Shown here: in pieces, positions 1 through 63,031 of the stretch | Layout: every line of letters begins with the position of its first letter | Numbering within the stretch: the stretch's first letter is position 1 | Assembly: GCA_964517485.1 (NCBI GenBank) | Contig: CAZFCZ010000027.1 | Location: 1 to 63,031 of the forward strand | Direction of reading: 5' to 3' | From: an uncultured Nitratifractor sp. | GTDB lineage: Bacteria; Campylobacterota; Campylobacteria; Campylobacterales; Sulfurovaceae | Length of the DNA: 63,031 nucleotides | Made by a program: the position numbers and the translations under genes | The notes under the pieces: generated by a model | Told to the model about the DNA's origin: nothing | Databases searched by the model: none | The model's input: only the letters and a program-made list of their open reading frames with translations

Positions 1-118
1 TTATAATGGATATTTTATGGGTATGGTGTATAATACTAATTATAAAAGACTTTGTCTATAAATTTGTATTAAAAAAGAGCCATTGCGATAGTGGTAGTTG
101 CTCTTTAAAGGATAAGTA

Positions 119-1570
119 GTGTTTGATATTTTTAGTAAAAATGAAAGTAGTGCCAATATTGCAAAAGTCTATTTTGGCTCAGAGGTAGAAGATAGAGACG
201 AATTAATAGAGATTAAAAATCCATTTAGCTTAGAGGTTGTTTCTAAATATCCAGTATGTAGCGCTAACGATGCTAAAAGAGCTCTTAAGATTGCAAATAG
301 TGCTTCTAAAGTTGCTAAAAAAGCACCTTTACACCAAAGAATTAAGTGGCTAGAGGATGTAGCAAGTAAGCTAAGAGAGCAATCTGATAGCTTTGCAAAA
401 GTAATTGTTGACGAAGTTGCAAAACCACTCTCTTTTGCACAAATAGAGGTAGCAAGATGTGCCGAGACAATAGAGTTAACAGCAAAAGAGTTAATTAACT
501 TAAATGGAGAGACAATTGCAACAGACGCAATGCCAAGTGGAAGAGACGCTTTAGCTTACTACAAAAGGGTTCCTGTAGGTGTTGCTAGCTGTATTACGCC
601 ATTTAACTTTCCGCTAAATTTAATTGCGCATAAAATTGCACCTGCACTTGGTGCTGGTAATGCAGTTGTACTTAAGCCAACACCCGAAGCACCAATGTGT
701 GCATATATGCTAGCTAAGTTATTTATAGAGAGCGAATATGCTATTAAAGATGCTCTAAGTGTTGTTTATGGCGATGCCGAAGTTGGTAGTGAGCTTGTAT
801 CGAACCCAATATCTAGAGTTATTAGTTTTACTGGCTCTGCACAAGTAGGTAGAATTATTATGGCAAATGCTGGCATAAAAAAGGTAGCACTAGAGCTTGG
901 AGGAAACGCAGCAACTTTTATAGACGAGAGTGCTAATATTGCAGATGCAGCTAAAAAGTGTGCATTTGGCTCGTTTTATAATAGTGGGCAAGTTTGTATT
1001 AGTTTACAAAGAATCTATGTGCACGAAAAGATATACAAAGAGTTTGCAAATGCCCTAGCAAAAGAGGCAAAAGAGCTTAAAGTTTGCTCACCATACGAAG
1101 AAGATACATTTATGGGGCCTTTAATTAACGAAGATGCTAAACTTAGAGCTAAAAGATGGGTAGCTAGTGCAATAGACGAGGGCGCTAATGTTTTATATGG
1201 TGGCGAAGAGAAAGATGGAATTTTTCCTCCAACTGTAATGGTAGATGTAACAGATGATATGCAAATTATATGCGAAGAGGTATTTGCACCAATTGTTAGC
1301 CTTGTAAAAGTTGCATCGTACGATGAAGCAGTTGAAAAAATAAACAATTCACCTTATGGCTTACAATATAGTATATTTACTAACTCTTTAAAGAATACTA
1401 AAAGCTTTATAGACGATGCAGATGCTGGCGGTGTTGTAGTAAACGACATACCAACAGTTAGGTTTGATATTCAGCCATATGGTGGTATAAAGCAAAGTGG
1501 TATAGGAAAAGAGGGGCCAAAGTGGGCACTAGAAGAGTTTACCGAAATTAAATCTGTAGTGATACTATAA
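119..1570 (+). CDS. NAD(P)+-dependent aldehyde dehydrogenase family protein
   Basis: 483 aa ORF with a GTG start about 6 nt after AAGGA. ALDH hallmarks: FTGS, LELGGN (catalytic Glu motif), FYNSGQVCIS (catalytic Cys motif), C-terminal PYGGIKQSGIGKEG. Confidence 0.9.
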   Translation: MFDIFSKNESSANIAKVYFGSEVEDRDELIEIKNPFSLEVVSKYPVCSANDAKRALKIANSASKVAKKAPLHQRIKWLEDVASKLREQSDSFAKVIVDEVAKPLSFAQIEVARCAETIELTAKELINLNGETIATDAMPSGRDALAYYKRVPVGVASCITPFNFPLNLIAHKIAPALGAGNAVVLKPTPEAPMCAYMLAKLFIESEYAIKDALSVVYGDAEVGSELVSNPISRVISFTGSAQVGRIIMANAGIKKVALELGGNAATFIDESANIADAAKKCAFGSFYNSGQVCISLQRIYVHEKIYKEFANALAKEAKELKVCSPYEEDTFMGPLINEDAKLRAKRWVASAIDEGANVLYGGEEKDGIFPPTVMVDVTDDMQIICEEVFAPIVSLVKVASYDEAVEKINNSPYGLQYSIFTNSLKNTKSFIDDADAGGVVVNDIPTVRFDIQPYGGIKQSGIGKEGPKWALEEFTEIKSVVIL

Positions 1571-2016
1571 TGAAAAAGGTAGCAATATCTGCATGCTTGC
1601 TTGGCAAAAAGTGCAGGTACGATGGCAAAGAGAACAAAGATGTAAAGCTTCTTGCTATGCTAAAAGATTGCGAGCTTGTTGCTTTTTGTCCAGAAGACTT
1701 TTGTTATGGTACACCTAGACCAACTATGGACTTAGTAGATAGTAATGGCGAAATTAAGGCAATATCTAATTTAACTGGTGCAAACCTTACGCCACCACTT
1801 TTAGAGTATGCTAAAGCTTTTTTTGACTCTAATAGTGATATATCGCTATTTATTGGTAAAGATAGAAGCCCAAGTTGTGGTGTTAAGAGTGCTAAAGTCT
1901 ACAATTGTAATAAAGAGCTAATATCTACTAATGGTAGCGGTATTATGGCTAAAGAGGCAATTAAAGAGGGTATAAAAGCCTTTGATAGCGAAGATTATGT
2001 TAGTCGTACTTTCTAA
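1570..2016 (+). CDS. DUF523 family protein (TudS-like thiouracil desulfurase fold)
   Basis: 148 aa. The ATG overlaps the upstream stop (TAATG). Cys motifs ISACLLGKKCRYDG and DRSPSCG are typical of DUF523. Confidence 0.75.
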   Translation: MKKVAISACLLGKKCRYDGKENKDVKLLAMLKDCELVAFCPEDFCYGTPRPTMDLVDSNGEIKAISNLTGANLTPPLLEYAKAFFDSNSDISLFIGKDRSPSCGVKSAKVYNCNKELISTNGSGIMAKEAIKEGIKAFDSEDYVSRTF

Positions 2017-2203
2017 AACCAAATAGCCAATCTTTTTGCTCGTTAGTTAAATTTTGCATAGAGTCTAAAATTTTAGCTTTTAGTTTTTGTAAGTCTTCGA
2101 GCTCTAAATACTCTAGTAGCTCTGGTGCTATGTCGAAATTATCTATTTTTTGGCTACTCCATAGCTCTTTTATCTCATTTAATAGTGCTTTTTTATCTTC
2201 CAT
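2000..2203 (-). CDS. small acidic helical hypothetical protein (67 aa)
   Basis: ATG preceded by AAAGGAA at about 5-6 nt. Clean ORF convergent with and slightly overlapping the DUF523 gene. No recognisable family. Confidence 0.45.
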   Translation of the reverse strand: MEDKKALLNEIKELWSSQKIDNFDIAPELLEYLELEDLQKLKAKILDSMQNLTNEQKDWLFGFRKYD

Positions 2204-2243
2204 TAAATTCCTTTTAGTAGAATTATACTAAAAAAGGAACTAT

Positions 2244-3176
2244 TTGAAGTTTATAGTTATTATATTTTTTACAATTTTTATATACCCTAATAGCTATAGT
2301 ATAGTAGAAAATTTTAATACTACAGAAAGTATAAAAGTTAAAAGAAAATTTACTAAAGTAAAAAGAGCAAAAACTAAAAAGGTAAAAAAAGTATTTTATA
2401 GAAAAAAATCTAAAAAAGTTGTTGTAAAAAAAGTATTTAAAAAAAGAGCAATAAAAAAAAGAGTAGTGCAAAAAAAGGTAGTTATTAAAAAAGCTACTAC
2501 CAATAAAAAGTTAGTTAAAACTACACACTCAAACAGAGCAAAGCTAGTAATTATTATGGACGATATTGCACACAAATACGAGCTAAATAGACTTAAATCT
2601 TTAGGCTTAAAGGTAACACCATCTATATTTCCGCCAAGTAAAATGAATATGCACAGCAACCTTTTAGCAAAAGATTTAAAACACTTTATGGTGCACTTGC
2701 CACTGCAATCTAATAGTAAAGCACTAAATAAAATGCATAAGACTCTCTTAGTTACAAGTAGCAATAAGGTAATTAAAGATAGAGTTTTAGAGATTAAAAG
2801 GCTTTTTCCTAATGTTAAGTTTTTAAATAACCATACTGGCAGTGTTTTTAGCCAAAATTATAAAAAATCTAAAGCTCTATATAGCGCACTTTTAAGTAGC
2901 GGTATTCTTTTTTTAGATAGTCGAACAACTAAGTATACTAAATTTAAAAAAATAGCAAAAGAGTTTAACCAAAGGTACTACAAATGCGATCACTTTATAG
3001 ATAACAAAGTATCTACTCAAGCAATTTTAAAAGAGATTAAAAGAGGCATTGCAATTGCTAAATCAAAAGGGTATGCAGTGCTTATTGGGCACCCACATCA
3101 GCAGACATTTAAGGCACTTAATTTGGCTAAAAAGTACTTAAAGAGTGTAAATTTAATATATATAGACGAGTTATGA
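2244..3176 (+). CDS. divergent polysaccharide deacetylase (YibQ-like) with signal peptide and Lys-rich N-terminal tract
   Basis: TTG start after AAGGAA. N-terminal hydrophobic signal (FIVIIFFTIFIYPNSYS), then about 70 aa of K/V-rich sequence. The C-terminal half carries FLDSRTT and LIGHPH motifs as in the YibQ family. Confidence 0.7.
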   Translation: MKFIVIIFFTIFIYPNSYSIVENFNTTESIKVKRKFTKVKRAKTKKVKKVFYRKKSKKVVVKKVFKKRAIKKRVVQKKVVIKKATTNKKLVKTTHSNRAKLVIIMDDIAHKYELNRLKSLGLKVTPSIFPPSKMNMHSNLLAKDLKHFMVHLPLQSNSKALNKMHKTLLVTSSNKVIKDRVLEIKRLFPNVKFLNNHTGSVFSQNYKKSKALYSALLSSGILFLDSRTTKYTKFKKIAKEFNQRYYKCDHFIDNKVSTQAILKEIKRGIAIAKSKGYAVLIGHPHQQTFKALNLAKKYLKSVNLIYIDEL

Positions 3177-3940
3177 TAAAGTTAGTTAATAAAAATATTA
3201 ACGCATTAGAATTAATGCAAAAAAAGCCAAGCGAGCTTTACTACAAAGGTAATTTAGAGCTTTTAAATAGAGATTTAGTATCTATAGTAGGCACAAGAAG
3301 ACCTTGTAGTTACACTAAAGAGTTTACGCACAAATTAGCAAGAGAGCTTAGTAAAAGAGGTGTTGTAATTGTTAGTGGTGCCGCTATGGGTGTAGATGCA
3401 ATTGCTCATAGTGCTGCAGGTGCTAACTCTACAGTTGCTGTAATGGCAAATGGTTTAGATATTAAGTATCCAGCAGTTAATAAAGCACTAATTTCTAAAA
3501 TAGAAGATAAAGGCTTAACACTTAGCTTTTTTAAAGAGGGCTTTAGAGCAACAAAATGGAGCTTTGTTAAACGCAACGAGCTAGTAGTTGCACTTAGTGG
3601 CTGCCTTATAGTAACCGAAGCCGATTTAAACAGCGGCAGCTTAAGAAGTGTAGAGTTTGCTATAAAGATGGGTAAGCCAATATATGTACTACCACATAGA
3701 TTAAACGAAAGCTTAGGTACAAATAATCTATTAATAGATGGCCTTGCTAAGCCAATTTACGACATAGAAGAGTTTGCAAACAAATTTGGCAAAATAACAC
3801 AAGCTAAAGACGAATTCACAAAATTCTTAGAAACCTCTCCAACCTTAGATAGCGCTCTAGCTAAATACGGAGAAAAAATCTACCAAGCCGAACTAGAAGG
3901 CACTATAATAATAGAAAACGGTATAATTAGACTGCTTTAG
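3173..3940 (+). CDS. dprA: DNA processing protein DprA (short form)
   Basis: 255 aa with ATGA overlap to the upstream gene. Motifs GTRRP, SGAAMGVDAIAH and a Rossmann-like DprA core. Confidence 0.88.
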   Translation: MIKLVNKNINALELMQKKPSELYYKGNLELLNRDLVSIVGTRRPCSYTKEFTHKLARELSKRGVVIVSGAAMGVDAIAHSAAGANSTVAVMANGLDIKYPAVNKALISKIEDKGLTLSFFKEGFRATKWSFVKRNELVVALSGCLIVTEADLNSGSLRSVEFAIKMGKPIYVLPHRLNESLGTNNLLIDGLAKPIYDIEEFANKFGKITQAKDEFTKFLETSPTLDSALAKYGEKIYQAELEGTIIIENGIIRLL

Positions 3941-3944
3941 TAGC

Positions 3945-4538
3945 CTATTTTGTCCTGTTATTCTCTTTGGTGCTATTACTCTCTTTAGTGGTGTTGTTAT
4001 CTTGTATAACAGTTACTTTGGCTTGTTTTTTTAGTATATAGTTTACTACACCTTCTAGGTATTCGCTTGATACCATGCCTGTTTTAATATCTACCACATC
4101 ACCTGTTGTGTCTAGTATAACTAAAAATGGTATAGAGCCGCGCCAGCCTGCTCTTTGGGCTAGGTATTTAACAAAGTCTATATTCTCTCTTTGTGTGTAA
4201 AGGTTGTAGTTAATTCCTTTGCTTTTGCCGTAAGCTGCAAGTGCTTCTTTGCTGCTGCCTTGAGACTCTACTGCAAACATAACTAGCTTGTCTTTATACT
4301 TTTTTGTTAGTTCTATATAGTGTGGAATAGAGTAAACGCATGGAGGACAGTGTGTTCCCCAAAACTCTATAAATACAATTTTGCCTTTAGCGCTTGGTAT
4401 GTCTAGTCCGTTCTTTTTTGCTATAATTGTTGTAGCTTTAGAGTTTATATCTTTAATTTCAAATTTTGGTGCTACTTCTGCTTGTGCAAAGGTAAGTGCA
4501 GTAAGTGTTAAGATAAGAAGAGATACTTTTTTTATCAT
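3945..4538 (-). CDS. periplasmic thiol:disulfide oxidoreductase (TlpA/ResA-like thioredoxin fold)
   Basis: 197 aa. Signal peptide (LLILTLTALTFAQA), active site WGTHCPPC, N/T/K-rich C-terminal tail. Confidence 0.85.
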   Translation of the reverse strand: MIKKVSLLILTLTALTFAQAEVAPKFEIKDINSKATTIIAKKNGLDIPSAKGKIVFIEFWGTHCPPCVYSIPHYIELTKKYKDKLVMFAVESQGSSKEALAAYGKSKGINYNLYTQRENIDFVKYLAQRAGWRGSIPFLVILDTTGDVVDIKTGMVSSEYLEGVVNYILKKQAKVTVIQDNNTTKESNSTKENNRTK

Positions 4539-4623
4539 AATTTTCCTTTTTTGCGACTATTATAGCATATTATGCTAATATTATGCAGAGTATCTATATG
4601 GTATAATGTTTAAAAGGATTATA

Positions 4624-5688
4624 ATGAAAAAAGCATTACTATTAACAACAATTTCGGTTGCAGTTTTGTCTGCTTCGGTTAGTAATAAAGAGATAGCTAA
4701 TATGTTTATGTTAGGCTTTTATGGTACTAAAGCAACACCTAATACTAAAATCTATAATGATATTTGCAAAAGTGGCTTAGGTGGGGTGATAGTATTTAAA
4801 AAGTCGCCTATAAAAAGAGGTGCAGCTAAAAACTTTACAGATGCAAAGAGTTTAAAGAGTTTAATTGCTGGGCTTAAGAGTTGTGGTGCTAAGCCACTTA
4901 TTGCGGTAGATCAAGAGGGTGGGTTAGTGCAGCGAATTAAACTAACAAGAAGCTATCCAAAGGCTAGTGTAGTTGCAAAAAGTGGGCTAGGTAGTGCAAA
5001 AAGTATTTATACACAAATGGCAAAAGAGCTAAAGTCTTTAGGTGTTAACTTTAACTTAGCGCCAGTTGCAGATATTGCGCTTAATCCTAAAAATAGAGTA
5101 ATTGTTAAGTGGGGGCGCAGTTATGGCAGTAACTATAAAAATGTAATTAGTTACGATAAAGCATTTATTAACGCTATGCATAGTTATAACATTGCAACAT
5201 CGCTTAAGCATTTTCCTGGGCATGGTAGCTCTTTGGGCGATACACATAAGGGGTTTGTAGATGTAACTAAGCTTTGGAAAAAGGTTGAACTTAAACCATA
5301 TATGGCACTTAAAAATAGTACCGATACTGTTATGGTAGCGCATATTTTTAATAAAAATTTAGATGCTACTTATCCAGCATCTTTATCTAAAAGAGTTGTA
5401 ACTAATTTATTAAGAGGCAAAATAGGCTTTAATGGTGTTGTAATTAGCGACGATTTACAGATGGGAGCTATTGCTAAGCACTATACGCTAAAGCAAAGAG
5501 TAATGCGCTCTATTAATGCAGGAGTAGATATTATGCTATTTGCTAATCAGCTAAATGCAAAGAGTAATATATCTATACAAAGGCTTACAAAAATTGTAAG
5601 AGAGCTTATAAACTCTGGCAAGGTAAGTGAGCAAGCAATTAAAGCTGCAAATATTAGAATTAATAGATTAAAAAATAGGTTATACTAA
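4624..5688 (+). CDS. nagZ: glycoside hydrolase family 3 beta-N-acetylhexosaminidase (NagZ-like) with Sec signal peptide
   Basis: I prefer the ATG at 4624 (AAGGA 6 nt upstream), giving MKKALLLTTISVAVLSASV. Motifs DQEGGLVQR, KHFPGHG, ISDDLQM. Confidence 0.85.
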   Translation: MKKALLLTTISVAVLSASVSNKEIANMFMLGFYGTKATPNTKIYNDICKSGLGGVIVFKKSPIKRGAAKNFTDAKSLKSLIAGLKSCGAKPLIAVDQEGGLVQRIKLTRSYPKASVVAKSGLGSAKSIYTQMAKELKSLGVNFNLAPVADIALNPKNRVIVKWGRSYGSNYKNVISYDKAFINAMHSYNIATSLKHFPGHGSSLGDTHKGFVDVTKLWKKVELKPYMALKNSTDTVMVAHIFNKNLDATYPASLSKRVVTNLLRGKIGFNGVVISDDLQMGAIAKHYTLKQRVMRSINAGVDIMLFANQLNAKSNISIQRLTKIVRELINSGKVSEQAIKAANIRINRLKNRLY

Positions 5689-6089
5689 TGCAAAAGATAG
5701 CAGCTTTAGATGTTGGATTAAAGAGAATTGGCTTAGCCTTTTGTTTTGATAAAAGTGTAGTTCTACCACAAAATGCCATATTGCGAAAAGGTAGAAAGCA
5801 AGCAGCAAATGATGTAAGTAGCATACTAAAGGAGTGGGGTATTGCAAAGCTTATAGTAGGCCTGCCAAAAGGATGCGATAATGAAGATGAGATGAGCAGA
5901 CGCATAAAGCACTTTGTATCTTTATTAGAAATAGATGATATTAAAGATATAGTATATATAGATGAGTCATTTAGCTCACACGAGGCTAAAGAGCAGATGA
6001 AGGGCGAAATAAAGCAAAAAAGAGATGGCAGAGTGGACTCGCTTGCAGCTAAGATTATTTTAGAAAGATATTTAGACTCTAATATATAA
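5688..6089 (+). CDS. ruvX: Holliday junction resolvase-like / pre-16S rRNA nuclease RuvX (YqgF)
   Basis: 133 aa with TAATG overlap to nagZ. Motifs ALDVGLKRIGLA and IDESFSS. Confidence 0.85.
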   Translation: MQKIAALDVGLKRIGLAFCFDKSVVLPQNAILRKGRKQAANDVSSILKEWGIAKLIVGLPKGCDNEDEMSRRIKHFVSLLEIDDIKDIVYIDESFSSHEAKEQMKGEIKQKRDGRVDSLAAKIILERYLDSNI

Positions 6090-6807
6090 CCCTATGCAGA
6101 TATAGTCCATTAGGTTGTGCTAGTGTGCTAAAGTGTTTTTTTTCTGTATTAATTTGCTCTTTTAGTTCTAATATAGTTAGCTCTTTGCTTTCTACTTTTA
6201 AAGCACCTTCTACCATCATTCTTACTTGGCTTCTTAGGTAGCCTGTAGCGTAAAAATATATTGCAATATAGTTATTGATTTTTTTAACTTTTACATTTAA
6301 GACTTCGCGTATATCGCTACTTGTAATTGAGCCTTGCTTTTTAAAGAGCTTAAAATTGTGCTTGCCAATATATAAGTTAAGTGCCTCTTTTAGAAGTTTA
6401 ATATTATTAATTTTATAGCTACTTACAAACTCTTTTTCGAAAATTTTAGGTGGTGAGGTTTTTATAAGGTATCTGTAGATTCTAACTTTTGCGCTATATT
6501 GCGCATGAAAGTTGCTACTAGCTTCTTTAATGTATTTAAATTCTATATCTGATAGCTTTTGATTTAGTGCTTTTTTTAGTGGTATTAAGCCTTTTTTTTG
6601 CCAAAATATTGGTAGTTCAAAGTGTATAACTTGCCCTGTCGCATGAACGCCCCTGTCGGTTCTACCGCTGCCAAATATTTTGCTATTAATGCCTAAACTT
6701 TTAAGTGCGCTCTCTATGCTTTGCACAACAGTATTAGGGGTGGTTTTTTGCCTTTGAAAACCAAAAAATTTAGAGCCATTATAGGCTATAATTGCTTTTA
6801 CTACCAA
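6079..6807 (-). CDS. truA: tRNA pseudouridine(38-40) synthase TruA
   Basis: 242 aa with a TTG start directly after the upstream stop. Catalytic motif GSGRTDRGVHA. Confidence 0.9.
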   Translation of the reverse strand: MVVKAIIAYNGSKFFGFQRQKTTPNTVVQSIESALKSLGINSKIFGSGRTDRGVHATGQVIHFELPIFWQKKGLIPLKKALNQKLSDIEFKYIKEASSNFHAQYSAKVRIYRYLIKTSPPKIFEKEFVSSYKINNIKLLKEALNLYIGKHNFKLFKKQGSITSSDIREVLNVKVKKINNYIAIYFYATGYLRSQVRMMVEGALKVESKELTILELKEQINTEKKHFSTLAQPNGLYLHRVIY

Positions 6808-7812
6808 TTAGTATCTCTTTAATATTTTATTTTTAAAAGTTACTACAGATAGTACTAACCAAGTGGCAAATACAGCAGCTACAACATATGGGTTATCTAG
6901 TTTTCTTGTAACTATTGCTGGTATGTAAATTAGTAGCACACTAATTAAAATATATACAGCAGCTCTATTTTTTTGGTATCTTGGGTTGTAAATTCCAAAC
7001 GATACATAAAGAATTATTAACAATATTGGGCTAAGTGAAATTAGTAAATAGTAGTAAAATTTACCACTATGCTTAAGCCAATACTCTTTGGTAGATAATA
7101 TTTTACTAGAGTAGTATTTGGCATTATTGTATAGTTTTAAGTTGCTAAAATCTATAATATTAAAGCCTTTATCTTTGTATCTATATATCATACCATCATT
7201 TAAGCTTAGGTAGCTGCTACTGTTTGCTTCGTTTTTTATAAAGCCATCTTGCGCAAGCATTATCTGTACATGCCCGTTTTTACGCTCTGTAAACATAGTT
7301 ACATTTTTAAATTTACCATTTTTGTTTTCGTCTATAAAGATGTGGTGGCTTCCGAAATTTTGGCTAAGTTTTTTTGGTAAAATTTTTAGTTTAGACTCGT
7401 ATATCTTTTTACTTCTGTAGTTTTTCATTTTTTGTGTTGTATATGGTGTTATAAAGATAGCTAAAATGGTAATTATTGTAGTAAATAGCATTGCACTTGG
7501 TAGTAAAAATCTTAATACTCTTTGTGGTCTAAAGCCAACTGAGAATATTGCTATAGCTTCGTTGCTCTCTGAAAGGTTAGATAACGAGTTTATAACTGCA
7601 CCTAAAAAGGTAAGAGGTAGTGTAGAGAATATAATATCTGGAAGTACATATGTATATAGCATTATAAAATCGTTAAACTCTAGTGTAACTCTTGCCGATA
7701 GTTTAGAGATGTTTATTACATATATTAAAGACATAATAATAAAAAATGGCACAAATAGTGTTATAAAACTTCTTGTAAAGTTACTTAGCAGGTACGATTT
7801 TAACCTAGCCAT
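6808..7812 (-). CDS. LptF/LptG family LPS export permease
   Basis: 334 aa with YjgP/YjgQ-like topology: 3 N-terminal TM segments, a soluble beta-jellyroll-sized insert, 3 C-terminal TM segments. Confidence 0.78.
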   Translation of the reverse strand: MARLKSYLLSNFTRSFITLFVPFFIIMSLIYVINISKLSARVTLEFNDFIMLYTYVLPDIIFSTLPLTFLGAVINSLSNLSESNEAIAIFSVGFRPQRVLRFLLPSAMLFTTIITILAIFITPYTTQKMKNYRSKKIYESKLKILPKKLSQNFGSHHIFIDENKNGKFKNVTMFTERKNGHVQIMLAQDGFIKNEANSSSYLSLNDGMIYRYKDKGFNIIDFSNLKLYNNAKYYSSKILSTKEYWLKHSGKFYYYLLISLSPILLIILYVSFGIYNPRYQKNRAAVYILISVLLIYIPAIVTRKLDNPYVVAAVFATWLVLSVVTFKNKILKRY

Positions 7813-8548
7813 ACATTAAATCCTTTAAAATACTTAATAACCACTCTTTATTTAGGTATGTAATTAGCGTTGCAATTGCTAAAAATGGCACAAATGGTAT
7901 TATAGTATCTTTTGCTAAAATTGATGGAATAATTGCTATAAGTGCAGAAATAAACATAGCAATAAAAAAGGCTGGATACCCAAGAAGAGCTGCCATAGTA
8001 GCTGCAACTATAATATCTGCCTCTCCTAGAGCATCTTTTTTAGCCAATTTAGAGACAACTAAGCCTAAAGTGTAAAAGCCAACGGCAGCAAATGTTGCAT
8101 CTATTATACTGCTACTAAATGTTGGCGAGATTAAAGCAAAAATAAGTGCTGCTATATTAAGAGTATCTGGAACGGCATAATACTCTAAATCTATAAGAGT
8201 TAAAGCTAGTAGCATACTAAAGCTAAGTGCAATAAATGGCAAGTACCAAAGTAAACCAATTTTGTAAAATAGCAGCAACCAAATTAAGCCATTACTTAAC
8301 TCTACAAGTGGGTATCTAGCTGCTATTTTCTCTTTACAAAAGGCACATTGCCCTTTAAGTGCTAGCCAAGATAGCAGTGGTATATTGTGATACCACTTTA
8401 GCTTTGTGTCGCAACTTGTACATTTAGATGGTGGAAAAGATATATTTATACCTTTTGGAACTCTGTATATTAGTACATTTAAAAATGAGCCTACAGATAT
8501 ACCAAATAAAAATACAAAAATAGCCAATAGCGTATTATACTGCTCCAA
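7805..8548 (-). CDS. A24 family prepilin/type IV leader peptidase
   Basis: 247 aa polytopic membrane protein with an N-terminal Cys pair region (CTSCDTKL ... CAFCKEKI) typical of PilD-type peptidases. Confidence 0.78.
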   Translation of the reverse strand: MEQYNTLLAIFVFLFGISVGSFLNVLIYRVPKGINISFPPSKCTSCDTKLKWYHNIPLLSWLALKGQCAFCKEKIAARYPLVELSNGLIWLLLFYKIGLLWYLPFIALSFSMLLALTLIDLEYYAVPDTLNIAALIFALISPTFSSSIIDATFAAVGFYTLGLVVSKLAKKDALGEADIIVAATMAALLGYPAFFIAMFISALIAIIPSILAKDTIIPFVPFLAIATLITYLNKEWLLSILKDLMYG

Positions 8549-9215
8549 ATTTTCTCTCTCTGTTTTTGTAGTTGTTAATTATACTCTCTAGCTCTTGCGT
8601 ATTAAAATCTGGCCATAGAGTATCTGTAAAGTTAAACTCTGCATACGCTATTTGCCAAAGTAAAAAGTTAGATACTCTTTGCTCGCCACTTGTTCTAATA
8701 AGCAAGTCTATGTCTGAGTAAGATGTATCTAGTGCCTCTTCTAGGCTCTCTTTTGTAACTGGTAGGCTACTACTTTGGCAAATTTTGTTTATTGCTCTAA
8801 GTAGCTCATCTTGTGCGCCATAGTTTAGGGCTAAAACCTGAGTTAGAGATTTGTTGTTTTTTGTTAGCTCTTTTGTTTTTGCAATAGTCTCTTTGAGTTT
8901 ATTTGAAAATGGCTCTAAATCGCCTATTGTTTCAAATTTTACATCTTCTTTCATATATATATCTAACTCTTTTTTTAGGTAGCTATTTAGAAGTTTCATT
9001 AAAAACTCTACCTCTAGTTTTGGGCGTTTCCAGTTTTCGGTACTAAAAGCGTATAGAGTTAGGGTTTGTATCTCTTTAGAGTTTGCGCAGTATGTTGTAA
9101 TATCTCGTACAACCTCAGCCCCTTTTTCGTGCCCTTTTACTCTTTTTAAACCTTTTTGTTGTGCCCATCTGCCGTTTCCGTCCATTATAATAGCTAAGTG
9201 TTTTAATTTATTCAT
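8535..9215 (-). CDS. uppS: di-trans,poly-cis-undecaprenyl-diphosphate synthase
   Basis: 226 aa. Motifs IIMDGNGRWA and RTSGEQRVSNFLLWQ. Confidence 0.95.
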   Translation of the reverse strand: MNKLKHLAIIMDGNGRWAQQKGLKRVKGHEKGAEVVRDITTYCANSKEIQTLTLYAFSTENWKRPKLEVEFLMKLLNSYLKKELDIYMKEDVKFETIGDLEPFSNKLKETIAKTKELTKNNKSLTQVLALNYGAQDELLRAINKICQSSSLPVTKESLEEALDTSYSDIDLLIRTSGEQRVSNFLLWQIAYAEFNFTDTLWPDFNTQELESIINNYKNRERKFGAV

Positions 9216-9220
9216 AAATT

Positions 9221-10486
9221 TTACTCCAACTCTTGCGCAAAATTTAATATATCAAACGATAGATCAATTTTTGGTTTTAGTGGTATATCTTTTTGTGTAT
9301 CTTTGCTTATACATGTAACTCTATTTTGGCTACTGCCAAAGTTGTTCTCTTTTTCTAAAATATTTAAGCATACACCATTTAAATCTTTTCTTGTTAGCAT
9401 ACTCTTTGCGCTATCTAGGGCACTTTGCTTATCTTTTTCGGCTTTAAAACCAATAGATACTATGCCATCTTTATTAAGAGTTTTAAGAATATCTACATTC
9501 TCTACTAGCTCTAGGCTCCACTCGCTTCCAACTTGCGCTTTTTTTAGTTTGCCATCTTGTGGATATTTAACTCTATAATCTGCAACTGCAGCAGCCATAA
9601 ATAGATACGGTTTTTTCTGAATAACTCTTGCGCCTTCACTACTATTTAAGCTTGCTTTGCTCATTTTACCCTTTTTGGCTACTCTTATTGCATCTACTGT
9701 GTACTCTAGCATCTCGTTAGCATCTTCTACATCTAGTGTGTAGATATCTTTTGGCATAGTGTTATCTCTTTTTGTTGTAATTAAACATACATCAGCACCT
9801 TTTAAATAGAGTGCAAGCGATAGTGCATTTGCCATTTTGCCACTAGAGTGGTTACCTATAAACCTAACGCTATCTATAGCTTCTCTTGTTCCGCCACCTG
9901 TTACTACAACTCTTCTATCTTGCCAGAAGCTATCTTTTAGTAGCTCTTTTGCAGTTGCGTAGTAGATATCTAAAGGCTCTGCTAGTGCTCCGTTGCCTTC
10001 GTCGCCACATGCTAGAGTTTTAGTTACTGGAGTTACTATCTCTATATCGTTAACTGCAAGCATCTTTATAGAGCCCTCAGTGTAGTGGTTTTTTAGCATT
10101 TGTGTATTTGCAGCTGGGGCAATAACTAAGTTCTTATTAAAAGCTAGTGCACACTGAGTTACTATACCATCTGCTACACCTTTTGCAATTTTATTAATTG
10201 TGTTTGCTGTTGCTGGTGCTATTACAAAAGCGTCGCTTCTTTGTGGATAGTCTATATGGTTTAAGTTGCTAGCCCAATCTTCGTTTGTATCTGTTAAAAC
10301 TTTTTGCCTAGTTAGTGCCTCGAAAGTTAAAGGTGATACAAATTTAGTAGCAGCTTGGCTCATAACCACTTGCACAGTTGCGTTGCTTTTTATAAATAGT
10401 CTTACAAGTTCGCAAGCTTTATATGCAGCTATAGAGCCTGTTACTCCTACTAGAATCTTTTTGCCTCTTAAATCAACTAAGTTCAT
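9221..10486 (-). CDS. coaBC: bifunctional phosphopantothenoylcysteine decarboxylase/synthetase CoaBC
   Basis: I prefer the ATG at 10486 (MNLVDLRGKKILVGVTGSIAAYK), 1 nt after the glmU stop. The ORF-track start at 10522 would overlap glmU. Flavoprotein N-domain plus CoaB motif GNHSSGKM. Confidence 0.9.
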   Translation of the reverse strand: MNLVDLRGKKILVGVTGSIAAYKACELVRLFIKSNATVQVVMSQAATKFVSPLTFEALTRQKVLTDTNEDWASNLNHIDYPQRSDAFVIAPATANTINKIAKGVADGIVTQCALAFNKNLVIAPAANTQMLKNHYTEGSIKMLAVNDIEIVTPVTKTLACGDEGNGALAEPLDIYYATAKELLKDSFWQDRRVVVTGGGTREAIDSVRFIGNHSSGKMANALSLALYLKGADVCLITTKRDNTMPKDIYTLDVEDANEMLEYTVDAIRVAKKGKMSKASLNSSEGARVIQKKPYLFMAAAVADYRVKYPQDGKLKKAQVGSEWSLELVENVDILKTLNKDGIVSIGFKAEKDKQSALDSAKSMLTRKDLNGVCLNILEKENNFGSSQNRVTCISKDTQKDIPLKPKIDLSFDILNFAQELE

Positions 10487-10487
10487 A

Positions 10488-11780
10488 TTAACTCTTTTTA
10501 AAAAATTTGTTAAAGAAGCCATTTATTACTTTTTGCTTGGCTCTACTAATTGCTAGTGCTCCAGTTGGAACATCAGATGTAATTGTACTTCCTGCTGCTA
10601 TCATTGTATTGTCTTCTATAGTAACTGGTGCTACAAGTTGGCTGTCGCTTCCTACAAATACATTTTTACCAATGTTAGTGCTATACTTTGCCTTGCCATC
10701 GTAGTTGCATGTAATTACACCAGCACCAATGTTTGTACCACTTTGTATATTGCTATCACCCATATAGCTTAAATGCCCAGCTTTTACGCCATTTAGGGTA
10801 GATTTTTTAACCTCTACAAAGTTACCAATGTGTGTATTAGTAATATTAGATTTTGGTCTTATGTGTGCTAGTGGACCAATATCGCTATTTGTAATTATAG
10901 ACTCTTCTATAACGCTGTAAGATTTAATGTGCGAGTTATTAATTTCGCACTCACCCTCTACAATAACGCCACTCTCTAGCGTACACTCTCCACTAAATTT
11001 TGCGCGTGAGTCTATATATATACTGCTAGGGTTGCGCATAGTTATACCACTTTCCATAAGCTCTTGTTTAATTCTATCTTGCATAAAGTCTTCGGCAATA
11101 CTTAGGTGATATTTAGAGTTAACACCCATAAACTCATCTTCGTTTACTACAATTGGTTTTATTGCTCTATTGCTATCTACTGCCATCTTAATTGTGTCTG
11201 TTAGGTAGTACTCTTTTTGTGCATTATTATCATCTATTTTTGGAATTAGGCTATTTAGTAACTCTGCACTAAAACAGTATACACCTGCATTTACGCTTTT
11301 TATTGCCTTTTGCTCTGCATTGCAATCTTTTTGTTCTACAATCTCTTGAACTAAGTTATTTTTTATTACTACTCTACCATATCCTGTTGGGTCTTCTAGC
11401 TCTAGAATTGTCATTGCAATATCTGCATCTATAGATGTGATATTCTCTAGCGTTTGGCTCTTAACTAGTGGCATATCGCCATTTAGAACTAATACCTTAT
11501 TGCTCTTAAACTCTAATCCCTTTAGTGCCCCACCAGTTCCTGGGTAGTTTTGTAAATCTTGCTTTACTATGTTTATGTCTGAATATGAGCTTTCTATTTG
11601 CTCTTTAACTAAATCGAATTTATGACTTAAAATAACTGTAATATCGCTAGTTAGTTTTAAAGACTCGTCTAAAATATGAAAAAGCATAGGCTTTCCAGAG
11701 ATTGAGTGTAAAACTTTTGGTAGGCTAGACTTCATTCTAGTGCCTTTACCAGCGGCTAATATAACAATAGATAGAGACAT
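10488..11780 (-). CDS. glmU: bifunctional UDP-GlcNAc pyrophosphorylase / GlcN-1-P acetyltransferase GlmU
   Basis: 430 aa. N-terminal LAAGKGTRM nucleotidyltransferase motif and a C-terminal left-handed beta-helix of hexapeptide repeats. Confidence 0.95.
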   Translation of the reverse strand: MSLSIVILAAGKGTRMKSSLPKVLHSISGKPMLFHILDESLKLTSDITVILSHKFDLVKEQIESSYSDINIVKQDLQNYPGTGGALKGLEFKSNKVLVLNGDMPLVKSQTLENITSIDADIAMTILELEDPTGYGRVVIKNNLVQEIVEQKDCNAEQKAIKSVNAGVYCFSAELLNSLIPKIDDNNAQKEYYLTDTIKMAVDSNRAIKPIVVNEDEFMGVNSKYHLSIAEDFMQDRIKQELMESGITMRNPSSIYIDSRAKFSGECTLESGVIVEGECEINNSHIKSYSVIEESIITNSDIGPLAHIRPKSNITNTHIGNFVEVKKSTLNGVKAGHLSYMGDSNIQSGTNIGAGVITCNYDGKAKYSTNIGKNVFVGSDSQLVAPVTIEDNTMIAAGSTITSDVPTGALAISRAKQKVINGFFNKFFKKS

Positions 11781-11833
11781 TTATAATCCTTTGGGTAAAA
11801 TACTAATATAATTATATCAAAATAGGATAATAA

Positions 11834-12943
11834 GTGAATTGTAAACATTTTAGTAAGTGTGGTTCTTGTAGTCTGTTTGATGTTGAGTATAACGATGCAC
11901 TAGCACTTAAACACAATAACTTAAAAGAGCTACTTTTACCATTTTTTAGCGAAAAAATAGATATATTTAGCTCGCCAGAGGCAAACCATAGAGCTAGAGC
12001 AGAGTTTAAAATATGGCATATAGGCGATGAGTGTTCGTACGCTATGACAAATATAGATAAAAATGGTATAGAGCTACTACAAGAGTGCCCAAAAGTAATT
12101 AAACCAATAGAAGATATCTATTTAGAGCTACTTAAAGAGATAAATAGCAACGATACATTAAAAAGAAAGCTCTTCTCTATAGAGTTTTTAGCAACATTAA
12201 ATGGAGAAGTGCTAGTAACTCTAATTTACCATAGGCAACTAGACGACAACTGGCAAGAGCAAGCAGTTCTTTTGCAAAATAAATTTAATATACTTATAAT
12301 TGGAAGAGCTAGAAAGCAAAAGATAGTATTAGATAAAGAGTATGTAGTATCTAAGCTAAAAGTAGAAGATAAAGAGTATAGCTTTAAGTACTACGAAGGT
12401 GGCTTTACACAACCAAACCCATATATTAATAAGCATATGGTAGAGTGGGCAATAGGAAATATTAAAGATAACGGCGGAGACTTTTTAGAGGCATATTGCG
12501 GTTTAGGTAACTTTACTTTGCCAATTAGCAGATACTTTAATAGGGTACTTGCTACCGAGATAAGCTCTAACTCTATTAAGGCAGCTAAAGAGAACTGTGT
12601 GCTAAATAGCGTAGAAAATATAGAGTTTGTTAGGCTAAATGCTACAGAGACAGCGCAAGCACTAAATAAAGAGCGAGAGTTTAGAAGACTAAAGGGTATA
12701 GATTTAGATAGTTATAACTTTACTACAATGCTAGTAGACCCACCACGAGCTGGTTTAGATGAGCACTCTTTAAAGCTTGCACAAAAGTTTGATAATATTG
12801 TATATATATCGTGTAACCCTAATACCCAAGTAAGAGATTTAGAAGAGTTAACTAAAACACATAAAGTTGTAAAAGCAGCACTGTTTGACCAATTTCCATA
12901 CACAAACCACATAGAGAGTGGTGTATACTTAAAGAGGATATAA
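11834..12943 (+). CDS. trmA: tRNA (uracil54-C5)-methyltransferase TrmA
   Basis: 369 aa with a GTG start. SAM-MTase motifs LEAYCGLGNFTLP, LVDPPRAGLD, YISCNP. Confidence 0.85.
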   Translation: MNCKHFSKCGSCSLFDVEYNDALALKHNNLKELLLPFFSEKIDIFSSPEANHRARAEFKIWHIGDECSYAMTNIDKNGIELLQECPKVIKPIEDIYLELLKEINSNDTLKRKLFSIEFLATLNGEVLVTLIYHRQLDDNWQEQAVLLQNKFNILIIGRARKQKIVLDKEYVVSKLKVEDKEYSFKYYEGGFTQPNPYINKHMVEWAIGNIKDNGGDFLEAYCGLGNFTLPISRYFNRVLATEISSNSIKAAKENCVLNSVENIEFVRLNATETAQALNKEREFRRLKGIDLDSYNFTTMLVDPPRAGLDEHSLKLAQKFDNIVYISCNPNTQVRDLEELTKTHKVVKAALFDQFPYTNHIESGVYLKRI

Positions 12944-14022
12944 TGAGCACTAACTGGATACCACCACTAAGACACACAAACGATTTTGTTTTTACACCAA
13001 GCCCTAGAGACTTTAGTGTAGAAGAGGTTCCTCTATACGAGTTTGCGGGAGAGGGCGAACACTTAGTGCTAAAGGTTAGAAAAAAGAACCTAACTACATG
13101 GGAGATGCTAAATATACTTAGTGCTCATATAGGAGTATCTAAAAGAGAGCTAGGCTACGCGGGTCTAAAAGATAAGCATGCAATTACTATACAGTATATA
13201 TCTTTGCCTAAAAAATATAAAGAGAGCCTAGAGAGCTTTGAACATAGCGATATTAAGATTTTAGAAGAGTTTGTACATAATAATAAAATAAGAGTAGGGC
13301 ACCTTAAGGGCAATAAGTTTTGGCTTAGGTTTAAAAAGGTTTATGGCGCAAACTTAGATAAGATAGAGTCTGTAGTAAAGTGGGTAAAAACTAATGGTAT
13401 GCCAAACTACTTTGGGCATCAGCGTTTTGGCATAAAGGGCGATAACTATCTAGAAGGCAAAGCGTTAGTAGAGGGTAAACTAAAAGTTAGAGATAAAAAG
13501 AAAAGAGAGTTTCTAATAAGTGCTTATCAGAGTTATCTATTTAATAATTGGTTAGCAAAAAGAGTCAAGCTTAGTATGCTAATGCAAGATTTTAGTAACA
13601 AAGAGGTAGAAGATATTTTAAAGCTACAAAGCAATACACTAAAAGGCGTAAAAGAGCAAAAGCAGTTTTTTAAGCTACTTGAGGGCGACTTATATATGCA
13701 CTACCCATATGGCAGGGTATTTTACGAAGAGCTAGATGTTGCTACTAACAGATTTGCTAAAAAAGATATATCGCCAACTGGGCTAGTAGCTGGTAAAAAG
13801 GTAAAAAGAGCGCAAGATGTTGCATATAGCGCATTTGAAAGTAGCATAGATTGCGAAATAAGAGAGAGCGGAAGCCGAAGATACGCATGGATTTTCCCAG
13901 AAATTTTAGATAAAAGATATATAGAAGATAAGGCTTGGTATGAGCTATCTTTTTATTTGCCAAAGGGCTCATACGCTACTGTATTTGTAGATACGCTTAA
14001 AGGTAATGTGGTTGGAGAGTAA
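12943..14022 (+). CDS. truD: tRNA pseudouridine(13) synthase TruD
   Basis: 359 aa with TAATG overlap to trmA. Motifs AGLKDKHAITIQ (catalytic Asp) and NYFGHQRFG. Confidence 0.85.
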   Translation: MSTNWIPPLRHTNDFVFTPSPRDFSVEEVPLYEFAGEGEHLVLKVRKKNLTTWEMLNILSAHIGVSKRELGYAGLKDKHAITIQYISLPKKYKESLESFEHSDIKILEEFVHNNKIRVGHLKGNKFWLRFKKVYGANLDKIESVVKWVKTNGMPNYFGHQRFGIKGDNYLEGKALVEGKLKVRDKKKREFLISAYQSYLFNNWLAKRVKLSMLMQDFSNKEVEDILKLQSNTLKGVKEQKQFFKLLEGDLYMHYPYGRVFYEELDVATNRFAKKDISPTGLVAGKKVKRAQDVAYSAFESSIDCEIRESGSRRYAWIFPEILDKRYIEDKAWYELSFYLPKGSYATVFVDTLKGNVVGE

Positions 14023-14635
14023 CTTAGATAAATTAATAATATGCAGCAAATGCTCAACTTTGCAAAATAGAGTTAAATTGCCAAAAGGCGCAGTTGCAAG
14101 GTGCAACGAGTGTAATGCAATACTTTATCGTAATGTAAATGGTGCTTTTAGTAAGGGTGTAGCATTTTCTATTACATCTTTAATTTTATATATTATTGCT
14201 CTGCTTTTTCCTATTATTAATGTAACAATTGCTGGTGTTAAGAGTTCATTAACTATACCTGGCATGATATACTCTTTATTTAGCGAAGATTTTATAGTTG
14301 TTGGCTCTATTGTTATTGTAGTACTTGTTATTGCGCCCTTAAGTGTGATACTTTCTTATTTGTTACTTGCTGTTATAATTAAGTTAAAAAGGTATAAAAA
14401 TTTAGCAAGGCATATTATATCTTTTTTAATAGTTAGTAGAGACTGGGAGATGATAGACATATTTGCAGTAAGTATATTAGTAGCACTAGTTAAGCTGTTT
14501 GGATATGCTGAGGTAGAGTTTGGGGTTTCGGCTATTGCATTAGCACTATTTGTTATAGTAGATATTTTTGTGCTTAAAAATATAAAAGCAACAGAGCTAT
14601 GGACACACTTTGTAAGGGAGTATAGTGAAAAGTAG
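14006..14635 (+). CDS. pqiA: paraquat-inducible protein A family, first half-size gene
   Basis: 209 aa. N-terminal CxxC...CxxC (CSKC...CNEC) followed by 4 TM segments, which is one PqiA repeat unit. Confidence 0.75.
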   Translation: MWLESNLDKLIICSKCSTLQNRVKLPKGAVARCNECNAILYRNVNGAFSKGVAFSITSLILYIIALLFPIINVTIAGVKSSLTIPGMIYSLFSEDFIVVGSIVIVVLVIAPLSVILSYLLLAVIIKLKRYKNLARHIISFLIVSRDWEMIDIFAVSILVALVKLFGYAEVEFGVSAIALALFVIVDIFVLKNIKATELWTHFVREYSEK

Positions 14636-15224
14636 TAAATATATTAGTTGCAAATTTTGTGGTAGTGTTAACTACAAAAGCGATAGCACACTATATTGTA
14701 GAACTTGTAAAAATAGAATAGGAGACAAAGAGAGTGTTAGCTTTTCTACAGCTTGGGCACTACTACTAACTGCTATGATATTTTATATAATTGCTAATTT
14801 ATACCCCATATTAGAGATAACCAAATTTACCCATACAACAGGTAGCACGATACTTGGTGGTGTAATAGAGTTATGGGAAGAAGGCTCATACCCAATAGCA
14901 ATTATTATATTTACAGCATCTATATTTGTTCCTATACTGAAGTTTATTTTGATACTATATATATTAATAAATTACAAAAAACCAAGTCGTGGAAGTAAAA
15001 AGATAGATCAAGCTAAGCTTTATCATATTACGGAAGTTATTGGTCCGTGGTCTATGGTAGATGTTTTTGTAGTATCTATTTTAGCAGGTGTAGTGCATTT
15101 AGGTAGTGTAAAAATTACAGCAGGTGTTGGTGCTACAGCGTTTGTGCTAATGGTGTTTTTTACAATGCTAAGTGCTATGTCTATAGATGTAAGATTAATA
15201 AAGGATAAAAAAGATGCAAATTAA
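14625..15224 (+). CDS. pqiA: paraquat-inducible protein A family, second half-size gene
   Basis: 199 aa. GTG start after GGGAG, overlapping the upstream gene by 11 nt. CKFCG...CRTC then 4 TM segments, a second PqiA repeat unit. Confidence 0.75.
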   Translation: MKSSKYISCKFCGSVNYKSDSTLYCRTCKNRIGDKESVSFSTAWALLLTAMIFYIIANLYPILEITKFTHTTGSTILGGVIELWEEGSYPIAIIIFTASIFVPILKFILILYILINYKKPSRGSKKIDQAKLYHITEVIGPWSMVDVFVVSILAGVVHLGSVKITAGVGATAFVLMVFFTMLSAMSIDVRLIKDKKDAN

Positions 15225-16860
15225 AGACCCTATTATAAAAGAGAAGAGTAGCTTTAATTTTATAACATCAATTTGGCTTGTACCTTTTATTGCTTTAATA
15301 GTTGGTGGTTGGCTAATTTATGAGCACTTTAGTAAGCTAGGTCCACTAATTAAGATAGAGTTTAGTAACAGCTCTGGCTTAGTAGCTGGGCAAAGCGTAG
15401 TAAAGTTTCGCGATGTATCTATTGGAAAAGTAACAAAAATAGAGATTAATGCTAATAAAGAGGGTGTAGTAGTTTACGCTAGGGTAAATAAAGATGTACA
15501 GCCATTTTTAAACGAAAGTACAAAATTTTGGATTGTAAAGCCAGAAGTTGGCTACTCTGGTGTAAAGGGGTTAGATACTTTACTTAGCGGAACATATGTA
15601 AATATGGTTGCTAAAAAGGGCAAAAAAGAGATTTTAGAGTATGTAGGCTTAGATAGCGAGTATATAGAGATTGGCGAAGATATATACTACGCTCTAGAGT
15701 GCTCGTTTCCAATGAGCGTAAAAAGAGGTACTCCACTTTACTATAAGGGTAAACAAGTAGGAGTAGTAGCAGCGCTAGATTTAGATCCATACTCTAAAAA
15801 TATAGTCTTAATGCTAAAAATATATAAAAAATACAACACCCTAGTAAATAGCTCTACTAAGTTTTGGATACAATCTTTAGTAGATTTAAAACTTAACAAC
15901 AATAGAATAGAGTTTAATATAGCACCCCTGCCAACACTTGTTATGAGCGGTATATCGTTTGAGACTTACTTTGATAAAAAGTACGATAGTGGCGTAAGCA
16001 AAGTATTTAAACTATATAGAAGCGTAGCAGATGCTAAAAATGTAAGGGTTGGTCTATCGGATCCACTTTTAAAGAGCTTTGTTTTTGAGTTTGAAGGTGA
16101 TGTATCTTCTATTGATCCAGATGCCGATATTATGTATAAAGGTTTTAAAGTTGGCGAGCTTAAAAAGTTAAAAATTACTTACAATAAAGTCTTAAGAAAC
16201 TTCGAAGCAAAGTGTTTAGGCGAGATTGATTTTGCAAACTTTAGTACAACAAAAAAAGATGGCTTTAACAACTTTAAAGAGCTAGCAAAAAGAGGTATTG
16301 TAGCAAAGTTAGAGAAGAGTAATTTACTATTAAATAGAGCATCTATTATTTTAAGCGAAGACAACACTACAGAGTTTAAATGGCAAAAAGATAAAGAGTA
16401 TAATAGTTATATATTTCCTACTAAAGATTTACAAAAAAGCGATCTTTTAGCTACACTTAGTGCAATTGCTAAGAAGTTACAAGCACTTAATTTAGATAAA
16501 ACAGTAGATAGTGTAAATGCAATTTTAGATAAATCTAAAGCACCAATTGCAAAACTTGATAGTGTGCTAGATAATACAAATAAGTTAATACTTAGCTCAA
16601 ATAAAACTATTAAAAGTATAGAGAAAATTGTATCGTCTAAAGATTTTAAAAATATAAGCGCTAATGTAAATAAGAGTCTTGTAGAGTTTAAAAAGACACT
16701 AAGTAGCACAAAAAGGCTACTTAATAATTATGGCTCTAATTCGCTATTTGCAGATAAGTTAGATGCAACAATAAAAGAGTTGCACAACACAACACAGCAG
16801 ACAAATAGGCTTTTACATAAGCTAAACAAAAAGCCAAACTCTTTAATTTTTGGAGACTAA
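15214..16860 (+). CDS. pqiB: MCE-domain intermembrane transport protein PqiB
   Basis: 548 aa with AAGGA RBS. N-terminal TM anchor, three MlaD/MCE-like repeats (for example GLVAGQSVVKFRDVSIGKV, YYKGKQVGVV, MYKGFKVGEL) and a long helical C-terminus. Confidence 0.8.
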   Translation: MQIKDPIIKEKSSFNFITSIWLVPFIALIVGGWLIYEHFSKLGPLIKIEFSNSSGLVAGQSVVKFRDVSIGKVTKIEINANKEGVVVYARVNKDVQPFLNESTKFWIVKPEVGYSGVKGLDTLLSGTYVNMVAKKGKKEILEYVGLDSEYIEIGEDIYYALECSFPMSVKRGTPLYYKGKQVGVVAALDLDPYSKNIVLMLKIYKKYNTLVNSSTKFWIQSLVDLKLNNNRIEFNIAPLPTLVMSGISFETYFDKKYDSGVSKVFKLYRSVADAKNVRVGLSDPLLKSFVFEFEGDVSSIDPDADIMYKGFKVGELKKLKITYNKVLRNFEAKCLGEIDFANFSTTKKDGFNNFKELAKRGIVAKLEKSNLLLNRASIILSEDNTTEFKWQKDKEYNSYIFPTKDLQKSDLLATLSAIAKKLQALNLDKTVDSVNAILDKSKAPIAKLDSVLDNTNKLILSSNKTIKSIEKIVSSKDFKNISANVNKSLVEFKKTLSSTKRLLNNYGSNSLFADKLDATIKELHNTTQQTNRLLHKLNKKPNSLIFGD

Positions 16861-16861
16861 T

Positions 16862-17401
16862 ATGAGATATTTTATATTTTTATTTTTAATAATATTTGCA
16901 GGGTGTAGTAGCAAAAATAGTGGTTATATTTTGCCCTCTACTAGTAGTGTTAATGTTGCTAGCATTACTACCCAAATAGGTGTAGAAAAGGTTGAGTTAC
17001 CAGAGTATTTAAATAGTGGAAAAATTTTACTTAAGAGTGGGCTAAAAGTTAGCGAGATAGACTCTAACTTTATTGCACCACCAAGCGAGCTTTTAACTAG
17101 TAAAACAATAAATATACTTAAAAGTAGCCTAAATAATCCAAATGTTTTACTATATCCGTGGGATATTAAGAGTCAAAAAGGATATATTGTAAAAATTAAA
17201 TTAGATAAGTTTTTATACGATAGCAGCAGTGTTGTAGTAGCTGGAAGTTACTATATAAAAAATGCAAATAAAGAGTTAATAAGTTCTAAAAATTTTACAA
17301 AAATTGCAACTTGTAGCAAAGATGTAAAAAGTATAGTTACTACACTATCTGAACTTTTTGACACTGTAGTTGTAGAAATTGCTCAAAAAATAGCTAGATA
17401 A
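16862..17401 (+). CDS. PqiC-like ABC-type transport auxiliary lipoprotein
   Basis: I prefer the ATG at 16862 (GGAG 6 nt upstream), giving MRYFIFLFLIIFAGCSS with a lipobox (FAGC). Its position directly after pqiB matches PqiC/DUF330. Confidence 0.65.
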   Translation: MRYFIFLFLIIFAGCSSKNSGYILPSTSSVNVASITTQIGVEKVELPEYLNSGKILLKSGLKVSEIDSNFIAPPSELLTSKTINILKSSLNNPNVLLYPWDIKSQKGYIVKIKLDKFLYDSSSVVVAGSYYIKNANKELISSKNFTKIATCSKDVKSIVTTLSELFDTVVVEIAQKIAR

Positions 17402-17446
17402 TAGTAATTTTTTAGTAGAATTTCAAAAAAGTAAAAAAGGTAAACA

Positions 17447-18379
17447 ATGAGTAACTATATGATTTTTTCAGGAACTGCTAATCCAGAGCTTGCACAAGAG
17501 ATATCTGAATATTTAGATGTGCCACTATCGCACGCAACTATCAACCGTTTTTCTGATGGTGAAATAAATATTCAAATTGCAGAGTCAGTTCGTGGAAAAG
17601 ATGTATATATAGTTCAGCCAACAAGTGCACCAGCAAATGCTAACTTAATGGAGCTATTAATTATGGTAGATGCACTTAAGCGCTCTTCGGCTAGATCTAT
17701 TACTGCAGTTATACCATACTATGGTTATGCAAGACAAGATAGAAAAGCAGCTCCTAGAGTTCCAATTTCGGCTAAGCTTGTAGCAGACATGATAGAAGTA
17801 GCAGGTGTAACAAGAGTTGTTACAATAGATTTACATGCATCGCAAATTCAGGGGTTCTTTAATATTCCAGTAGACAACTTATATGGTGCATCTTTATTTA
17901 TAGACTATATTAAGAGTAAAAACTTTGCAAACCCAATTATTGCTAGTCCAGATATTGGTGGTGTTGCTCGTGCTAGATATTTTGCACAGCGCTTAGGGTA
18001 CGATATGGTAATAGTAGATAAAAGACGCGAAAAAGCAAACGAAGCAGAAGTTATGAATATAATTGGTGAAGTTGATGGCAAAGATGTTATCTTAATTGAT
18101 GATATGATAGACACTGCTGGAACTATGGTTAAGGGCGCAAAAGCACTTAAGAGTAAGGGTGCAACATCTGTAATGGCTTGCTGTACACACCCAGTACTTT
18201 CTGGACCAGCATTCGATAGAATAGAAAATGGCGAAATAGATGAGCTTATTGTTTCTAATACAATTCCACTTACTCGCGAATCAAGTAAAATTAAGGTACT
18301 AAGCACTAATAAGCTTCTTGGCGAAGTAATTAGAAGAATAAACAATAACGAGAGTGTTAACTCTTTGTTTGATCTGTAG
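17447..18379 (+). CDS. prs: ribose-phosphate pyrophosphokinase
   Basis: 310 aa. Motifs [11 protein letters not shown] and DDMIDTAGT (PRPP loop). Confidence 0.95.
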
Positions 18380-18387
18380 GGTTTTTA

Positions 18388-20199
18388 ATGCATAAAGCAA
18401 TTCCTCAGGAAAATATTAGAAACTTCTCTATTATTGCGCATATCGACCATGGTAAGTCGACTCTTGCAGATAGAATTATACAAGAGTGTGGCGCAGTAAG
18501 CGACAGAAAAATGAGCGCGCAAGTTATGGATACTATGGATATTGAAAAAGAGCGTGGTATTACAATTAAAGCTCAAAGTGTTCGCTTAACCTACGAAAAA
18601 GATGGCGAAGTTTATATATTAAATCTAATTGACACTCCAGGCCATGTTGATTTTAGTTACGAAGTTAGCAGATCTTTAGCATCTAGTGAGGGTGCATTAC
18701 TAATTGTAGATGCCGCTCAAGGGGTAGAAGCGCAAACTATTGCAAATGTATATATAGCACTAGATAACGATTTAGAGCTTCTGCCAGTTGTTAATAAAAT
18801 AGACCTACCAAGTGCCGAGCCAGATAGAGTTTTAACCGAGGTAGAAGAGGCAATTGGGCTAGACTGTACAGAGCATAACTTAGTTTCTGCTAAAAATGGT
18901 ATTGGTATAAAAGAGCTAATAGATACAATTGTCGATAAAATTCCAGCTCCAAGAGGCGACGAAGATGCTCCAACTAAAGCACTAATTTACGATAGCTGGT
19001 TCGATAACTACTTAGGTGCACTAGCACTTGTTAGAGTATTTGATGGTAAAATACAAAAAGGGCAGATGATTAAAATAATGGGTACTAAAGAGGAGCATCA
19101 AGTTCTTGATTTAATGTACCCAAACCCAATTGCACCAATAAAGACAAAAACTATCGAGACTGGAGAAATTGGTATTGTTGTAATGGGTCTAAAAACGGTA
19201 GAAGGCCTAAAAGTTGGAGATACAATTACAGATAATAAAAACCCAACAAAAGAGCCAATTCCAGGTTTCGAGCCTGCTAAACCATTTGTATTTGCTGGTA
19301 TTTACCCAATAGAGACAGATAAATTCGAAGATTTAAGAGACGCTTTAAATAAGCTAAAGTTAAATGATGCGGCTTTAACTTTTGAGCCAGAGAGTTCGCT
19401 AGCACTAGGTAGTGGCTTTAGGGTTGGATTTTTAGGTATGCTACATATGGAAGTTGTAAAAGAGCGTCTTGAGAGAGAGTTTAATTTAGACCTAATAGCA
19501 ACAGCGCCAACAGTAATTTACGAAGTAGAGTTAACAAATGGCGAGAGAATTGTGGTTCAAAACCCAAGTGAATTGCCAGATGCTTCTAAAATAGACACTA
19601 TTTTTGAACCATATGTAAAAGCAACTATTCTTACACCTAATGAGTTTGTTGGTAATTTAATTAAACTACTAAACGAAAGACGCGGTATTCAGATAAAGAT
19701 GGACTACCTAAACGAAAATAGGGTCTTACTAGAGTACGATGTACCAATGAACGAAATTGTTATGGATTTTTACGATAAGTTAAAATCTACAACAAAAGGT
19801 TATGCAAGTTTTGACTACGAGCCAGTAGGCTTTAGAGAAGGTCAACTAGTAAAACTAGATATTAGAGTTGCAGGCGAAGTTGTAGATGCATTAAGTATTA
19901 TTGTGCCACAAGAGAAGGCTAGAACAAGAGGTTTAGCATTTGTTAATCAGTTAAAAGAGCTAATTCCACGCCAACTATTTGAAGTGGCAATTCAAGCTAG
20001 TATAGGTAATAATATTATTGCAAGAAGTAATGTTAAGTCTATGGGTAAAAATGTTACTGCTAAGTGTTATGGTGGTGATATTACAAGAAAAAGAAAGCTA
20101 CTAGAGAAGCAAAAAGCTGGTAAAAAGAGAATGAAAGCAATAGGTAAAGTACAAGTGCCACAAGAGGCATTTATGGCAGTACTAAAAATAGATAGCTAG
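18388..20199 (+). CDS. lepA: elongation factor 4 (LepA)
   Basis: 603 aa. GTPase motifs [21 protein letters not shown] and the LepA-specific basic C-terminal domain. Confidence 0.95.
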
Positions 20200-20206
20200 G
20201 AGAGTT

Positions 20207-20665
20207 ATGAGTTTTTTAACAGAGTGGATGTTTCATATACATTTAATTATGGCGATATCGTGGATTGGTGGTTCTGTATTTATGTTTGTACTAGGTATTA
20301 CTTTACGAGATAAAAAAGCGCAACAGGAGGTATATCCACATGTTGGGCCAATTTTTGGCTGGTTCGAAGTTTTTGCACTTATAGCATTGCTAATTAGTGG
20401 TACTGTTTTAGGTGGGTACTATAATTTATTTGATTTACTTTTTAATCCTAACTCTTCAGATATTTCAGATGCACTACTTAAAAAAGTTATATTGGTAACA
20501 ATTCTTACAGTTGCAACAATAGTGCACTTTGTTATAGCATACAAAACAAATGGCAAAGAGAGAACTAAGATGCAAAATCTAATATCTCGTGGCTCATCTA
20601 TGCTTATATTCTTTTTAAATCTATTTGTTATGCACTATGCGATTATTTTAAGAAATATTCTATAA
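20207..20665 (+). CDS. small 4-TM integral membrane protein (CopD/HemJ-like superfamily resemblance only)
   Basis: 152 aa with AGGAG RBS and four hydrophobic helices. TM1 reads HIHLIMAISWIGGSVF. It lacks the LPRLFVYH stretch I associate with HemJ. Confidence 0.6.
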   Translation: MSFLTEWMFHIHLIMAISWIGGSVFMFVLGITLRDKKAQQEVYPHVGPIFGWFEVFALIALLISGTVLGGYYNLFDLLFNPNSSDISDALLKKVILVTILTVATIVHFVIAYKTNGKERTKMQNLISRGSSMLIFFLNLFVMHYAIILRNIL

Positions 20666-21388
20666 ATGCTTCCAAAAAATATTGTAACAATATATGGTAG
20701 AAACGCAGTACTCGAAGCTCTTAAAGAGAAAGAGTTAAGGGTATATGCGTTACATCTTTCTAAATCTAATAAATCATCAGATAAATTAAATCTAATTATA
20801 CAAAGTGCTGAAAAAAAAGATATAGAGATAAAATACCACACTAAAGAGAGATTAAGTTTTATATCTAAAAATAAAAAGCAAGACCAAGGCGTAGCACTTG
20901 ATATTATATTAGATAACTTAAAAGATATTAGTTACTTAAAAGAGCTAGAGAGTTTTAGAGTTTTAGCATTAGATAGTATAGAGAATCCACAAAATTTAGG
21001 TATGATTATTCGCTCTGCAGCTGCTGGAAATATAGATGCAGTTATAGTATCTAAAAAAGGCTCAGCTTCTATTGTATCGCCTTTAACTATTAAAGCAAGT
21101 GTAGGAACACTCTTTAAAATACCTATTATTCAAACTAACTCTATGGTAAAAAGTTTAAAAGAGCTAGCTTTAGATAATGTAGAGTTAATATCTTTAGATT
21201 TAGGGGCAAAGAGCTCTCTTTTTAATCTAAAGTGTGGAAAAAAGTCTATTTTTATACTTGGAAACGAAAGTAGGGGTGTAAGCAAAGAGATTAGTCAAAT
21301 ATCTACAAAATCTGTAAAAATAGAGATGAATAGGGGTGTAGAGTCTTTAAATGTTGCTATTACTGCATCTTTAATAAGTTTTTTGTAA
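20666..21388 (+). CDS. TrmH/SpoU family RNA 2'-O-methyltransferase (RlmB-like)
   Basis: 240 aa. SpoU motifs NPQNLGMIIRSAAA, LGNESRGVS, SLNVAITASL. Confidence 0.85.
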   Translation: MLPKNIVTIYGRNAVLEALKEKELRVYALHLSKSNKSSDKLNLIIQSAEKKDIEIKYHTKERLSFISKNKKQDQGVALDIILDNLKDISYLKELESFRVLALDSIENPQNLGMIIRSAAAGNIDAVIVSKKGSASIVSPLTIKASVGTLFKIPIIQTNSMVKSLKELALDNVELISLDLGAKSSLFNLKCGKKSIFILGNESRGVSKEISQISTKSVKIEMNRGVESLNVAITASLISFL

Positions 21389-21474
21389 ATTTTTATATAT
21401 TTTAAAACTCATTTAAACACTTTTTAGCTAAAATGTCGCACTATTAAGCGCAGAGACGAATTAAAGGGTTAATA

Positions 21475-21780
21475 ATGTACGCAATTATCAAAGCAAGTGG
21501 ACAACAGTTTAAAGTTCAAGAGGGAGATATTATCTGCTTCGACAAAATGAATTTAGAGCCAAAAGCAGAAGTAGAGTTTAACGAAGTACTAGCTATAAAC
21601 GATGGTGAATTAAAAATAGGTTCTCCATTAGTAGAAGGTGCAGTAGTTAAAGGTGAAGTTATCAACGAAGGTAGAGATAAAAAAGTTGTTATCTTTAAGA
21701 AAAGAAGAAGAAAAGACTCTAAAGTAAAAAGAGGTTTCAGAAGAGACTATACAAGAGTTAGAATAACTAAAATAGCATAA
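21475..21780 (+). CDS. rplU: 50S ribosomal protein L21
   Basis: 101 aa starting [14 protein letters not shown], with a basic C-terminus. Confidence 0.95.
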
Positions 21781-21789
21781 GGAGAAGAG

Positions 21790-22044
21790 ATGGCACACAA
21801 GAAAGGTCAAGGATCAACTCAGAACAACCGTGATTCAGCAGGTCGTCGTTTAGGCGTTAAAAAATTTGGTGGTGAAAAAGTTATTCCAGGTAATATTATT
21901 ATTCGCCAAAGAGGAACAAAAGTAGTAGCAGGTACAGGTGTTAGATATGGTAAAGATCATACTATCTTCGCTGTAGTTGAGGGTGTTGTTAAATTTGACA
22001 ATAAAACAAGAAACAAAAAAAGAGTTTCTGTAGTTCCTGCTTAA
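21790..22044 (+). CDS. rpmA: 50S ribosomal protein L27
   Basis: 84 aa starting [24 protein letters not shown]. Confidence 0.96.
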
Positions 22045-22056
22045 TTTATTTGCTAT

Positions 22057-22080
22057 AAGAGCTTTTGCTCTTGTAGATTT
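22057..22080 (+). terminator. candidate intrinsic terminator after rpmA
   Basis: Hairpin AAGAGC-tttt-GCTCTT starts 13 nt after the stop and is followed by a moderately T-rich tail. Confidence 0.45.
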
Positions 22081-22298
22081 ATACTTCTTTTAGAACTAAT
22101 TATCAACCTATTTATTACACTTTTATCTATTAATATACTTCAGCTTTAATAAAATATTTAGCTGTATATAAAAATTTATCTTATTTTAATAAAAAAGTTA
22201 TCGATTTTATAGTGGCTTTGCTTTACTTTTTAAAATTTAAAGTAAGTTATTTTAAGTAGATAGGCTATAATAGTAGAACTTAAATAAAAGTTGGTAAT

Positions 22299-22796
22299 AT
22301 GAGTGTTAATATAGAGTTTAGATGGAATCAAGAGGTATATAAGTTAGCAGGTGAAATTGCTTACAAATATAAAATGGCATATACTTGGAAAAAATATTTA
22401 GGCTATTTTTTTATTGGTTTAATAATTATAGGTTTAATTAAGCTAAAAAATAGTGGAGATTTTTCAGTAATATATATTGGTGCTATATTATCTATATATT
22501 GGTATTTTATAAGAGGTTTTTTATATAAAAGTAGATTATTAAAAAACTTTAAAAAAGAGGGTATTAGTGAATTAACTATGCACTTTAATATTACAAAAGG
22601 TGGTATTAATATTAATGGCAATATGATACCTTGGAGAGATATTACATTAGTAGTTGTACACCCTAGTGGTTTTTTAATAGAGAGACCAGAGGGGTATCCA
22701 TATATTCCAGCTACAGCATTTAGTAAAGATAAAGAAGTAGAGTTTTTTTTAAAGTTACTAGAGAAAAATGAGATACCTCTTAAAAAAGTTGTGTAA
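22299..22796 (+). CDS. YcxB-like membrane protein
   Basis: 165 aa. Two central TM helices followed by a small soluble domain (IPWRDITLVVVHPSGFLIERPEG) resembling the YcxB-like/bPH fold. Weak RBS. Confidence 0.55.
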   Translation: MSVNIEFRWNQEVYKLAGEIAYKYKMAYTWKKYLGYFFIGLIIIGLIKLKNSGDFSVIYIGAILSIYWYFIRGFLYKSRLLKNFKKEGISELTMHFNITKGGININGNMIPWRDITLVVVHPSGFLIERPEGYPYIPATAFSKDKEVEFFLKLLEKNEIPLKKVV

Positions 22797-22846
22797 AAAT
22801 ATAATAAAATTTGATACAATTGTAAAAATATTTTTTAGGATTATTT

Positions 22847-23536
22847 ATGATTTTAGATAAAGAGACTTTAAGAACTAATTTAGATAGAGTTATATGGGAT
22901 ATCGAAGAGGCAAGATTACAAAGAAGCGAGCATTTGATTGTTCAGTTATGTGTTGTTAGTAAATATACCGAAATAGAGAATATTAAAACTCTATACGAAC
23001 TAGGGCAGAGAAATTTTGGTGAAAACCAAGTACAACAGCTAGAGAGCAGAGCCAATACTTTAGAAGATTTACCACTATCTTGGCAGATGATTGGAACACT
23101 ACAGAAGAATAAAATTAATAAACTTATAGATTTAAACCCAACACTACTGCAATCTTTAGACTCTTTAGAGTTAGCACAAGAGTTAGATAAAAGATTAAAA
23201 GCAAAAGATAAAACTATGAGTGCTCTATTGCAGATAAATAGTGCAAACGAAGCAACTAAAAGTGGTGTATCTATTGATGAAGCAATAGATATTTATAATC
23301 AAATACAAGAGAGTTGCTCTAGTATAAGTCTAAAAGGTGTAATGACAATTGGTGCACATACAACAGATACAAAAATTATAAAGCAATCTTTTGATGCAAC
23401 TTATAGTATATACGAAAAGCTACAAAAAAATGGCGCAAGTATATGCTCTATGGGTATGAGTAGCGATTTTAAATTAGCAATTGAGTGTGGTTCTAACATG
23501 GTTAGAATTGGCTCTAGATTATTTACTAATGAGTAG
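22847..23536 (+). CDS. yggS: YggS family pyridoxal-phosphate homeostasis protein
   Basis: 229 aa. Motifs VSKY (PLP Lys), NFGENQVQ, WQMIGTLQKNK, MGMSSDF. Confidence 0.85.
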   Translation: MILDKETLRTNLDRVIWDIEEARLQRSEHLIVQLCVVSKYTEIENIKTLYELGQRNFGENQVQQLESRANTLEDLPLSWQMIGTLQKNKINKLIDLNPTLLQSLDSLELAQELDKRLKAKDKTMSALLQINSANEATKSGVSIDEAIDIYNQIQESCSSISLKGVMTIGAHTTDTKIIKQSFDATYSIYEKLQKNGASICSMGMSSDFKLAIECGSNMVRIGSRLFTNE

Positions 23537-24626
23537 TGCAGATACTATTTTAGTGCATATCTGCTGCTCGGTAGATAGCCACTTTTTTCTACAAAGATTA
23601 CAAAAAATATATCCTAAAGCTAAGCTTATTGGCTTTTTTTACGATCCAAATATTCACCCATATAGCGAGTATTACTTACGACTTTTAGATGTAAAAAGAA
23701 GTTGTAATATTTTAAACATACAACTTATAGAGGGCGATTACGATTATGATAGCTGGCTAAAAACTGTACGAGGCTTAGAAGACGAGCCAGAAAAAGGTGC
23801 AAGATGCTCTGTATGTTTTGATAGACGCTTTGAAGTAACTGCTAAGAGAGCTTACGATTTAGGTATAAAATACTTTACTTCAACACTTTTAACTTCTCCT
23901 AAAAAATCTATAAATCAGCTAAAATTAAGTGGTGACAAATTGGCTAAAGAGCTTAATTTAGAGTTTTTAACTTTAGATTTTAGACAAAAAAATGGAACTC
24001 AAGAGCAAAATATAATTGCTAAAGAAGATAGACTATATAGACAAAACTATTGTGGCTGTTTATATGGCTTAAAACAACAAAGGCAGCAGCAAGATAGGCT
24101 TTTAGATGAACTATTTTCTCCAATATCTAAGCAAATACAGCCAGCATCCATAGAGGATAAAATAGAACTTTACGAAAACAGACTAAAACTAGAAGAGCGT
24201 GGTGCTGAGTATAAAATAGTTAAAAGAAGACTGCTAAATTGGCGATTGCTATATGCAGTTGTAAAATATAAAAGGTCTAATATGGTTGCACACATTTTAC
24301 CATATTCTAAGCTAAAAAGTGGCTATTCTAGGGGTAAAGTAGAGTATGCTGTAAATAATGTACATCACTTTAGCAGAGATGAAATTAAATTTATATCGCT
24401 AGATTACTATAATAAATTAATAAATAAAAACTATAAAACTACACTTGAGTTAATATTTAATTTACCTAAATTTGAAGTTGAGCTAAAAGCAAGAGAAAAA
24501 ATTGTAAATGGATTTTATGACCTTTCTACGGTAGTAGTTGTAGATGAAATTCCAGAATCTAAAGTAGAATTAAAAATTGATACAAAACTTTATGAAGATG
24601 TGCAAGAGGTGTTAATTACACTTTAA
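23529..24626 (+). CDS. queH: epoxyqueuosine reductase QueH (DUF208) with extra C-terminal domain
   Basis: I prefer the ATG at 23529 (ATGAGTAG overlap with the yggS stop), giving MSSADTILVHICC. DUF208 motifs RCSVCFDRR and QNYCGCLYG. About 180 aa follow the core. Confidence 0.72.
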   Translation: MSSADTILVHICCSVDSHFFLQRLQKIYPKAKLIGFFYDPNIHPYSEYYLRLLDVKRSCNILNIQLIEGDYDYDSWLKTVRGLEDEPEKGARCSVCFDRRFEVTAKRAYDLGIKYFTSTLLTSPKKSINQLKLSGDKLAKELNLEFLTLDFRQKNGTQEQNIIAKEDRLYRQNYCGCLYGLKQQRQQQDRLLDELFSPISKQIQPASIEDKIELYENRLKLEERGAEYKIVKRRLLNWRLLYAVVKYKRSNMVAHILPYSKLKSGYSRGKVEYAVNNVHHFSRDEIKFISLDYYNKLINKNYKTTLELIFNLPKFEVELKAREKIVNGFYDLSTVVVVDEIPESKVELKIDTKLYEDVQEVLITL

Positions 24627-24668
24627 CCAACCTTTCGATATTATATAAATAAAAATTAAAGGTTGCAT

Positions 24669-25118
24669 ATGCTTTATAATGTTATGGAAATTCAAGATAT
24701 TTTACCACATAGATACCCATTTCTTTTAGTTGATAGAGTTACGGCTTTAGAACCTGGCAAAATGATAGAAGCTTATAAGAATGTATCTATCTCTGAGCCT
24801 GTATTTCAAGGGCACTTTCCTGATCATCCTATCTATCCTGGTGTTATGATTATAGAGGGTATGGCACAAGCTGGTGGTGTATTGGCATTTCAGAGTGCTT
24901 CTAAAGAAGAGCAAGATGCAGCTAAAGATAAAGTTGTATATTTTATGAGCATAGATAAAGCTAAATTTAGAGCACCAGTTGTTCCTGGAGATAAGCTAGA
25001 GTATAAGCTAAATGTTATTAAAAACAGAGGTGCTGTATGGCACTTAGATGCAAAAGCATATGTTGATGGCAAGCTAGTTACAGAAGCCGAATTAAAAGCA
25101 ATGATTGTAGATAAATAA
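24669..25118 (+). CDS. fabZ: 3-hydroxyacyl-ACP dehydratase FabZ
   Basis: ATG at 24669 preferred (AAAGG upstream). Motifs [13 protein letters not shown] and FQGHFP. Confidence 0.9.
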
Positions 25119-25900
25119 TGAGTCAAATACATCCAACTGCCATTGTTGAAGATGGTGCAAAAATAGGAGAGAATGTATCTATAGGTGCATATAGTTATAT
25201 TGCTAAAGATGTTACAATTGGAAATAATACTACTATTGGCTCTCACACGCTAATAGAGGGCATTACTACAATTGGAGAGGATAATGAGATATTCTCTCAC
25301 GCAGTTGTTGGCTCTATTCCGCAAGATCTTAAATTTAATGGCGAAAGAGTAGAGTTAATAATTGGAAATGGTAACAAAATTCGTGAATTTACACTAATTA
25401 ACCCTGGTACTCAAGGTGGTGGTGGTGTTACTAAAATTGGTAATAATAACTTGCTAATGGGCTATGTACATATTGCCCATGATGTTATAGTTGGCAATAG
25501 CTGTATTTTAGCTAATGGTGCTACACTTGCTGGGCATGTAGTGCTTGGTAATGGAGTTGTAGTTGGTGGGTTAACACCTATTCATCAGTTTGTAAAAGTT
25601 GGTGATATGGCTATGATTGCAGGAGCTAGTGCGCTTAGTCAAGATGTGCCACCTTATTGCCTTGTAGAGGGTAATAGAGCAAAATTAAGAGGCTTAAATT
25701 TAACAGGACTTAGAAGACATATAGATATTAGCGATATTAACGAGCTAAAAAAGGCGTATAAAGAGCTATTTAGTGCGCAAGAGCCAATGCAAGATGTTGT
25801 AGAGAGACTAGTAAACAGTAGTAGCGAACATGTTGTAAAAATGGTAAAATTTATAAAAGAATCAAAAAGAGGTATAGCTATGCCAAGGAGTAAAAATTGA
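25118..25900 (+). CDS. lpxA: acyl-ACP:UDP-GlcNAc O-acyltransferase LpxA
   Basis: 260 aa with TAATG overlap to fabZ. Left-handed beta-helix hexapeptide repeats plus a helical C-domain. Confidence 0.9.
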
Positions 25901-27114
25901 ATAAACATTGTAGTTTCTGTGGATCGCAAGAGAGCGATAGTCTGCCGTTAGTAGCAGGACAAAATGCATATATTTGTAGTAATTGTGTTGTATCTGCATA
26001 TAAGATACTTTTTGGAGAGGAAGGAAGCTCTTATGAAGAGATGGAAGAGGAGCTAAGAGACTTAACACCAAAAGAGCTAAAAGAGTTTTTAGATAACTAT
26101 GTAATAGGGCAAGGTGATGCTAAGAAAACTCTTAGTGTTGCTGTGTATAACCACTACAAAAGAATACTAAAAGGCAAAAGCTTAAATGGAGATACTGAAA
26201 TTTCTAAATCTAATATTTTACTAGTTGGCCCAACTGGCAGTGGTAAGACACTTTTAGCGCAATCGATTGCTAAATTCTTAGATGTACCAATTGCTATTGC
26301 TGATGCAACTAACTTAACAGAAGCTGGGTATGTTGGCGAAGATGTAGAGAATATCTTAACAAAACTGCTGCAAGCTGCCGAAGATGATGTAGAAAGAGCG
26401 CAAAGAGGAATAGTATTTATTGATGAAATTGATAAAATTGCTAGAGCTGGTGAGAACCGCTCTATTACTCGTGATGTATCAGGAGAGGGTGTTCAGCAAG
26501 CGTTATTAAAAATTATAGAGGGCTCAATTGTTAATATACCGCCAAAAGGTGGTAGAAAGCACCCTAATCAAGACTTTATACAAATTGATACATCTAATAT
26601 TTTATTTATATGTGGTGGTGCTTTTGATGGTTTAGAAGAGATTATAGCTCGCCGTATTGGTGGTAACACACTAGGATTTGGACACAAAAAGAGAACTAAA
26701 GAGGATAACGAGAATAATCTATCTTTAGTAGAGCCAGACGACTTAGTAGCTTTTGGACTAATTCCTGAGTTAATTGGTAGATTGCATGTGCTTACTACAC
26801 TTAAAAAGATATCTGTAGAGGATATGGTAAGAATATTAACTGAGCCTAAAAACTCTTTAATTAAGCAATATAAAGCTCTATTTGAATTAGATGAAGTTAA
26901 GCTATCTTTCGAAGATGAAGCACTAGAAGAAATTGCAAAAAAAGCACTACAAAGAAAGACTGGTGCTAGAGGGTTAAGATCGATTTTAGAAGAGATTTTG
27001 TTAGATATTATGTATCAGTTGCCTGAATTACAAGGTTATGAAGTTATAATAACAAAAGATGTTATAAATAAAGAGGCAGAACCTCTATTATTAAAAGATA
27101 AAAAAAGTGCATAA
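25897..27114 (+). CDS. clpX: ATP-dependent Clp protease ATPase subunit ClpX
   Basis: 405 aa. Zn finger CSFCG...CSNC, Walker A GPTGSGKT, Walker [10 protein letters not shown], sensor GARGLR. Confidence 0.96.
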
Positions 27115-27123
27115 GGGGAAATA

Positions 27124-28164
27124 GTGGGATTTTTTAAAAATTTATTTGGTTTTCTATCGCAAGATATTGCTATAGACTTAGGTACAGCTAATACACTAGT
27201 TTTAGTTAAAAATAAAGGTATTGTAATTAACGAGCCTTCTGTTGTTGCTGTTAAGATTAATAGATCAGGACAAGAAGAGATTTTAGCTGTTGGACAAGAG
27301 GCAAAAGAGATGGTTGGTAAAACACCTGGCTCTATTAAAGCTATTAGACCAATGAGAGATGGTGTAATTGCCGACTTTAATACTACAGAGATGATGATAG
27401 AGTACTTTATAAAGACAGTAAATGGTAGAAGTATGCTATCTTCGCCAAGAATTGTAATTTGTGTGCCTTATGGTTTAACACAAGTAGAGAGAAAAGCTGT
27501 TAGAGAGTCTGCTCTTAATGCAGGTGCTAGAAGTGTTTACTTAATAGAAGAGCCAATGGCAGCAGCGATTGGTGCAGGTTTGCCTGTAAAAGATCCTAAT
27601 GGTAACTTGGTTGTTGATATTGGTGGCGGTACTACAGAAATTGGTGTAACATCTTTAGGTGGCTTAGTAATTAGTAAATCTATTAGAGTAGCTGGTGATA
27701 AACTAGATGAAGCAATAAAAGACTACACTAAGAAAAACTTTAATCTTTTAATTGGTGATAGAGTTGCAGAAAACTTAAAAATAGAGATTGGAACTGCTAT
27801 TAAGTTAGATGAGCAATTATCTACAATAGTTAAAGGTAGAGATCAAGTAGAGGGTGGTTTAAAATCTGAAGAGATTAATAGTGAGCACATTAGAGAAGCA
27901 ATTTCTGACCCACTACAGCAAATTGCAGAAGCACTTAAGAGTGTACTAGAGCAAACACCTCCAGAACTTGCAGGTGATATTGTAGAAAATGGTATTGTAT
28001 TAACTGGTGGTGGTTCACTTATTCGTGGATTAGATAAGTTTTTAGCAGATGAAGTAAAATTGCCTGTTTATATTGCAGATGAACCTCTATTAGCAGTTGC
28101 AAAAGGTACTGGCGAAGCGCTTAATCAGATAGATATACTACAGCAAACTAACTACGAAGATTAA
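27124..28164 (+). CDS. mreB: rod shape-determining protein MreB
   Basis: 346 aa with a GTG start after AAGGGGA. Actin-fold motifs DLGTANT and DIGGGTTE. Confidence 0.95.
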   Translation: MGFFKNLFGFLSQDIAIDLGTANTLVLVKNKGIVINEPSVVAVKINRSGQEEILAVGQEAKEMVGKTPGSIKAIRPMRDGVIADFNTTEMMIEYFIKTVNGRSMLSSPRIVICVPYGLTQVERKAVRESALNAGARSVYLIEEPMAAAIGAGLPVKDPNGNLVVDIGGGTTEIGVTSLGGLVISKSIRVAGDKLDEAIKDYTKKNFNLLIGDRVAENLKIEIGTAIKLDEQLSTIVKGRDQVEGGLKSEEINSEHIREAISDPLQQIAEALKSVLEQTPPELAGDIVENGIVLTGGGSLIRGLDKFLADEVKLPVYIADEPLLAVAKGTGEALNQIDILQQTNYED

Positions 28165-28169
28165 TATAT

Positions 28170-29150
28170 ATGAAAAAGAGAAGCTTATTACTTCTTATTG
28201 CACTAACAGTAGTTTTTGTAATATCTATTAGAAATAATGGAGTAATAAAGAGCTTTTTTTTAGATTTTATTAATCCAATTAAGAGTGCATACTTAAATTT
28301 AACTAATATTAGTGATAGTTATTTAGAGCAGCAAAAAAGCATTACAACTCTACAAAAAGAGAATGCTAGATTAAATAAGTTGCTTCTTGAACAATCTAAC
28401 TATTTAGAACAATTAAGTAAAATATATAAACTACTGCCATCACTTTCTAAAAAACCATACAAGAGTATCTATTTGGTTGATACTATATCTTATATTAAAT
28501 TAAACAGATTAAATGAGATTATGCTCTCTTCTTCTACGAATTTAAAAGTTAAAAAAGATAAGCTTTATGGGCTAATGCAAAAAGATGTCGCTTCTGGTAT
28601 TTCAAGAGAGATAGATGGTAAGCTATATGGGTATCTATTGTCGCACCCTAAATGCACCTTTAGTGTCATAGTAGGTAGCGAGAATATAAGTGGTATTGCC
28701 CAAGGTAACGATAAAGGTGGGATGATTGTAAAGTTTATACCTAGATGGTCAAATATTAAAATAGGTGATAGCGTAAAGACAAGTGGATTAGATAACATAT
28801 TTTTTCCAAATACTCCAGTTGGTACTGTTACAGATATTAAAACTTTAGACACTTATAAGTTAGCTACAATAAAAGTATTCGCAAATTTGTCTAAACCTAA
28901 ACTTTTCTTTTTAATTTCTGATGCAACACCATATTTAACTACTGATTATGTACCTAAAACATCTTTTCCAAATAGAGTTTACCCATATATCCCTAAAAAA
29001 AATAGTGACTCTACTAATGAAGCACAGCAGACAAAAGATAGCACTATTGAGCCACAAATTGTTAATGAAGTAGACTACTTAAAAGTAATTAATACAGACT
29101 TTATATGGAACAATAAGTTAGAATTTCAAGAAGAGCATCATAATAATTAG
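28170..29150 (+). CDS. mreC: rod shape-determining protein MreC (with C-terminal extension)
   Basis: 326 aa. N-terminal TM, coiled coil (LQKENARLNKLL), MreC beta-barrel region (GDSVKTSGLDNIFFPNTPVGTV) and position after mreB. Confidence 0.78.
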   Translation: MKKRSLLLLIALTVVFVISIRNNGVIKSFFLDFINPIKSAYLNLTNISDSYLEQQKSITTLQKENARLNKLLLEQSNYLEQLSKIYKLLPSLSKKPYKSIYLVDTISYIKLNRLNEIMLSSSTNLKVKKDKLYGLMQKDVASGISREIDGKLYGYLLSHPKCTFSVIVGSENISGIAQGNDKGGMIVKFIPRWSNIKIGDSVKTSGLDNIFFPNTPVGTVTDIKTLDTYKLATIKVFANLSKPKLFFLISDATPYLTTDYVPKTSFPNRVYPYIPKKNSDSTNEAQQTKDSTIEPQIVNEVDYLKVINTDFIWNNKLEFQEEHHNN

Positions 29151-29201
29151 CATTTAACCTAGATTTAGTATAATACTAAACTAAAAAAGGGTCTATAATC
29201 T

Positions 29202-32200
29202 ATGCCAAAACGTACTGATATAAAAACAATACTTCTTATTGGTTCTGGGCCAATTGTAATTGGTCAAGCATGCGAGTTTGACTACTCTGGGACACAAGCT
29301 GCAAAAACTTTAAAAGAGTTAGGTTATAGAGTTGTTTTAATTAACTCTAATCCTGCTACTATCATGACAGATCCTGAATTTGCTGATAGAACATATGTTG
29401 AGCCAATAGAAGAAGAGATAATCGCTAAAATTATTAAAAAAGAGAGTGTAGATGCAATTTTGCCAACAATGGGTGGACAAACTGCACTAAATGTTGCTAT
29501 GAGTATGCACGAAAAGGGTATGCTTGAAGGAGTTGAATTTTTAGGTGCTAATCCAGAAGCAATTAAAAAGGGCGAAGATAGACAGGCATTTAAAGAGGCG
29601 ATGATTAAAATTGGTATGGATTTACCAATTTCTCAGTATGCATATAACATGGACGAGGCACTTGATGCTGCTAAAAATATTGGTTTCCCACTAATTATTA
29701 GAGCATCTTATACACTAGCTGGTGGTGGTAGTGGTGTTGCATATAATATAGATGAATTTAAAGAGATAGCAAAAGGTGGCCTAGAAGCTAGCCCAATTAG
29801 TGAAATTCTTATAGAAGAGTCTCTACTTGGTTGGAAAGAGTACGAGATGGAAGTTATTAGAGATAGAGAAGATAACTGTATTATTGTATGTTCTATCGAA
29901 AACTTAGACCCTATGGGTGTGCATACTGGCGATTCAATTACAATTGCTCCAGCTCTTACTCTAACAGATAAAGAGTACCAAAGAATGAGAGATGCTAGTT
30001 TTAAAATTTTAAGAGAGATTGGCGTTGACACTGGCGGAAGTAATGTACAATTTTCTATTAATCCAAAAACTGGTAGAATGATTGTTATCGAGATGAATCC
30101 AAGAGTTAGTCGCTCGAGTGCACTAGCTTCTAAGGCTACTGGTTATCCAATTGCAAAAGTTGCTACACTTCTAGCAATAGGCTATACACTAGATGAGATT
30201 ACTAACGATATTACTGGAACTCCAGCATCGTTTGAGCCAGTAATTGACTACATTGTTACAAAAATACCTAGATTTACTTTTGAAAAATTCCCACAAGCTG
30301 ACTCTACTTTAACAACTGCTATGAAGAGTGTTGGCGAAGTTATGAGTATAGGTAGAACTTTTAAAGAGTCATTCCAAAAAGCACTTGTATCTTTAGAGAC
30401 TGGTTTAATTGGTTTTAACTTTTTAGATTGCGATGAAGAAGAGCTAGTAAGAGAGATTAGAAGACCAAACGAAAATAGAGTTTTATATATTTTCGAAGCA
30501 CTAAGAAGAGGAAAAAGTGTAGAAGAAATTTATGAGCTATGTAAAGTTGATTATTGGTTCTTGTATCAGTTTGAAGAGCTAGCAAAAAGAGAAAAAGAGA
30601 TGAATATCTCTATTTTAAGTAGCGCTTCTAGGCTTCGTAAAGTAAAAAGCGAGGGCTTTAGCGACGCTATGATTGCTAAGATTATTAATAAAGAAGAGAG
30701 CACAAATTTAACAGAAAACGATATCTATAATGCAAGGGTTAAGTTAGGAGTTGTGCAACACTTTAACGAGGTAGATACTTGCGCGGCAGAGTTTAAGGCG
30801 TTAACACCATATCTTTACTCTACTACAAGCATTAGCGATACTATTGAGCAAGATAATCCAAGTAAGAGCATCGATAAAAAAGTTTTAGTAATTGGTGGTG
30901 GGCCAAATAGAATAGGACAGGGTATCGAATTTGATTACTGCTGTGTACACGCTGCATTTAGTTTAAATGATATGGGTATTAAGTCTATAATGTACAACTG
31001 TAATCCAGAGACAGTATCTACAGATTACGACACAAGCGATGTGTTATACTTTGAACCAATAGATTTTGAGCATGTAAGAAATGTTATAGAGAGCGAAAAA
31101 CCAGATGGTATAATAGTACATTTTGGTGGGCAAACACCACTAAAACTTGCTAAAAAGCTTACAGAGATTGGTGCAAATATTATTGGTACTTCTGCAAAAG
31201 TTATCGATATGGCAGAAGATAGAGAGAAGTTTTCTGAATTTATTAACAAGTTAGGTCTAAAGCAACCAAATAACGGAACTGCATTTACAAAAGAAGAGGC
31301 TTTAATAATTGCAAATAAAATTGGTTATCCTGTACTTGTAAGACCAAGTTTTGTGCTTGGTGGTAGAGCTATGAGAACAGTATATAGTGATAGTGAGCTA
31401 AAAGAGTATATGGACGAAGCTGTAGAGGTTTCTAACGAATCTCCAGTACTAATTGACAAGTTCTTAAATAACGCAATAGAGCTAGATATAGATGCAATTT
31501 GTGATGGTAAAGAGGTTTACATTGGCTCTTTAATGCAACATATCGAAGAGGCTGGTATTCACTCTGGTGATAGTGCTTGTATTTTACCAACACTATCTAT
31601 TTCAGACGATTTAAAGGCTCAAATAGAGAAGCAGACTATGGATATTGCACTAAATCTTGGTGTAATTGGATTGCTTAATATTCAGTATGCAATTTTTGAG
31701 AACGAAGTTTATCTAATAGAGGTTAATCCAAGAGCTTCTAGAACGGTTCCATTTGTATCTAAAGCAACAGGTGTTCCACTTGCAAAAGTTGCAACTATGG
31801 TTATGGTTAATGGCAACTTAAAAGAGGCATTAGAGTATTACGATACATTTAAAGTAGTTGATTACAACTCTAAACCAATGAAGCCAGTTCTAAAAAATCA
31901 TGTAGCTGTAAAAGAGGCGGTATTCCCGTTTAATAAATTACCAGGTTCAGACCTGATTTTAGGACCAGAGATGAAATCTACTGGTGAAGTAATGGGAATT
32001 AGTAGAGACTTTGGTATGAGTTTTGCTAAATCTCAAGCTGCATCTAAAAATATTATTCCTTTAAGTGGAACACTATTTATATCTTTAACACAAAACGACA
32101 AAGATAGTGCAGGTGAAATAGGTAGATTATTTGCTAATTTGGGCTTTAAGATTGTTGCAACAAGAGGAACGCACGAAGCACTTAAGAGTGCAGGTGTAGA

Positions 32201-32471
32201 GTCTGAACTTGTTTTAAAGCTAAGTGAAGGCAGACCAAATATTGACGATATGATTAAAAATGGCGAAATATCTATTGCAATTAATACAAGTGATAGCACT
32301 GCTACAAAGAGTGATGCTAAAAAGATTAGACAAAGTGTATTAGCAAATTCTGTAGCATATTTTACTACAATAGCAGCAGCTAGAGCAACAGCAAAGGCAA
32401 TAGAAGCACTCAAAAGTAGTGGTGGAGAGCTAGAACCAACAGCTTTACAAGATTATTTAACTAATGGATAA
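29202..32471 (+). CDS. carB: carbamoyl-phosphate synthase large subunit
   Basis: 1089 aa with duplicated ATP-grasp halves ([17 protein letters not shown] / [16 protein letters not shown]) and a C-terminal MGS-like allosteric domain. Confidence 0.97.
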
Positions 32472-32889
32472 AGAGATATTCTTAACAAACACAGATACTA
32501 CTATAGGTTTTATATCTAAGTCTAAAGAGGCTTTAGATATTGCCAAAAGTAGAGCATCTAACAAAGAGTACATTACTGCAATTTCTTCATTTAAAGCACT
32601 AAACAGAAGAGTTCCTAAAGAGTTTAAAAATATCGTTAGACGCTCTAAGAAGACTACATTTATACTAAATTCTAAATTCTCTTTTAGAGTAGCTAAAAAT
32701 AGAAGACACCTACTATTAATTAATAGGCTAAATAGTGCATATACAACCTCTGCAAATAAGAGTAATTTGGCATTTAACTACGATTTTGCACTAGATAAAG
32801 CAAATGTAGTTATCTACCCATTAGATAAGCTAAAAAGTGCTTCTAAAATATATAAACTGGGTAAAACTAGAATTAAAAGGATAAGATAG
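32464..32889 (+). CDS. short YrdC/Sua5-like domain protein
   Basis: 141 aa, overlapping the carB stop by 8 nt. The N-terminal [10 protein letters not shown] resembles the PTDTVYGL motif of the YrdC fold. Very basic and shorter than canonical YrdC. Confidence 0.5.
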
Positions 32890-33263
32890 TGCAAGATATA
32901 TTTTGGAAAAATGAGAATTTTTTTATACAAAAGCACATTAGCAATTTACCATGGATTAAACTTTTTACTAATACTAAATATAAAGAGATTACCGAACTAC
33001 CATACGATTTAAAGATGCAAATGTATGCTCTTTTAGAGATTATAGAAAAAACTATGATAGAGTTTTACAATCCAAAAAAAATTAATATTGCATCATTTGG
33101 TAATATGCTACCACATCTTCATTGGCATATAATAGCAAGATTTAAAGACGATCCATATTTCCCTAAAACCACTTGGGAAGAGCCAATTAGAGAGTTTACA
33201 CTTAATCTGCCAGAGTTTGAAGATTTTACTAAAATACTAAATAAAAATCTAAAAGAGATTTAA
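32889..33263 (+). CDS. HIT family nucleotide hydrolase/transferase
   Basis: 124 aa with a GTG start overlapping the upstream stop. Histidine triad HLHWHII. Confidence 0.8.
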   Translation: MQDIFWKNENFFIQKHISNLPWIKLFTNTKYKEITELPYDLKMQMYALLEIIEKTMIEFYNPKKINIASFGNMLPHLHWHIIARFKDDPYFPKTTWEEPIREFTLNLPEFEDFTKILNKNLKEI

Positions 33264-33283
33264 ATTTATTTAGTAAAAAGCGA

Positions 33284-33346
33284 AGATAGCAATAGCTTAA
33301 TTTTTTTAAAAATAGATAAGCTACTATCTAAGTTTTTTCTATTTTT
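33284..33346. terminator. bidirectional intrinsic terminator between the convergent HIT and motB-like genes
   Basis: 13 bp stem with a 3 nt bulge (AGATAG-caa-TAGCTTA ... TAAGCTA-CTATCT). It is followed by TTTTTTCTATTTTTT on the plus strand and by TCGCTTTTT on the minus strand. Confidence 0.6.
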
Positions 33347-33392
33347 TGCTAAAGAATTATTAACTCTTTTTAGTGCTTTAGGCTCGTAGTTT

Positions 33393-34574
33393 TCAATTTT
33401 CATCTAATATTTTCTCTATTTCATATAGTGCATTTTGGTTTTTTAGTCTAAATTTAAACTCTATTCTTCTTGAAGCCTCTTTATCTTCTGTATTGTCTTG
33501 TAGCACTCTATCTAAGTACGATCTACCACTTGCAGTTAGCATTTTTTGTAAATTATACTTTTTAGATACATCTAAAGTTAGCAGATAGCTCATTACGCTA
33601 AGTGCTCTATCTTGAGAAAGCTTTAGATTAAACAAGTAGCCACCATCGCTATCAGTATGGCCTTCTATTACTATAGTATCGATATTTGGTGCAATACTTT
33701 TATTTTCAAAGAGTGTATTTATATATTTTGTAAAATAGCTCTTTAACTGCTCTTTTGCACCAACTTTGAGTTCGCTACTGCCTTTGTCAAAAAGTATATT
33801 TGAGCTAAGTTTTAAAGAGCCATCTTTTGTTACATTTATACTTTTACCAAGACTACTTTTTAACTCTTCTATAATTCTTAGTCTAATGCCAGTTAAATAT
33901 TTAATTTTCTCTCGTTTATCTTGTAGCTCTTTTAAAATTTTTTCGTAACTGCTTTGCTTTTTATCTAAGCTATCAAGTAGAGTTAGCATCTTCTCTTGTG
34001 TAATATTGAGTTCGTTCTCTTTTTTAGTTAGCGAGTTAGAGAGAACTATAACTTTATCTTTATAGCTTTTTAGACTATTTATAGTTTTATTTCTATCTTC
34101 TAGTAGGTTTTGTAAAATTACAACTTTACCATTTAAAGAGTCGATATTTGTATTTTTAGCAAGTAATAGTTGGTTTAGTTTTTTAAGTTCGTTAGATTTT
34201 AATTTTAGTTCATTTTGAGTTAAAATTAAGCTATTCTTTGTGTTATTTAGATCTTTTTCTCTGTTACTTAAAAACGATTTTAATTTTACTATTTCGTCAC
34301 TTTGTAGAGTAATTGTAGCTAGCTGCTCTTGAATAGTTTTATCTTTATTTTTAACTGTAATATTTAATTTTTGTAAGTTATTCTCTTTGGCTTTTAGAGT
34401 TTTTACTGTCTTATCTAGTGTCTCTTTTTTATTTGCTAAATCCTCTCTTAGAGTCATAGATTTAGATACAATTGCTCCAATTAATAGAATAAATACAAAC
34501 AGTAACCCTGCCATTAAATCTGCGTAAGAGATCCAAAAGTTACTGTCTGTATTACTTTTATTATCTTTAAACAC
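33393..34574 (-). CDS. MotB-like protein: N-terminal Asp-containing TM, about 200 aa coiled coil, C-terminal OmpA-like peptidoglycan-binding domain
   Basis: 393 aa with a GTG start 3 nt after the upstream stop. FWISYADLMAGLLFVFILL (Asp19); heptad-rich residues about 40-240; IEGHTDSDGGYLFNLKLSQDRA ... SRRIEF. Confidence 0.8.
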   Translation of the reverse strand: MFKDNKSNTDSNFWISYADLMAGLLFVFILLIGAIVSKSMTLREDLANKKETLDKTVKTLKAKENNLQKLNITVKNKDKTIQEQLATITLQSDEIVKLKSFLSNREKDLNNTKNSLILTQNELKLKSNELKKLNQLLLAKNTNIDSLNGKVVILQNLLEDRNKTINSLKSYKDKVIVLSNSLTKKENELNITQEKMLTLLDSLDKKQSSYEKILKELQDKREKIKYLTGIRLRIIEELKSSLGKSINVTKDGSLKLSSNILFDKGSSELKVGAKEQLKSYFTKYINTLFENKSIAPNIDTIVIEGHTDSDGGYLFNLKLSQDRALSVMSYLLTLDVSKKYNLQKMLTASGRSYLDRVLQDNTEDKEASRRIEFKFRLKNQNALYEIEKILDEN

Positions 34575-34577
34575 TAT

Positions 34578-35636
34578 CTACTCTTTTAAACTTTTTACAC
34601 TAATTACCATAGCTTCTATCTCTTTAACAGCATGAGCTAGCTGGCTATCTACTTTGGTTAATGCACTATCTAGCCCTACATCAAACCTATTTAATAGGTT
34701 ATTTAGCTCATATGCACTCTTGTTAAACTCTTTAATATTTTTCTCTAAATTCTCTTTAGCATTTATAGACTCTTCGCTTTGTCTCATTTTATTGGCAACA
34801 CTCTGTAGTTTACTACTTTGTTTCACTAAAGATGCTTCTATATCTTTTAAGCCACTATTTGTCTTATCTATTATGCTTTCGTAACTTCTTAGGTGCTCTT
34901 TATTTATATCTTTTATAAAGTCTAAATTAAAGGTCTCTTTAAGTGCTCTTATTAGTTCGTTGTCTCTTATTGCTTTTTGGTTGTATTTAAACTTAAGTAG
35001 CTCTCTCTCTGACCAGATATATTTAGAGTAAATATCTTCTAAAGAGCGTGTAAGTTTTTCTATTTTAGATAGACCAACTCTTTCGAAAAATGTCCAAAGC
35101 AAAGATAAAAATATACCAAAAATAGAAGCATAAAATGCTGTACCAACACCAGATAATAGTTTTGAAATTTCGCTATCAAGTTGCTTAGAATTAGTAACGG
35201 TAAAATCTGGCATAGATATTGCAATAGCTATAAAAGTACCTAAAATTCCTAACATTGGAAATACACTAGAGGCAACTTTAGAGTAGTTGTCATTTCTAAT
35301 GCTTTTAAAGTAGTCTTCTAAAAAGTCTCTAATACTTAGAACAGATTTTACTTGCCCTTCTATCTCTAAAGCCGTGCTGTCTAAACTCTTTTCTAGTTCA
35401 TTTTTTGTAATTTTAAACTGTTTTTTAATTCTGCACTCTGCAATATATGCGTTATGGTTAATAAAGAGTATAAAAATAATAAAAATTGAAATTAATATAT
35501 AAAAAGTTTCAGTGTGTATATTTAAAAGGCTCATTATGCTAAAGAAGTTTAAAGCTATAAATACTATAAATATTAAAGGTAGAGTCAACACAACTATAAA
35601 ACGCCCAAAACAGCTACTGTTATATCCATTGTTCAT
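34578..35636 (-). CDS. MotA/TolQ/ExbB family proton-channel protein with about 165 aa C-terminal coiled-coil tail
   Basis: I prefer the second ATG (35636; AAGGA 5 nt upstream). Four TM segments. Channel signature FPMLGILGTFIAIAISM ... GVGTAFYASIFGIFLSLLW. Residues about 187-354 are charged and helical. Confidence 0.78.
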   Translation of the reverse strand: MNNGYNSSCFGRFIVVLTLPLIFIVFIALNFFSIMSLLNIHTETFYILISIFIIFILFINHNAYIAECRIKKQFKITKNELEKSLDSTALEIEGQVKSVLSIRDFLEDYFKSIRNDNYSKVASSVFPMLGILGTFIAIAISMPDFTVTNSKQLDSEISKLLSGVGTAFYASIFGIFLSLLWTFFERVGLSKIEKLTRSLEDIYSKYIWSERELLKFKYNQKAIRDNELIRALKETFNLDFIKDINKEHLRSYESIIDKTNSGLKDIEASLVKQSSKLQSVANKMRQSEESINAKENLEKNIKEFNKSAYELNNLLNRFDVGLDSALTKVDSQLAHAVKEIEAMVISVKSLKE

Positions 35637-35654
35637 AAACATCCTTTTTGAACC

Positions 35655-35663
35655 ATTTTAGCA
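35655..35663 (-). promoter_or_regulatory. candidate extended -10 promoter element (TGCTAAAAT) for the motA-like/motB-like pair
   Basis: The minus strand reads TGCTAAAAT about 18-24 nt upstream of the start codons, inside the 58-64 nt gap after the thioredoxin-like gene. Confidence 0.35.
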
Positions 35664-35700
35664 AAATTAACTTTATGTAACTCTTATTTACCCTTTTTTA

Positions 35701-36018
35701 TTACGATAGCATTATTTCGTATGGCCTTTGTATCTTTTGAACAAGTGCATTAACGCTCATAGCTCTGCCTTCTCTTGCAAACTCTTTTCCTGCTAAATAT
35801 ACAATTGTAGTAGGAATAGAGAATACACTAAACTCTGCAGCGATATCTGTATTGTTTTTAGCATCTATAAATATCTGCTCAATTTTTGGAAAATTCTCTT
35901 TAAAACTCTCTGAAATTTTTGGTTTAAGTACATCACAAACATTGCAGTTGTCTCCCCAAGAATATAGCATAACACCATCTTTGGTTTCAATTTTTTCTTT
36001 AATCTCTTGTAGGTTCAT
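35701..36018 (-). CDS. thioredoxin-fold protein with CNVC motif
   Basis: 105 aa. GGAG RBS overlaps the murF stop. WGDNCNVCDVLKP in the position of a Trx CxxC site, and cis-Pro region SIPT. Confidence 0.7.
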   Translation of the reverse strand: MNLQEIKEKIETKDGVMLYSWGDNCNVCDVLKPKISESFKENFPKIEQIFIDAKNNTDIAAEFSVFSIPTTIVYLAGKEFAREGRAMSVNALVQKIQRPYEIMLS

Positions 36019-36026
36019 CTGCTCTC

Positions 36027-37445
36027 CTATATAAAGTTTGGTGCATCGTTTGCAAATAGTATCAAGTCGCCACTTTTTGTATTTTTAGCTAAAAAGCTCT
36101 CTAGACTTGTTTTATCTTTTAGGTGTATTAATTTTTTGCTATTAACGCTATTTTTAAATATATCGTAGTTTAAATCGCCTGTTACTACAACTAAATCAAA
36201 TACTTCGTTTGCTCTTTTTGCAACTTGTTCGTTTAAGTTATCGTCAACTTCTACTAAACCAGGTGTTATAACAACTTTTGTGCCACTATATGTAGATGCT
36301 AAATTAAATGACTCTAGCATGCCATCTATGTTACCATTAAAGCTATCATCTATTATAACTTTGCCGCCAGCTTCGATTTTTTGTAGTCTATGCGCTGTAG
36401 GCTCTATACTTTTAAGTGCCTTTTTAATTGCATCTTCATCTACACCTAACTCTTTTGCAGCTTTTATAGATGCTGCTAAATTTATTGCATTAAAACTTCC
36501 TAAAATATTTGCACAGTAGTTGCTATCTTCTAAGTTAAAGCATAAGCCATCTAGAGTAGAGTTAATATCTTTAATGTCGTGTCCAAATAGCTCTACTTTT
36601 TCATTTGTAGTCTTTACATTAGCGCTAATATGAACCCACGCTTTCTCTAGGCGGTTCGATTTTATAATTTCCATTTTTGTATTTCTAATATTCTCTAGTG
36701 TCTTAAAATACTCTATATGTGCTGGGCCAATAGTACCTACTACACAATATTGTGGGTTAACTAAAGTAGTAATTTCGTAAATATCGCCTTTTTCTCTTGC
36801 ACCCATCTCTACTATATAAACCTCTGTGTTATCTGGTAAATCTTCGTTTATATCTTTTATAATTCCCCCAAGTGTATTTACCGATCTAGGAGTCGCATAT
36901 ACATTGTATTTTGTCTCTAAAAGCTTTGCAATAAAGTTTTTTATACTTGTTTTACCATAACTTGCAGTTACACCAATTACTATTAAATTCTCTTTTTTCT
37001 CTAGCTTATCTTGTGCCATATCTTTATATTTATTAAACATAATTTTCTCTATAGTAATAGAGGTAAACCAAGCTATAAATATTGGTGCTAATAGTAGTGT
37101 TGCATTTGTTAAAAAATATAAAATTGCACTAAAAATAACCAAAAGAGCTAAAAATCTTTTTACTCTGCTAGTTAAAACTAAAGGCTTATCTAACTTTTTA
37201 TACCACAAATATAGTGCAATTGCATAGAGTACTAAAACAATAGGTTGTAAATTATTTAAACCGCTAAAACCTAAAGACTCATATGCCGCAAAAGGAACTA
37301 AAAAGTACATTATATTCCAGTATGGTTTTGTGTGGTGAAATACAACTCTATTTAACTTGTAACTATACCATTGAGCTGTAGTTATAAAGTAGTATCCAAG
37401 TAGCAATACAAAAGTAAAATAGATAAAAAAATTAACAATATTCAT
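36027..37445 (-). CDS. murF: UDP-MurNAc-tripeptide:D-Ala-D-Ala ligase MurF with N-terminal polytopic membrane domain
   Basis: 472 aa. Residues 1-130 form about 4-5 hydrophobic helices. The Mur ligase P-loop GVTASYGKTS lies at about 158-166, followed by the central and C-terminal Mur ligase domains. Confidence 0.85.
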   Translation of the reverse strand: MNIVNFFIYFTFVLLLGYYFITTAQWYSYKLNRVVFHHTKPYWNIMYFLVPFAAYESLGFSGLNNLQPIVLVLYAIALYLWYKKLDKPLVLTSRVKRFLALLVIFSAILYFLTNATLLLAPIFIAWFTSITIEKIMFNKYKDMAQDKLEKKENLIVIGVTASYGKTSIKNFIAKLLETKYNVYATPRSVNTLGGIIKDINEDLPDNTEVYIVEMGAREKGDIYEITTLVNPQYCVVGTIGPAHIEYFKTLENIRNTKMEIIKSNRLEKAWVHISANVKTTNEKVELFGHDIKDINSTLDGLCFNLEDSNYCANILGSFNAINLAASIKAAKELGVDEDAIKKALKSIEPTAHRLQKIEAGGKVIIDDSFNGNIDGMLESFNLASTYSGTKVVITPGLVEVDDNLNEQVAKRANEVFDLVVVTGDLNYDIFKNSVNSKKLIHLKDKTSLESFLAKNTKSGDLILFANDAPNFI

Positions 37446-37453
37446 TTGTTTCC

Positions 37454-38167
37454 TTATATATTTTGCTCAATAGTCTGAGCAATAAATTTAGAATTTTTTA
37501 CAAAAAAGAAGTGGTCGCCATCTAGTGGAAAAAGCTTAGAGTGCTCTATTAGGGTATTAATTTTTTCTGCAGTCCATAAAGGTGTTGCAGTATCCTCTTT
37601 GCCCCAAAAAAGCAGAGCCTCTCCTTTGTAGTTTTTAAAGTTCTCTTCAAAGTATTCATCTACAACATTCTTAAATGTCTCGTACATTCCGCTATTCATT
37701 TCGTTTGCATCTGCAGATACAAAAAGCTTTCTAAACTTTGTAATTCCAAATGGTTTTAAAAGTTTAAAAATAGCAATTTTTACTCTTATTTTAAGTGGCT
37801 TTGGTACTAAAATTCCGGCACTAGAGAGTAAGACTAATTTTTTAGGCTTAAGCAAAGTTGCCACTTTTCCTCCAAAAGAGTGTCCAGCAATTATAGAGGG
37901 GTTTAGGTTTATCTCTTTTAAAAATAAAGAGATAATATTTGAATAATCTTTAGTTGTTAAAATATTGCTATTTTCGCTAGCTCCAAAACCAGGCATATCA
38001 ATATAAATATGCTTATAATCTTTTAAATAGCTACTAAAACTACTATGCATTATCTCTTTGTTGCTACCCCAACCGTGTAAAAATAGTATAGATTTATCTG
38101 AGCTTCCGCTAATTAGATAAGATATAGGAAATACCTTATCGTTATATACAACCTCTTTTATTGCCAT
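37454..38167 (-). CDS. alpha/beta hydrolase
   Basis: 237 aa. HGWGS oxyanion region, nucleophile elbow GHSFGG, C-terminal GDHFF. Confidence 0.8.
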   Translation of the reverse strand: MAIKEVVYNDKVFPISYLISGSSDKSILFLHGWGSNKEIMHSSFSSYLKDYKHIYIDMPGFGASENSNILTTKDYSNIISLFLKEINLNPSIIAGHSFGGKVATLLKPKKLVLLSSAGILVPKPLKIRVKIAIFKLLKPFGITKFRKLFVSADANEMNSGMYETFKNVVDEYFEENFKNYKGEALLFWGKEDTATPLWTAEKINTLIEHSKLFPLDGDHFFFVKNSKFIAQTIEQNI

Positions 38168-39438
38168 TATTGCTCTTTAGCAACCATTGTTGTTGGTACT
38201 CTTAACTTTTGCATTCTGTCGTAGCCGTAAATATCGCCATAAAAATTAACCATACCATTTTCTACATAAGCAGTTAAATATACAATATGTACAGGAATCT
38301 TTTGCGCTAAACTAACATATTTAGTCTTTTTATTCTTTAAAATTTTACCAACTTCGTCAAACTTCTCTTTTGTATAAAATGTAGATAGATGTCCTAATAG
38401 TTTAAGAGGTTTCTCTAAACGAATACAGCCGTGGCTAAATGCTCTTTGTTGATAGTTAAATAGCTTTTTGTTATTAGTATCGTGCATATATACAGAGTAT
38501 CTGTTAGGGAACATAAACTTAACACGACCAAGAGCATTACGAGAGCCAGATTGCTCAATAATTTTATATGGTAACTCTTTGTTTTCCCACTCTGGCTTTA
38601 GGTACTCTTTCCAGTTAATTTTAGAAGGATCAACAGTAGGAGAATCTAAGCCGTAATCTTTTTTAACAACCATATTGTGTCTTTTTAGATAGCTTTTATC
38701 TTTAATAATTCTCTTAATCTCCTCTTTTCTAGCAATGTTATCTGGTACATTCCAAGTTGGGTGTACAGTTATGTACTTCATCATGCTACTAAATACTGGT
38801 GTTGGCCAAGATGGTCTACCTGTAATTACATTAAACTCTAAATTATTTACCCCGTTCTCTAGTAGTCTAAATTTATACTCAGGTATATTTACCATTGCAT
38901 ATGTATCCCAATTATCTGGTTTAAGTAGCTTAACTCTTTCGATGTTTAGCTTAATTTTGTACTTAGTTACTGGAGATACAGCATTGTTATAAGCATTAAT
39001 TAGTGGGTAAAACTGTGGCATTTGTGGAACATATGGCTCTAAAATAGACTCTATAGATGCACCACTATTTAGCTTAGCTAAAATATCGCTACTACTTACA
39101 TACTCTTCGTAAGTCTCGTAATGTGCATTAGAGTTTTTTGCACTAAGTGCAGATTTAAATTTATCTATTTCTATACAACCATTTGCTAGATTTTTTGTAT
39201 ATTTAACTAGCAAATTACTTAATACTTTATCGCTTTTTGTAGTTTTATACTGCTGTATCATTGGTTGTAAATCACAAACCGAAGAGTACTTATCTTCGTT
39301 TAAAATTTGTATAAAATCACTCTTTTGTACGCTACTCCAACCAGAGCTTGAGTTACCAGCTAGGCCTCCAGCTCCTCCACATCCTGCTATAAAAAAAGAT
39401 GCTACTACTGAGCTAAATACACCATATCTTAATTTCAT
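38167..39438 (-). CDS. YcbB/YkuD-type L,D-transpeptidase lipoprotein
   Basis: I prefer the ATG at 39438 (GAGGGG RBS), giving MKLRYGVFSSVVASFFIAGCGG (lipobox). Catalytic motif HDTN...SHGCIRL. Confidence 0.85.
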   Translation of the reverse strand: MKLRYGVFSSVVASFFIAGCGGAGGLAGNSSSGWSSVQKSDFIQILNEDKYSSVCDLQPMIQQYKTTKSDKVLSNLLVKYTKNLANGCIEIDKFKSALSAKNSNAHYETYEEYVSSSDILAKLNSGASIESILEPYVPQMPQFYPLINAYNNAVSPVTKYKIKLNIERVKLLKPDNWDTYAMVNIPEYKFRLLENGVNNLEFNVITGRPSWPTPVFSSMMKYITVHPTWNVPDNIARKEEIKRIIKDKSYLKRHNMVVKKDYGLDSPTVDPSKINWKEYLKPEWENKELPYKIIEQSGSRNALGRVKFMFPNRYSVYMHDTNNKKLFNYQQRAFSHGCIRLEKPLKLLGHLSTFYTKEKFDEVGKILKNKKTKYVSLAQKIPVHIVYLTAYVENGMVNFYGDIYGYDRMQKLRVPTTMVAKEQ

Positions 39439-39535
39439 CTTATTCCCCTCTGTATTTATTGTTTCTATTTTATTATAAATATGCTTTAATATTAATTTAA
39501 CCATTATTAAATTTTATTAATCTTGCCTTGTATTC

Positions 39536-40672
39536 TTATATATGCCTTGCACAACTTAGTGCCGAGCTAAATGCAAAATGAAAATTGTACCCACCAAGTG
39601 CACCAGTTACATCTAATACTTCGCCTAAAAAGTATAGTTCTTTTACTAATTTTGACTCAAATGTTGTGCTATCAATTTCGTCTGTACAAATGCCACCTTT
39701 TGTAACTTCGGCTTTGCTGTATCCAAATGTTCCTGCTGGAGCAAATTTGTACTCTTGTATCTGCTCTAGCTTTTGGTACTCTTGCTTTGTTAGAAGTGTT
39801 GCTTTTTTATCTTCTATATTAAATTTATCTAAAAAGCTTTTTGTAACTCTTTTAGGTAGTGGCAAGGTATTAGATATACTTTTTTTAGAGTTTTTAATAC
39901 TCTTTAAATCGAAATCTCGCAAAAAGTTAATCTCTATATTTCCTTTGCTCCAAAATACAGATGCATTTAAGATTACGGGCCCACTTATTCCTTTGTGTGC
40001 AAAAAGTAAAGAGCCATTTAGTACCTCTTTGCCTACTTTAATTTTTGCTTCTATGCTTACACCACTTAGCTCTTTAAAAAATGCCTCATTAGGCTGCAGG
40101 GTAAAGCCTACAAGTGCTGCATTTGTGGTATTAATTGTATGCCCAAAACCTTTTGCAATGTCGTATCCAATAGAGCTTGCTCCAATTTTACTAAAGCTTA
40201 AGCCACCACTTGCAACTACTACACTCTTAGCATATAGAGCGCCATTATTAGTTTCTATTTTAAAAATATTGTCTTTTTTTTCTACACTTAAAACATTTGT
40301 ATTTAGCTTTAATTCAACACCTTTTATATCTTTTAGTAAAATATCCAAAAGCTCTTTAGCACTATTTTTACAAAAGTATTCTTTATCGTTTTTTAAGCTA
40401 CTCTCTAAGCCTTTATATGTAAAGTAGTTGTATATCTTTTTGCTAGAGTACTCTTTTAATAGCCCCTTTATAAAGCTTTTATTAGCCAAGTAGTAGCTGC
40501 TATTTATAATTTTGTTTGTAAAGTTGCATCTACCACCACCAGATATTAAAATTTTAGCTCCAAGTTTAGAGTTTGCCTCTACAATCGCAATATTTTCTTT
40601 ATCTTCTAAATTAGCAGCAAACATTAGCCCAGATGCTCCACCACCAATAATTAATCTGTTATAAATGTGCAT
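39536..40672 (-). CDS. HI0933/BaiN-like NAD(P)/FAD-dependent oxidoreductase
   Basis: 378 aa. IIGGGASG dinucleotide motif, ISGGGRCNFTN, C-terminal GGYNFHFAFSS. Confidence 0.85.
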   Translation of the reverse strand: MHIYNRLIIGGGASGLMFAANLEDKENIAIVEANSKLGAKILISGGGRCNFTNKIINSSYYLANKSFIKGLLKEYSSKKIYNYFTYKGLESSLKNDKEYFCKNSAKELLDILLKDIKGVELKLNTNVLSVEKKDNIFKIETNNGALYAKSVVVASGGLSFSKIGASSIGYDIAKGFGHTINTTNAALVGFTLQPNEAFFKELSGVSIEAKIKVGKEVLNGSLLFAHKGISGPVILNASVFWSKGNIEINFLRDFDLKSIKNSKKSISNTLPLPKRVTKSFLDKFNIEDKKATLLTKQEYQKLEQIQEYKFAPAGTFGYSKAEVTKGGICTDEIDSTTFESKLVKELYFLGEVLDVTGALGGYNFHFAFSSALSCARHI

Positions 40673-41232
40673 TATAGCCTTTGCAGCTTTTTTAAGCCAA
40701 TTTTTACTAGCTCTTGTGTGCTACCACTCTCGTTTGCAAGTGCCTTTTTAATGGCATCTTTTTTAAATCCAAGCGACTCTAGCGCCATAGTTGCCTCTAG
40801 TACTGCGCCATTGCTACTAGAGCTATCTTCGTCGCCTTTTACAATAAAGTCTGCTAACTCAACTAAAATTCTGCTAGCAGCTTTTGGCCCAATACCTGGA
40901 ACTCTCTTTAGCATTGCAACATCTTTAGCCGAAACAATCTTAGCAAAAGTCTCTGGTGTAAATGTAGAGCAAACAGCAAGTGCAACTTTAGGCCCAACAC
41001 CATTTATTTTAAGTAGGGTATCAAACATTCGTTTTTCGTTTTCATTGTAAAAACCAAATAGAGTATTTGTATCTTCTCTAATAATTTGTGTAGTATATAG
41101 CCTAGCACTTTTGCTATTAATTGCCGAAGATGTATTTATAGATACATGCACTTCGTGAGTTAAGCCATAAACTAAAATATGTAAAAGTGTTGGCTCTTGA
41201 TATACAATTTCGCCTTCTATTGCTACAATCAT
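40672..41232 (-). CDS. ruvA: Holliday junction DNA helicase subunit RuvA
   Basis: 186 aa. OB-fold N-terminus, two HhH motifs ([23 protein letters not shown]) and domain III. Confidence 0.9.
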
Positions 41233-41310
41233 TTAAAACCTTTAATTTTTAGCATATTATAGTTATAATTCATTTAAAAAGAGGGAATAAATGCAAAAAG
41301 CGAGTATTAA

Positions 41311-42717
41311 GTGCGTATAAAATCTATATTCTCAAATAGTGGAGGAATACTATTTTCAAGAATTTTTGGCTTCTTAAGAGATACAATTATGGCATCAGTT
41401 TTAGGTGCAAATTTATATAGCGATATCTTTGCAGTTGCATTTAAATTGCCAAATCTATTTCGTCGTATATTTGCCGAAGGTGCCTTTACACAGAGCTTTA
41501 TGCCATCATTTATTGCAGCAAAATATAAAACTATATTTAGTGTTAAAATAGTACTATCGCTTTTGGGTTTTATTTTGCTTTTAGCGCTATTTGTAAATAT
41601 TTTCTCTTACCAAATTAGCAAAATTTTAGCACCTGGGTTTGAAGCTAGTAGTTTAATTGTTACATCAAAGTATGTAGCCTTGCAGTTTTGGTATTTGCCA
41701 TTAATTTTTTTAGTAACTTTTTTAGGTGCTTTACTGCAATATAAAGAACACTTTGCCACAACTGCTTTTGCAACTACTTTGTTAAATATTGCACTAATTG
41801 TTGCAATGTTATTATATAAAAATGCATCTAAAGAAGAGATACTACTAGCAATGAGCTGGGGTGTTATAGCTGGTGGAATACTACAAGTTATCGCACACCT
41901 TATAGTTGCAAAAAAGTTTAATTTACTAAAATTATTTAGGTATGGCTTTAGTAATATAAAAAACAAAACTATAAAAGTAAAAGAGGATACAAACAGATTT
42001 TTTAAAAACTTTTTTCCTGCTATTTGGGGTAACTCTACACTTCAGATAATGTCTTTTTTAGATACATGGTTAGCATCGTTTTTAACTGTTGGCTCTATTA
42101 GCTATTTATATTATGGAAACAGAATTTTTCAGCTACCACTTGCACTATTTGCTATTGCTGTATCTACCGCAATTTTTCCTTCTGTAACTAAAAAAATTAA
42201 AGAAAACAATCAAATAAGCGCACTATTAGAGTTTAAAAAGGCATTTTATATACTGTTATACCTTCTTACAGCTGCTACAGTTGGCGGAATTATATACTCT
42301 AACGAAATTATATGGCTACTTTTCGAGCGTGGTGCATTTACTAGAGATAACACTTTAAATACAGCATCTGTATTGGTTATGTATATGATAGGATTAATAC
42401 CATATGGCTTAAATAAACTATTTTCGCTGTGGCTATATGCAAATCACAAACAAAAAACAGCTGCAAAAATTGCTACTATATCTTTAGTAACTTATTTAGT
42501 TGTAGCTCTATCTTTAATTAAACCTTTTGGGGTAGAGGGCTTAGCATTAGCTGGCTCAATTATTGGTTTTTTAAATCTATTTTTAACTCTAAAGTACTTT
42601 GGTGCAGATAATTTACTATACATTTTAGATAAAGCAAAAATATTTAAATTTACCATTATATTAACTATCTTTATGTTACTTTTAGCATCTATTCGCATAT
42701 ATTGGCTACATATATAA
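41311..42717 (+). CDS. murJ: lipid II flippase MurJ
   Basis: 468 aa with a GTG start. N-terminal SRIFGFLRD motif and about 14 TM helices. Confidence 0.9.
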   Translation: MRIKSIFSNSGGILFSRIFGFLRDTIMASVLGANLYSDIFAVAFKLPNLFRRIFAEGAFTQSFMPSFIAAKYKTIFSVKIVLSLLGFILLLALFVNIFSYQISKILAPGFEASSLIVTSKYVALQFWYLPLIFLVTFLGALLQYKEHFATTAFATTLLNIALIVAMLLYKNASKEEILLAMSWGVIAGGILQVIAHLIVAKKFNLLKLFRYGFSNIKNKTIKVKEDTNRFFKNFFPAIWGNSTLQIMSFLDTWLASFLTVGSISYLYYGNRIFQLPLALFAIAVSTAIFPSVTKKIKENNQISALLEFKKAFYILLYLLTAATVGGIIYSNEIIWLLFERGAFTRDNTLNTASVLVMYMIGLIPYGLNKLFSLWLYANHKQKTAAKIATISLVTYLVVALSLIKPFGVEGLALAGSIIGFLNLFLTLKYFGADNLLYILDKAKIFKFTIILTIFMLLLASIRIYWLHI

Positions 42718-42795
42718 TTGGCATAACTATTTACATTAATTAAAATTTAAGATATAATTAAGATGTGTTAAAAATTAATTTATAAAGGATATGCC

Positions 42796-43314
42796 ATGAA
42801 CACAAGTATTGTAGGAAAAAGCATAGAGCTTACAGAGCCTATAAAAAATTACGCAGAGTCAGCTTTTGAAGCAATAAAGAAATATAATCTAGACATTATA
42901 TCTGCAAATATAGTACTCTCAGAGAGTAAAAAAGGGCACTTTAGCGTTGAATTTGTAATTAATGTAAAAGATAAGCATACAGTTGTTATAACTCAAAAAG
43001 ATAAAGATCTATATGCAGCTATAGATTTAGCTTCAGATAGAGCAAAGAAAAACTTAAGAAGATATGCCGATAAAATTAAAGACCATAGTAATGGTGGTAT
43101 TAAAGAGCTAGATAATGGCGAGCCAGAGCCAGTAGCAGAGCAAGACGAAGAAGATATTTTATCTTTAGAGCCAAAGCTATATAAGCCTTTAGATTTCGAA
43201 GAGGCTAAAATGATGCTAGATGAGTCAGATGATAACTTCTTTGTATTTTACGATATAGACTCTAATATGCGTGTACTAACCAAGTTAAACAACGGAAAGT
43301 ACGGACTATATTAA
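42796..43314 (+). CDS. hpf: ribosome hibernation promoting factor (long HPF)
   Basis: 172 aa. S30AE/YfiA N-domain, acidic linker and a C-terminal dimerisation domain (FFVFYDIDSNMRVLTK). Confidence 0.85.
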   Translation: MNTSIVGKSIELTEPIKNYAESAFEAIKKYNLDIISANIVLSESKKGHFSVEFVINVKDKHTVVITQKDKDLYAAIDLASDRAKKNLRRYADKIKDHSNGGIKELDNGEPEPVAEQDEEDILSLEPKLYKPLDFEEAKMMLDESDDNFFVFYDIDSNMRVLTKLNNGKYGLY

Positions 43315-43319
43315 AAATT

Positions 43320-43338
43320 AGAGGCTCTAGAAGCCTCT
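43320..43338. terminator. bidirectional hairpin between the convergent hpf and FTR-rhodanese genes
   Basis: AGAGGCT-ctaga-AGCCTCT fills the 28 nt convergent gap, with A/T-rich flanks on both sides. Confidence 0.5.
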
Positions 43339-43342
43339 TTAA

Positions 43343-44080
43343 TTAACCTTTAACTACTTCACCCATATAGCTAATAATTCCATAAGTAAAGTTACCAACA
43401 CTCATTCCTTCTCTTCTTAATATCTGTTGTACTTGATAACTGCGACTGCCAGTATGGCAATATAGTATTATATTTTCATCTTTTCTTTTTAGTAGTTTTG
43501 GTAGCCATTCATAAAATTTAGTAGTTGGTAGTAGCTCGTTTGTTCCTTTAATATTCCCCATTTTAAACTCCATAGGTTCTCTTACATCTATTAAAGAGAA
43601 CTCTAACATACCAATCTCTCTAGCCTCTAGCAAAGCTTCTATTTCGTCACCATCTAGTTGCTCTTTTTTTAGTAAAAGTACTGCTTCTTCTTGGCTTAAG
43701 CCTCTAGAGTGTGTATGTGCTTCTTCTTGTGCACTCTTTTGTATCTCTTTCTCTTTTGCGTACTCTGGCGTACAAAAAATTCCACAATGGCATACCCCAT
43801 TATCTGGTATCTCTGTCTCTAATGCAGGCTTGCAAGGGCATATTCTGTTATCTGCCTCTTTTCTTTCTTGCTTGGTTTCACCTTTAACAATAAAACATGG
43901 GCAGTATCGCTTACCATAGATTAATCTATTTCTGGCTAACCCCATTGCAACACCTTCATTTATCTCTTCATCTGGATTTTGTGTTAAACCAAATTGATTA
44001 TTAACTTTATCAATAAACTTCCATGTTTTTTCAATTTCTACCTGAAACTCATCTGAGTTTATATCTATATTATTATTCAT
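43343..44080 (-). CDS. fusion protein: ferredoxin-thioredoxin reductase catalytic-subunit-like domain + rhodanese domain
   Basis: 245 aa. CPC(60-62)-18 aa-CPC(81-83)-13 aa-CHC(97-99) as in FTR catalytic chains. The C-terminal rhodanese has active-site loop CHTGSRS (Cys208). Confidence 0.75.
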   Translation of the reverse strand: MNNNIDINSDEFQVEIEKTWKFIDKVNNQFGLTQNPDEEINEGVAMGLARNRLIYGKRYCPCFIVKGETKQERKEADNRICPCKPALETEIPDNGVCHCGIFCTPEYAKEKEIQKSAQEEAHTHSRGLSQEEAVLLLKKEQLDGDEIEALLEAREIGMLEFSLIDVREPMEFKMGNIKGTNELLPTTKFYEWLPKLLKRKDENIILYCHTGSRSYQVQQILRREGMSVGNFTYGIISYMGEVVKG

Positions 44081-44176
44081 TATTATATACCCTTATCAAA
44101 ACATATTATTAAATAATAGAATTTTATCAAAAATTACTTAATTATATACTCAAATATAAAGTTATTGTATTTATAA

Positions 44177-44197
44177 ACCTACCAAAAAAAGGTAGGT
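44177..44197 (-). terminator. candidate intrinsic terminator after the thioredoxin gene
   Basis: The minus strand reads ACCTACC-ttttttt-GGTAGGT followed by TTATAAAT, 17 nt after the stop. Confidence 0.55.
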
Positions 44198-44214
44198 ATA
44201 TGCAGTCTATGTAG

Positions 44215-44583
44215 TTACTTAGCAGATTGTTGTTTCTCTATCTCTTTCTTTACCTCGTTCATATCTAGTGCTTGTACCTGAGAGATAATATCTTTTAAAC
44301 CCTCTTCTGGCAGTAAACCTGCTTGCTGAAATAGAACAATATTTTCTCTAAGAACCATTACTGTAGGAATAGATTGTATCTGAAAGTGCCCAGCAAGTGC
44401 TTGTTGCTCTTGGGTATTTATTTTACCAAATAAGATATCTGGATACTCTTGAGATACCTTTTCGAAAATTGGAGTAAACTGTTTACATGGTCCACACCAT
44501 GGTGCCCAAAAATCTAGTATTGCAATGTCGTTTGCTTCTATACTTTGGTTAAAGTTCTCTTGTGTTAAGTTTTTTAATGCCAT
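44215..44583 (-). CDS. thioredoxin
   Basis: 122 aa. Canonical WAPWCGPCK active site and cis-Pro SIPT, with a short helical C-terminal extension. Confidence 0.9.
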   Translation of the reverse strand: MALKNLTQENFNQSIEANDIAILDFWAPWCGPCKQFTPIFEKVSQEYPDILFGKINTQEQQALAGHFQIQSIPTVMVLRENIVLFQQAGLLPEEGLKDIISQVQALDMNEVKKEIEKQQSAK

Positions 44584-44825
44584 ATATTAATCCTTTTTGC
44601 TTTTACGGTGTTAAATTTTATAGCTACCATTATGGCATATAGAGTTTAAAATATCTTTAAAATAAAAATTGTTTATTCTTTTGTAGGTAAATAAGCAAAT
44701 TGTTTTATTATAAAGGGATAATAATTATTTATATGGAGTATTTTACAACGGAGAAAAACTCCGTTTAAGTGTTAAACTTTTAATATATTAGTTTTTGGAC
44801 TAACCTAGTCCCTTAATTAAAAGCC

Positions 44826-45320
44826 TCAACCGCCAGAATAGCAGTTAGCTAAGCCACCAACAACACCTGTCGAGATCTCGTCGCTTGTAGCATCTCTTAA
44901 AGAGGCAATCTCTACATTAAACTTTAAATCTTTGCCAGCTAATGGGTGGTTATAGTCAATTGTTACCTCTTTATCGTTAAACGATTTAACTGTAACTTGC
45001 ATCTGTCCACCATCTGGAGACTGCCCATAAAGTGTTAAACCCTCTTTTAGCTCAATTCCTTCGAATTGCTCTCTTGGCACTTGCTGTAGTGCATCAGGGT
45101 CTACTTCGCCATATGCTTCTTTAGCTACTACTGTAAGTTCTGCAGAGTCGCCCTCTTGCATACCTACTAATTGCTTCTCTAAACCTGGGATTAACTGTCC
45201 CATACCAGTAATAAACTCTAGTGGAGAGCCACTTTTATTACTATCTATAATATCTGTCGAGTTAACTTCTGTTAAATCATAAATTAACCCAACAACACTA
45301 TATTGCTCTTTTATGCTCAT
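44826..45320 (-). CDS. slyD: FKBP-type peptidyl-prolyl isomerase SlyD (no long His-rich tail)
   Basis: 164 aa. FKBP core with an insert-in-flap region (DPDALQQVPREQFEG...). C-terminus is ...GGLANCYSGG. Confidence 0.82.
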   Translation of the reverse strand: MSIKEQYSVVGLIYDLTEVNSTDIIDSNKSGSPLEFITGMGQLIPGLEKQLVGMQEGDSAELTVVAKEAYGEVDPDALQQVPREQFEGIELKEGLTLYGQSPDGGQMQVTVKSFNDKEVTIDYNHPLAGKDLKFNVEIASLRDATSDEISTGVVGGLANCYSGG

Positions 45321-45410
45321 TTGTTTCCTTTCAAAAATGTAATGATATTTTATCGAAGTTAATTAGATATTTTCTTAAAAATTGCTAAATGTAAGTAATA
45401 AATAAAACTA

Positions 45411-45432
45411 TACTCCCAAGAGTTTGGGAGTA
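45411..45432 (-). terminator. intrinsic terminator after the sdh/frd operon
   Basis: TACTCCCAA-(4 nt loop)-TTGGGAGTA, followed on the minus strand by TAGTTTTATTTATT. It starts 8 nt after the stop of the CCG-domain subunit. Confidence 0.6.
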
Positions 45433-45440
45433 TATAAAAA

Positions 45441-46322
45441 TTAAGCTAGCTCGGTAGCTTTAGTAACATTGTACTTTAAGCCTATCTCTTCTTTGCTACA
45501 ACCAAGTGCTAGTGCAATCATTTGTGGTAAGTGTAAAACAGGAAGCTCTATATCGCGTCCTAACTGTTTACCAGCACTATCTTGCTTTAAGTCCATATTT
45601 AATTGACATAGTGGGCATGGTGTTACCATTAAGTCTGCATTGTTGTCTATTGCATCTAGTAGGGCAGTTCCGCTTAGTGCGTTACTTGTCTCTGGAGCTT
45701 GTAAGTCAACATGGAAACCACAACACTTGTTTTTACTTTCGTAATCTACGCTGTTACCCTCTAGCGCTGCAATTAAGTCATCTAAAGATGTAGGAACATA
45801 TGGGTTTTCTCCACCGTTAACTTCGTGGTGTAGCTCGCTAGGGCGAATGTTATGACAACCATAAAATGGTGCAATATTAAAGTGGCTTAGTGGTACTTCT
45901 ACTTTAGCCGCAATATTCTCTAGCCCATAGTCTTCTATAAGTGCATACTGAAAGTGTCTTACACGGCTAGTGCCTTTATACTCTAATCCAACCTCTGCAA
46001 GTTTTTCGTTAACTCTTGCTTTAAGCTCTGGGTCGCTATCTAGGCGCTCTTTTGTCATAGCCGAGTTTAGCTGGCAAGTATTACAAATTGTAATCATATC
46101 AAGACCAAGCTTCTCTGCATAGCAGATATTTCTAGCATTTAAAACCAAAGATAAAAAATCATCAAAATCTTGTAGATGGCTAGCACCACAGCAGCTAGCT
46201 TCGTCTAGTAGTATTAACTCAATACCTAGTTTCTTAGCAACTGCCATTGTAGAAGAAAGAAGCTCAGGTGTCGATTCTCTTGCTGTACATCCAGTGTAAA
46301 GTGCGTATTTCAAGTTACTCAT
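45441..46322 (-). CDS. type-E succinate dehydrogenase/fumarate reductase subunit with two CCG cysteine-rich domains (SdhE/MfrE, HdrB-like)
   Basis: 293 aa with no TM helix. CCG at residues 44-46 and 200-202, each followed by CxxC (CNTCQ, CPLCQ). Confidence 0.85.
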   Translation of the reverse strand: MSNLKYALYTGCTARESTPELLSSTMAVAKKLGIELILLDEASCCGASHLQDFDDFLSLVLNARNICYAEKLGLDMITICNTCQLNSAMTKERLDSDPELKARVNEKLAEVGLEYKGTSRVRHFQYALIEDYGLENIAAKVEVPLSHFNIAPFYGCHNIRPSELHHEVNGGENPYVPTSLDDLIAALEGNSVDYESKNKCCGFHVDLQAPETSNALSGTALLDAIDNNADLMVTPCPLCQLNMDLKQDSAGKQLGRDIELPVLHLPQMIALALGCSKEEIGLKYNVTKATELA

Positions 46323-46332
46323 ATTGCTTCCT

Positions 46333-47319
46333 TTATTTTAATTCGTTAGTTTGAGATATTTCGATAAGTTTTTGAATCTCATCTAAATTTTTACTTCTTG
46401 GCATCTTTTTCTTCATAACATCAAATGGGTGTACTTTACCAGCTTTTATCATTTTAAATGCTTCGCTTAAGTGCTTAACAACACCTAAACCTTCTGAGTA
46501 TAGTACAATATCTTGCTCGTCAAGGTAACCAAACTTCTTAATAGAGCGTATAAAGCCCTCTGCGTGCTTAGTTGCAACATTTCTTTTTGCTACACCTTGC
46601 TCAAATTGCATATTATGAAGTTTTGCAATCTTCTCTATTGGGTTAACATCTTTAGGGCAAGCCTCTGCACACTCGTAACACTTAACACAATCCCAAACAC
46701 CAGGTCCCATTTTAGAAGTAGCTTCTAGTCTCTCTTTTGCTGCTTCGTCTCTTGGGTCTGCACTAAATCTATAAGCTGCCGCAAATGCTGCTGGTCCAAA
46801 GTAGTCTTCGTTAACCTCTACAACTGGGCAAGCATAGTGGCAACTACCACACTGAATACAGTAGTCAGCATCTAGTAAGTTCTCTACTTGCTCTTGGCTC
46901 ATAGTGCTCTCAGACTCTGGATTAGGATCTACTTTAGTCTCTACATACGGCTTAATAGCTGCGTGTTTCTCCCAAAAGTCGCCTTTGTCAATTATCATAT
47001 CTTTTACGGCTCTTTTTTTGCTTTGTGGCTCAAATACAAGCTCTTCGCCAAATAGCTCTACAAGCTCCAATGCATTTTGCTTACAAGCTAGAGTTGCCTT
47101 GCCGTTTACCTTTATACCACAAGCACCGCAAATTCCGTGACGGCAGCTTCTTCTGTAGCTAAACGAACCATCGTGTTCCCACTTTAGTCTATTTAGAAGG
47201 TCTAAGATAAGCTCATCTTTTCCTACTTCCATAGTATATTTTTTGTAGTAAGGTAAGTAGTCTGTCTCTGCGTTAAATCTAAACGCTTTTATAGTAATTT
47301 CTCTTTTATCACTCATCAT
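46333..47319 (-). CDS. sdhB: succinate dehydrogenase/fumarate reductase iron-sulfur subunit
   Basis: 328 aa. 2Fe-2S CRHGICGACG, cluster motifs CIQCGSCHYACP and CVKCYECAEACP, plus a C-terminal extension of about 80 aa. Confidence 0.9.
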   Translation of the reverse strand: MMSDKREITIKAFRFNAETDYLPYYKKYTMEVGKDELILDLLNRLKWEHDGSFSYRRSCRHGICGACGIKVNGKATLACKQNALELVELFGEELVFEPQSKKRAVKDMIIDKGDFWEKHAAIKPYVETKVDPNPESESTMSQEQVENLLDADYCIQCGSCHYACPVVEVNEDYFGPAAFAAAYRFSADPRDEAAKERLEATSKMGPGVWDCVKCYECAEACPKDVNPIEKIAKLHNMQFEQGVAKRNVATKHAEGFIRSIKKFGYLDEQDIVLYSEGLGVVKHLSEAFKMIKAGKVHPFDVMKKKMPRSKNLDEIQKLIEISQTNELK

Positions 47320-47324
47320 AGCTC

Positions 47325-49046
47325 CTAGTATTTTCTTTCAGTAGGTTCAAACTTACCAAGTACAACTTCGCCATAGCTTAGTTCTAACTCGTAATCACCG
47401 CTAAATTTAGCATATGTGTGCTTTAAGAAGTTTTCGTCATCTCTTGTTGGGAAATCTTCTCTATAGTGTGCACCACGGCTCTCTTCTCTTGCTAGTGCGC
47501 CCTCTACAATAAATATAGAGAAGTCAATCATATGTCCTAGCTCGATTGCCTCTTGTAAGTCTGTGTTAAATGTTTTAGATTTATCATCGATTCTAATATT
47601 TTTATATCTGTCGTAAATCTCTTTTAATTTAGCTTTTTGTTTAGTTAAAGACTCTTTTGTTCTAAATACACCAGCGTCCATTGTCATAGACTCTTGTAGT
47701 TCAACTCTTAGGGCAGGAACTCTTTCGTTACCGTTGTTTGTTAAAGTCCAATTAACCTGGTCTATCATTCTTTGTGCATCTTCTTTAGTTGCTGGTAGTA
47801 GCTCTATTTTATCTATATCTTCTACCATTGACTCTCCAGATACTCTACCAAAGAATAGTGCCTCTAGTACCGAGTTTGCTCCAAGGCGGTTTGCACCATG
47901 TACACTTACACAACTACACTCTCCAGCAGCATAAAGCCCCTCTACAAACTCTGTTGGCGACTTTCTAACTTGTGTTCTTTTATCAACTGGTATACCACCC
48001 ATAGAGTAGTGTGCAGTTGCTGCAATCATAATTGGCTCTTTTAGCATATCTTGCCCTAAGAAAGTAATTGCTAAATCACGAAGTTCTGGTAGTTTAGTTA
48101 AAATTGTCTCTTTAGGTAGGTGAGTTAAATCTATATATACAGCATCTTTATTTGGGCCAACACCTCTACCTTGACGAATCTCTTCCATAATAGCACGGCT
48201 AACAACATCACGACTTGCAAGCTCCATAGCATTTGGAGCATACTTTTCCATAAAACGCTCGCCTTCGCTATTAAATAGTCTTCCGCCTTCTCCACGAGCT
48301 GCTTCTGATATTAATACACCACTTCCGCCAAGCCCACTTGGATGAAACTGAACAAACTCCATATCCTCAAGTGGTAACCCACGACGAGCAAAAATAGATA
48401 GTGCATCACCAGTATTTGCATGTGCGTTAGAGTTAATTTTATATGCTCTACCGTAACCACCTGTTGCAAACATTGTTACTTTAGCGTTAAAAATTGCTGG
48501 CTCGCTTGTTCTAATATTGTATGCTGCAATACCTTTTGCTTTGCCATCTTCGTATAGTACATCTGCACAGTACCACTCATCAAATACCTCTATACCAGCA
48601 CGAAATGCTTGTTCGTAAATTGTTTGAAGCAGTGTTAAACCAGTTCTATCTGATGCATAACACGCTCTTGGCTTGCTTTGTCCACCAAATGGTCTAATAG
48701 CAATTTTACCCTTTTCGTCACGGCTAAATACCGCACCCATTCTCTCTGCCCATCTAATTGTCTCAGGCGCTTTAGAACACATAAACTCAATAGCATCTTG
48801 GTCGCCTAAGTAGTCGCTACCCTTTACTGTATCGAACTCGTGTAGTTCTGTAGAATCATCTTCGCCTAAAGCCGCATTTATACCACCTTGTGCCGCACCA
48901 GAGTGGCTTCTAAGTGGATGTAGCTTTGTAATTACTGCTACTCTTTTACCTGCTTCGCTTAACTCTTTTGCTGCGGCAAGTCCTGCAAGACCAGCACCAA
49001 CAACAACTGCGTCGTATTCGTATATTTTAACATCGCTTAGCTGCAT
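47325..49046 (-). CDS. sdhA: succinate dehydrogenase/fumarate reductase flavoprotein subunit
   Basis: 573 aa. VVGAGLAGL at the extreme N-terminus (no twin-arginine leader), FAD-His region [25 protein letters not shown]. Confidence 0.95.
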
Positions 49047-49150
49047 ATATAACCCTTAAAAATAATTTGCTTTATTATATTATTAAAGTTATATAAGTTA
49101 GATTAATACATAAATATTAAGCTTTACTTTTAATTTATCGTGTTGTATAG

Positions 49151-50365
49151 TTACATTAAATAGTCAAAATTTTCTTCGCTTAGTATAGAAGCAAATTCTA
49201 CTATCTTAATAGTGCTACCATTTGTTATATTTTCGCATGTTTCGTTAAAGAGTGCAATAGCATTAGACTCTACTAATGGTGTTACCATTCCCGAGCCATA
49301 TTTATTGTTTTTATATGGGCTAAATGTGCCATTTTTGTAAGTTCCTAGTACAATATTTACTCTATTTGGCTTTAACTTTAGCGTTGTAGAAATTTTTGCC
49401 TCTTTAGTAGAGAAGAAAATATCTTTTGCCCCTTGGCTTTTTAATATTATAGGTAAACCTAAAATTATAATATGCATAATTGCAGCAAGCGGATTACCAG
49501 GCATTGCCATAACAAATGTAGTGCCAATTTTACCCATCAAAGTAGGGTGCCCGGGCTTAACTTTTATACCATGAAAAATCTCTTTAAAACCATTTTGCAA
49601 TAGCGCCTCTTTTGTAAAGTCGGCATCGCCAACACTAACACCACCTGTAGTAATAATAATATTATAGTTGTCTAATTTTCTAAAAAACTCTATAGATTCC
49701 TCTAGATTATCTGGCAATACACCCAAATACTCAGACTTTATAGAGTGTGCTAAAAGGTGCGATTTAATATTAATACCGTTTATATTATATAGCTCATCGC
49801 TTGTTGCATCTTCGCCTGGCTCTTTAAGCTCGCTACCAGTTGCAATTATAGCAATTTTTAACTCTTTAAAACACTCTACCTCTACAATGCCTTGCGATGC
49901 AAGCAGAGCAATTTTAGAAGCACTTAGTCTATCGCCACTTTTAACTATAAGGCTACTCTTTTGCAACTCTTCTCCCATTAGCCTAATTGCACTACCTTTT
50001 TTAATAGGCTTTAGCACCTTTACACTACCATTAGATACTTCGCATATCTCTATTGGAGCAATTGTATCGCAATCGTTTGGAACTTTTGCTCCTGTCATAA
50101 TTTTATAGCACTCGTTTTGCTTTAGGTTAGGCTCTACAATATCGCCTGCTAAAATCTTAGCTATAATCTTTAGAGGGCTATTAATATCGCTATATTTAAA
50201 TGCAAAGCCGTCCATTGCTGAGTTGTTGTATGGGGGTAGGGCTCGTAGTGCATATATATCTTTAGATACAACTCTATTTAGTGCATCTTCTATATTTACT
50301 AACTCTGTATCTTTAATTTGCTCTACATTTTCTAGCGCTAACTCTAAGGCTTTTGCGTACTTCAT
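49151..50365 (-). CDS. moeA: molybdopterin molybdenumtransferase MoeA
   Basis: 404 aa. Motifs PPYNNSAMDGFA and TTGGVSVGDADF. Confidence 0.9.
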   Translation of the reverse strand: MKYAKALELALENVEQIKDTELVNIEDALNRVVSKDIYALRALPPYNNSAMDGFAFKYSDINSPLKIIAKILAGDIVEPNLKQNECYKIMTGAKVPNDCDTIAPIEICEVSNGSVKVLKPIKKGSAIRLMGEELQKSSLIVKSGDRLSASKIALLASQGIVEVECFKELKIAIIATGSELKEPGEDATSDELYNINGINIKSHLLAHSIKSEYLGVLPDNLEESIEFFRKLDNYNIIITTGGVSVGDADFTKEALLQNGFKEIFHGIKVKPGHPTLMGKIGTTFVMAMPGNPLAAIMHIIILGLPIILKSQGAKDIFFSTKEAKISTTLKLKPNRVNIVLGTYKNGTFSPYKNNKYGSGMVTPLVESNAIALFNETCENITNGSTIKIVEFASILSEENFDYLM

Positions 50366-50484
50366 AGTAATAAACTCCGTTTTTTATTTAGATTTTAACA
50401 TATTTTGTATATTTATTACAATTTAAAGCTAATTTAATAAAAATTTAAGCTAAAGTCGTGTAGAATTGCGCCCACAAACCAAAT

Positions 50485-50575
50485 GGACAGTTGGGTGAGT
50501 TGGCTGAAACCACACCCCTGCTAAGGGTGCGTACTCGAAAGGGTACCGAGGGTTCGAATCCCTCACTGTCCGCCA
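50485..50575 (+). tRNA. tRNA-Ser (anticodon GCU)
   Basis: Hand-folded cloverleaf. Acceptor GGACAGT/ACTGTCC plus G plus encoded CCA. D stem GGT/ACC. Anticodon stem CACCC/GGGTG with loop CTGCTAA. Long variable arm GTACTC-gaaa-GGGTAC. T arm GAGGG-TTCGAAT-CCCTC. Confidence 0.92.
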
Positions 50576-50911
50576 TCCTTAATTTACAAATTCAAAAATT
50601 AAACTATTTAGTTAAAATAGTTCTATGTAGTTAGTAACTTTTAAAATAAGATTATAAGAACTTAAAGCACTTAGAACAAACTTTAAGCATCATATATAAG
50701 TGTATAAAAAACATCATTATGAATATGAACTATAATGGACAATGTCCAAAAGAACTCAAATAAAAGCTCTAAAAAATATGAAAAGTTAAATATTGAGTTT
50801 TTTTAGACACTAAATATAAACAATTATAAAATTTTTTTTATTTTTCATTTAAAAATAATCTCTAAAACGATATTATCATAAAATTTAAGTTAAAAGTATA
50901 AGGATTAGTAT

Positions 50912-51877
50912 ATGGCGGTAAAAGATGGGTCGTCTCTAAATGAAGATGTAGTAGTTTTTGATTGTACTATTCGTGATGGCGGATTAGTAAATAATTATCA
51001 TTTTAGTGATGAGTTTATTAAGGGTGTTTATGAAACTTGCGTAAAAGCTGGAGTTGATTATATGGAGATTGGTAAAAATAACTCTCCAACACTTATGAGT
51101 ACCGATGAGTTTGGAAAATGGAACTTTTCTAAAGAAGAAGATATTAGAAAAATTGTAGGTAATAACGATACTAACTTAAAAATAGCAGTAATGTCAGATA
51201 TAGGCAGAACTGTAAAAGAGGAGCTATTACCTAAAAAAGACTCTGTTGTAGATATGATTAGAATTGCTACATATGTACACCAACTACCAGAGGCGATAGA
51301 GCTTATACAAGAGGCTCACGAAAAAGGTTATGAAACTACTGTAAATGTTATGGCTGTAGCAAAATCGACTGACGAAGAGATAGATAGAGTATTAGAGGAG
51401 TTATCTAAAACTAATGTAGATGTTATATATTTAGCCGATACATTTGGTTCGTACTACCCAGAAGATATTGCAAGATTATCTAAAAAATATTGTGATGTTG
51501 CAAATAAGAGCGGCAAAAGGGTAGGAATTCATGCACATAATAATATACAGTTAGGATTTGCAAACACAATAGAAGCTAAGAAAAATGGTGTAGAGTTTTT
51601 AGATTGTACAATCTCTGGCCTTGGTAGGGGTGCTGGTAACTGTGCTATGGAGTTATTGTTAACTTATCTTAATAATCCAAAATATAAGCAACTTCCTGTT
51701 TTAGAATTTATTCAAGAGCATATAGTAGCGCTAGAAAAAGAGCTAGATTGGGGATATAGCATACCATATATGATTACAGGGCAATTAATAGAGCACCCAA
51801 GAAGTGCAATAAAAGCAAGAGAAGAAAATAACACTCAATATGTTGAATTTTATAAATCTTTAGCATCAAAAGAGTAG
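50912..51877 (+). CDS. HMGL-like (DRE-TIM) aldolase / pyruvate carboxyltransferase family protein
   Basis: 321 aa. Motifs FDCTIRDGG, GIHAHNNIQLGFANTIEA, SGLGRGAGNCAMELL. Confidence 0.75.
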   Translation: MAVKDGSSLNEDVVVFDCTIRDGGLVNNYHFSDEFIKGVYETCVKAGVDYMEIGKNNSPTLMSTDEFGKWNFSKEEDIRKIVGNNDTNLKIAVMSDIGRTVKEELLPKKDSVVDMIRIATYVHQLPEAIELIQEAHEKGYETTVNVMAVAKSTDEEIDRVLEELSKTNVDVIYLADTFGSYYPEDIARLSKKYCDVANKSGKRVGIHAHNNIQLGFANTIEAKKNGVEFLDCTISGLGRGAGNCAMELLLTYLNNPKYKQLPVLEFIQEHIVALEKELDWGYSIPYMITGQLIEHPRSAIKAREENNTQYVEFYKSLASKE

Positions 51878-51901
51878 TGTAAATTTAGTAAAAATATTAA
51901 A

Positions 51902-51919
51902 TACCCGCCCTTGCGGGTA
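51902..51919 (+). terminator. GC-rich hairpin after the aldolase gene
   Basis: TACCCGC-cctt-GCGGGTA lies 25 nt after the stop. It has no clear T-tract, so terminator function is uncertain. Confidence 0.4.
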
Positions 51920-52075
51920 AATATAGTTGATAGATTTTAAAGCAAAAACTTTTTGTATTTTCTAACTAAATATACTAGCATAAAAAAACTGCATTATAAA
52001 TAAAGCAATTTGTCCACTTTAGAGTTGCTTTTAAATTACAAATATAGCAATAACTAATATACAAATAAACTAATT

Positions 52076-52103
52076 AACCACTAGCTACTTCTAACTAGTG
52101 GTT
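52076..52103 (-). terminator. candidate intrinsic terminator after rpiB
   Basis: 9 bp stem AACCACTAG/CTAGTGGTT with a 10 nt loop, 5 nt after the rpiB stop. The minus strand continues AATTAGTTTATTT. Confidence 0.5.
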
Positions 52104-52108
52104 ATATT

Positions 52109-52549
52109 TTAGTTATTCTCTATTGCCATTATTTTTTCTACTCTGCCTTCGTGGCGTCCACCTTCTGGCTGAGTATTTAAGAATGCGTCTATAACGCTTT
52201 CTACTGTACCTAGCCCTAGTACTCTTTCGCCAAAGCATAGAATTTGTGCTTCGTTGTGAGCTCTTGCCATTGCTGCTGTGTATGCGTCGTGGCATAGGGC
52301 TGCGCGAACACCAGTTACTTTATTTGCAGCTATAGACATACCAATACCTGTACCGCAAATTAGTATTCCAAAGCTTCCTTTGTCGGCTTTTACTACATTT
52401 GCACACTTTTGAGCGTAGTCTGGGTAGTCTACTCTGTCGGTGCTATATGGACCTAGGTCTTCTACTTCTATATCTCTTGCTTCTAATATTTTCTTAACTG
52501 CATCTTTGTAGTTAATTCCTGCGTGGTCTGTTGCTATGTAAAATTTCAT
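52109..52549 (-). CDS. rpiB: ribose-5-phosphate isomerase B
   Basis: I prefer the ATG at 52549 (AAGGAAA RBS), giving MKFYIATDHAG. The ORF-track start would overlap the upstream gene. Motif CGTGIGMSIAANK. Confidence 0.9.
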   Translation of the reverse strand: MKFYIATDHAGINYKDAVKKILEARDIEVEDLGPYSTDRVDYPDYAQKCANVVKADKGSFGILICGTGIGMSIAANKVTGVRAALCHDAYTAAMARAHNEAQILCFGERVLGLGTVESVIDAFLNTQPEGGRHEGRVEKIMAIENN

Positions 52550-52563
52550 TATTTTCCTTTGTG

Positions 52564-53211
52564 TTATATTATTAAATCTAAAATCCAACCAACTGGCATA
52601 AACAAAATATTTGATAGTTGTGGTATAAATAGTATACCAAATAGAACTAACATTCCGTAAGGGTAGATTTTTTCGTAAATCTCTACAACTTTATACCACT
52701 TTAGCTTTTGTGCTAAATTTACTAGAGCTAAAGATCCATCTAGCGGTGGTATTGGCCATAGATTAAATACTGCTAAAACTACATTTATCATTATACTTTG
52801 TGCAATAAATAGTGTAAAGAAAGCTGTAGTTAAATCTTGTGGATTTGTAAATAGTGGCATTAGTGTTGCAAAAAATAGTGCTAAAATTAGGTTATATGTA
52901 ATACCAGCTAGCGCAACTGCAATTGCGCCGTTGTGGCCGCCATTTCTAATAACAGTTGGCATATTTACTGGTACTGGTTTTGCCCAGCCAAATAGAAATG
53001 GTGCATTTGTAAAGTAGAGTACTGCTGGTATTAAAATAGTTCCTACAAGGTCAACATGTACAATTGGGTTTATACTTAGCCGTCCTTGATTTTTTGCAGT
53101 TGTATCGCCATATCTGTATGCGATATATCCGTGCATTATTTCGTGCCCTATAATAGCAACGGCTAGTGCTAAAATAGAGGCAATAACTTTTAGTATCTCA
53201 ATTTCGCTCAT
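52564..53211 (-). CDS. M50/site-2 protease family membrane metalloprotease
   Basis: 215 aa polytopic protein with HEIMHG (HExxH) in TM1 and a downstream PLDG motif. Confidence 0.8.
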   Translation of the reverse strand: MSEIEILKVIASILALAVAIIGHEIMHGYIAYRYGDTTAKNQGRLSINPIVHVDLVGTILIPAVLYFTNAPFLFGWAKPVPVNMPTVIRNGGHNGAIAVALAGITYNLILALFFATLMPLFTNPQDLTTAFFTLFIAQSIMINVVLAVFNLWPIPPLDGSLALVNLAQKLKWYKVVEIYEKIYPYGMLVLFGILFIPQLSNILFMPVGWILDLII

Positions 53212-54167
53212 CTTATTGGCTTCTCGTATTGCATGTTGTCAATGTTTCTAAATACTCTGTCCCATCTAATGCTAAAGCGGTATCTATTCCATTTTGCTTC
53301 GCACTCTTTAGATAGTAGCTTGCTATTGCCACACACCTTTTTTAACATTTGGTGGTCGCGCCCTCCGCCTATGCCTTTAGCTACACGCTCAAAGCTTCTG
53401 TACTCTAGACTAAACCATGTAAACCAAGGCTTACCTATAATTAAAGAGTATGGTACTTCGCCCCAGAAACGGCTATCGTCTGAGTTGTCGCGATTGTCAC
53501 CAATCATATAGAAGTGGTCTTTGCTAATTTTTTTATAAAATGCGTTCATCGGCTTAACATCGTAGCCACCAACTGGCGCTTCTAAGCCCTCAATATATAC
53601 TGGTTTCATATCTATTTTGTTTTGGTTAAACTGCATTAGCATAAAGCTGTTGCCTTCGTACTCTGGCTGATACTGAATACCTGGGTATCTATTTTTATAA
53701 GGATTATCTACCCACAATTTACCCATAGCTTTTACAATTTTCTCTTTTGGATAATTTTTTTCTATAAAGTTATCGCCTTCGTGAAAGTGAATTAATAGGT
53801 GCTTATCGTAGTATAAAATTTCGTCGCCACCTACTGCTACACATCTTTTAACAAAGTGTTGTTTTTTGTTTGTAGGTACATAAAAAATTACTATATCTTC
53901 TCTTTGGGGGCGAGAGCCTTCTATTAAGTGCCCATTGCCATTAAAATCTGGTAGTACTTTTACGCCAACAATTGGAATTTCTGGAATTGTTATACCGTAG
54001 CTAAATTTTTTAGCAAATAAAAAATCGCCAATTAGTAGTGTTCTCTTCATCGAGCCACTTGGTATTACAAAAGATTGTAAACCAAAAAATATAACTACTA
54101 AAACAATAAGTATAGTACCAGTCCAACTTGTAGAGAAGTTGTATAGTCTGTTTAAAAAGTTTTTCAT
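53208..54167 (-). CDS. lepB: signal peptidase I
   Basis: 319 aa. N-terminal TM, catalytic Ser region IPSGSMKRTL, Lys region VKRCVAVGGD, GDNRDNSDDSRFWG. Confidence 0.87.
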   Translation of the reverse strand: MKNFLNRLYNFSTSWTGTILIVLVVIFFGLQSFVIPSGSMKRTLLIGDFLFAKKFSYGITIPEIPIVGVKVLPDFNGNGHLIEGSRPQREDIVIFYVPTNKKQHFVKRCVAVGGDEILYYDKHLLIHFHEGDNFIEKNYPKEKIVKAMGKLWVDNPYKNRYPGIQYQPEYEGNSFMLMQFNQNKIDMKPVYIEGLEAPVGGYDVKPMNAFYKKISKDHFYMIGDNRDNSDDSRFWGEVPYSLIIGKPWFTWFSLEYRSFERVAKGIGGGRDHQMLKKVCGNSKLLSKECEAKWNRYRFSIRWDRVFRNIDNMQYEKPIR

Positions 54168-55009
54168 TTATCTCTTCTTTTTGCTGCAATTAGTGTGTTT
54201 TGTAAAAGCATAGCAATTGTCATTGGTCCAACACCACCTGGCACTGGCGTAATAAAGCTGCATTTTTTAGATACATTATCAAAGTCAACATCGCCAACGA
54301 GTTTACCACTCTCTAGCCTATTAATACCTATATCTATAACTATTGCTCCCTCTTTTACCATATCTTCTTTAATTAAATTTGGCACACCAACACCTACTAC
54401 TACAATGTCTGCTTTTTTCGTATGAGAGCTTAAGTCTTTTGTGTAGATGTGTGTAATTGTAACTGTTGCATTTTCGTTTAATAAAAGCGCAGCCATTGGC
54501 TTACCAACAATATTGCTAGCACCAACTACACACACATCTTTGCCCTTTAGGTCTATATTGTACTCTTTAAACATCTCCATTACGCCTACTGGTGTGCAGG
54601 GTGCAAAAGCATCTAGGTTCTCTACAACTCTACCCATATTGTAAGGATGAAAGCCATCAACATCTTTTTTAGGGTCTATAACTTCTAAAATTTTAGTAGT
54701 GTCAATATGCTCTGGTAGGGGTAGTTGAACTAATATACCATCTATTCTTGGATTGTCGTTCATCATCTGTATTGTCTCTACTATCTCTTGTTGAGTAATT
54801 GTATCTGGCATCTTGTGTACAATTGAGTAAAAGCCTACATTTTTACAAGATTTCTCTTTCATAGAAACATATGTGTGGCTTGCTGGGTCGTCGCCAACTA
54901 GAATTACCGCAAGCCCTGGTACTACGCCATCGCTTTTAAGTTCTTGAACCTCTTTTGATATCTCTTGTTCTATTTTTTTTGATAATTTTTTACCATCTAT
55001 TAGTGTCAT
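54164..55009 (-). CDS. folD: bifunctional methylenetetrahydrofolate dehydrogenase/cyclohydrolase FolD
   Basis: 281 aa. Motifs ILVGDDPASHTYV, VQLPLP, PVPGGVGPMT. Confidence 0.95.
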   Translation of the reverse strand: MTLIDGKKLSKKIEQEISKEVQELKSDGVVPGLAVILVGDDPASHTYVSMKEKSCKNVGFYSIVHKMPDTITQQEIVETIQMMNDNPRIDGILVQLPLPEHIDTTKILEVIDPKKDVDGFHPYNMGRVVENLDAFAPCTPVGVMEMFKEYNIDLKGKDVCVVGASNIVGKPMAALLLNENATVTITHIYTKDLSSHTKKADIVVVGVGVPNLIKEDMVKEGAIVIDIGINRLESGKLVGDVDFDNVSKKCSFITPVPGGVGPMTIAMLLQNTLIAAKRRDK

Positions 55010-55069
55010 ACTAACCCTTTATTTTAAAGAATTTGGGTATTATATCTAAAAAAAGATTAGGGGTCTCAT

Positions 55070-55552
55070 TTGAAAATTTGGTTTATATTAATTGTTAGCA
55101 CAATTTATGCCCTTAGCGAAGATTTTATATCGGAATTCGAGTATGGACAAATGTTGTACAAAGACCCACGAGGTGTAAGCTGTGCTAGTTGCCATGCCGA
55201 TTTAGGTGAGGGGGCTTTTATTGCATCTTTTAAAAACAAAGATGGTTTAGAGATTAAATTTAATGGTCCAGATATTAGGGCTTTAGATATTAATAGTTTT
55301 AAAAAAGCTATTAGTAAGGGTGGGCGTATAATGCCAAAGTACTACCTAACTAAAAAAGAGGTAGAGGCGATTTTTAAGTATATTAAAATTGTAAATAATT
55401 ACGAAAAATCAAAAGAGAGCAAAGAGAATAACGGTACTAATTTACCAGAAGTTGTTGTAGATACAAATTATACTTTAGAAGAGAGTAATCAAACTAGCAG
55501 TAACAATACACTTTTGGGTAAAATATTTAAAACCAAACCAAAGGAGCAGTAA
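55070..55552 (+). CDS. monohaem c-type cytochrome (periplasmic)
   Basis: 160 aa with a TTG start after AGGGG. Signal peptide, single CASCH haem site, candidate Met ligand in GGRIMPKY, S/N/E/K-rich tail. Confidence 0.75.
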   Translation: MKIWFILIVSTIYALSEDFISEFEYGQMLYKDPRGVSCASCHADLGEGAFIASFKNKDGLEIKFNGPDIRALDINSFKKAISKGGRIMPKYYLTKKEVEAIFKYIKIVNNYEKSKESKENNGTNLPEVVVDTNYTLEESNQTSSNNTLLGKIFKTKPKEQ

Positions 55553-56787
55553 TGGAAGATTTTTTAGTAAAAGCAAAAGAGAGTAGCTCTATTATAGCTA
55601 CAATGCCAAGTGCATTAAAAAAAGATATATTAAATAGTATGGCTGATAGTTTGGAGCTAAATGCCGCATATATTATAGAAGAAAATGCAAAAGATATGCA
55701 AAATGCAAAAGATATGAACCTAAGTAGCGCAATGGTAGATAGACTGCTTTTAGATACCAAAAGAGTAGAAGCTATGGCAAATTCGCTAAGAGAGATTGCA
55801 ATATTAAAAGAGCCAGTAGGTAGAATACTAGATGGCTGGTGGACAGACGATAATATTAGAATAGAGAAGGTATCTGTACCTATTGGTGTTGTTGGTGTAA
55901 TATACGAGTCTCGTCCAAATGTTACAGCAGATGTTGGGGCATTGTGTTTTAAAAGTGGTAATGTCGCAATTTTAAAAGGTGGTAAAGAGGCAGAAAATTC
56001 TAATAAGGCAATTGCAAAAGTGCTACAAGATGTTTTAGTAAGCCATAACTTACCAAAAGAGATTATTTCTCTTCTACCAGATAGCTCAAGAGAGGGTGTT
56101 TCTTACCTAATTAAGCAAGATAACTATGTAGATTTAATTGTTCCAAGAGGTGGAGAGGCCTTAATTAAGTATGTATCGGCTAACGCTTCGGTACCTGTTG
56201 TTAAGCACGATAAGGGGCTTTGTCATACATATATACATCAGAGTGCAGATATTGATATGGCAATTAAAATTGCAATTAATGCAAAATGCCAAAGACCAGG
56301 CGTTTGTAACGCACTAGAGACACTAATTGTAGATAAAGCAATTGCAAAAGAGGCATTACCAAGACTAAAAGAGGCTTTCGATAAAGAGCATACCGAGCTT
56401 AGAGCAGATGCCTTTGCACAAGATATTATAGATGTTAAAGAGGCAACGCAAGAAGATTTTGATACAGAGTATTTAGCAAATATTTTAAGTATTAAAATGG
56501 TAGATAACCTAGATGAAGCAATAGAGCATATTGCAAAGTATGGCTCTGGGCACTCAGAGGCAATAATTACACAAGATTATAATGCAAGCGAAGAGTTTTT
56601 AAATAGGGTAGATGCATCTACTGTATATGTTAATGCATCTACAAGATTTACAGATGGTGGGGCTTTTGGTTTTGGTGCAGAGGTAGGTATATCTACAAAC
56701 AAACTTCATGCTAGAGGGCCAATGGGAATAAACGAACTAACTACATATAAGTATAAAATTTACGGCACAGGGCAAATTAGAAGTTAA
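55552..56787 (+). CDS. proA: gamma-glutamyl phosphate reductase
   Basis: 411 aa with TAATG overlap to the cytochrome gene. Motifs IYESRPNVT, PGVCNALETLIV (catalytic Cys), GSGHSEAIIT. Confidence 0.95.
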   Translation: MEDFLVKAKESSSIIATMPSALKKDILNSMADSLELNAAYIIEENAKDMQNAKDMNLSSAMVDRLLLDTKRVEAMANSLREIAILKEPVGRILDGWWTDDNIRIEKVSVPIGVVGVIYESRPNVTADVGALCFKSGNVAILKGGKEAENSNKAIAKVLQDVLVSHNLPKEIISLLPDSSREGVSYLIKQDNYVDLIVPRGGEALIKYVSANASVPVVKHDKGLCHTYIHQSADIDMAIKIAINAKCQRPGVCNALETLIVDKAIAKEALPRLKEAFDKEHTELRADAFAQDIIDVKEATQEDFDTEYLANILSIKMVDNLDEAIEHIAKYGSGHSEAIITQDYNASEEFLNRVDASTVYVNASTRFTDGGAFGFGAEVGISTNKLHARGPMGINELTTYKYKIYGTGQIRS

Positions 56788-56789
56788 GC

Positions 56790-57365
56790 ATGAATAACGA
56801 TATAGCATTAGATATTAGCAACTTAACATTTGGATATAGCGATAAACTTTTATTAAAAGATTTTAATTTAAGGCTTAAAGTAGGAGAGCTAGTAGCTATT
56901 GTTGGTAAGAGTGGTTCGGGAAAATCGACACTGTTAGAGCTAATTGCAAATAATTTAAAGCCAAATAGTGGTAAAATTAGCGCATCTAAAATTGGATGGA
57001 TTTTTCAAGACCCATATAGCTCTTTTCATCCGTCGTATAGTATTTTGCAACAGATATTAGAAGTTGCAACCAATAAAGAGTATAATAACTATTTAGAGAG
57101 ATTATCTCTAACACAAGAGAATTTAGAGGCATTGCCACACGAGCTTTCTGGTGGGCAGTTGCAAAGGTGTAGTATTTTAAGAGCGCTACTTATGAAGCCT
57201 AAACTACTTCTTTGTGACGAACCAACTAGTGCACTAGATAATGTAGTGCAGTTAGATACAATGAAGCTACTAATCTCTTTACTAGATGAGATGGCAATTG
57301 TATTAATAACGCACGATAAAGATTTAGCAAAATGGGCAGCAGATAAAATAGTAACTATTGGATAA
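56790..57365 (+). CDS. orphan short ABC transporter ATP-binding protein (Dpp/Opp-type NBD)
   Basis: 191 aa. Walker A GKSGSGKST, FQDPYSSFHP, signature LSGGQLQR, Walker B LLLCDEPTSALD, H-loop ITHD. No permease or binding protein gene nearby. Confidence 0.8.
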   Translation: MNNDIALDISNLTFGYSDKLLLKDFNLRLKVGELVAIVGKSGSGKSTLLELIANNLKPNSGKISASKIGWIFQDPYSSFHPSYSILQQILEVATNKEYNNYLERLSLTQENLEALPHELSGGQLQRCSILRALLMKPKLLLCDEPTSALDNVVQLDTMKLLISLLDEMAIVLITHDKDLAKWAADKIVTIG

Positions 57366-57368
57366 AAA

Positions 57369-59108
57369 ATGAGAATATTTATATTAGCGTTAGCTGTTTG
57401 TACAACACTAACATTTGCAGATAACAATAGCACAAAAGATAAAGAGTATATATTACATATAGAAGCTTCTAAAAATTTAGACAAAGACTCTATTGCAAAA
57501 GCCATAGGTGAAAAAGAGCAAAATATAATGAATTTTTGGAGCAAAGAGCGTATTATAACAAAAGAGTTTGTAGATAATATAGACTCAACTTTAAAGGGCT
57601 ATTTAGAAAATATTGGCTACTTTAATGCAAAAATAGATTTAAAAGTAAATAATAATAGTGTAGATGTAGCCATTAACGAGGGTAGGGCAATTAGAGTTAA
57701 AGCCATAGATATTAGTAGTAATTTTAAATTAAAGCAAATAATTGATTGGAAAAGAGACGATATATTCTCTAGTGATAGGTTCGATACAATTAAGAGTAAA
57801 ATAAATAAAAAGCTCTTAGAAAATGGCTACTGTAATGCAAAGGTAGATACAAAAGCGTATGTAGATTTAAAGCAATTTAGTGCAAAATTAAATTATAAAA
57901 TCGATAAAGGCGAGCTATGCTTTTTTGGTAAAATTATAATAAAAAAGAGCCCATTAGATATTAAAAAGGAAGTAATTTACTCTAGAGTTAAATATAAAGA
58001 GGGTGAGCTTTTTGATATTAGAAAAATAGAAGAGAGCTATACAAGTCTAAGTGCGCTTAATACCTTTGCTAATGTGCAAATTAAGTACGATTTAGATAAA
58101 AAAAGTAGATATGTAGATAGTACAATTACACTAGATAAAAAAGATAAGCTAAGACGCTATTTAATAGGTTTAGGTGTAGATAGCGAAGTTGGCTTAAGAG
58201 CAAAAATGCTTTGGGAGAAAAGAGACTTTTTAGGTAATGCAAAAAAAATTACAATTAAAAGCAAAATATCTAAAGATAACCAAGATATTAATGTAGAGCT
58301 CTTTACACCATCTTTTATATCTTATAATAATATCTATACAGATTTATATTTAATAGCTGGCTATTCTCTAGAAGAGACCAATGCATATAGAGACAAAGAA
58401 GCCTATATTAAGAGCTATTTAGACTATAATTATAAAAATTTTAATGTAAAATTAGGTTTAGCATTAGAGAATTTAGATATAAAGCTTAAAGATAACTATG
58501 AAGCAAAAATAGGGGGAGTATTTAATATTTTATATCCATATATTACGCTTATTTACGATAATAGAGACTCTAGAATAGACCCTAAAAATGGATATTATGT
58601 TAAACTTTATGGCGAGTATGGGCTATCTTGTGGTAATAGTGGAGTTGAGTATTTTAAATATTTAGTAGAGGGTAGGGCTATAAAAAGCTTTAACGATTTA
58701 ACTCTATCTGCAGTTGGAAAGTTTGGTACAATACACGAGAAAAGCTCGTATCTACCAGCATCTAAACTATTTTATGGAGGAGGGCTCTTTAGCAACAGAG
58801 CTTATGGAAAAGATAAAATTGGTGCAGTAATTAATAGTAAATCTTTTAGCGCACTTGGTGGAAAAAGCTTTTTAAATTTACAACTAGAAGCAAACTATAA
58901 AATACATAAAAGATTTTACGGTGCACTATTTTTTGACTCTACAATGATAAGCAAAGATGAGTATAACTTTAAAGGCAAAAGAGTAGATACTCTTGGCGTA
59001 GGTTTAAGATATAAGTCTCCAATTGGCCCAATTAAGATAGATTTTGGAGTTAATGTTCATAATAGAAAAGATTACGCAATATCTATAATGTTAGGTCAAT
59101 CATTTTGA
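57369..59108 (+). CDS. tamA: Omp85-family outer membrane protein, TamA-like
   Basis: 579 aa. Signal peptide, POTRA-sized N-terminal repeats, C-terminal beta-barrel ending ...ISIMLGQSF (aromatic terminus). Lies directly upstream of tamB. Confidence 0.8.
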   Translation: MRIFILALAVCTTLTFADNNSTKDKEYILHIEASKNLDKDSIAKAIGEKEQNIMNFWSKERIITKEFVDNIDSTLKGYLENIGYFNAKIDLKVNNNSVDVAINEGRAIRVKAIDISSNFKLKQIIDWKRDDIFSSDRFDTIKSKINKKLLENGYCNAKVDTKAYVDLKQFSAKLNYKIDKGELCFFGKIIIKKSPLDIKKEVIYSRVKYKEGELFDIRKIEESYTSLSALNTFANVQIKYDLDKKSRYVDSTITLDKKDKLRRYLIGLGVDSEVGLRAKMLWEKRDFLGNAKKITIKSKISKDNQDINVELFTPSFISYNNIYTDLYLIAGYSLEETNAYRDKEAYIKSYLDYNYKNFNVKLGLALENLDIKLKDNYEAKIGGVFNILYPYITLIYDNRDSRIDPKNGYYVKLYGEYGLSCGNSGVEYFKYLVEGRAIKSFNDLTLSAVGKFGTIHEKSSYLPASKLFYGGGLFSNRAYGKDKIGAVINSKSFSALGGKSFLNLQLEANYKIHKRFYGALFFDSTMISKDEYNFKGKRVDTLGVGLRYKSPIGPIKIDFGVNVHNRKDYAISIMLGQSF

Positions 59109-62100
59109 AAAAATTACTCTATTTTTTAGCATTTATTCTTATTTTACTAGTAGGTTTTTACTCTTTTGTTAGTAGCACATATTTTTTTAATAAATATATT
59201 GCAAAAAATATAAAAGAGTATGGTTTTAATTATGTAAAAGTTAATGGCGCCTTGTTAGATGGCTTTGTTGTAGAAGACCTATCATACAAGGGTAAAAAGT
59301 TATCTTCTAATGTAGAACTTAAAATTAATCCATTTAAATTAATAAGTGGTGTTGTATCGGTAAATAAATTACACTTAATAGGTGTTAAAAAAGATGTTTT
59401 AGAAAATATTGTAGAAGACTTTAAGCCACAAGAAGACACTTCTAGTGCTACACAAATAGATTTAAATTTTGAATTTAAAGATATACTACTAACAATTAAG
59501 CCATTTACAATAGATAAAATTAAAATAGATAAAGCAAACTTAAGTATTGATAAGATTGCATATATTAATAATAAATTTAATGTAGGAAATTTAGAGTACG
59601 AATCTAAAAGTGATATTGCAAATGTATCTTTTAGTGGGCAGTTTAAAAAAAGAGTTTTGGATATTAAGCATATAGATATATCTAGTTTAGACTCAGTTAG
59701 ACTAATGGCAATTATAAAGTCGCTAAAGAGCAGTAAAGAGAGCAGACAAAGTAGCCAATTACTAAATAGTCCATTTACTCCAAAGCTAGTTAAGCTTAAA
59801 GATGCAACTCTAAATTTAAAGCCATTTAAGCTAAAAGAATTAACACTAAAAGATTTAAAACTAAATATTAAAAATGCAAGGTTTAATGTCGAAAAACTCT
59901 CTTTAAATCAGGGTGAGCTAAAGATTAAATATTTAGGTAATGAGTTAGAGCTTAATTTAGATAGTAGCTATAAAAATAAAATATTAAATATAAAAAATAT
60001 ATATTTAGATCTTAAAAAGCCAAATAAAATAGAAAAACTTATTACTTTTAATGACTCTAGCGAAAGTAACTGTACAAGTAATAACAATTTAAATGTTGTT
60101 AAATTAAATAGTATTAATGTTATTGGTGCTAAAGTTAAAGTAAGTAATTATAAATACAATAAAGAGCTAATTAAAACATTAAATATAGGGTTTAAAAATA
60201 GCTCTTTTAGCTGTGAGAATAAAAAAATTGTTTTAAATAATTTAAATTTAAATATAGATTCAACTTTAGGTAATATGGATATAAATGCCACAATTAATAA
60301 AGATTTTATATTTAATAATATTAAAATTGACTCTGGTAATATAGATAAGATAATAGCTACTTTCCCTTCTAGTAATTCTAACACCACTACAAAGCCATTG
60401 CCATTAAATATTCCTGCTAATTTTATTATTAAAAATCTATTAGTTACTGGCAAAAAAGCTACTTTAGGATCATTTATTATTAACGATGCAAAAGTTACTG
60501 CAAGCAATGTTAAGGGTAAAACAGAAGAGCTAAATTTTAGTAGTGGCAAAGTTAAAGCATATGTTACAAGCCCATGGGGAGAAGCAAATTTAGATGGTAA
60601 AATAAAAGACAATAACTACTATGCTAAAGGCTCTTATAAAGTGGCACAATATCTATTAAACCAGTACTCATTGCCATTAAAAGCTAAAAGTTTTAAGCGC
60701 TTAAATGTAGATGGTAGATTTGGCTTTAAATCTTTAGATATTAATATAGATTTAAAGGGTAAAGATATTCTTAAAAGTGTAAAAGATATTACTATTCTTT
60801 CTTCTAAAAATAGACTACAATATAACTATATAACCAACGATACAACTTGGAAAATGAATGCAGATATCAATACCCCATACAGTGGCAATTCTAAATTAAA
60901 TAATACTCTAATATATATTGATAAAAGCGACAAACTAGACTATTACGGTAAGCTTATACCAGCTAAAACTATCTTTAATAACAAAGAGCTACAAGTTCTA
61001 TTTAAAAACTTAAATTTAGATTATAAAGGTAATAGCGATAAGTTAAATGTTAACTTTAATTCATTATTATTAGTTGGTAATTTTTTAACAGACTATGATA
61101 GGGCTAATATATCTATTAACAACAGAAAAAATATAGATTTAAATAGTGTAATACAAATGCCTCAAGATTATAAAAATACTACTATCTCAAAGTTACAAAT
61201 TACAAGTAAATTAGACTTTAAAAAAATCTCTCCTATTAAAGGTAATATAATATTAAACTCTAATCTACTAAATATAGATGGTAAATGGAGCTATAATAAT
61301 ATTTTAAATTCTAGTTTTACTACAAATGTGCCTAAAAGTTCTTATATTTTTAAAAATAACAAAAAGCTAAAATTTAATGCATTTAAAAGCTTTAATTCTA
61401 AACTAACAGCAGATTCAAATGTTCTAAATTTAGAGCTAAAAAATAAACTCTTAGCAATTGGACTAGACTATAACTTTAATACTACTAAGCTAAAGTCTAA
61501 TGTTAAAGCAAAAGCAATAAAATTAGCATTAAATGGAGAGAAAAATAAAATTGATGGTTTAATTACAATTTCTTCTATAAATAGTGCATTACAATCTATA
61601 TATAATATATATAGTTTTGATTCTAAGAGTAGTAATATAAATGGTAAGATAGACGCCAAATTTAAAATATTAAATCTACAAAGTGTTGTATTTAGTTTAA
61701 ATTCTCCATCTATAGTTAGCAAAAGTACTAAAAGTAGTACAAATATTAAGAGTATATATTTAAAAGGTAGCTATAACAATAATAATTTAACTTTAGATAA
61801 TTATAGTTTTAATCTTAACGATTATAAAATTTTCTCTAATAAAGTATCGACTATAAATATAGATAAAAGTAATTTAAATATCAATAAGCTATGGATTAAC
61901 GACTCTTTAATTGCAAAAGGTAACTATAATATAGATAAATCGAGTGGAAATATAAAGTTAAACTCTACTAATTTTACGCTAGATAGCCAAAAAGCAAAAG
62001 TAGCACTTGCAATTGCCTCTACTATTAAACTAAATAAAGACAAAAAAGATATTGCAGGTGTAGTTACTATATTAAATGGTAAAATTAAAAGTACTATTAC

Positions 62101-62845
62101 ACAAAAAAATATAGCTGATAACGAAGATATTGTAATATTGCAAAGAAAAAGAGCAAAAGAGAGCACAGATTTTGCTAAAAACATAAAGCTAAATATTAAA
62201 TTTAAAAACAAAAAAGGTTTAGTATATTCTCAAAATGGTAGCTATTTTAATTTAATACCTAATATGACAATAAAAAAGAGCTACAATAAACTATCTGACT
62301 TTAGAGGTGTAATTAAAGTTGCAAAGGGCAGCTACTATACACTTAATGGTAAAAAGCTAAAAGTATCTAAGGGATTAATTACATTTAAGGGTAAAAGTAG
62401 CTCTCCTAATATTAATATAGAGTTAAAATATATAGGTAAAGAGTTTACAGTATATATTAATATCTCAGGTACACCAACTAGACCAATACTATATTTTAGA
62501 AGTAATCCACAATTAACAAAAGATCAAATATTAGCATATTTACTATTTGATGACTCTAGTGCAATTGGTACTCATACACAAGATGCAATGTTAAATATGG
62601 TTGGTGGTAGTTTAGCTAAATCTCTTTTAGGCTCAATAGGTATTAAGATTGATCACATATCAGTTAAAGAGAATGGTTTTAGTATTGGAAAAAATATAAC
62701 TAAAAATGTTACTGTGTATTATAGCCAAGATAAAGAAAAACCGTCTATTAAAACCAGAATAGATATAACGGACTCTATTCATACCGAATTAGAGGTAGGA
62801 AAAGACAAACAAAGTGCAGATATAATCTTTAGTAAAGAATATTAA
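59105..62845 (+). CDS. tamB: translocation and assembly module protein TamB (DUF490 C-terminus)
   Basis: 1246 aa with ATGA overlap to tamA. N-terminal TM anchor, long N/K/S-rich beta-rich body, conserved C-terminal region (TPTRPILYFRSNPQLTKDQILAYLLF...). Confidence 0.8.
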   Translation: MKKLLYFLAFILILLVGFYSFVSSTYFFNKYIAKNIKEYGFNYVKVNGALLDGFVVEDLSYKGKKLSSNVELKINPFKLISGVVSVNKLHLIGVKKDVLENIVEDFKPQEDTSSATQIDLNFEFKDILLTIKPFTIDKIKIDKANLSIDKIAYINNKFNVGNLEYESKSDIANVSFSGQFKKRVLDIKHIDISSLDSVRLMAIIKSLKSSKESRQSSQLLNSPFTPKLVKLKDATLNLKPFKLKELTLKDLKLNIKNARFNVEKLSLNQGELKIKYLGNELELNLDSSYKNKILNIKNIYLDLKKPNKIEKLITFNDSSESNCTSNNNLNVVKLNSINVIGAKVKVSNYKYNKELIKTLNIGFKNSSFSCENKKIVLNNLNLNIDSTLGNMDINATINKDFIFNNIKIDSGNIDKIIATFPSSNSNTTTKPLPLNIPANFIIKNLLVTGKKATLGSFIINDAKVTASNVKGKTEELNFSSGKVKAYVTSPWGEANLDGKIKDNNYYAKGSYKVAQYLLNQYSLPLKAKSFKRLNVDGRFGFKSLDINIDLKGKDILKSVKDITILSSKNRLQYNYITNDTTWKMNADINTPYSGNSKLNNTLIYIDKSDKLDYYGKLIPAKTIFNNKELQVLFKNLNLDYKGNSDKLNVNFNSLLLVGNFLTDYDRANISINNRKNIDLNSVIQMPQDYKNTTISKLQITSKLDFKKISPIKGNIILNSNLLNIDGKWSYNNILNSSFTTNVPKSSYIFKNNKKLKFNAFKSFNSKLTADSNVLNLELKNKLLAIGLDYNFNTTKLKSNVKAKAIKLALNGEKNKIDGLITISSINSALQSIYNIYSFDSKSSNINGKIDAKFKILNLQSVVFSLNSPSIVSKSTKSSTNIKSIYLKGSYNNNNLTLDNYSFNLNDYKIFSNKVSTINIDKSNLNINKLWINDSLIAKGNYNIDKSSGNIKLNSTNFTLDSQKAKVALAIASTIKLNKDKKDIAGVVTILNGKIKSTITQKNIADNEDIVILQRKRAKESTDFAKNIKLNIKFKNKKGLVYSQNGSYFNLIPNMTIKKSYNKLSDFRGVIKVAKGSYYTLNGKKLKVSKGLITFKGKSSSPNINIELKYIGKEFTVYINISGTPTRPILYFRSNPQLTKDQILAYLLFDDSSAIGTHTQDAMLNMVGGSLAKSLLGSIGIKIDHISVKENGFSIGKNITKNVTVYYSQDKEKPSIKTRIDITDSIHTELEVGKDKQSADIIFSKEY

Positions 62846-62870
62846 AGCCCTTAAAATGGGCTTTTTGGTT
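62844..62870 (+). terminator. intrinsic terminator after tamB
   Basis: AAAGCCC-ttaaaat-GGGCTTT followed by TTGGTTTCT. The hairpin overlaps the stop codon. Confidence 0.7.
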
Positions 62871-62919
62871 TCTAAAAGTAAAAAAACCCAAAAAAAACCC
62901 AAAAAGAAGTTAAAAGGGC

Positions 62920-62948
62920 TTGACAAATAAATAAAAACCCACTATAAT
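62920..62948 (+). promoter_or_regulatory. consensus sigma70-type promoter (TTGACA-17 nt-TATAAT) with upstream phased A-tracts; probable rRNA operon promoter
   Basis: Perfect -35 (62920-62925) and -10 (62943-62948) hexamers with a 17 nt spacer. They are preceded by AAAAAAACCCAAAAAAAACCCAAAAA. Non-coding leader-like sequence (…GATCTTTAACAA…) follows to the window end. Confidence 0.55.
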
Positions 62949-63031
62949 ACGCCTCACAAACACGGATAGAGCTTGAGTTTAGCTTTAGAAATCGAGAGAT
63001 AAAGTGTTTAGTAGATGATCTTTAACAACCG

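What the first reader, a model, noticed from the sequence alone, without database searches (positions are those of the whole stretch)
33284..35663. Stand-alone MotA/ExbB-like + MotB/OmpA-like pair with long coiled-coil extensions on both subunits (Zorya-core-like, no effectors)
Two minus-strand genes are translationally coupled (TAG, 3 nt, GTG). They sit behind their own TGCTAAAAT extended -10 and in front of a bidirectional terminator, so they look like an autonomous two-gene unit.

The A subunit (352 aa) has four TM segments. The last two carry the MotA/TolQ/ExbB channel signature (FPMLGILGTFIAI ... GVGTAFYASIFGIFLSLLW). About 165 aa of charged, heptad-like helix follow.

The B subunit (393 aa) opens with a textbook MotB-type TM (FWISYADLMAGLLFVFILL), where Asp19 sits in the position of the ion-carrying Asp. 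Next come about 200 aa of uninterrupted coiled-coil-like sequence (residues about 40-240). It ends in an OmpA/MotB peptidoglycan-binding domain (IEGHTDSDG...NLKLSQDRA...SRRIEF).

There are no flagellar, Tol-Pal, TonB/ExbD, gliding or ZorC/D/E-type genes anywhere nearby. The neighbours are murF, a thioredoxin-fold gene and a HIT gene. A coiled-coil tail on a MotA-like subunit is the hallmark of ZorA from the Zorya anti-phage system. Here the tail is much shorter, the longest coiled coil is on the periplasmic linker of the B subunit, and effectors are absent.

At roughly 0.15 nm per residue, 200 helical residues would be about 30 nm. That is as long as or longer than a typical periplasm. I do not know a characterised 5:2-type motor (MotAB/PomAB, ExbBD, TolQR, AglRQS, GldLM, ZorAB) with this architecture.
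Basis: partly seen in the sequence, partly recalled or inferred. Interest (0 to 1): 0.7.

Follow-up and report, generated by a model that had tools for sequence, protein, structure and literature searches.

The report
Remodelled Zorya-type membrane motor operon
This is a conserved three-gene operon of sulfur-oxidising Campylobacterales that encodes a relative of the Zorya anti-phage membrane motor with no nuclease partners, a short inner tail, a roughly 28-nm periplasmic stalk and a new tiny partner protein, so a Zorya-type motor may have been put to a different, unknown use.

Summary
The two genes are real. A is 34578..35636(-) and B is 33393..34574(-).

The unit has three genes, not two. A conserved 45-aa ORF, C (33266..33403, -), overlaps the end of B and covers the supposed "bidirectional terminator".

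ZorA and ZorB are the closest solved structures by both sequence and fold. Curated ZorA/ZorB thresholds are not reached, and four defining Zorya features fail:
- The A tail is about 165 aa, not a long tail.
- B carries about 190 residues of continuous heptad repeat between its TM helix and its peptidoglycan-binding domain. Across the family this stalk changes length only in 7-residue steps.
- No ZorC/D/E/F/G gene is present, either here or in about 110 related loci.
- The setting is core chromosome, next to mreBC, murF, ykuD and murJ.

The module is single-copy. It occurs in Sulfurovaceae (a flagella-less family), Sulfurimonas and Sulfurospirillum. A small sister clade keeps a long tail, a linker-less B and a weakly ZorC-like gene, and sits in defence islands.

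Best reading: a Zorya-related 5:2 ion motor, probably attached to peptidoglycan all the time, whose output goes through a short tail and the membrane-peripheral protein C. A housekeeping envelope role is somewhat more likely than defence. This is a new variant of a known kind, and I found no description of it in the searched literature.

The parts
35655..35663 (-). Extended -10-like element TGCTAAAAT upstream of A
   Evidence: Read directly. Function is untested. It was not listed by the sigma-70 scan, which requires a -35 element. The Trx-to-A gap is 47-80 nt in the window's clade, so read-through from ykuD-hydrolase-murF-trx is also possible.
34578..35636 (-). Gene A: ZorA-like MotA/ExbB-family channel subunit. 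352 aa from the second ATG. The ORF from 35642 gives 354 aa, and that numbering is used in the residue ranges below.
   Evidence: ORF. Pfam MotA_ExbB scores 35 bits against a 22.9 cut-off. PADLOC ZorA1 scores 61 bits. PDB ZorA gives E=5e-10. The top six Foldseek hits are ZorA chains. The AlphaFold2 model has mean pLDDT 78. More than 2,300 homologues were found.
35037..35297 (-). A residues 116-202: channel-forming TM3/TM4 with the signature FPMLGILGTF...GVGTAFYASIFG
   Evidence: This is the span of the Pfam match. The motif is invariant in 40 sequences and in the distant relatives.
34584..34895 (-). A residues 250-353: a single 104-residue heptad-repeat helix forming the distal cytoplasmic tail, about 15 nm long if straight
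   Evidence: The AlphaFold2 model gives helix 250-353. Heptad periodicity gives z=15.7. Precomputed Pfam labels this region 'ZorA-like_t1' as a weak hit.
33393..34574 (-). Gene B: ZorB-like subunit of 393 aa with a GTG start, 3 nt after the A stop codon
   Evidence: ORF and junction. PADLOC ZorB1 scores 188 bits in two stretches. PDB ZorB gives 3e-21. B follows A in every related locus that has room for it.
34464..34538 (-). B residues 13-37: TM helix FWISYADLMAGLLFVFILLIGAI. Asp19 is the codon at 34518..34520.
   Evidence: The helix is invariant in 35 sequences. It is near-invariant (the third residue is I, L or V in a few members) in more than 200 family members, including the long-tailed relatives. 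Asp19 aligns with ZorB Asp26.
33891..34463 (-). B residues 38-228: periplasmic coiled-coil stalk. The proximal part varies in length. The distal 94/98-residue module has a fixed length and contains the conserved motifs LNQLLL, VVILQNLL and VIVLSNSLT.
   Evidence: Heptad periodicity gives z=15.8. Relatives keep a single register throughout. TM-to-LNQLL distances of 95-257 aa are congruent to 4 mod 7 in 152 of 161 sequences. LNQLL-to-LTG is 98 aa in 151 of 161. The AlphaFold2 model gives helix 13-140 continuous with the TM helix, pLDDT below 50 for 140-191, and helix 193-245. Relative to linker-less relatives the insertion spans about residues 56-205.
33396..33890 (-). B residues 229-393: OmpA/ZorB-type peptidoglycan-binding domain
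   Evidence: Pfam OmpA scores 44.8 bits against a 27.2 cut-off. Asn316, Leu319 and Arg323 are invariant. They align with ZorB Asn152, Leu155 and Arg159, which are required for peptidoglycan binding and defence.
33266..33403 (-). Gene C: 45-aa protein whose ATG overlaps the last 11 nt of B. It has an N-terminal F/Y-E-P-K-x-L-K-x-A motif, a charged middle and a basic amphipathic C-terminus (SIFKKIKLLLSSLFTK).
   Evidence: ORF. It is present in 69 of 69 Sulfurovaceae loci, with an offset of -10 in 46 of them. It is present in about 98 of 111 distinct loci family-wide, including S. gotlandica and Sulfurospirillum. The C-terminal 16 aa carry net charge +3.5 and have hydrophobic moment 0.62 against 0.46 for shuffles. 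There is no TM segment and no Pfam family.
33284..33329 (.).
   Evidence: Fold: the region scores z=-0.42 against shuffles. It was not called by the terminator scan. The stop codons of HIT (33263, +) and C (33266, -) are 2 nt apart.

Best explanation
A-B-C is one operon. It encodes a remodelled member of the ZorAB branch of the MotA/ExbB-MotB family of 5:2 ion-driven motors.

INFERRED MECHANISM
- Two B subunits form the axle. Their TM helices carry the ion-binding Asp19 and continue directly into a parallel coiled-coil stalk of about 190 residues (about 28 nm). The stalk ends in a ZorB-type peptidoglycan-binding domain.
- In canonical ZorB that domain sits directly on the membrane and can reach the wall only when the envelope is perturbed. 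Here the stalk is long enough to reach peptidoglycan all the time. The complex is therefore probably anchored constitutively rather than conditionally.
- Five A subunits conduct ions past Asp19 and turn around B.
- Their C-terminal 104-residue helices would form a bundle of about 15 nm in the cytoplasm.
- C is held on the inner face of the membrane by its basic amphipathic C-terminus. It is the likely cytoplasmic partner or regulator, acting through its conserved N-terminal FEPKxLKxA motif.

WHAT IS SHOWN AND WHAT IS INFERRED
- Shown: homology, domain order, conservation of the Asp and of the peptidoglycan-binding residues, heptad-stepped stalk length, presence of C, absence of effectors, and chromosomal setting.
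- Inferred: 5:2 stoichiometry, rotation, constitutive anchoring and C binding.

FUNCTIONAL COMMITMENT
It is not a canonical Zorya defence system. It is a lineage-fixed envelope-associated motor of sulfur-oxidising Campylobacterales, more likely serving a housekeeping or stress-sensing role at the inner membrane-peptidoglycan interface than nuclease-based phage defence. I put about 0.85 on the structural reading and about 0.45 on the non-defence role.
For: HOMOLOGY
- Pfam MotA_ExbB and OmpA both score above threshold.
- The best PDB sequence hits are ZorB at 3e-21 and ZorA at 5e-10. All six significant Foldseek hits are ZorA chains. PADLOC ZorB1 scores 188 bits.

FUNCTIONAL RESIDUES
- Asp19 and the whole B TM helix are invariant. 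Asn316, Leu319 and Arg323 are invariant and align with the ZorB peptidoglycan-binding residues.

STALK
- Heptad periodicity gives z=15.8, and relatives keep a single register.
- Stalk length changes only in 7-residue steps, in 152 of 161 sequences.
- The TM helix is continuous with the stalk in the AlphaFold2 model.
- ZorB has no linker, and the inner membrane-peptidoglycan distance is about 9 nm in E. coli.

GENE C
- It is conserved across three families and has an amphipathic basic C-terminus.

NO FOURTH PARTNER
- No flank gene family occurs in more than 13 of 73 loci.

CORE-GENOME BEHAVIOUR
- There is one locus per genome among the 80 best loci, out of 320 species genomes with a relative.
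- Synteny is stable within each clade.
- A and B diverge at about the rate of murF: 57-76% identity against 71-79%.
- The module is present in the complete genomes of N. salsuginis, S. gotlandica and Sulfurospirillum sp. 1307.
- No full-length copy occurs on plasmids or phages.

ENVELOPE NEIGHBOURHOOD
- mreBC lies immediately upstream in 11 loci. murF/ykuD occur in 9-10 loci and mltG in 6-7. The window itself carries all of mreBC, murF, ykuD and murJ.
Against: - The nearest characterised relatives are all anti-phage systems.
- The sister clade (L088, L091) lies in defence islands, with a SNF2 helicase, a weakly ZorC-like gene and a type III R-M system.
- One Sulfurovum locus (L003) lies beside LmuB and a type I R-M system.
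- Downstream flanks vary between loci, and L006 has an insertion next to A.
- Adjacency to cell-wall genes largely reflects one ancestral chromosomal position, so it is weak evidence for a functional link.
- I could not count how many Sulfurovaceae genomes lack the module, so 'fixed in the lineage' is an inference.
- A 28-nm rod is longer than the inner membrane-peptidoglycan gap measured in E. coli, so its geometry in the cell is unknown.
- The AlphaFold2 model of B is poor for residues 140-191, so a fold-back cannot be excluded.
- No experiment bears on stoichiometry, rotation or the partner of C.
Confidence: 0.5

Rival explanations
1. It is a minimal, effector-less Zorya-type anti-phage system. 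The motor senses envelope damage during phage infection. It then protects either by itself, through uncontrolled ion flux that collapses membrane potential (abortive infection), or by signalling through the short tail and C to effectors encoded elsewhere in the genome.
For: - The closest homologues are ZorA and ZorB.
- It forms one clade (99/100) with long-tailed relatives that sit in defence islands next to a weakly ZorC-like gene, a SNF2 helicase and R-M genes.
- L003 lies next to LmuB and a type I R-M system.
- Downstream flanks are variable, and L006 has an insertion beside A.
- Stalk length varies between close relatives, which could reflect an arms race.
Against: - In Zorya every gene is required and all tail truncations abolish defence. 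Here the tail is short and no effector is linked in about 110 loci.
- The long stalk removes the 'too short to reach peptidoglycan' geometry on which the proposed Zorya sensing model rests.
- The module is single-copy, syntenic within clades and diverges like a housekeeping gene.
- It is present in three families, including cultured type strains.
- It is absent from plasmids and phages.
Confidence: 0.3
2. It is an alternative or accessory flagellar stator (a MotAB paralogue), adapted to the wide periplasm and large periplasmic scaffolds of Campylobacterota motors.
For: - It belongs to the MotA/MotB superfamily, and Pfam MotB_plug gives a sub-threshold hit.
- In S. gotlandica it lies 4 kb from motA-motB-fliP.
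Against: - The module is conserved in 69 of 69 sampled loci of Sulfurovaceae, a family described as non-motile that has lost flagella (PMC5401914).
- S. gotlandica has its own canonical motAB genes, 254 and 258 aa.
- PDB MotB matches score only about 1e-4, against 3e-21 for ZorB.
- The MotB_plug hit is below threshold and covers the TM helix only.
- No flagellar genes are present in the window.
Confidence: 0.03
3. It is a Tol-Pal/TonB-like force transducer. The motor uses ion flow to move or twist the B stalk, which reaches through the periplasm to act on peptidoglycan or the outer membrane. B would play the role of TolA/TonB or GldM rather than that of a fixed anchor. The A ring would be held still, perhaps by C and the membrane.
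For: - A rigid stalk of about 28 nm whose heptad phase is preserved is what a torque- or force-transmitting shaft would need.
- The neighbours are envelope-biogenesis genes.
- Known 5:2 motors use a long periplasmic element to reach the outer layers. ExbBD-TonB, TolQR-TolA and GldLM do this. That point rests on established knowledge and on the reviews listed.
Against: - B ends in a peptidoglycan-binding domain with all binding residues intact. That argues for a fixed anchor rather than a moving tip.
- No outer-membrane partner gene is linked.
- The fold of B is OmpA-like, not ExbD/TolR-like.
Confidence: 0.12

Closest known systems
Zorya type I ZorA-ZorB motor (E. coli 8QYD; Shewanella 8VVN)
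   Same: - It is the best sequence and fold match for both subunits.
- The B TM motif FWISYADLM is near-identical, and the ion-binding Asp is conserved.
- The peptidoglycan-binding residues Asn, Leu and Arg are conserved.
- The A subunit has a C-terminal helical tail after the last TM helix.
   Different: - The tail is about 165 aa (one 104-residue helix, about 15 nm), against about 500 aa (70 nm).
- A has an extra N-terminal TM helix.
- B has a coiled coil of about 190 residues where ZorB has no linker.
- No zorC or zorD gene is present. A 45-aa gene C follows B instead.
- The setting is core chromosome, not a defence island.
- NCBIfam ZorA/ZorB scores are far below the curated cut-offs: 41.6 against 100, and 63 against 400.
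Uncharacterised long-tailed relatives in metagenome loci L088, L090 and L091 (Zorya-I-like)
   Same: - They fall in the same clade to the exclusion of canonical Zorya I and II (99/100).
- The B TM motif is identical.
- A shares the N-terminal architecture.
- B is 47-50% identical outside the insert.
   Different: - A is 582-696 aa.
- B is 219-252 aa and has no coiled coil.
- It is followed by a 415-420-aa protein with only a weak ZorC EH-signature hit (E 7e-5 and 4e-4, no Pfam family).
- It is flanked by a SNF2 helicase or a type III R-M system.
- Which of the two layouts is ancestral is unresolved.
Zorya type II ZorAB (Sulfuricurvum kujiense 8VVI; E. coli zorA2B2E)
   Same: - It belongs to the same superfamily.
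- It also occurs in Campylobacterota.
- PADLOC ZorA2 and ZorB2 models hit A and B.
   Different: - The matches are weaker than those to type I.
- ZorE, an HNH nuclease, follows zorB2, and there is no equivalent here.
- ZorB2 has no stalk.
Flagellar stator MotAB/PomAB
   Same: - It is a predicted 5:2 ion motor.
- B has a single TM helix with an Asp, followed by an OmpA-like peptidoglycan-binding domain.
- A has four TM helices, as MotA does.
   Different: - There is no plug helix and no large cytoplasmic torque-generating loop.
- Similarity is much weaker (MotB about 1e-4).
- The module is kept in a flagella-less family.
ExbBD-TonB, TolQR-TolA and GldLM
   Same: - These are 5:2-type motors coupled to a long periplasm-spanning element.
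- ExbB and TolQ are the next structural matches for A.
   Different: - In those systems the spanning element is a separate protein (TonB, TolA) or a multi-domain B subunit that does not bind peptidoglycan (GldM).
- Here it is a coiled coil fused between the TM helix and a peptidoglycan-binding domain.
- B is OmpA-like, not ExbD/TolR-like.
NCBIfam PRK09039-type 'peptidoglycan-binding protein' (NF006542 to NF006545)
   Same: It has the same end-to-end layout: an N-terminal TM helix, a long helical region and an OmpA domain. B aligns over residues 7-375 with positions 10-347 of the 350-position profile.
   Different: - Scores are far below the cut-off (48 bits against 305).
- This family is itself uncharacterised as far as I know.
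- I did not test whether it pairs with a MotA-like gene.

Membership tests
MotA/TolQ/ExbB + MotB-type 5:2 ion-motor superfamily | The A subunit matches the MotA/TolQ/ExbB channel domain above the curated threshold. | tested here: met
   PF01618 scores 35 bits against a 22.9 cut-off over residues 116-202. The motif is invariant in the family.
MotA/TolQ/ExbB + MotB-type 5:2 ion-motor superfamily | The B subunit has a single N-terminal TM helix carrying a conserved acidic residue. | tested here: met
   Asp19 is invariant in 35 sequences, is present in more than 200 relatives, and aligns with ZorB Asp26.
MotA/TolQ/ExbB + MotB-type 5:2 ion-motor superfamily | A5:B2 stoichiometry and ion-driven rotation. 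| not testable with these tools
   Only monomer models could be made.
Zorya anti-phage system (types I-III) | ZorA and ZorB reach the curated family thresholds. | tested here: not met
   The NCBIfam best ZorA score is 41.6 bits against a cut-off of 100. ZorB1 scores 63 bits against 400. They are nevertheless the nearest families.
Zorya anti-phage system (types I-III) | A long ZorA cytoplasmic tail, which is present in all subtypes and required for defence. | tested here: not met
   The tail is about 165 aa, of which 104 form one heptad helix. In E. coli the tail is about 500 aa (70 nm), and truncations abolish defence.
Zorya anti-phage system (types I-III) | The ZorB peptidoglycan-binding domain is fused to the TM helix without a linker. 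| tested here: not met
   There is a heptad-repeat insert of about 150-190 residues. ZorB is described as linker-less.
Zorya anti-phage system (types I-III) | Adjacent effector genes (zorC+zorD, zorE, or zorF+zorG). | tested here: not met
   PADLOC and Pfam find none in the window. No flank family recurs in 73 loci. The gene after B is the 45-aa C.
Zorya anti-phage system (types I-III) | Peptidoglycan-binding residues of ZorB (Tyr151, Asn152, Leu155, Arg159). | tested here: met
   Asn316, Leu319 and Arg323 are invariant. Position 315 is Phe in the window and Tyr in most relatives (with the residue list).
Zorya anti-phage system (types I-III) | Protection against phage. | not testable with these tools
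Flagellar stator MotAB | A MotB plug helix, and association with flagellar genes or motile hosts. | tested here: not met
   MotB_plug scores 17.2 bits against a cut-off of 24, and only over the TM helix. The hosts are flagella-less Sulfurovaceae. Separate motAB genes exist in S. gotlandica.
ExbBD / TolQR | The B subunit has the ExbD/TolR fold, with TonB/TolA and Pal/TolB partners. | tested here: not met
   B is OmpA-like. No such partner genes are present in the window.
NCBIfam PRK09039 peptidoglycan-binding protein | The score reaches the curated cut-off. | tested here: not met
   48 bits against 305 (NF006543) and 49.5 bits against 388 (NF006542). Only the architecture is shared.

The most novel reading that the evidence does not exclude
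A Zorya-type ion-driven rotary motor has been domesticated, or Zorya was derived from such a motor, for a non-immune cell-envelope function in sulfur-oxidising Campylobacterales. It would be permanently tethered to peptidoglycan through a heptad-phased stalk of about 28 nm. It would work with a previously unrecognised 45-70-aa membrane-peripheral subunit, in functional association with the MreBC cell-wall elongation machinery.
Probability: 0.35. Interest if true: 0.8.

Novelty: new variant of a known kind. Interest (0 to 1): 0.62.

Why it matters
- Zorya is the only characterised 5:2 motor whose output is a cytoplasmic signal. How its tail and its peptidoglycan anchor encode 'infection' is still debated.
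- This family is a natural experiment. The anchor is moved about 28 nm away, the tail is cut to about a fifth of its length, and the nucleases are replaced by one tiny protein. The ion path and the peptidoglycan-binding site remain invariant.
- If the module is housekeeping, ZorAB-type motors have uses beyond immunity. That would suggest where Zorya came from.
- If the module is defensive, it defines a minimal Zorya that works without nucleases.
- Either way, the strictly heptad-stepped stalk gives a direct handle for testing whether angular register between the TM axle and the peptidoglycan anchor matters in 5:2 motors.
- Gene C is missed by gene callers in some genomes, for example Sulfurospirillum sp. 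1307.

Tried and rejected
- **Graded trade-off between A-tail and B-linker length.** None was found (Spearman -0.15, p=0.16). The pattern is a dichotomy.
- **Fold-back hinge in B at residues 140-191.** The low pLDDT there suggested it. The heptad register is continuous across this region in relatives, so a hinge is not supported. It is not excluded either.
- **Functional terminator after B.** No fold-energy signal and no scan hit.
- **A family for C.** Pfam finds none. C is too short for BLAST at 1e-5, so it was found by position.
- **Polarity of evolution between the long-tailed and A-B-C layouts.** The NJ tree does not resolve it: A-B-C monophyly gets 14/100.
- **Correlation of A/B divergence with MurF divergence.** The direction is as expected, but n=7 and it is not significant.
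- **Literature.** Searches for 'ZorA-like' and related terms and for S. gotlandica locus tags returned nothing. The MotAB-evolution paper excluded ZorAB.
- **Outgroup problem.** zorB on plasmid pPAG5 is frameshifted and had to be spliced by hand for use as an outgroup.
- **B coiled-coil Pfam hits.** CRWN_N, HmpF and CCDC39 are generic coiled-coil matches and carry no functional information.

Full report
**1. What is in the sequence**

Two adjacent minus-strand ORFs occupy 33393..35642.

Homologues of A begin MNNGYN. The true start is therefore the second ATG (35636), 5 nt after an AAGGA, and the protein is 352 aa. TGCTAAAAT lies at 35663..35655, but its activity is untested.

A new feature lies downstream of B. 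A 45-aa ORF (33266..33403, -) starts 11 nt before the B stop codon. Its own stop is 2 nt from the stop of the convergent HIT gene. The region folds no better than shuffled sequence (z=-0.42), and the terminator scan reports nothing there.

**2. Subunit A**

- Pfam MotA_ExbB scores above threshold, 35 bits against 22.9.
- FPMLGILGTF...GTAFYAS is invariant in 40 sequences that go down to 41% identity. The core positions of the motif remain invariant in more distant relatives.
- The AlphaFold2 model (mean pLDDT 78) shows:
  - two N-terminal membrane helices (11-33, 44-61);
  - a small cytoplasmic helix/β-hairpin domain;
  - TM3 (118-142) and a long TM4 helix (152-208);
  - helix 212-239, a low-confidence break, and one continuous helix from 250 to 353.
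- Heptad periodicity is very strong in 250-353 (z=15.7) and absent in 186-239. The "165 aa of heptad-like helix" is really about 104 residues, or about 15 nm.
- All six significant Foldseek hits against PDB are ZorA chains (E from 2e-5 to 6e-4). ExbB and TolQ follow at non-significant E-values.
- A profile search of PDB sequences gives ZorA 8QYD at 5e-10.
- NCBIfam ZorA models are hit far below their cut-offs.

**3. Subunit B**

- NFWISYADLMAGLLFVFILL is invariant in 35 sequences. The motif FW[ILV]SYADLMAGL recurs in the more than 200 relatives fetched.
- Asp19 aligns with Asp26 of E. coli ZorB, the proton-binding residue.
- The C-terminal OmpA domain scores above the Pfam threshold.
- Asn316, Leu319 and Arg323 are invariant. 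They align with ZorB Asn152, Leu155 and Arg159, whose mutation abolishes peptidoglycan binding and defence.
- ZorB is the best PDB match (3e-21). Campylobacter MotB reaches only about 1e-4.
- PADLOC ZorB1 matches at 188 bits in two pieces, the TM helix and the peptidoglycan-binding domain. Everything between those pieces is an insertion. Compared with the linker-less relatives, the insertion spans about residues 56-205.

**4. The stalk**

- Heptad periodicity over residues 40-228 gives z=15.8.
- In relatives that lack a 4-residue deletion specific to the window's clade, one register runs unbroken from the membrane exit to the "LTG" that opens the peptidoglycan-binding domain.
- Across 161 B sequences, the distance from the TM motif to a conserved "LNQLL" motif ranges from 95 to 257 residues. 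It is congruent to 4 mod 7 in 152 of them.
- The distal module (LNQLL to LTG) is 98 residues in 151 of 161, and 94 in the window's clade.
- So B is a TM helix, then a variable stalk that changes only by whole heptads, then a fixed-length conserved module, then the peptidoglycan-binding domain.
- Whole-heptad indels mean that the angular register between the TM axle and the peptidoglycan anchor is under selection, while absolute length is not.
- AlphaFold2 predicts the TM helix continuing as one helix to residue 140. It gives low confidence for 140-191, then helix 193-245.
- As a straight parallel dimer, about 190 residues would span about 28 nm. A fold-back cannot be excluded with monomer models.

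**5. The third gene, C**

- A small ORF of 42-72 aa follows B in 69 of 69 Sulfurovaceae loci with enough downstream DNA. Its ATG overlaps the B end at offset -10 in 46 of them.
- With relaxed criteria and by eye, it is present in about 98 of 111 distinct coiled-coil-type loci.
- It is present in Sulfurimonas gotlandica, where it is called as a 54-aa gene with a GTG start, and in Sulfurospirillum sp. 1307, where it is not called.
- Three features are conserved:
  - an N-terminal [SN][ND]-F-E-P-K-x-L-K-x-A motif;
  - a variable charged middle;
  - a C-terminal basic amphipathic segment (net charge +3.5, hydrophobic moment 0.62 against 0.46 for shuffles, higher in 58 of 66).
- There is no TM segment and no Pfam family.
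- The C-terminus resembles the membrane-targeting helices of MinD and FtsA. That comparison rests on my own knowledge.
- I infer that C is a cytoplasmic protein held on the inner leaflet of the membrane.

**6. Distribution and context**

- Each of A and B has more than 2,300 homologues at 90% clustering.
- An exhaustive search finds 51 clusters (50% identity) at E≤1e-30. After a gap come generic ZorA-length proteins at about 1e-10.
- A strict-motif scan of species-representative genomes finds 320 genomes. The best 80 are nearly all Sulfurovaceae, with one locus per genome.
- Divergent orthologues occur in Sulfurimonas and Sulfurospirillum, including complete genomes.
- No flank gene family occurs in more than 13 of 73 loci, so there is no fourth universal partner.
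- Synteny is clade-specific and stable:
  - The window's clade always has RuvA, HI0933-like, YkuD, hydrolase, MurF and Trx leading into A-B-C.
  - A Sulfurovum group has QueH, FabZ, LpxA, ClpX, MreB and MreC leading into A-B-C, with gaps of -4 to 57 nt.
  - Another group has MltG/YceG downstream.
- The window carries the same QueH...MreB-MreC block at 23.5-29.2 kb. That block is separated from the inverted C-B-A only by carB, a 141-aa ORF and HIT. MurJ lies at 41.3 kb.
- A and B diverge at about the rate of MurF.
- No full-length copy is found on plasmids or phages.
- Sulfurovaceae lack flagella (PMC5401914), and S. gotlandica has separate motAB genes. This all but rules out the flagellar-stator reading.

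**7. Relation to Zorya**

- Metagenome loci close to a 697-aa relative (L088, L090, L091) have A of 582-696 aa and B of 219-252 aa without a stalk. Their B carries the identical TM motif and matches ZorB1 at 198 bits in one piece.
- In L088 and L091, B is followed by a 415-420-aa protein with a weak ZorC EH-signature hit (E 7e-5 and 4e-4, no Pfam family). The loci are flanked by a SNF2/DrmD/ZorD-like helicase or a type III R-M system.
- An NJ tree was built on the concatenated A core, B TM helix and B peptidoglycan-binding domain (324 columns, 127 taxa). Both layouts fall together in one clade apart from canonical Zorya I and II (99/100). The long-tailed trio is monophyletic (100/100).
- The tree does not resolve whether the A-B-C type is monophyletic (14/100), so the direction of change is open.
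- The Zorya structure paper states three things:
  - long tails occur in all subtypes, and all truncations abolish defence;
  - every gene is required;
  - ZorB has no linker.
- On each of these defining points the window's module differs.

**8. Interpretation**

The structural reading is well supported: a ZorAB-branch 5:2 motor with an intact ion path and an intact peptidoglycan site.

The proposed Zorya model has a linker-less ZorB that engages peptidoglycan only when the envelope is perturbed. The stalk here is much longer than the roughly 9-nm inner membrane-peptidoglycan gap quoted for E. coli. The simplest inference is constitutive anchoring, which means a motor that can run all the time rather than a conditional sensor.

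Together with single-copy, syntenic, housekeeping-like evolution beside cell-wall genes, this tips me towards a non-defence envelope role (about 0.45). An effector-less defence role is less likely (about 0.3). A TonB/TolA-like force transducer is a further variant (about 0.12).

The neighbourhood argument is weak, because it mostly reflects one ancestral chromosomal position. I found no description of this architecture, or of gene C, in the searched literature.

Noticed in passing
window 34578..35642 (-), A residues 11, 63-65 and 70; Trx gene 35701..36018 (-): A has a near-invariant Cys11, an invariant His63-Asn64-Ala65 and an invariant Cys70 at the predicted cytoplasmic face of the membrane. 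A thioredoxin gene neighbours the module in two different synteny groups: upstream in the window's clade and downstream in the N. salsuginis group. This could be a metal or redox site. ZorA has a Ca2+ site in the equivalent domain.
   Followed up: no
window 36027..37445 (-): The MurF-like ORF is 472 aa. The Mur ligase middle domain covers only residues 159-329, and the roughly 140-aa N-terminus is very hydrophobic and looks like several membrane helices.
   Followed up: no
window 32464..32889 (+): A 141-aa ORF between carB and the HIT gene has no Pfam match. An ORF of the same family (cluster c32) recurs between CarB and HIT in L017, L018, L037 and L040.
   Followed up: partly
L006:5192-7869: In a relative with 71% identity, an AAA_14 ATPase gene and an unknown gene of about 500 aa are inserted between Trx and A. 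This position can therefore accept cargo.
   Followed up: no
L088:4467-14596 and L091:4713-11061: These are defence-island loci with a long-tailed relative of A. The gene order is SNF2/DrmD/ZorD-like helicase or type III restriction enzyme, then A (582-695 aa), then a linker-less ZorB-like B, then a protein with a weak ZorC EH-signature hit, then PDC-S05/ORF6N, then a type III methylase. This looks like an undescribed Zorya-I-like subtype.
   Followed up: partly
L113, L117, L128, L136, L099, L167 and seven further loci: A subgroup of 13 of the 111 distinct loci has no C-like ORF after B. Most members have A of about 350-365 aa and B of 330-494 aa, with a stalk of up to about 312 residues from the TM motif to LTG.
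   Followed up: partly
L170: about 10728-11490 (P. aeruginosa plasmid pPAG5, NZ_CP045003.1): The zorB gene of this annotated Zorya I locus is frameshifted, and it is missing from the gene table.
   Followed up: partly
L169:11343-11504 (Sulfurospirillum sp. 1307, CP176011.1): The C-like 53-aa ORF after B is not among the called genes of this complete genome. Gene C is easily missed by annotation.
   Followed up: yes
window 57369..62845 (+) and 60001..62000: A TamA-like (Omp85/POTRA) gene and a TamB-like gene of 1246 aa lie at the end of the window. The TamB-like gene includes the window's lowest-GC stretch, 23.5%.
   Followed up: no
L168:14555-16095 (Sulfurimonas gotlandica): Canonical flagellar motA-motB-fliP genes lie about 3 kb from the A-B-C module, on the opposite strand.
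   Followed up: partly

Follow-up and report, generated by a model that had tools for sequence, protein, structure and literature searches.

Ferredoxin-thioredoxin reductases (FTRs) of plants and cyanobacteria have a catalytic chain (FTRc) with three pairs of cysteines, the last of which encloses a histidine (CHC). In the Arabidopsis chain (PDB 7bzk) these motifs are spaced CPC-x16-CPC-x8-CHC. FTR-type modules without a variable subunit, joined to a second redox-active domain, are found in the M. acetivorans FDR with rubredoxin (4tpu) and in the D. psychrophila glutaredoxin/FDR protein (7pwe). In these two proteins the second domain serves as an electron or dithiol carrier. A different group of enzymes, comprising Npsr (3nta), CoAPR (8a56), CoADR-RHD (3icr) and the A. 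fulgidus persulfide reductase (6pfz), has a disulfide-reductase module upstream of a catalytic rhodanese. Going by their entry titles, the solved examples of a rhodanese with a redox module, Npsr and CoAPR, are persulfide reductases. The reductase module of this group is a pyridine-nucleotide disulfide oxidoreductase that uses FAD and NAD(P)H and has bound CoA.

Here we describe a protein that joins an FTR-type module to a catalytic-type rhodanese. This architecture is already catalogued in public databases, both FDR-partner fusions and rhodanese-linked persulfide reductases are known, and the protein does not represent a new category. Balsera et al. (Planta, 2013) reportedly surveyed FTRc-like domain fusions and may already list the FTR-rhodanese fusion. 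We found no study of a protein with this fusion and no characterized example in the literature or databases, in agreement with the first-pass annotation of this DNA, which knew of none. In Sulfurovum indicum, two adjacent “rhodanese-like” genes are induced in S0 oxidation (PMC10045233); no tie between these genes and the fusion family could be established.

The window analyzed is a stretch of 63,031 nucleotides from an uncultured Nitratifractor sp. (assembly GCA_964517485.1, contig CAZFCZ010000027.1). The fusion gene lies on the minus strand at 43343–44080 and encodes 245 aa. Its start ATG is at 44078–44080, and AAGGG, 9–13 nt 5ʹ of the ATG, is a plausible ribosome-binding site. The first-pass annotation had described the product as an FTR catalytic domain fused to a rhodanese and had proposed a domain search as a check. 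Both domains were found, far above the Pfam cut-offs. FeThRed_B (PF02943) occupies residues 16–121 (43718–44035, minus strand; E 3.6e-35; score 120.6 bits, cut-off 22) and covers 103 of 106 profile positions. Rhodanese (PF00581) occupies residues 149–234 (43379–43636, minus strand; E 8.6e-12; score 45.8 bits, cut-off 22.2). NCBIfam profiles include no equivalog that matches the fusion; the top matches, all far below cut-off, are to an FtrB double-selenoprotein model and, in their rhodanese parts, to MoeZ/MoeB models.

The N-terminal domain belongs to the same Pfam family as the plant and cyanobacterial FTRs, and its cysteine motifs are exactly as first annotated: CPC at 60–62, CPC at 81–83 and CHC at 97–99. 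HMMER aligns all three onto 7bzk, although the spacers are longer in the fusion (CPC-x18-CPC-x13-CHC). By homology with Synechocystis FTR, we take C60, C81, C83 and C97 to be the [4Fe-4S] ligands and C62/C99 to be the redox-active pair. H98, which lies between C62 and C99, is the residue that true FTRs have at this position. Among PDB sequences the domain matches 4tpu and 7pwe best (HMMER, E 2.7e-9 and 1.2e-7); these have CYC, with a tyrosine, where the fusion keeps CHC. The alignments to 7bzk, 4tpu and 7pwe, together with the Pfam profile and fold matches, exclude an unrelated cysteine-rich zinc domain, and the module is best classified, from its sequence, as a true FTR/FDR-type module. The fusion differs from the plant and cyanobacterial enzymes in its extra cysteine, Cys103 (CHCGIFC), its C-terminal rhodanese, its non-photosynthetic host and the lack of a variable subunit in the genome. 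A search of the entire assembly (88.8% complete) gave no match to the variable subunit (PF02941, FeThRed_A), extending to the genome what had been noted for the window; a Synechococcus control was positive.

The catalytic loop of the rhodanese half reads Y207-C208-H-T-G-S-R-S214, with the Cys208 codon at 43457–43459. We classified as sulfurtransferase-type those rhodaneses in which the catalytic cysteine opens a six-residue loop, C-x4-R-[ST]; C208-H-T-G-S-R213-S214 has this form, and the rhodanese half is therefore predicted to be catalytic and of the sulfurtransferase type. Loop length separates this type from the Cdc25/Acr2 type, and we rejected a Cdc25/arsenate-reductase reading on that basis. 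In 66 fusion homologues (54–100% identity), C60, C62, C81, C83, C97, H98, C99 and C208 are all 100% conserved. G211, S212, R213 and S214 of the rhodanese loop are likewise invariant, and Cys103 is 97% conserved.

Between the domains lies a fusion-specific junction motif, H122-T-H124-S-R-G-L128 (43697–43717, minus strand), in which H124, G127 and L128 are invariant among homologues and H122, S125 and R126 are at least 90% conserved. This HxHSRGL motif was not found in the stand-alone FTRc or stand-alone rhodanese genes that we compared. The region had been described as an acidic linker. However, besides holding the conserved motif it is mostly helix, predicted with high confidence (residues 105–122, 130–137 and 144–155), and pLDDT falls to 68 at H122–L128. 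AlphaFold2, run with 45 sequences, gave a pLDDT of 91.9 and a pTM of 0.59 for the whole protein. Both domains are confidently modelled, their predicted orientation to each other is not confident, and the models do not support a fixed Cys62-Cys208 geometry.

Foldseek searches with the model matched the N-half to FTRc and FDR structures, the FTRc fold aligning over ~92 residues with TM 0.62–0.65, depending on the target. The C-half matched single-domain rhodaneses, and the rhodanese domains (RHD) of CoADR-RHD, Npsr, CoAPR and a persulfide dioxygenase fusion. None of the Foldseek matches was a solved chain carrying both halves. The rhodanese half also matches the RHD of 3icr, 3ict, 3nta, 8a56 and 6pfz, in sequence (E 4e-4 and 1e-3) and in fold. 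The alignment to the flavin persulfide reductases covers only their rhodanese part, about 104–109 columns of ~555-residue chains, and a Pfam scan of the fusion found no Pyr_redox family. Hence, going by these matches, we regard the fusion and the flavin persulfide reductases as analogous rather than homologous, and the fusion as no member of that group: its reductase module is of the Fe-S/disulfide type, with ferredoxin as the presumed donor. Compared with 4tpu and 7pwe, the partner domain also differs; in the fusion it is a sulfur carrier.

The family is compact, database-annotated and highly conserved. A word-indexed search returned ~1400 homologues of the same length and architecture, and both Pfam domains are present in all of the best 120. 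Source names include [quoted passage not shown], “sulfurtransferase” and “Rubredoxin”. An exhaustive search at 50% clustering gave ~5 full-length fusion clusters and two partial ones; those with named sources are from Sulfurospirillum and Sulfurovum. The first-pass annotation had called for a taxonomic survey. Among 401 Campylobacterota genomes, a full-length uninterrupted fusion is present in ~101 (a hand count over the listed matches), all of them among the 125 genomes outside Helicobacteraceae and Campylobacteraceae, two families that we identified by exact look-up of their TrxB proteins (f2 and f3). The Helicobacteraceae and Campylobacteraceae genomes sampled yielded no fusion, only weak matches (best E about 1e-6 to 1e-9), with the exception of one FTRc-only match in a Helicobacteraceae genome. 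The family may reach beyond Campylobacterota, as a single Atlas cluster that has the two domains carries the label “commonest Bacteroidota”.

FTR-type modules and rhodaneses of this subfamily occur together again and again, either fused or encoded side by side. Two genomes have separate, adjacent FTRc and rhodanese genes between gatC and dapE. These pairs are unfused forms of the same two modules, differing from the fusion in being separate polypeptides without the HxHSRGL junction. In two further genomes both modules matched side by side at the dapE/gatC locus, where the ORF listing did not separate two genes. In the genus of the window's genome, one member has the fusion followed by a 117-aa rhodanese, and another has a DsbD-like ORF directly followed by a 120-aa rhodanese; one other genome surveyed has an FTRc, a fusion and a further rhodanese. 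A stand-alone FTRc of 114 aa lies directly 5ʹ of the fusion at three loci, and similar ORFs of 117–120 aa occur at two more. The stand-alone rhodaneses are 37–55% identical to the fusion C-half and share its N-terminal helical extension (fusion residues about 130–155). Furthermore, an Atlas structure search found thioredoxin-rhodanese fusions to be widespread in other phyla. A rhodanese combined with a dithiol/disulfide module is thus a recurrent design.

What is the function of the fusion? The idea of persulfide reduction, raised in the first-pass annotation, is the most plausible reading of the sequence. We tentatively propose that the fusion may well be a cytoplasmic, ferredoxin-dependent reductase of sulfane sulfur, whether persulfide, polysulfide or thiosulfate-derived. 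Cys208 of the rhodanese would take up a sulfane sulfur atom, giving Cys-S-SH. Reduced ferredoxin, the probable donor, would deliver two single electrons to a [4Fe-4S] cluster on C60, C81, C83 and C97, and the cluster, with H98 helping, would open the neighbouring C62-C99 disulfide. The freed C62 thiolate would then attack the Cys208 persulfide, sulfide would leave, and both modules would be reset. Such an enzyme would be the iron-sulfur counterpart of the flavin CoA-disulfide-reductase-rhodanese enzymes (Npsr, CoAPR, CoADR-RHD).

Several observations are consistent with this proposal. The two domains are clearly identified, and none of the catalytic residues varies among the 66 homologues. The repeated linkage of the modules and the likeness of the rhodanese to those of solved persulfide reductases point the same way, and there is precedent for an FDR-type module fused to its own redox partner in 4tpu (rubredoxin) and 7pwe (glutaredoxin). 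Helicobacteraceae and Campylobacteraceae also use ferredoxin or flavodoxin, and the carriers of the fusion are sulfur-exposed. If this background holds, the presence of the fusion in free-living families, and not in the Helicobacteraceae and Campylobacteraceae sampled, tracks sulfur exposure better than ferredoxin use. On the other side, the genes around the fusion are not those of sulfur metabolism but belong to housekeeping (argG and rplI in Sulfurimonas) or to thiol redox (dsbD, trx). We also count against the proposal that there is no confident domain orientation (the low pTM, and an Atlas model of a same-architecture cluster that superposes on the fusion over 130 residues only) and that our searches found no biochemistry for any family member.

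More tentatively still, the family may be the first non-flavin, ferredoxin-driven persulfide/polysulfide reductase, one that reduces sulfane sulfur on its own rhodanese. If so, sulfur-exposed free-living Campylobacterota would gain a low-potential route that requires neither NAD(P)H nor low-molecular-weight thiols and that serves sulfane-sulfur homeostasis or the supply of sulfide. FTR-type Fe-S disulfide chemistry would reach beyond protein disulfides to sulfane sulfur, and a ferredoxin-linked branch would be added to the persulfide metabolism of the dominant chemolithoautotrophs of vents and sulfidic habitats. Because this small and highly conserved family has members in genera that are in culture (Sulfurospirillum, Sulfurimonas and Sulfurovum are among the named sources), the proposal is directly testable.

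An alternative explanation is that the fusion is a ferredoxin:thioredoxin or disulfide reductase for a Trx-fold substrate, such as the neighbouring thioredoxin, TrxA or the cytoplasmic face of DsbD, with the rhodanese as a docking, shielding or regulatory appendage that replaces the variable subunit. The full FTR catalytic set, including His98, and the absence of a variable subunit fit such an enzyme. Trx-fold genes also recur nearby: trx in the window, and dsbD with a gene for a DUF255 thioredoxin-like protein in the closest orthologues. In most Sulfurimonas-type genomes (genus g15) the genome search gave the fusion as its single match and returned no separate FTRc gene. In these genomes the task of serving thioredoxin may fall to the fusion, which counts against the sulfane-sulfur reductase that we propose. 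However, a shield or dock would need neither an invariant catalytic Cys208 nor a GSRS loop, and the uncertain packing of the two domains does not favour one. In addition, the genome of the window already has other means of reducing thioredoxin. It encodes a stand-alone FTRc and, on contig C85, a canonical trxA-trxB pair (TrxB reaches 335 bits with TIGR01292, slightly short of the 343-bit cut-off). Hence, the organism is not without an NADPH-type thioredoxin system, contrary to what had been supposed, and with the pair and the FTRc the genome already provides for the reduction of thioredoxin in general. This, and the presence of a ferredoxin-linked 2-oxoacid oxidoreductase, also speak for the sulfane-sulfur reductase. 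Overall, we consider a thioredoxin-type reductase unlikely.

The thioredoxin neighbour itself, which gave the locus the look of a dedicated system, carries little functional weight. The gene (Trx122; 44215–44583, minus strand) encodes a true thioredoxin of 122 aa with WCGPC and a C-terminal tail of ~20 aa. It scores above the TIGR01068 cut-off (102.9 versus 96.8 bits) and represents a second paralogue of Trx within the family. Its position had been offered as a functional clue. The same strand, the 134-nt gap and the presence of slyD were confirmed; however, on the minus strand trx lies upstream of the fusion rather than after it. Nor is the arrangement conserved. For 67 loci with fusion relatives from named genomes, tblastn with the window's Trx, SlyD, HPF, MurJ and Sdh found none of these within ±4 kb. 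Conversely, Trx122 orthologues (53–72% identity) are present in 12 of 25 other genomes of the family that were sampled, in varied contexts, and at none of the 11 loci inspected was a fusion within 1.5 kb.

Read data indicate that the adjacency is real and recent. In a hydrothermal vent metagenome (run X1), probably the source sample of this DNA, one contig spans 42894–45735 with 5 differences. Since it comes from an independent assembly, the trx-fusion gene order is no assembly artefact. A contig from another study (run X2) is 98–99% identical on either side (2 differences in 327 letters on the hpf side, 8 in 419 on the trx side), yet joins 43313 to 44222 with 88 other letters between, and the fusion gene is missing. 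Thus, hpf and trx are convergent neighbours in a very close relative, which has no fusion gene there. The 908-bp segment that differs (43314–44221) comprises the fusion gene and both flanking spacers, and either was inserted or relocated recently in the present genome or was lost recently in the X2 relative. A search of the flanks for direct or inverted repeats that could account for an insertion gave only short matches of low identity. In a tree, the window's fusion protein falls inside a dsbD-linked clade (support 98/98). Its closest orthologues (72–84% identity, Nitratifractor-like) follow dsbD and are divergent from the DUF255 gene, in some cases with a stand-alone FTRc in between. The DUF255-dsbD pair of the present genome is on another contig (C68) and has no fusion behind it. 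Thus, the thioredoxin adjacency is a real but recent and non-conserved juxtaposition in this genome.

A second alternative is that the fusion is a biosynthetic sulfur-mobilizing enzyme, whose Cys208 persulfide is released as sulfide or passed to Fe-S, thio-cofactor or tRNA thiolation pathways. The common gene order at ~45 Sulfurimonas loci, flaG, argG, fusion, rplI, hslV, hslU, era, is a housekeeping context that would suit such a role, as would the near-universal presence of the family in free-living families. Among NCBIfam models, the rhodanese half scores highest with the rhodanese domains of MoeZ/MoeB-type adenylyltransferase-sulfurtransferases, but at 35.8 bits against 647 these matches are far below the cut-offs, and none of the contexts examined includes a ThiF/MoeB, ThiS/MoaD, IscS or TusA gene. 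Helicobacter and Campylobacter need the same cofactors, and yet the sampled genomes of these genera yielded no fusion. We therefore regard this role as quite improbable. The flexible interdomain arrangement, the conserved Cys103 and the HxHSRGL junction could also be read as a redox-switched sulfurtransferase or sensor, in which the Fe-S/disulfide module reports the state of ferredoxin or oxygen and gates the rhodanese through a C62-C208 mixed disulfide with no net turnover, but the protein has no output domain, the context is not that of a regulator, and the complete catalytic FTR set fits turnover better, so that we think this very doubtful.

The minus-strand order at the locus is moeA, sdhA/frdA, sdhB, a CCG-domain subunit, slyD, trx and the fusion. 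slyD (44826–45320, minus strand) encodes a SlyD-type FKBP peptidyl-prolyl isomerase with an FKBP_C domain, a neighbour that lies outside the system. The gene for the ribosome hibernation factor HPF (42796–43314, plus strand) is convergent with the fusion and is followed by murJ. The trx-fusion spacer (44081–44214, minus strand) holds a promoter-like site, TTGATA-16-TAATAT at 44130 to 44103, which is a consensus match only. The first-pass annotation had placed a terminator hairpin in this spacer. The structure concerned (44173–44201; 11-nt arms, 7-nt loop) is a weak hairpin without a proper T-run and was not called by a terminator scan, whose sole call was a GC-containing hairpin in the gap where hpf and the fusion converge (43320–43338), terminator-like for the fusion.

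The assembly comprises 1.46 Mb in 88 contigs and contains three FeThRed_B genes. Besides the fusion in the window, these are the stand-alone FTRc (114 aa, contig C47), which lies between gatC and dapE and is 57% identical to the fusion N-half, and a second fusion, 75% identical to the first, beside a HIT gene on a 2.2-kb contig (C53). The second fusion could be a true paralogue, or it could belong to a co-binned relative; two syntenic copies of CSD-speA-hexapeptide transferase and two HIT genes are also present in the bin.

The 908-bp segment that carries the fusion gene (window 43314-44221) is a presence/absence polymorphism. In run X2, which belongs to a separate study, a contig 98-99% identical to the window has hpf joined to trx and lacks the fusion segment, with 88 other letters in its place.

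The same assembly (G000) contains a second FTR-rhodanese fusion, 75% identical to that of the window, at 345-1082 of a 2.2-kb contig (C53, locus L001). It is followed by a HIT gene (1082-1447) that is 67% identical to the window's own HIT gene (32889-33263). This second fusion may be a paralogue, or may come from a co-binned relative. Genes for a cold-shock protein, an arginine decarboxylase and a hexapeptide transferase are likewise present in G000 as two syntenic copies (C16 21985-24977 and C7 33606-36581), which suggests segmental duplication or a mixed bin. These duplicated genes are 80-86% identical to those at a relative's locus, L080; contamination of the MAG is given as 1.67%.

Each half of the fusion has a stand-alone relative in G000. 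A 114-aa FTRc-like protein, encoded between gatC and dapE (C47 1507-1851, locus L003), is 57% identical to the N-half and shares the extra Cys of CHCGIFC. In two genomes of the same family (G388 and G269), a rhodanese gene of 120-121 aa lies between the stand-alone FTRc-like gene and dapE, and G289 and G291 have a rhodanese-like match at the same position. A 116-aa stand-alone rhodanese (C8 25815-26165; CRSGNRS loop) is 37% identical to the C-half, with the N-terminal helix in common.

Divergent DUF255 (thioredoxin-like) and dsbD genes are found in G000 (C68 9384-13208) and at L080 (872-4691). The fusion follows dsbD in the closest relatives, a stand-alone rhodanese follows a DsbD-like ORF in the congeneric G121, and small unrelated ORFs follow dsbD in G000. 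NCBIfam includes a rhodanese/DsbD fusion family, TsoB.

Two features distinguish the fusion from both plant FTRc and archaeal FDR, which lack them: a conserved junction motif, HxHSRGL (residues 122-128, window 43697-43717), and an extra conserved Cys103, four residues past the CHC motif (window 43772-43774). In a Sulfurimonas genome (UBA6014; L053 3249-4723) the fusion gene is duplicated in tandem; the two copies are sisters in the tree, and hence the duplication is recent.

Elsewhere in the window, succinate dehydrogenase/fumarate reductase genes for a flavoprotein, an Fe-S subunit and a two-CCG-domain subunit (45441-49046), with no adjoining membrane anchor gene, form a type E-like set. Upstream of them lies moeA (49151-50365).
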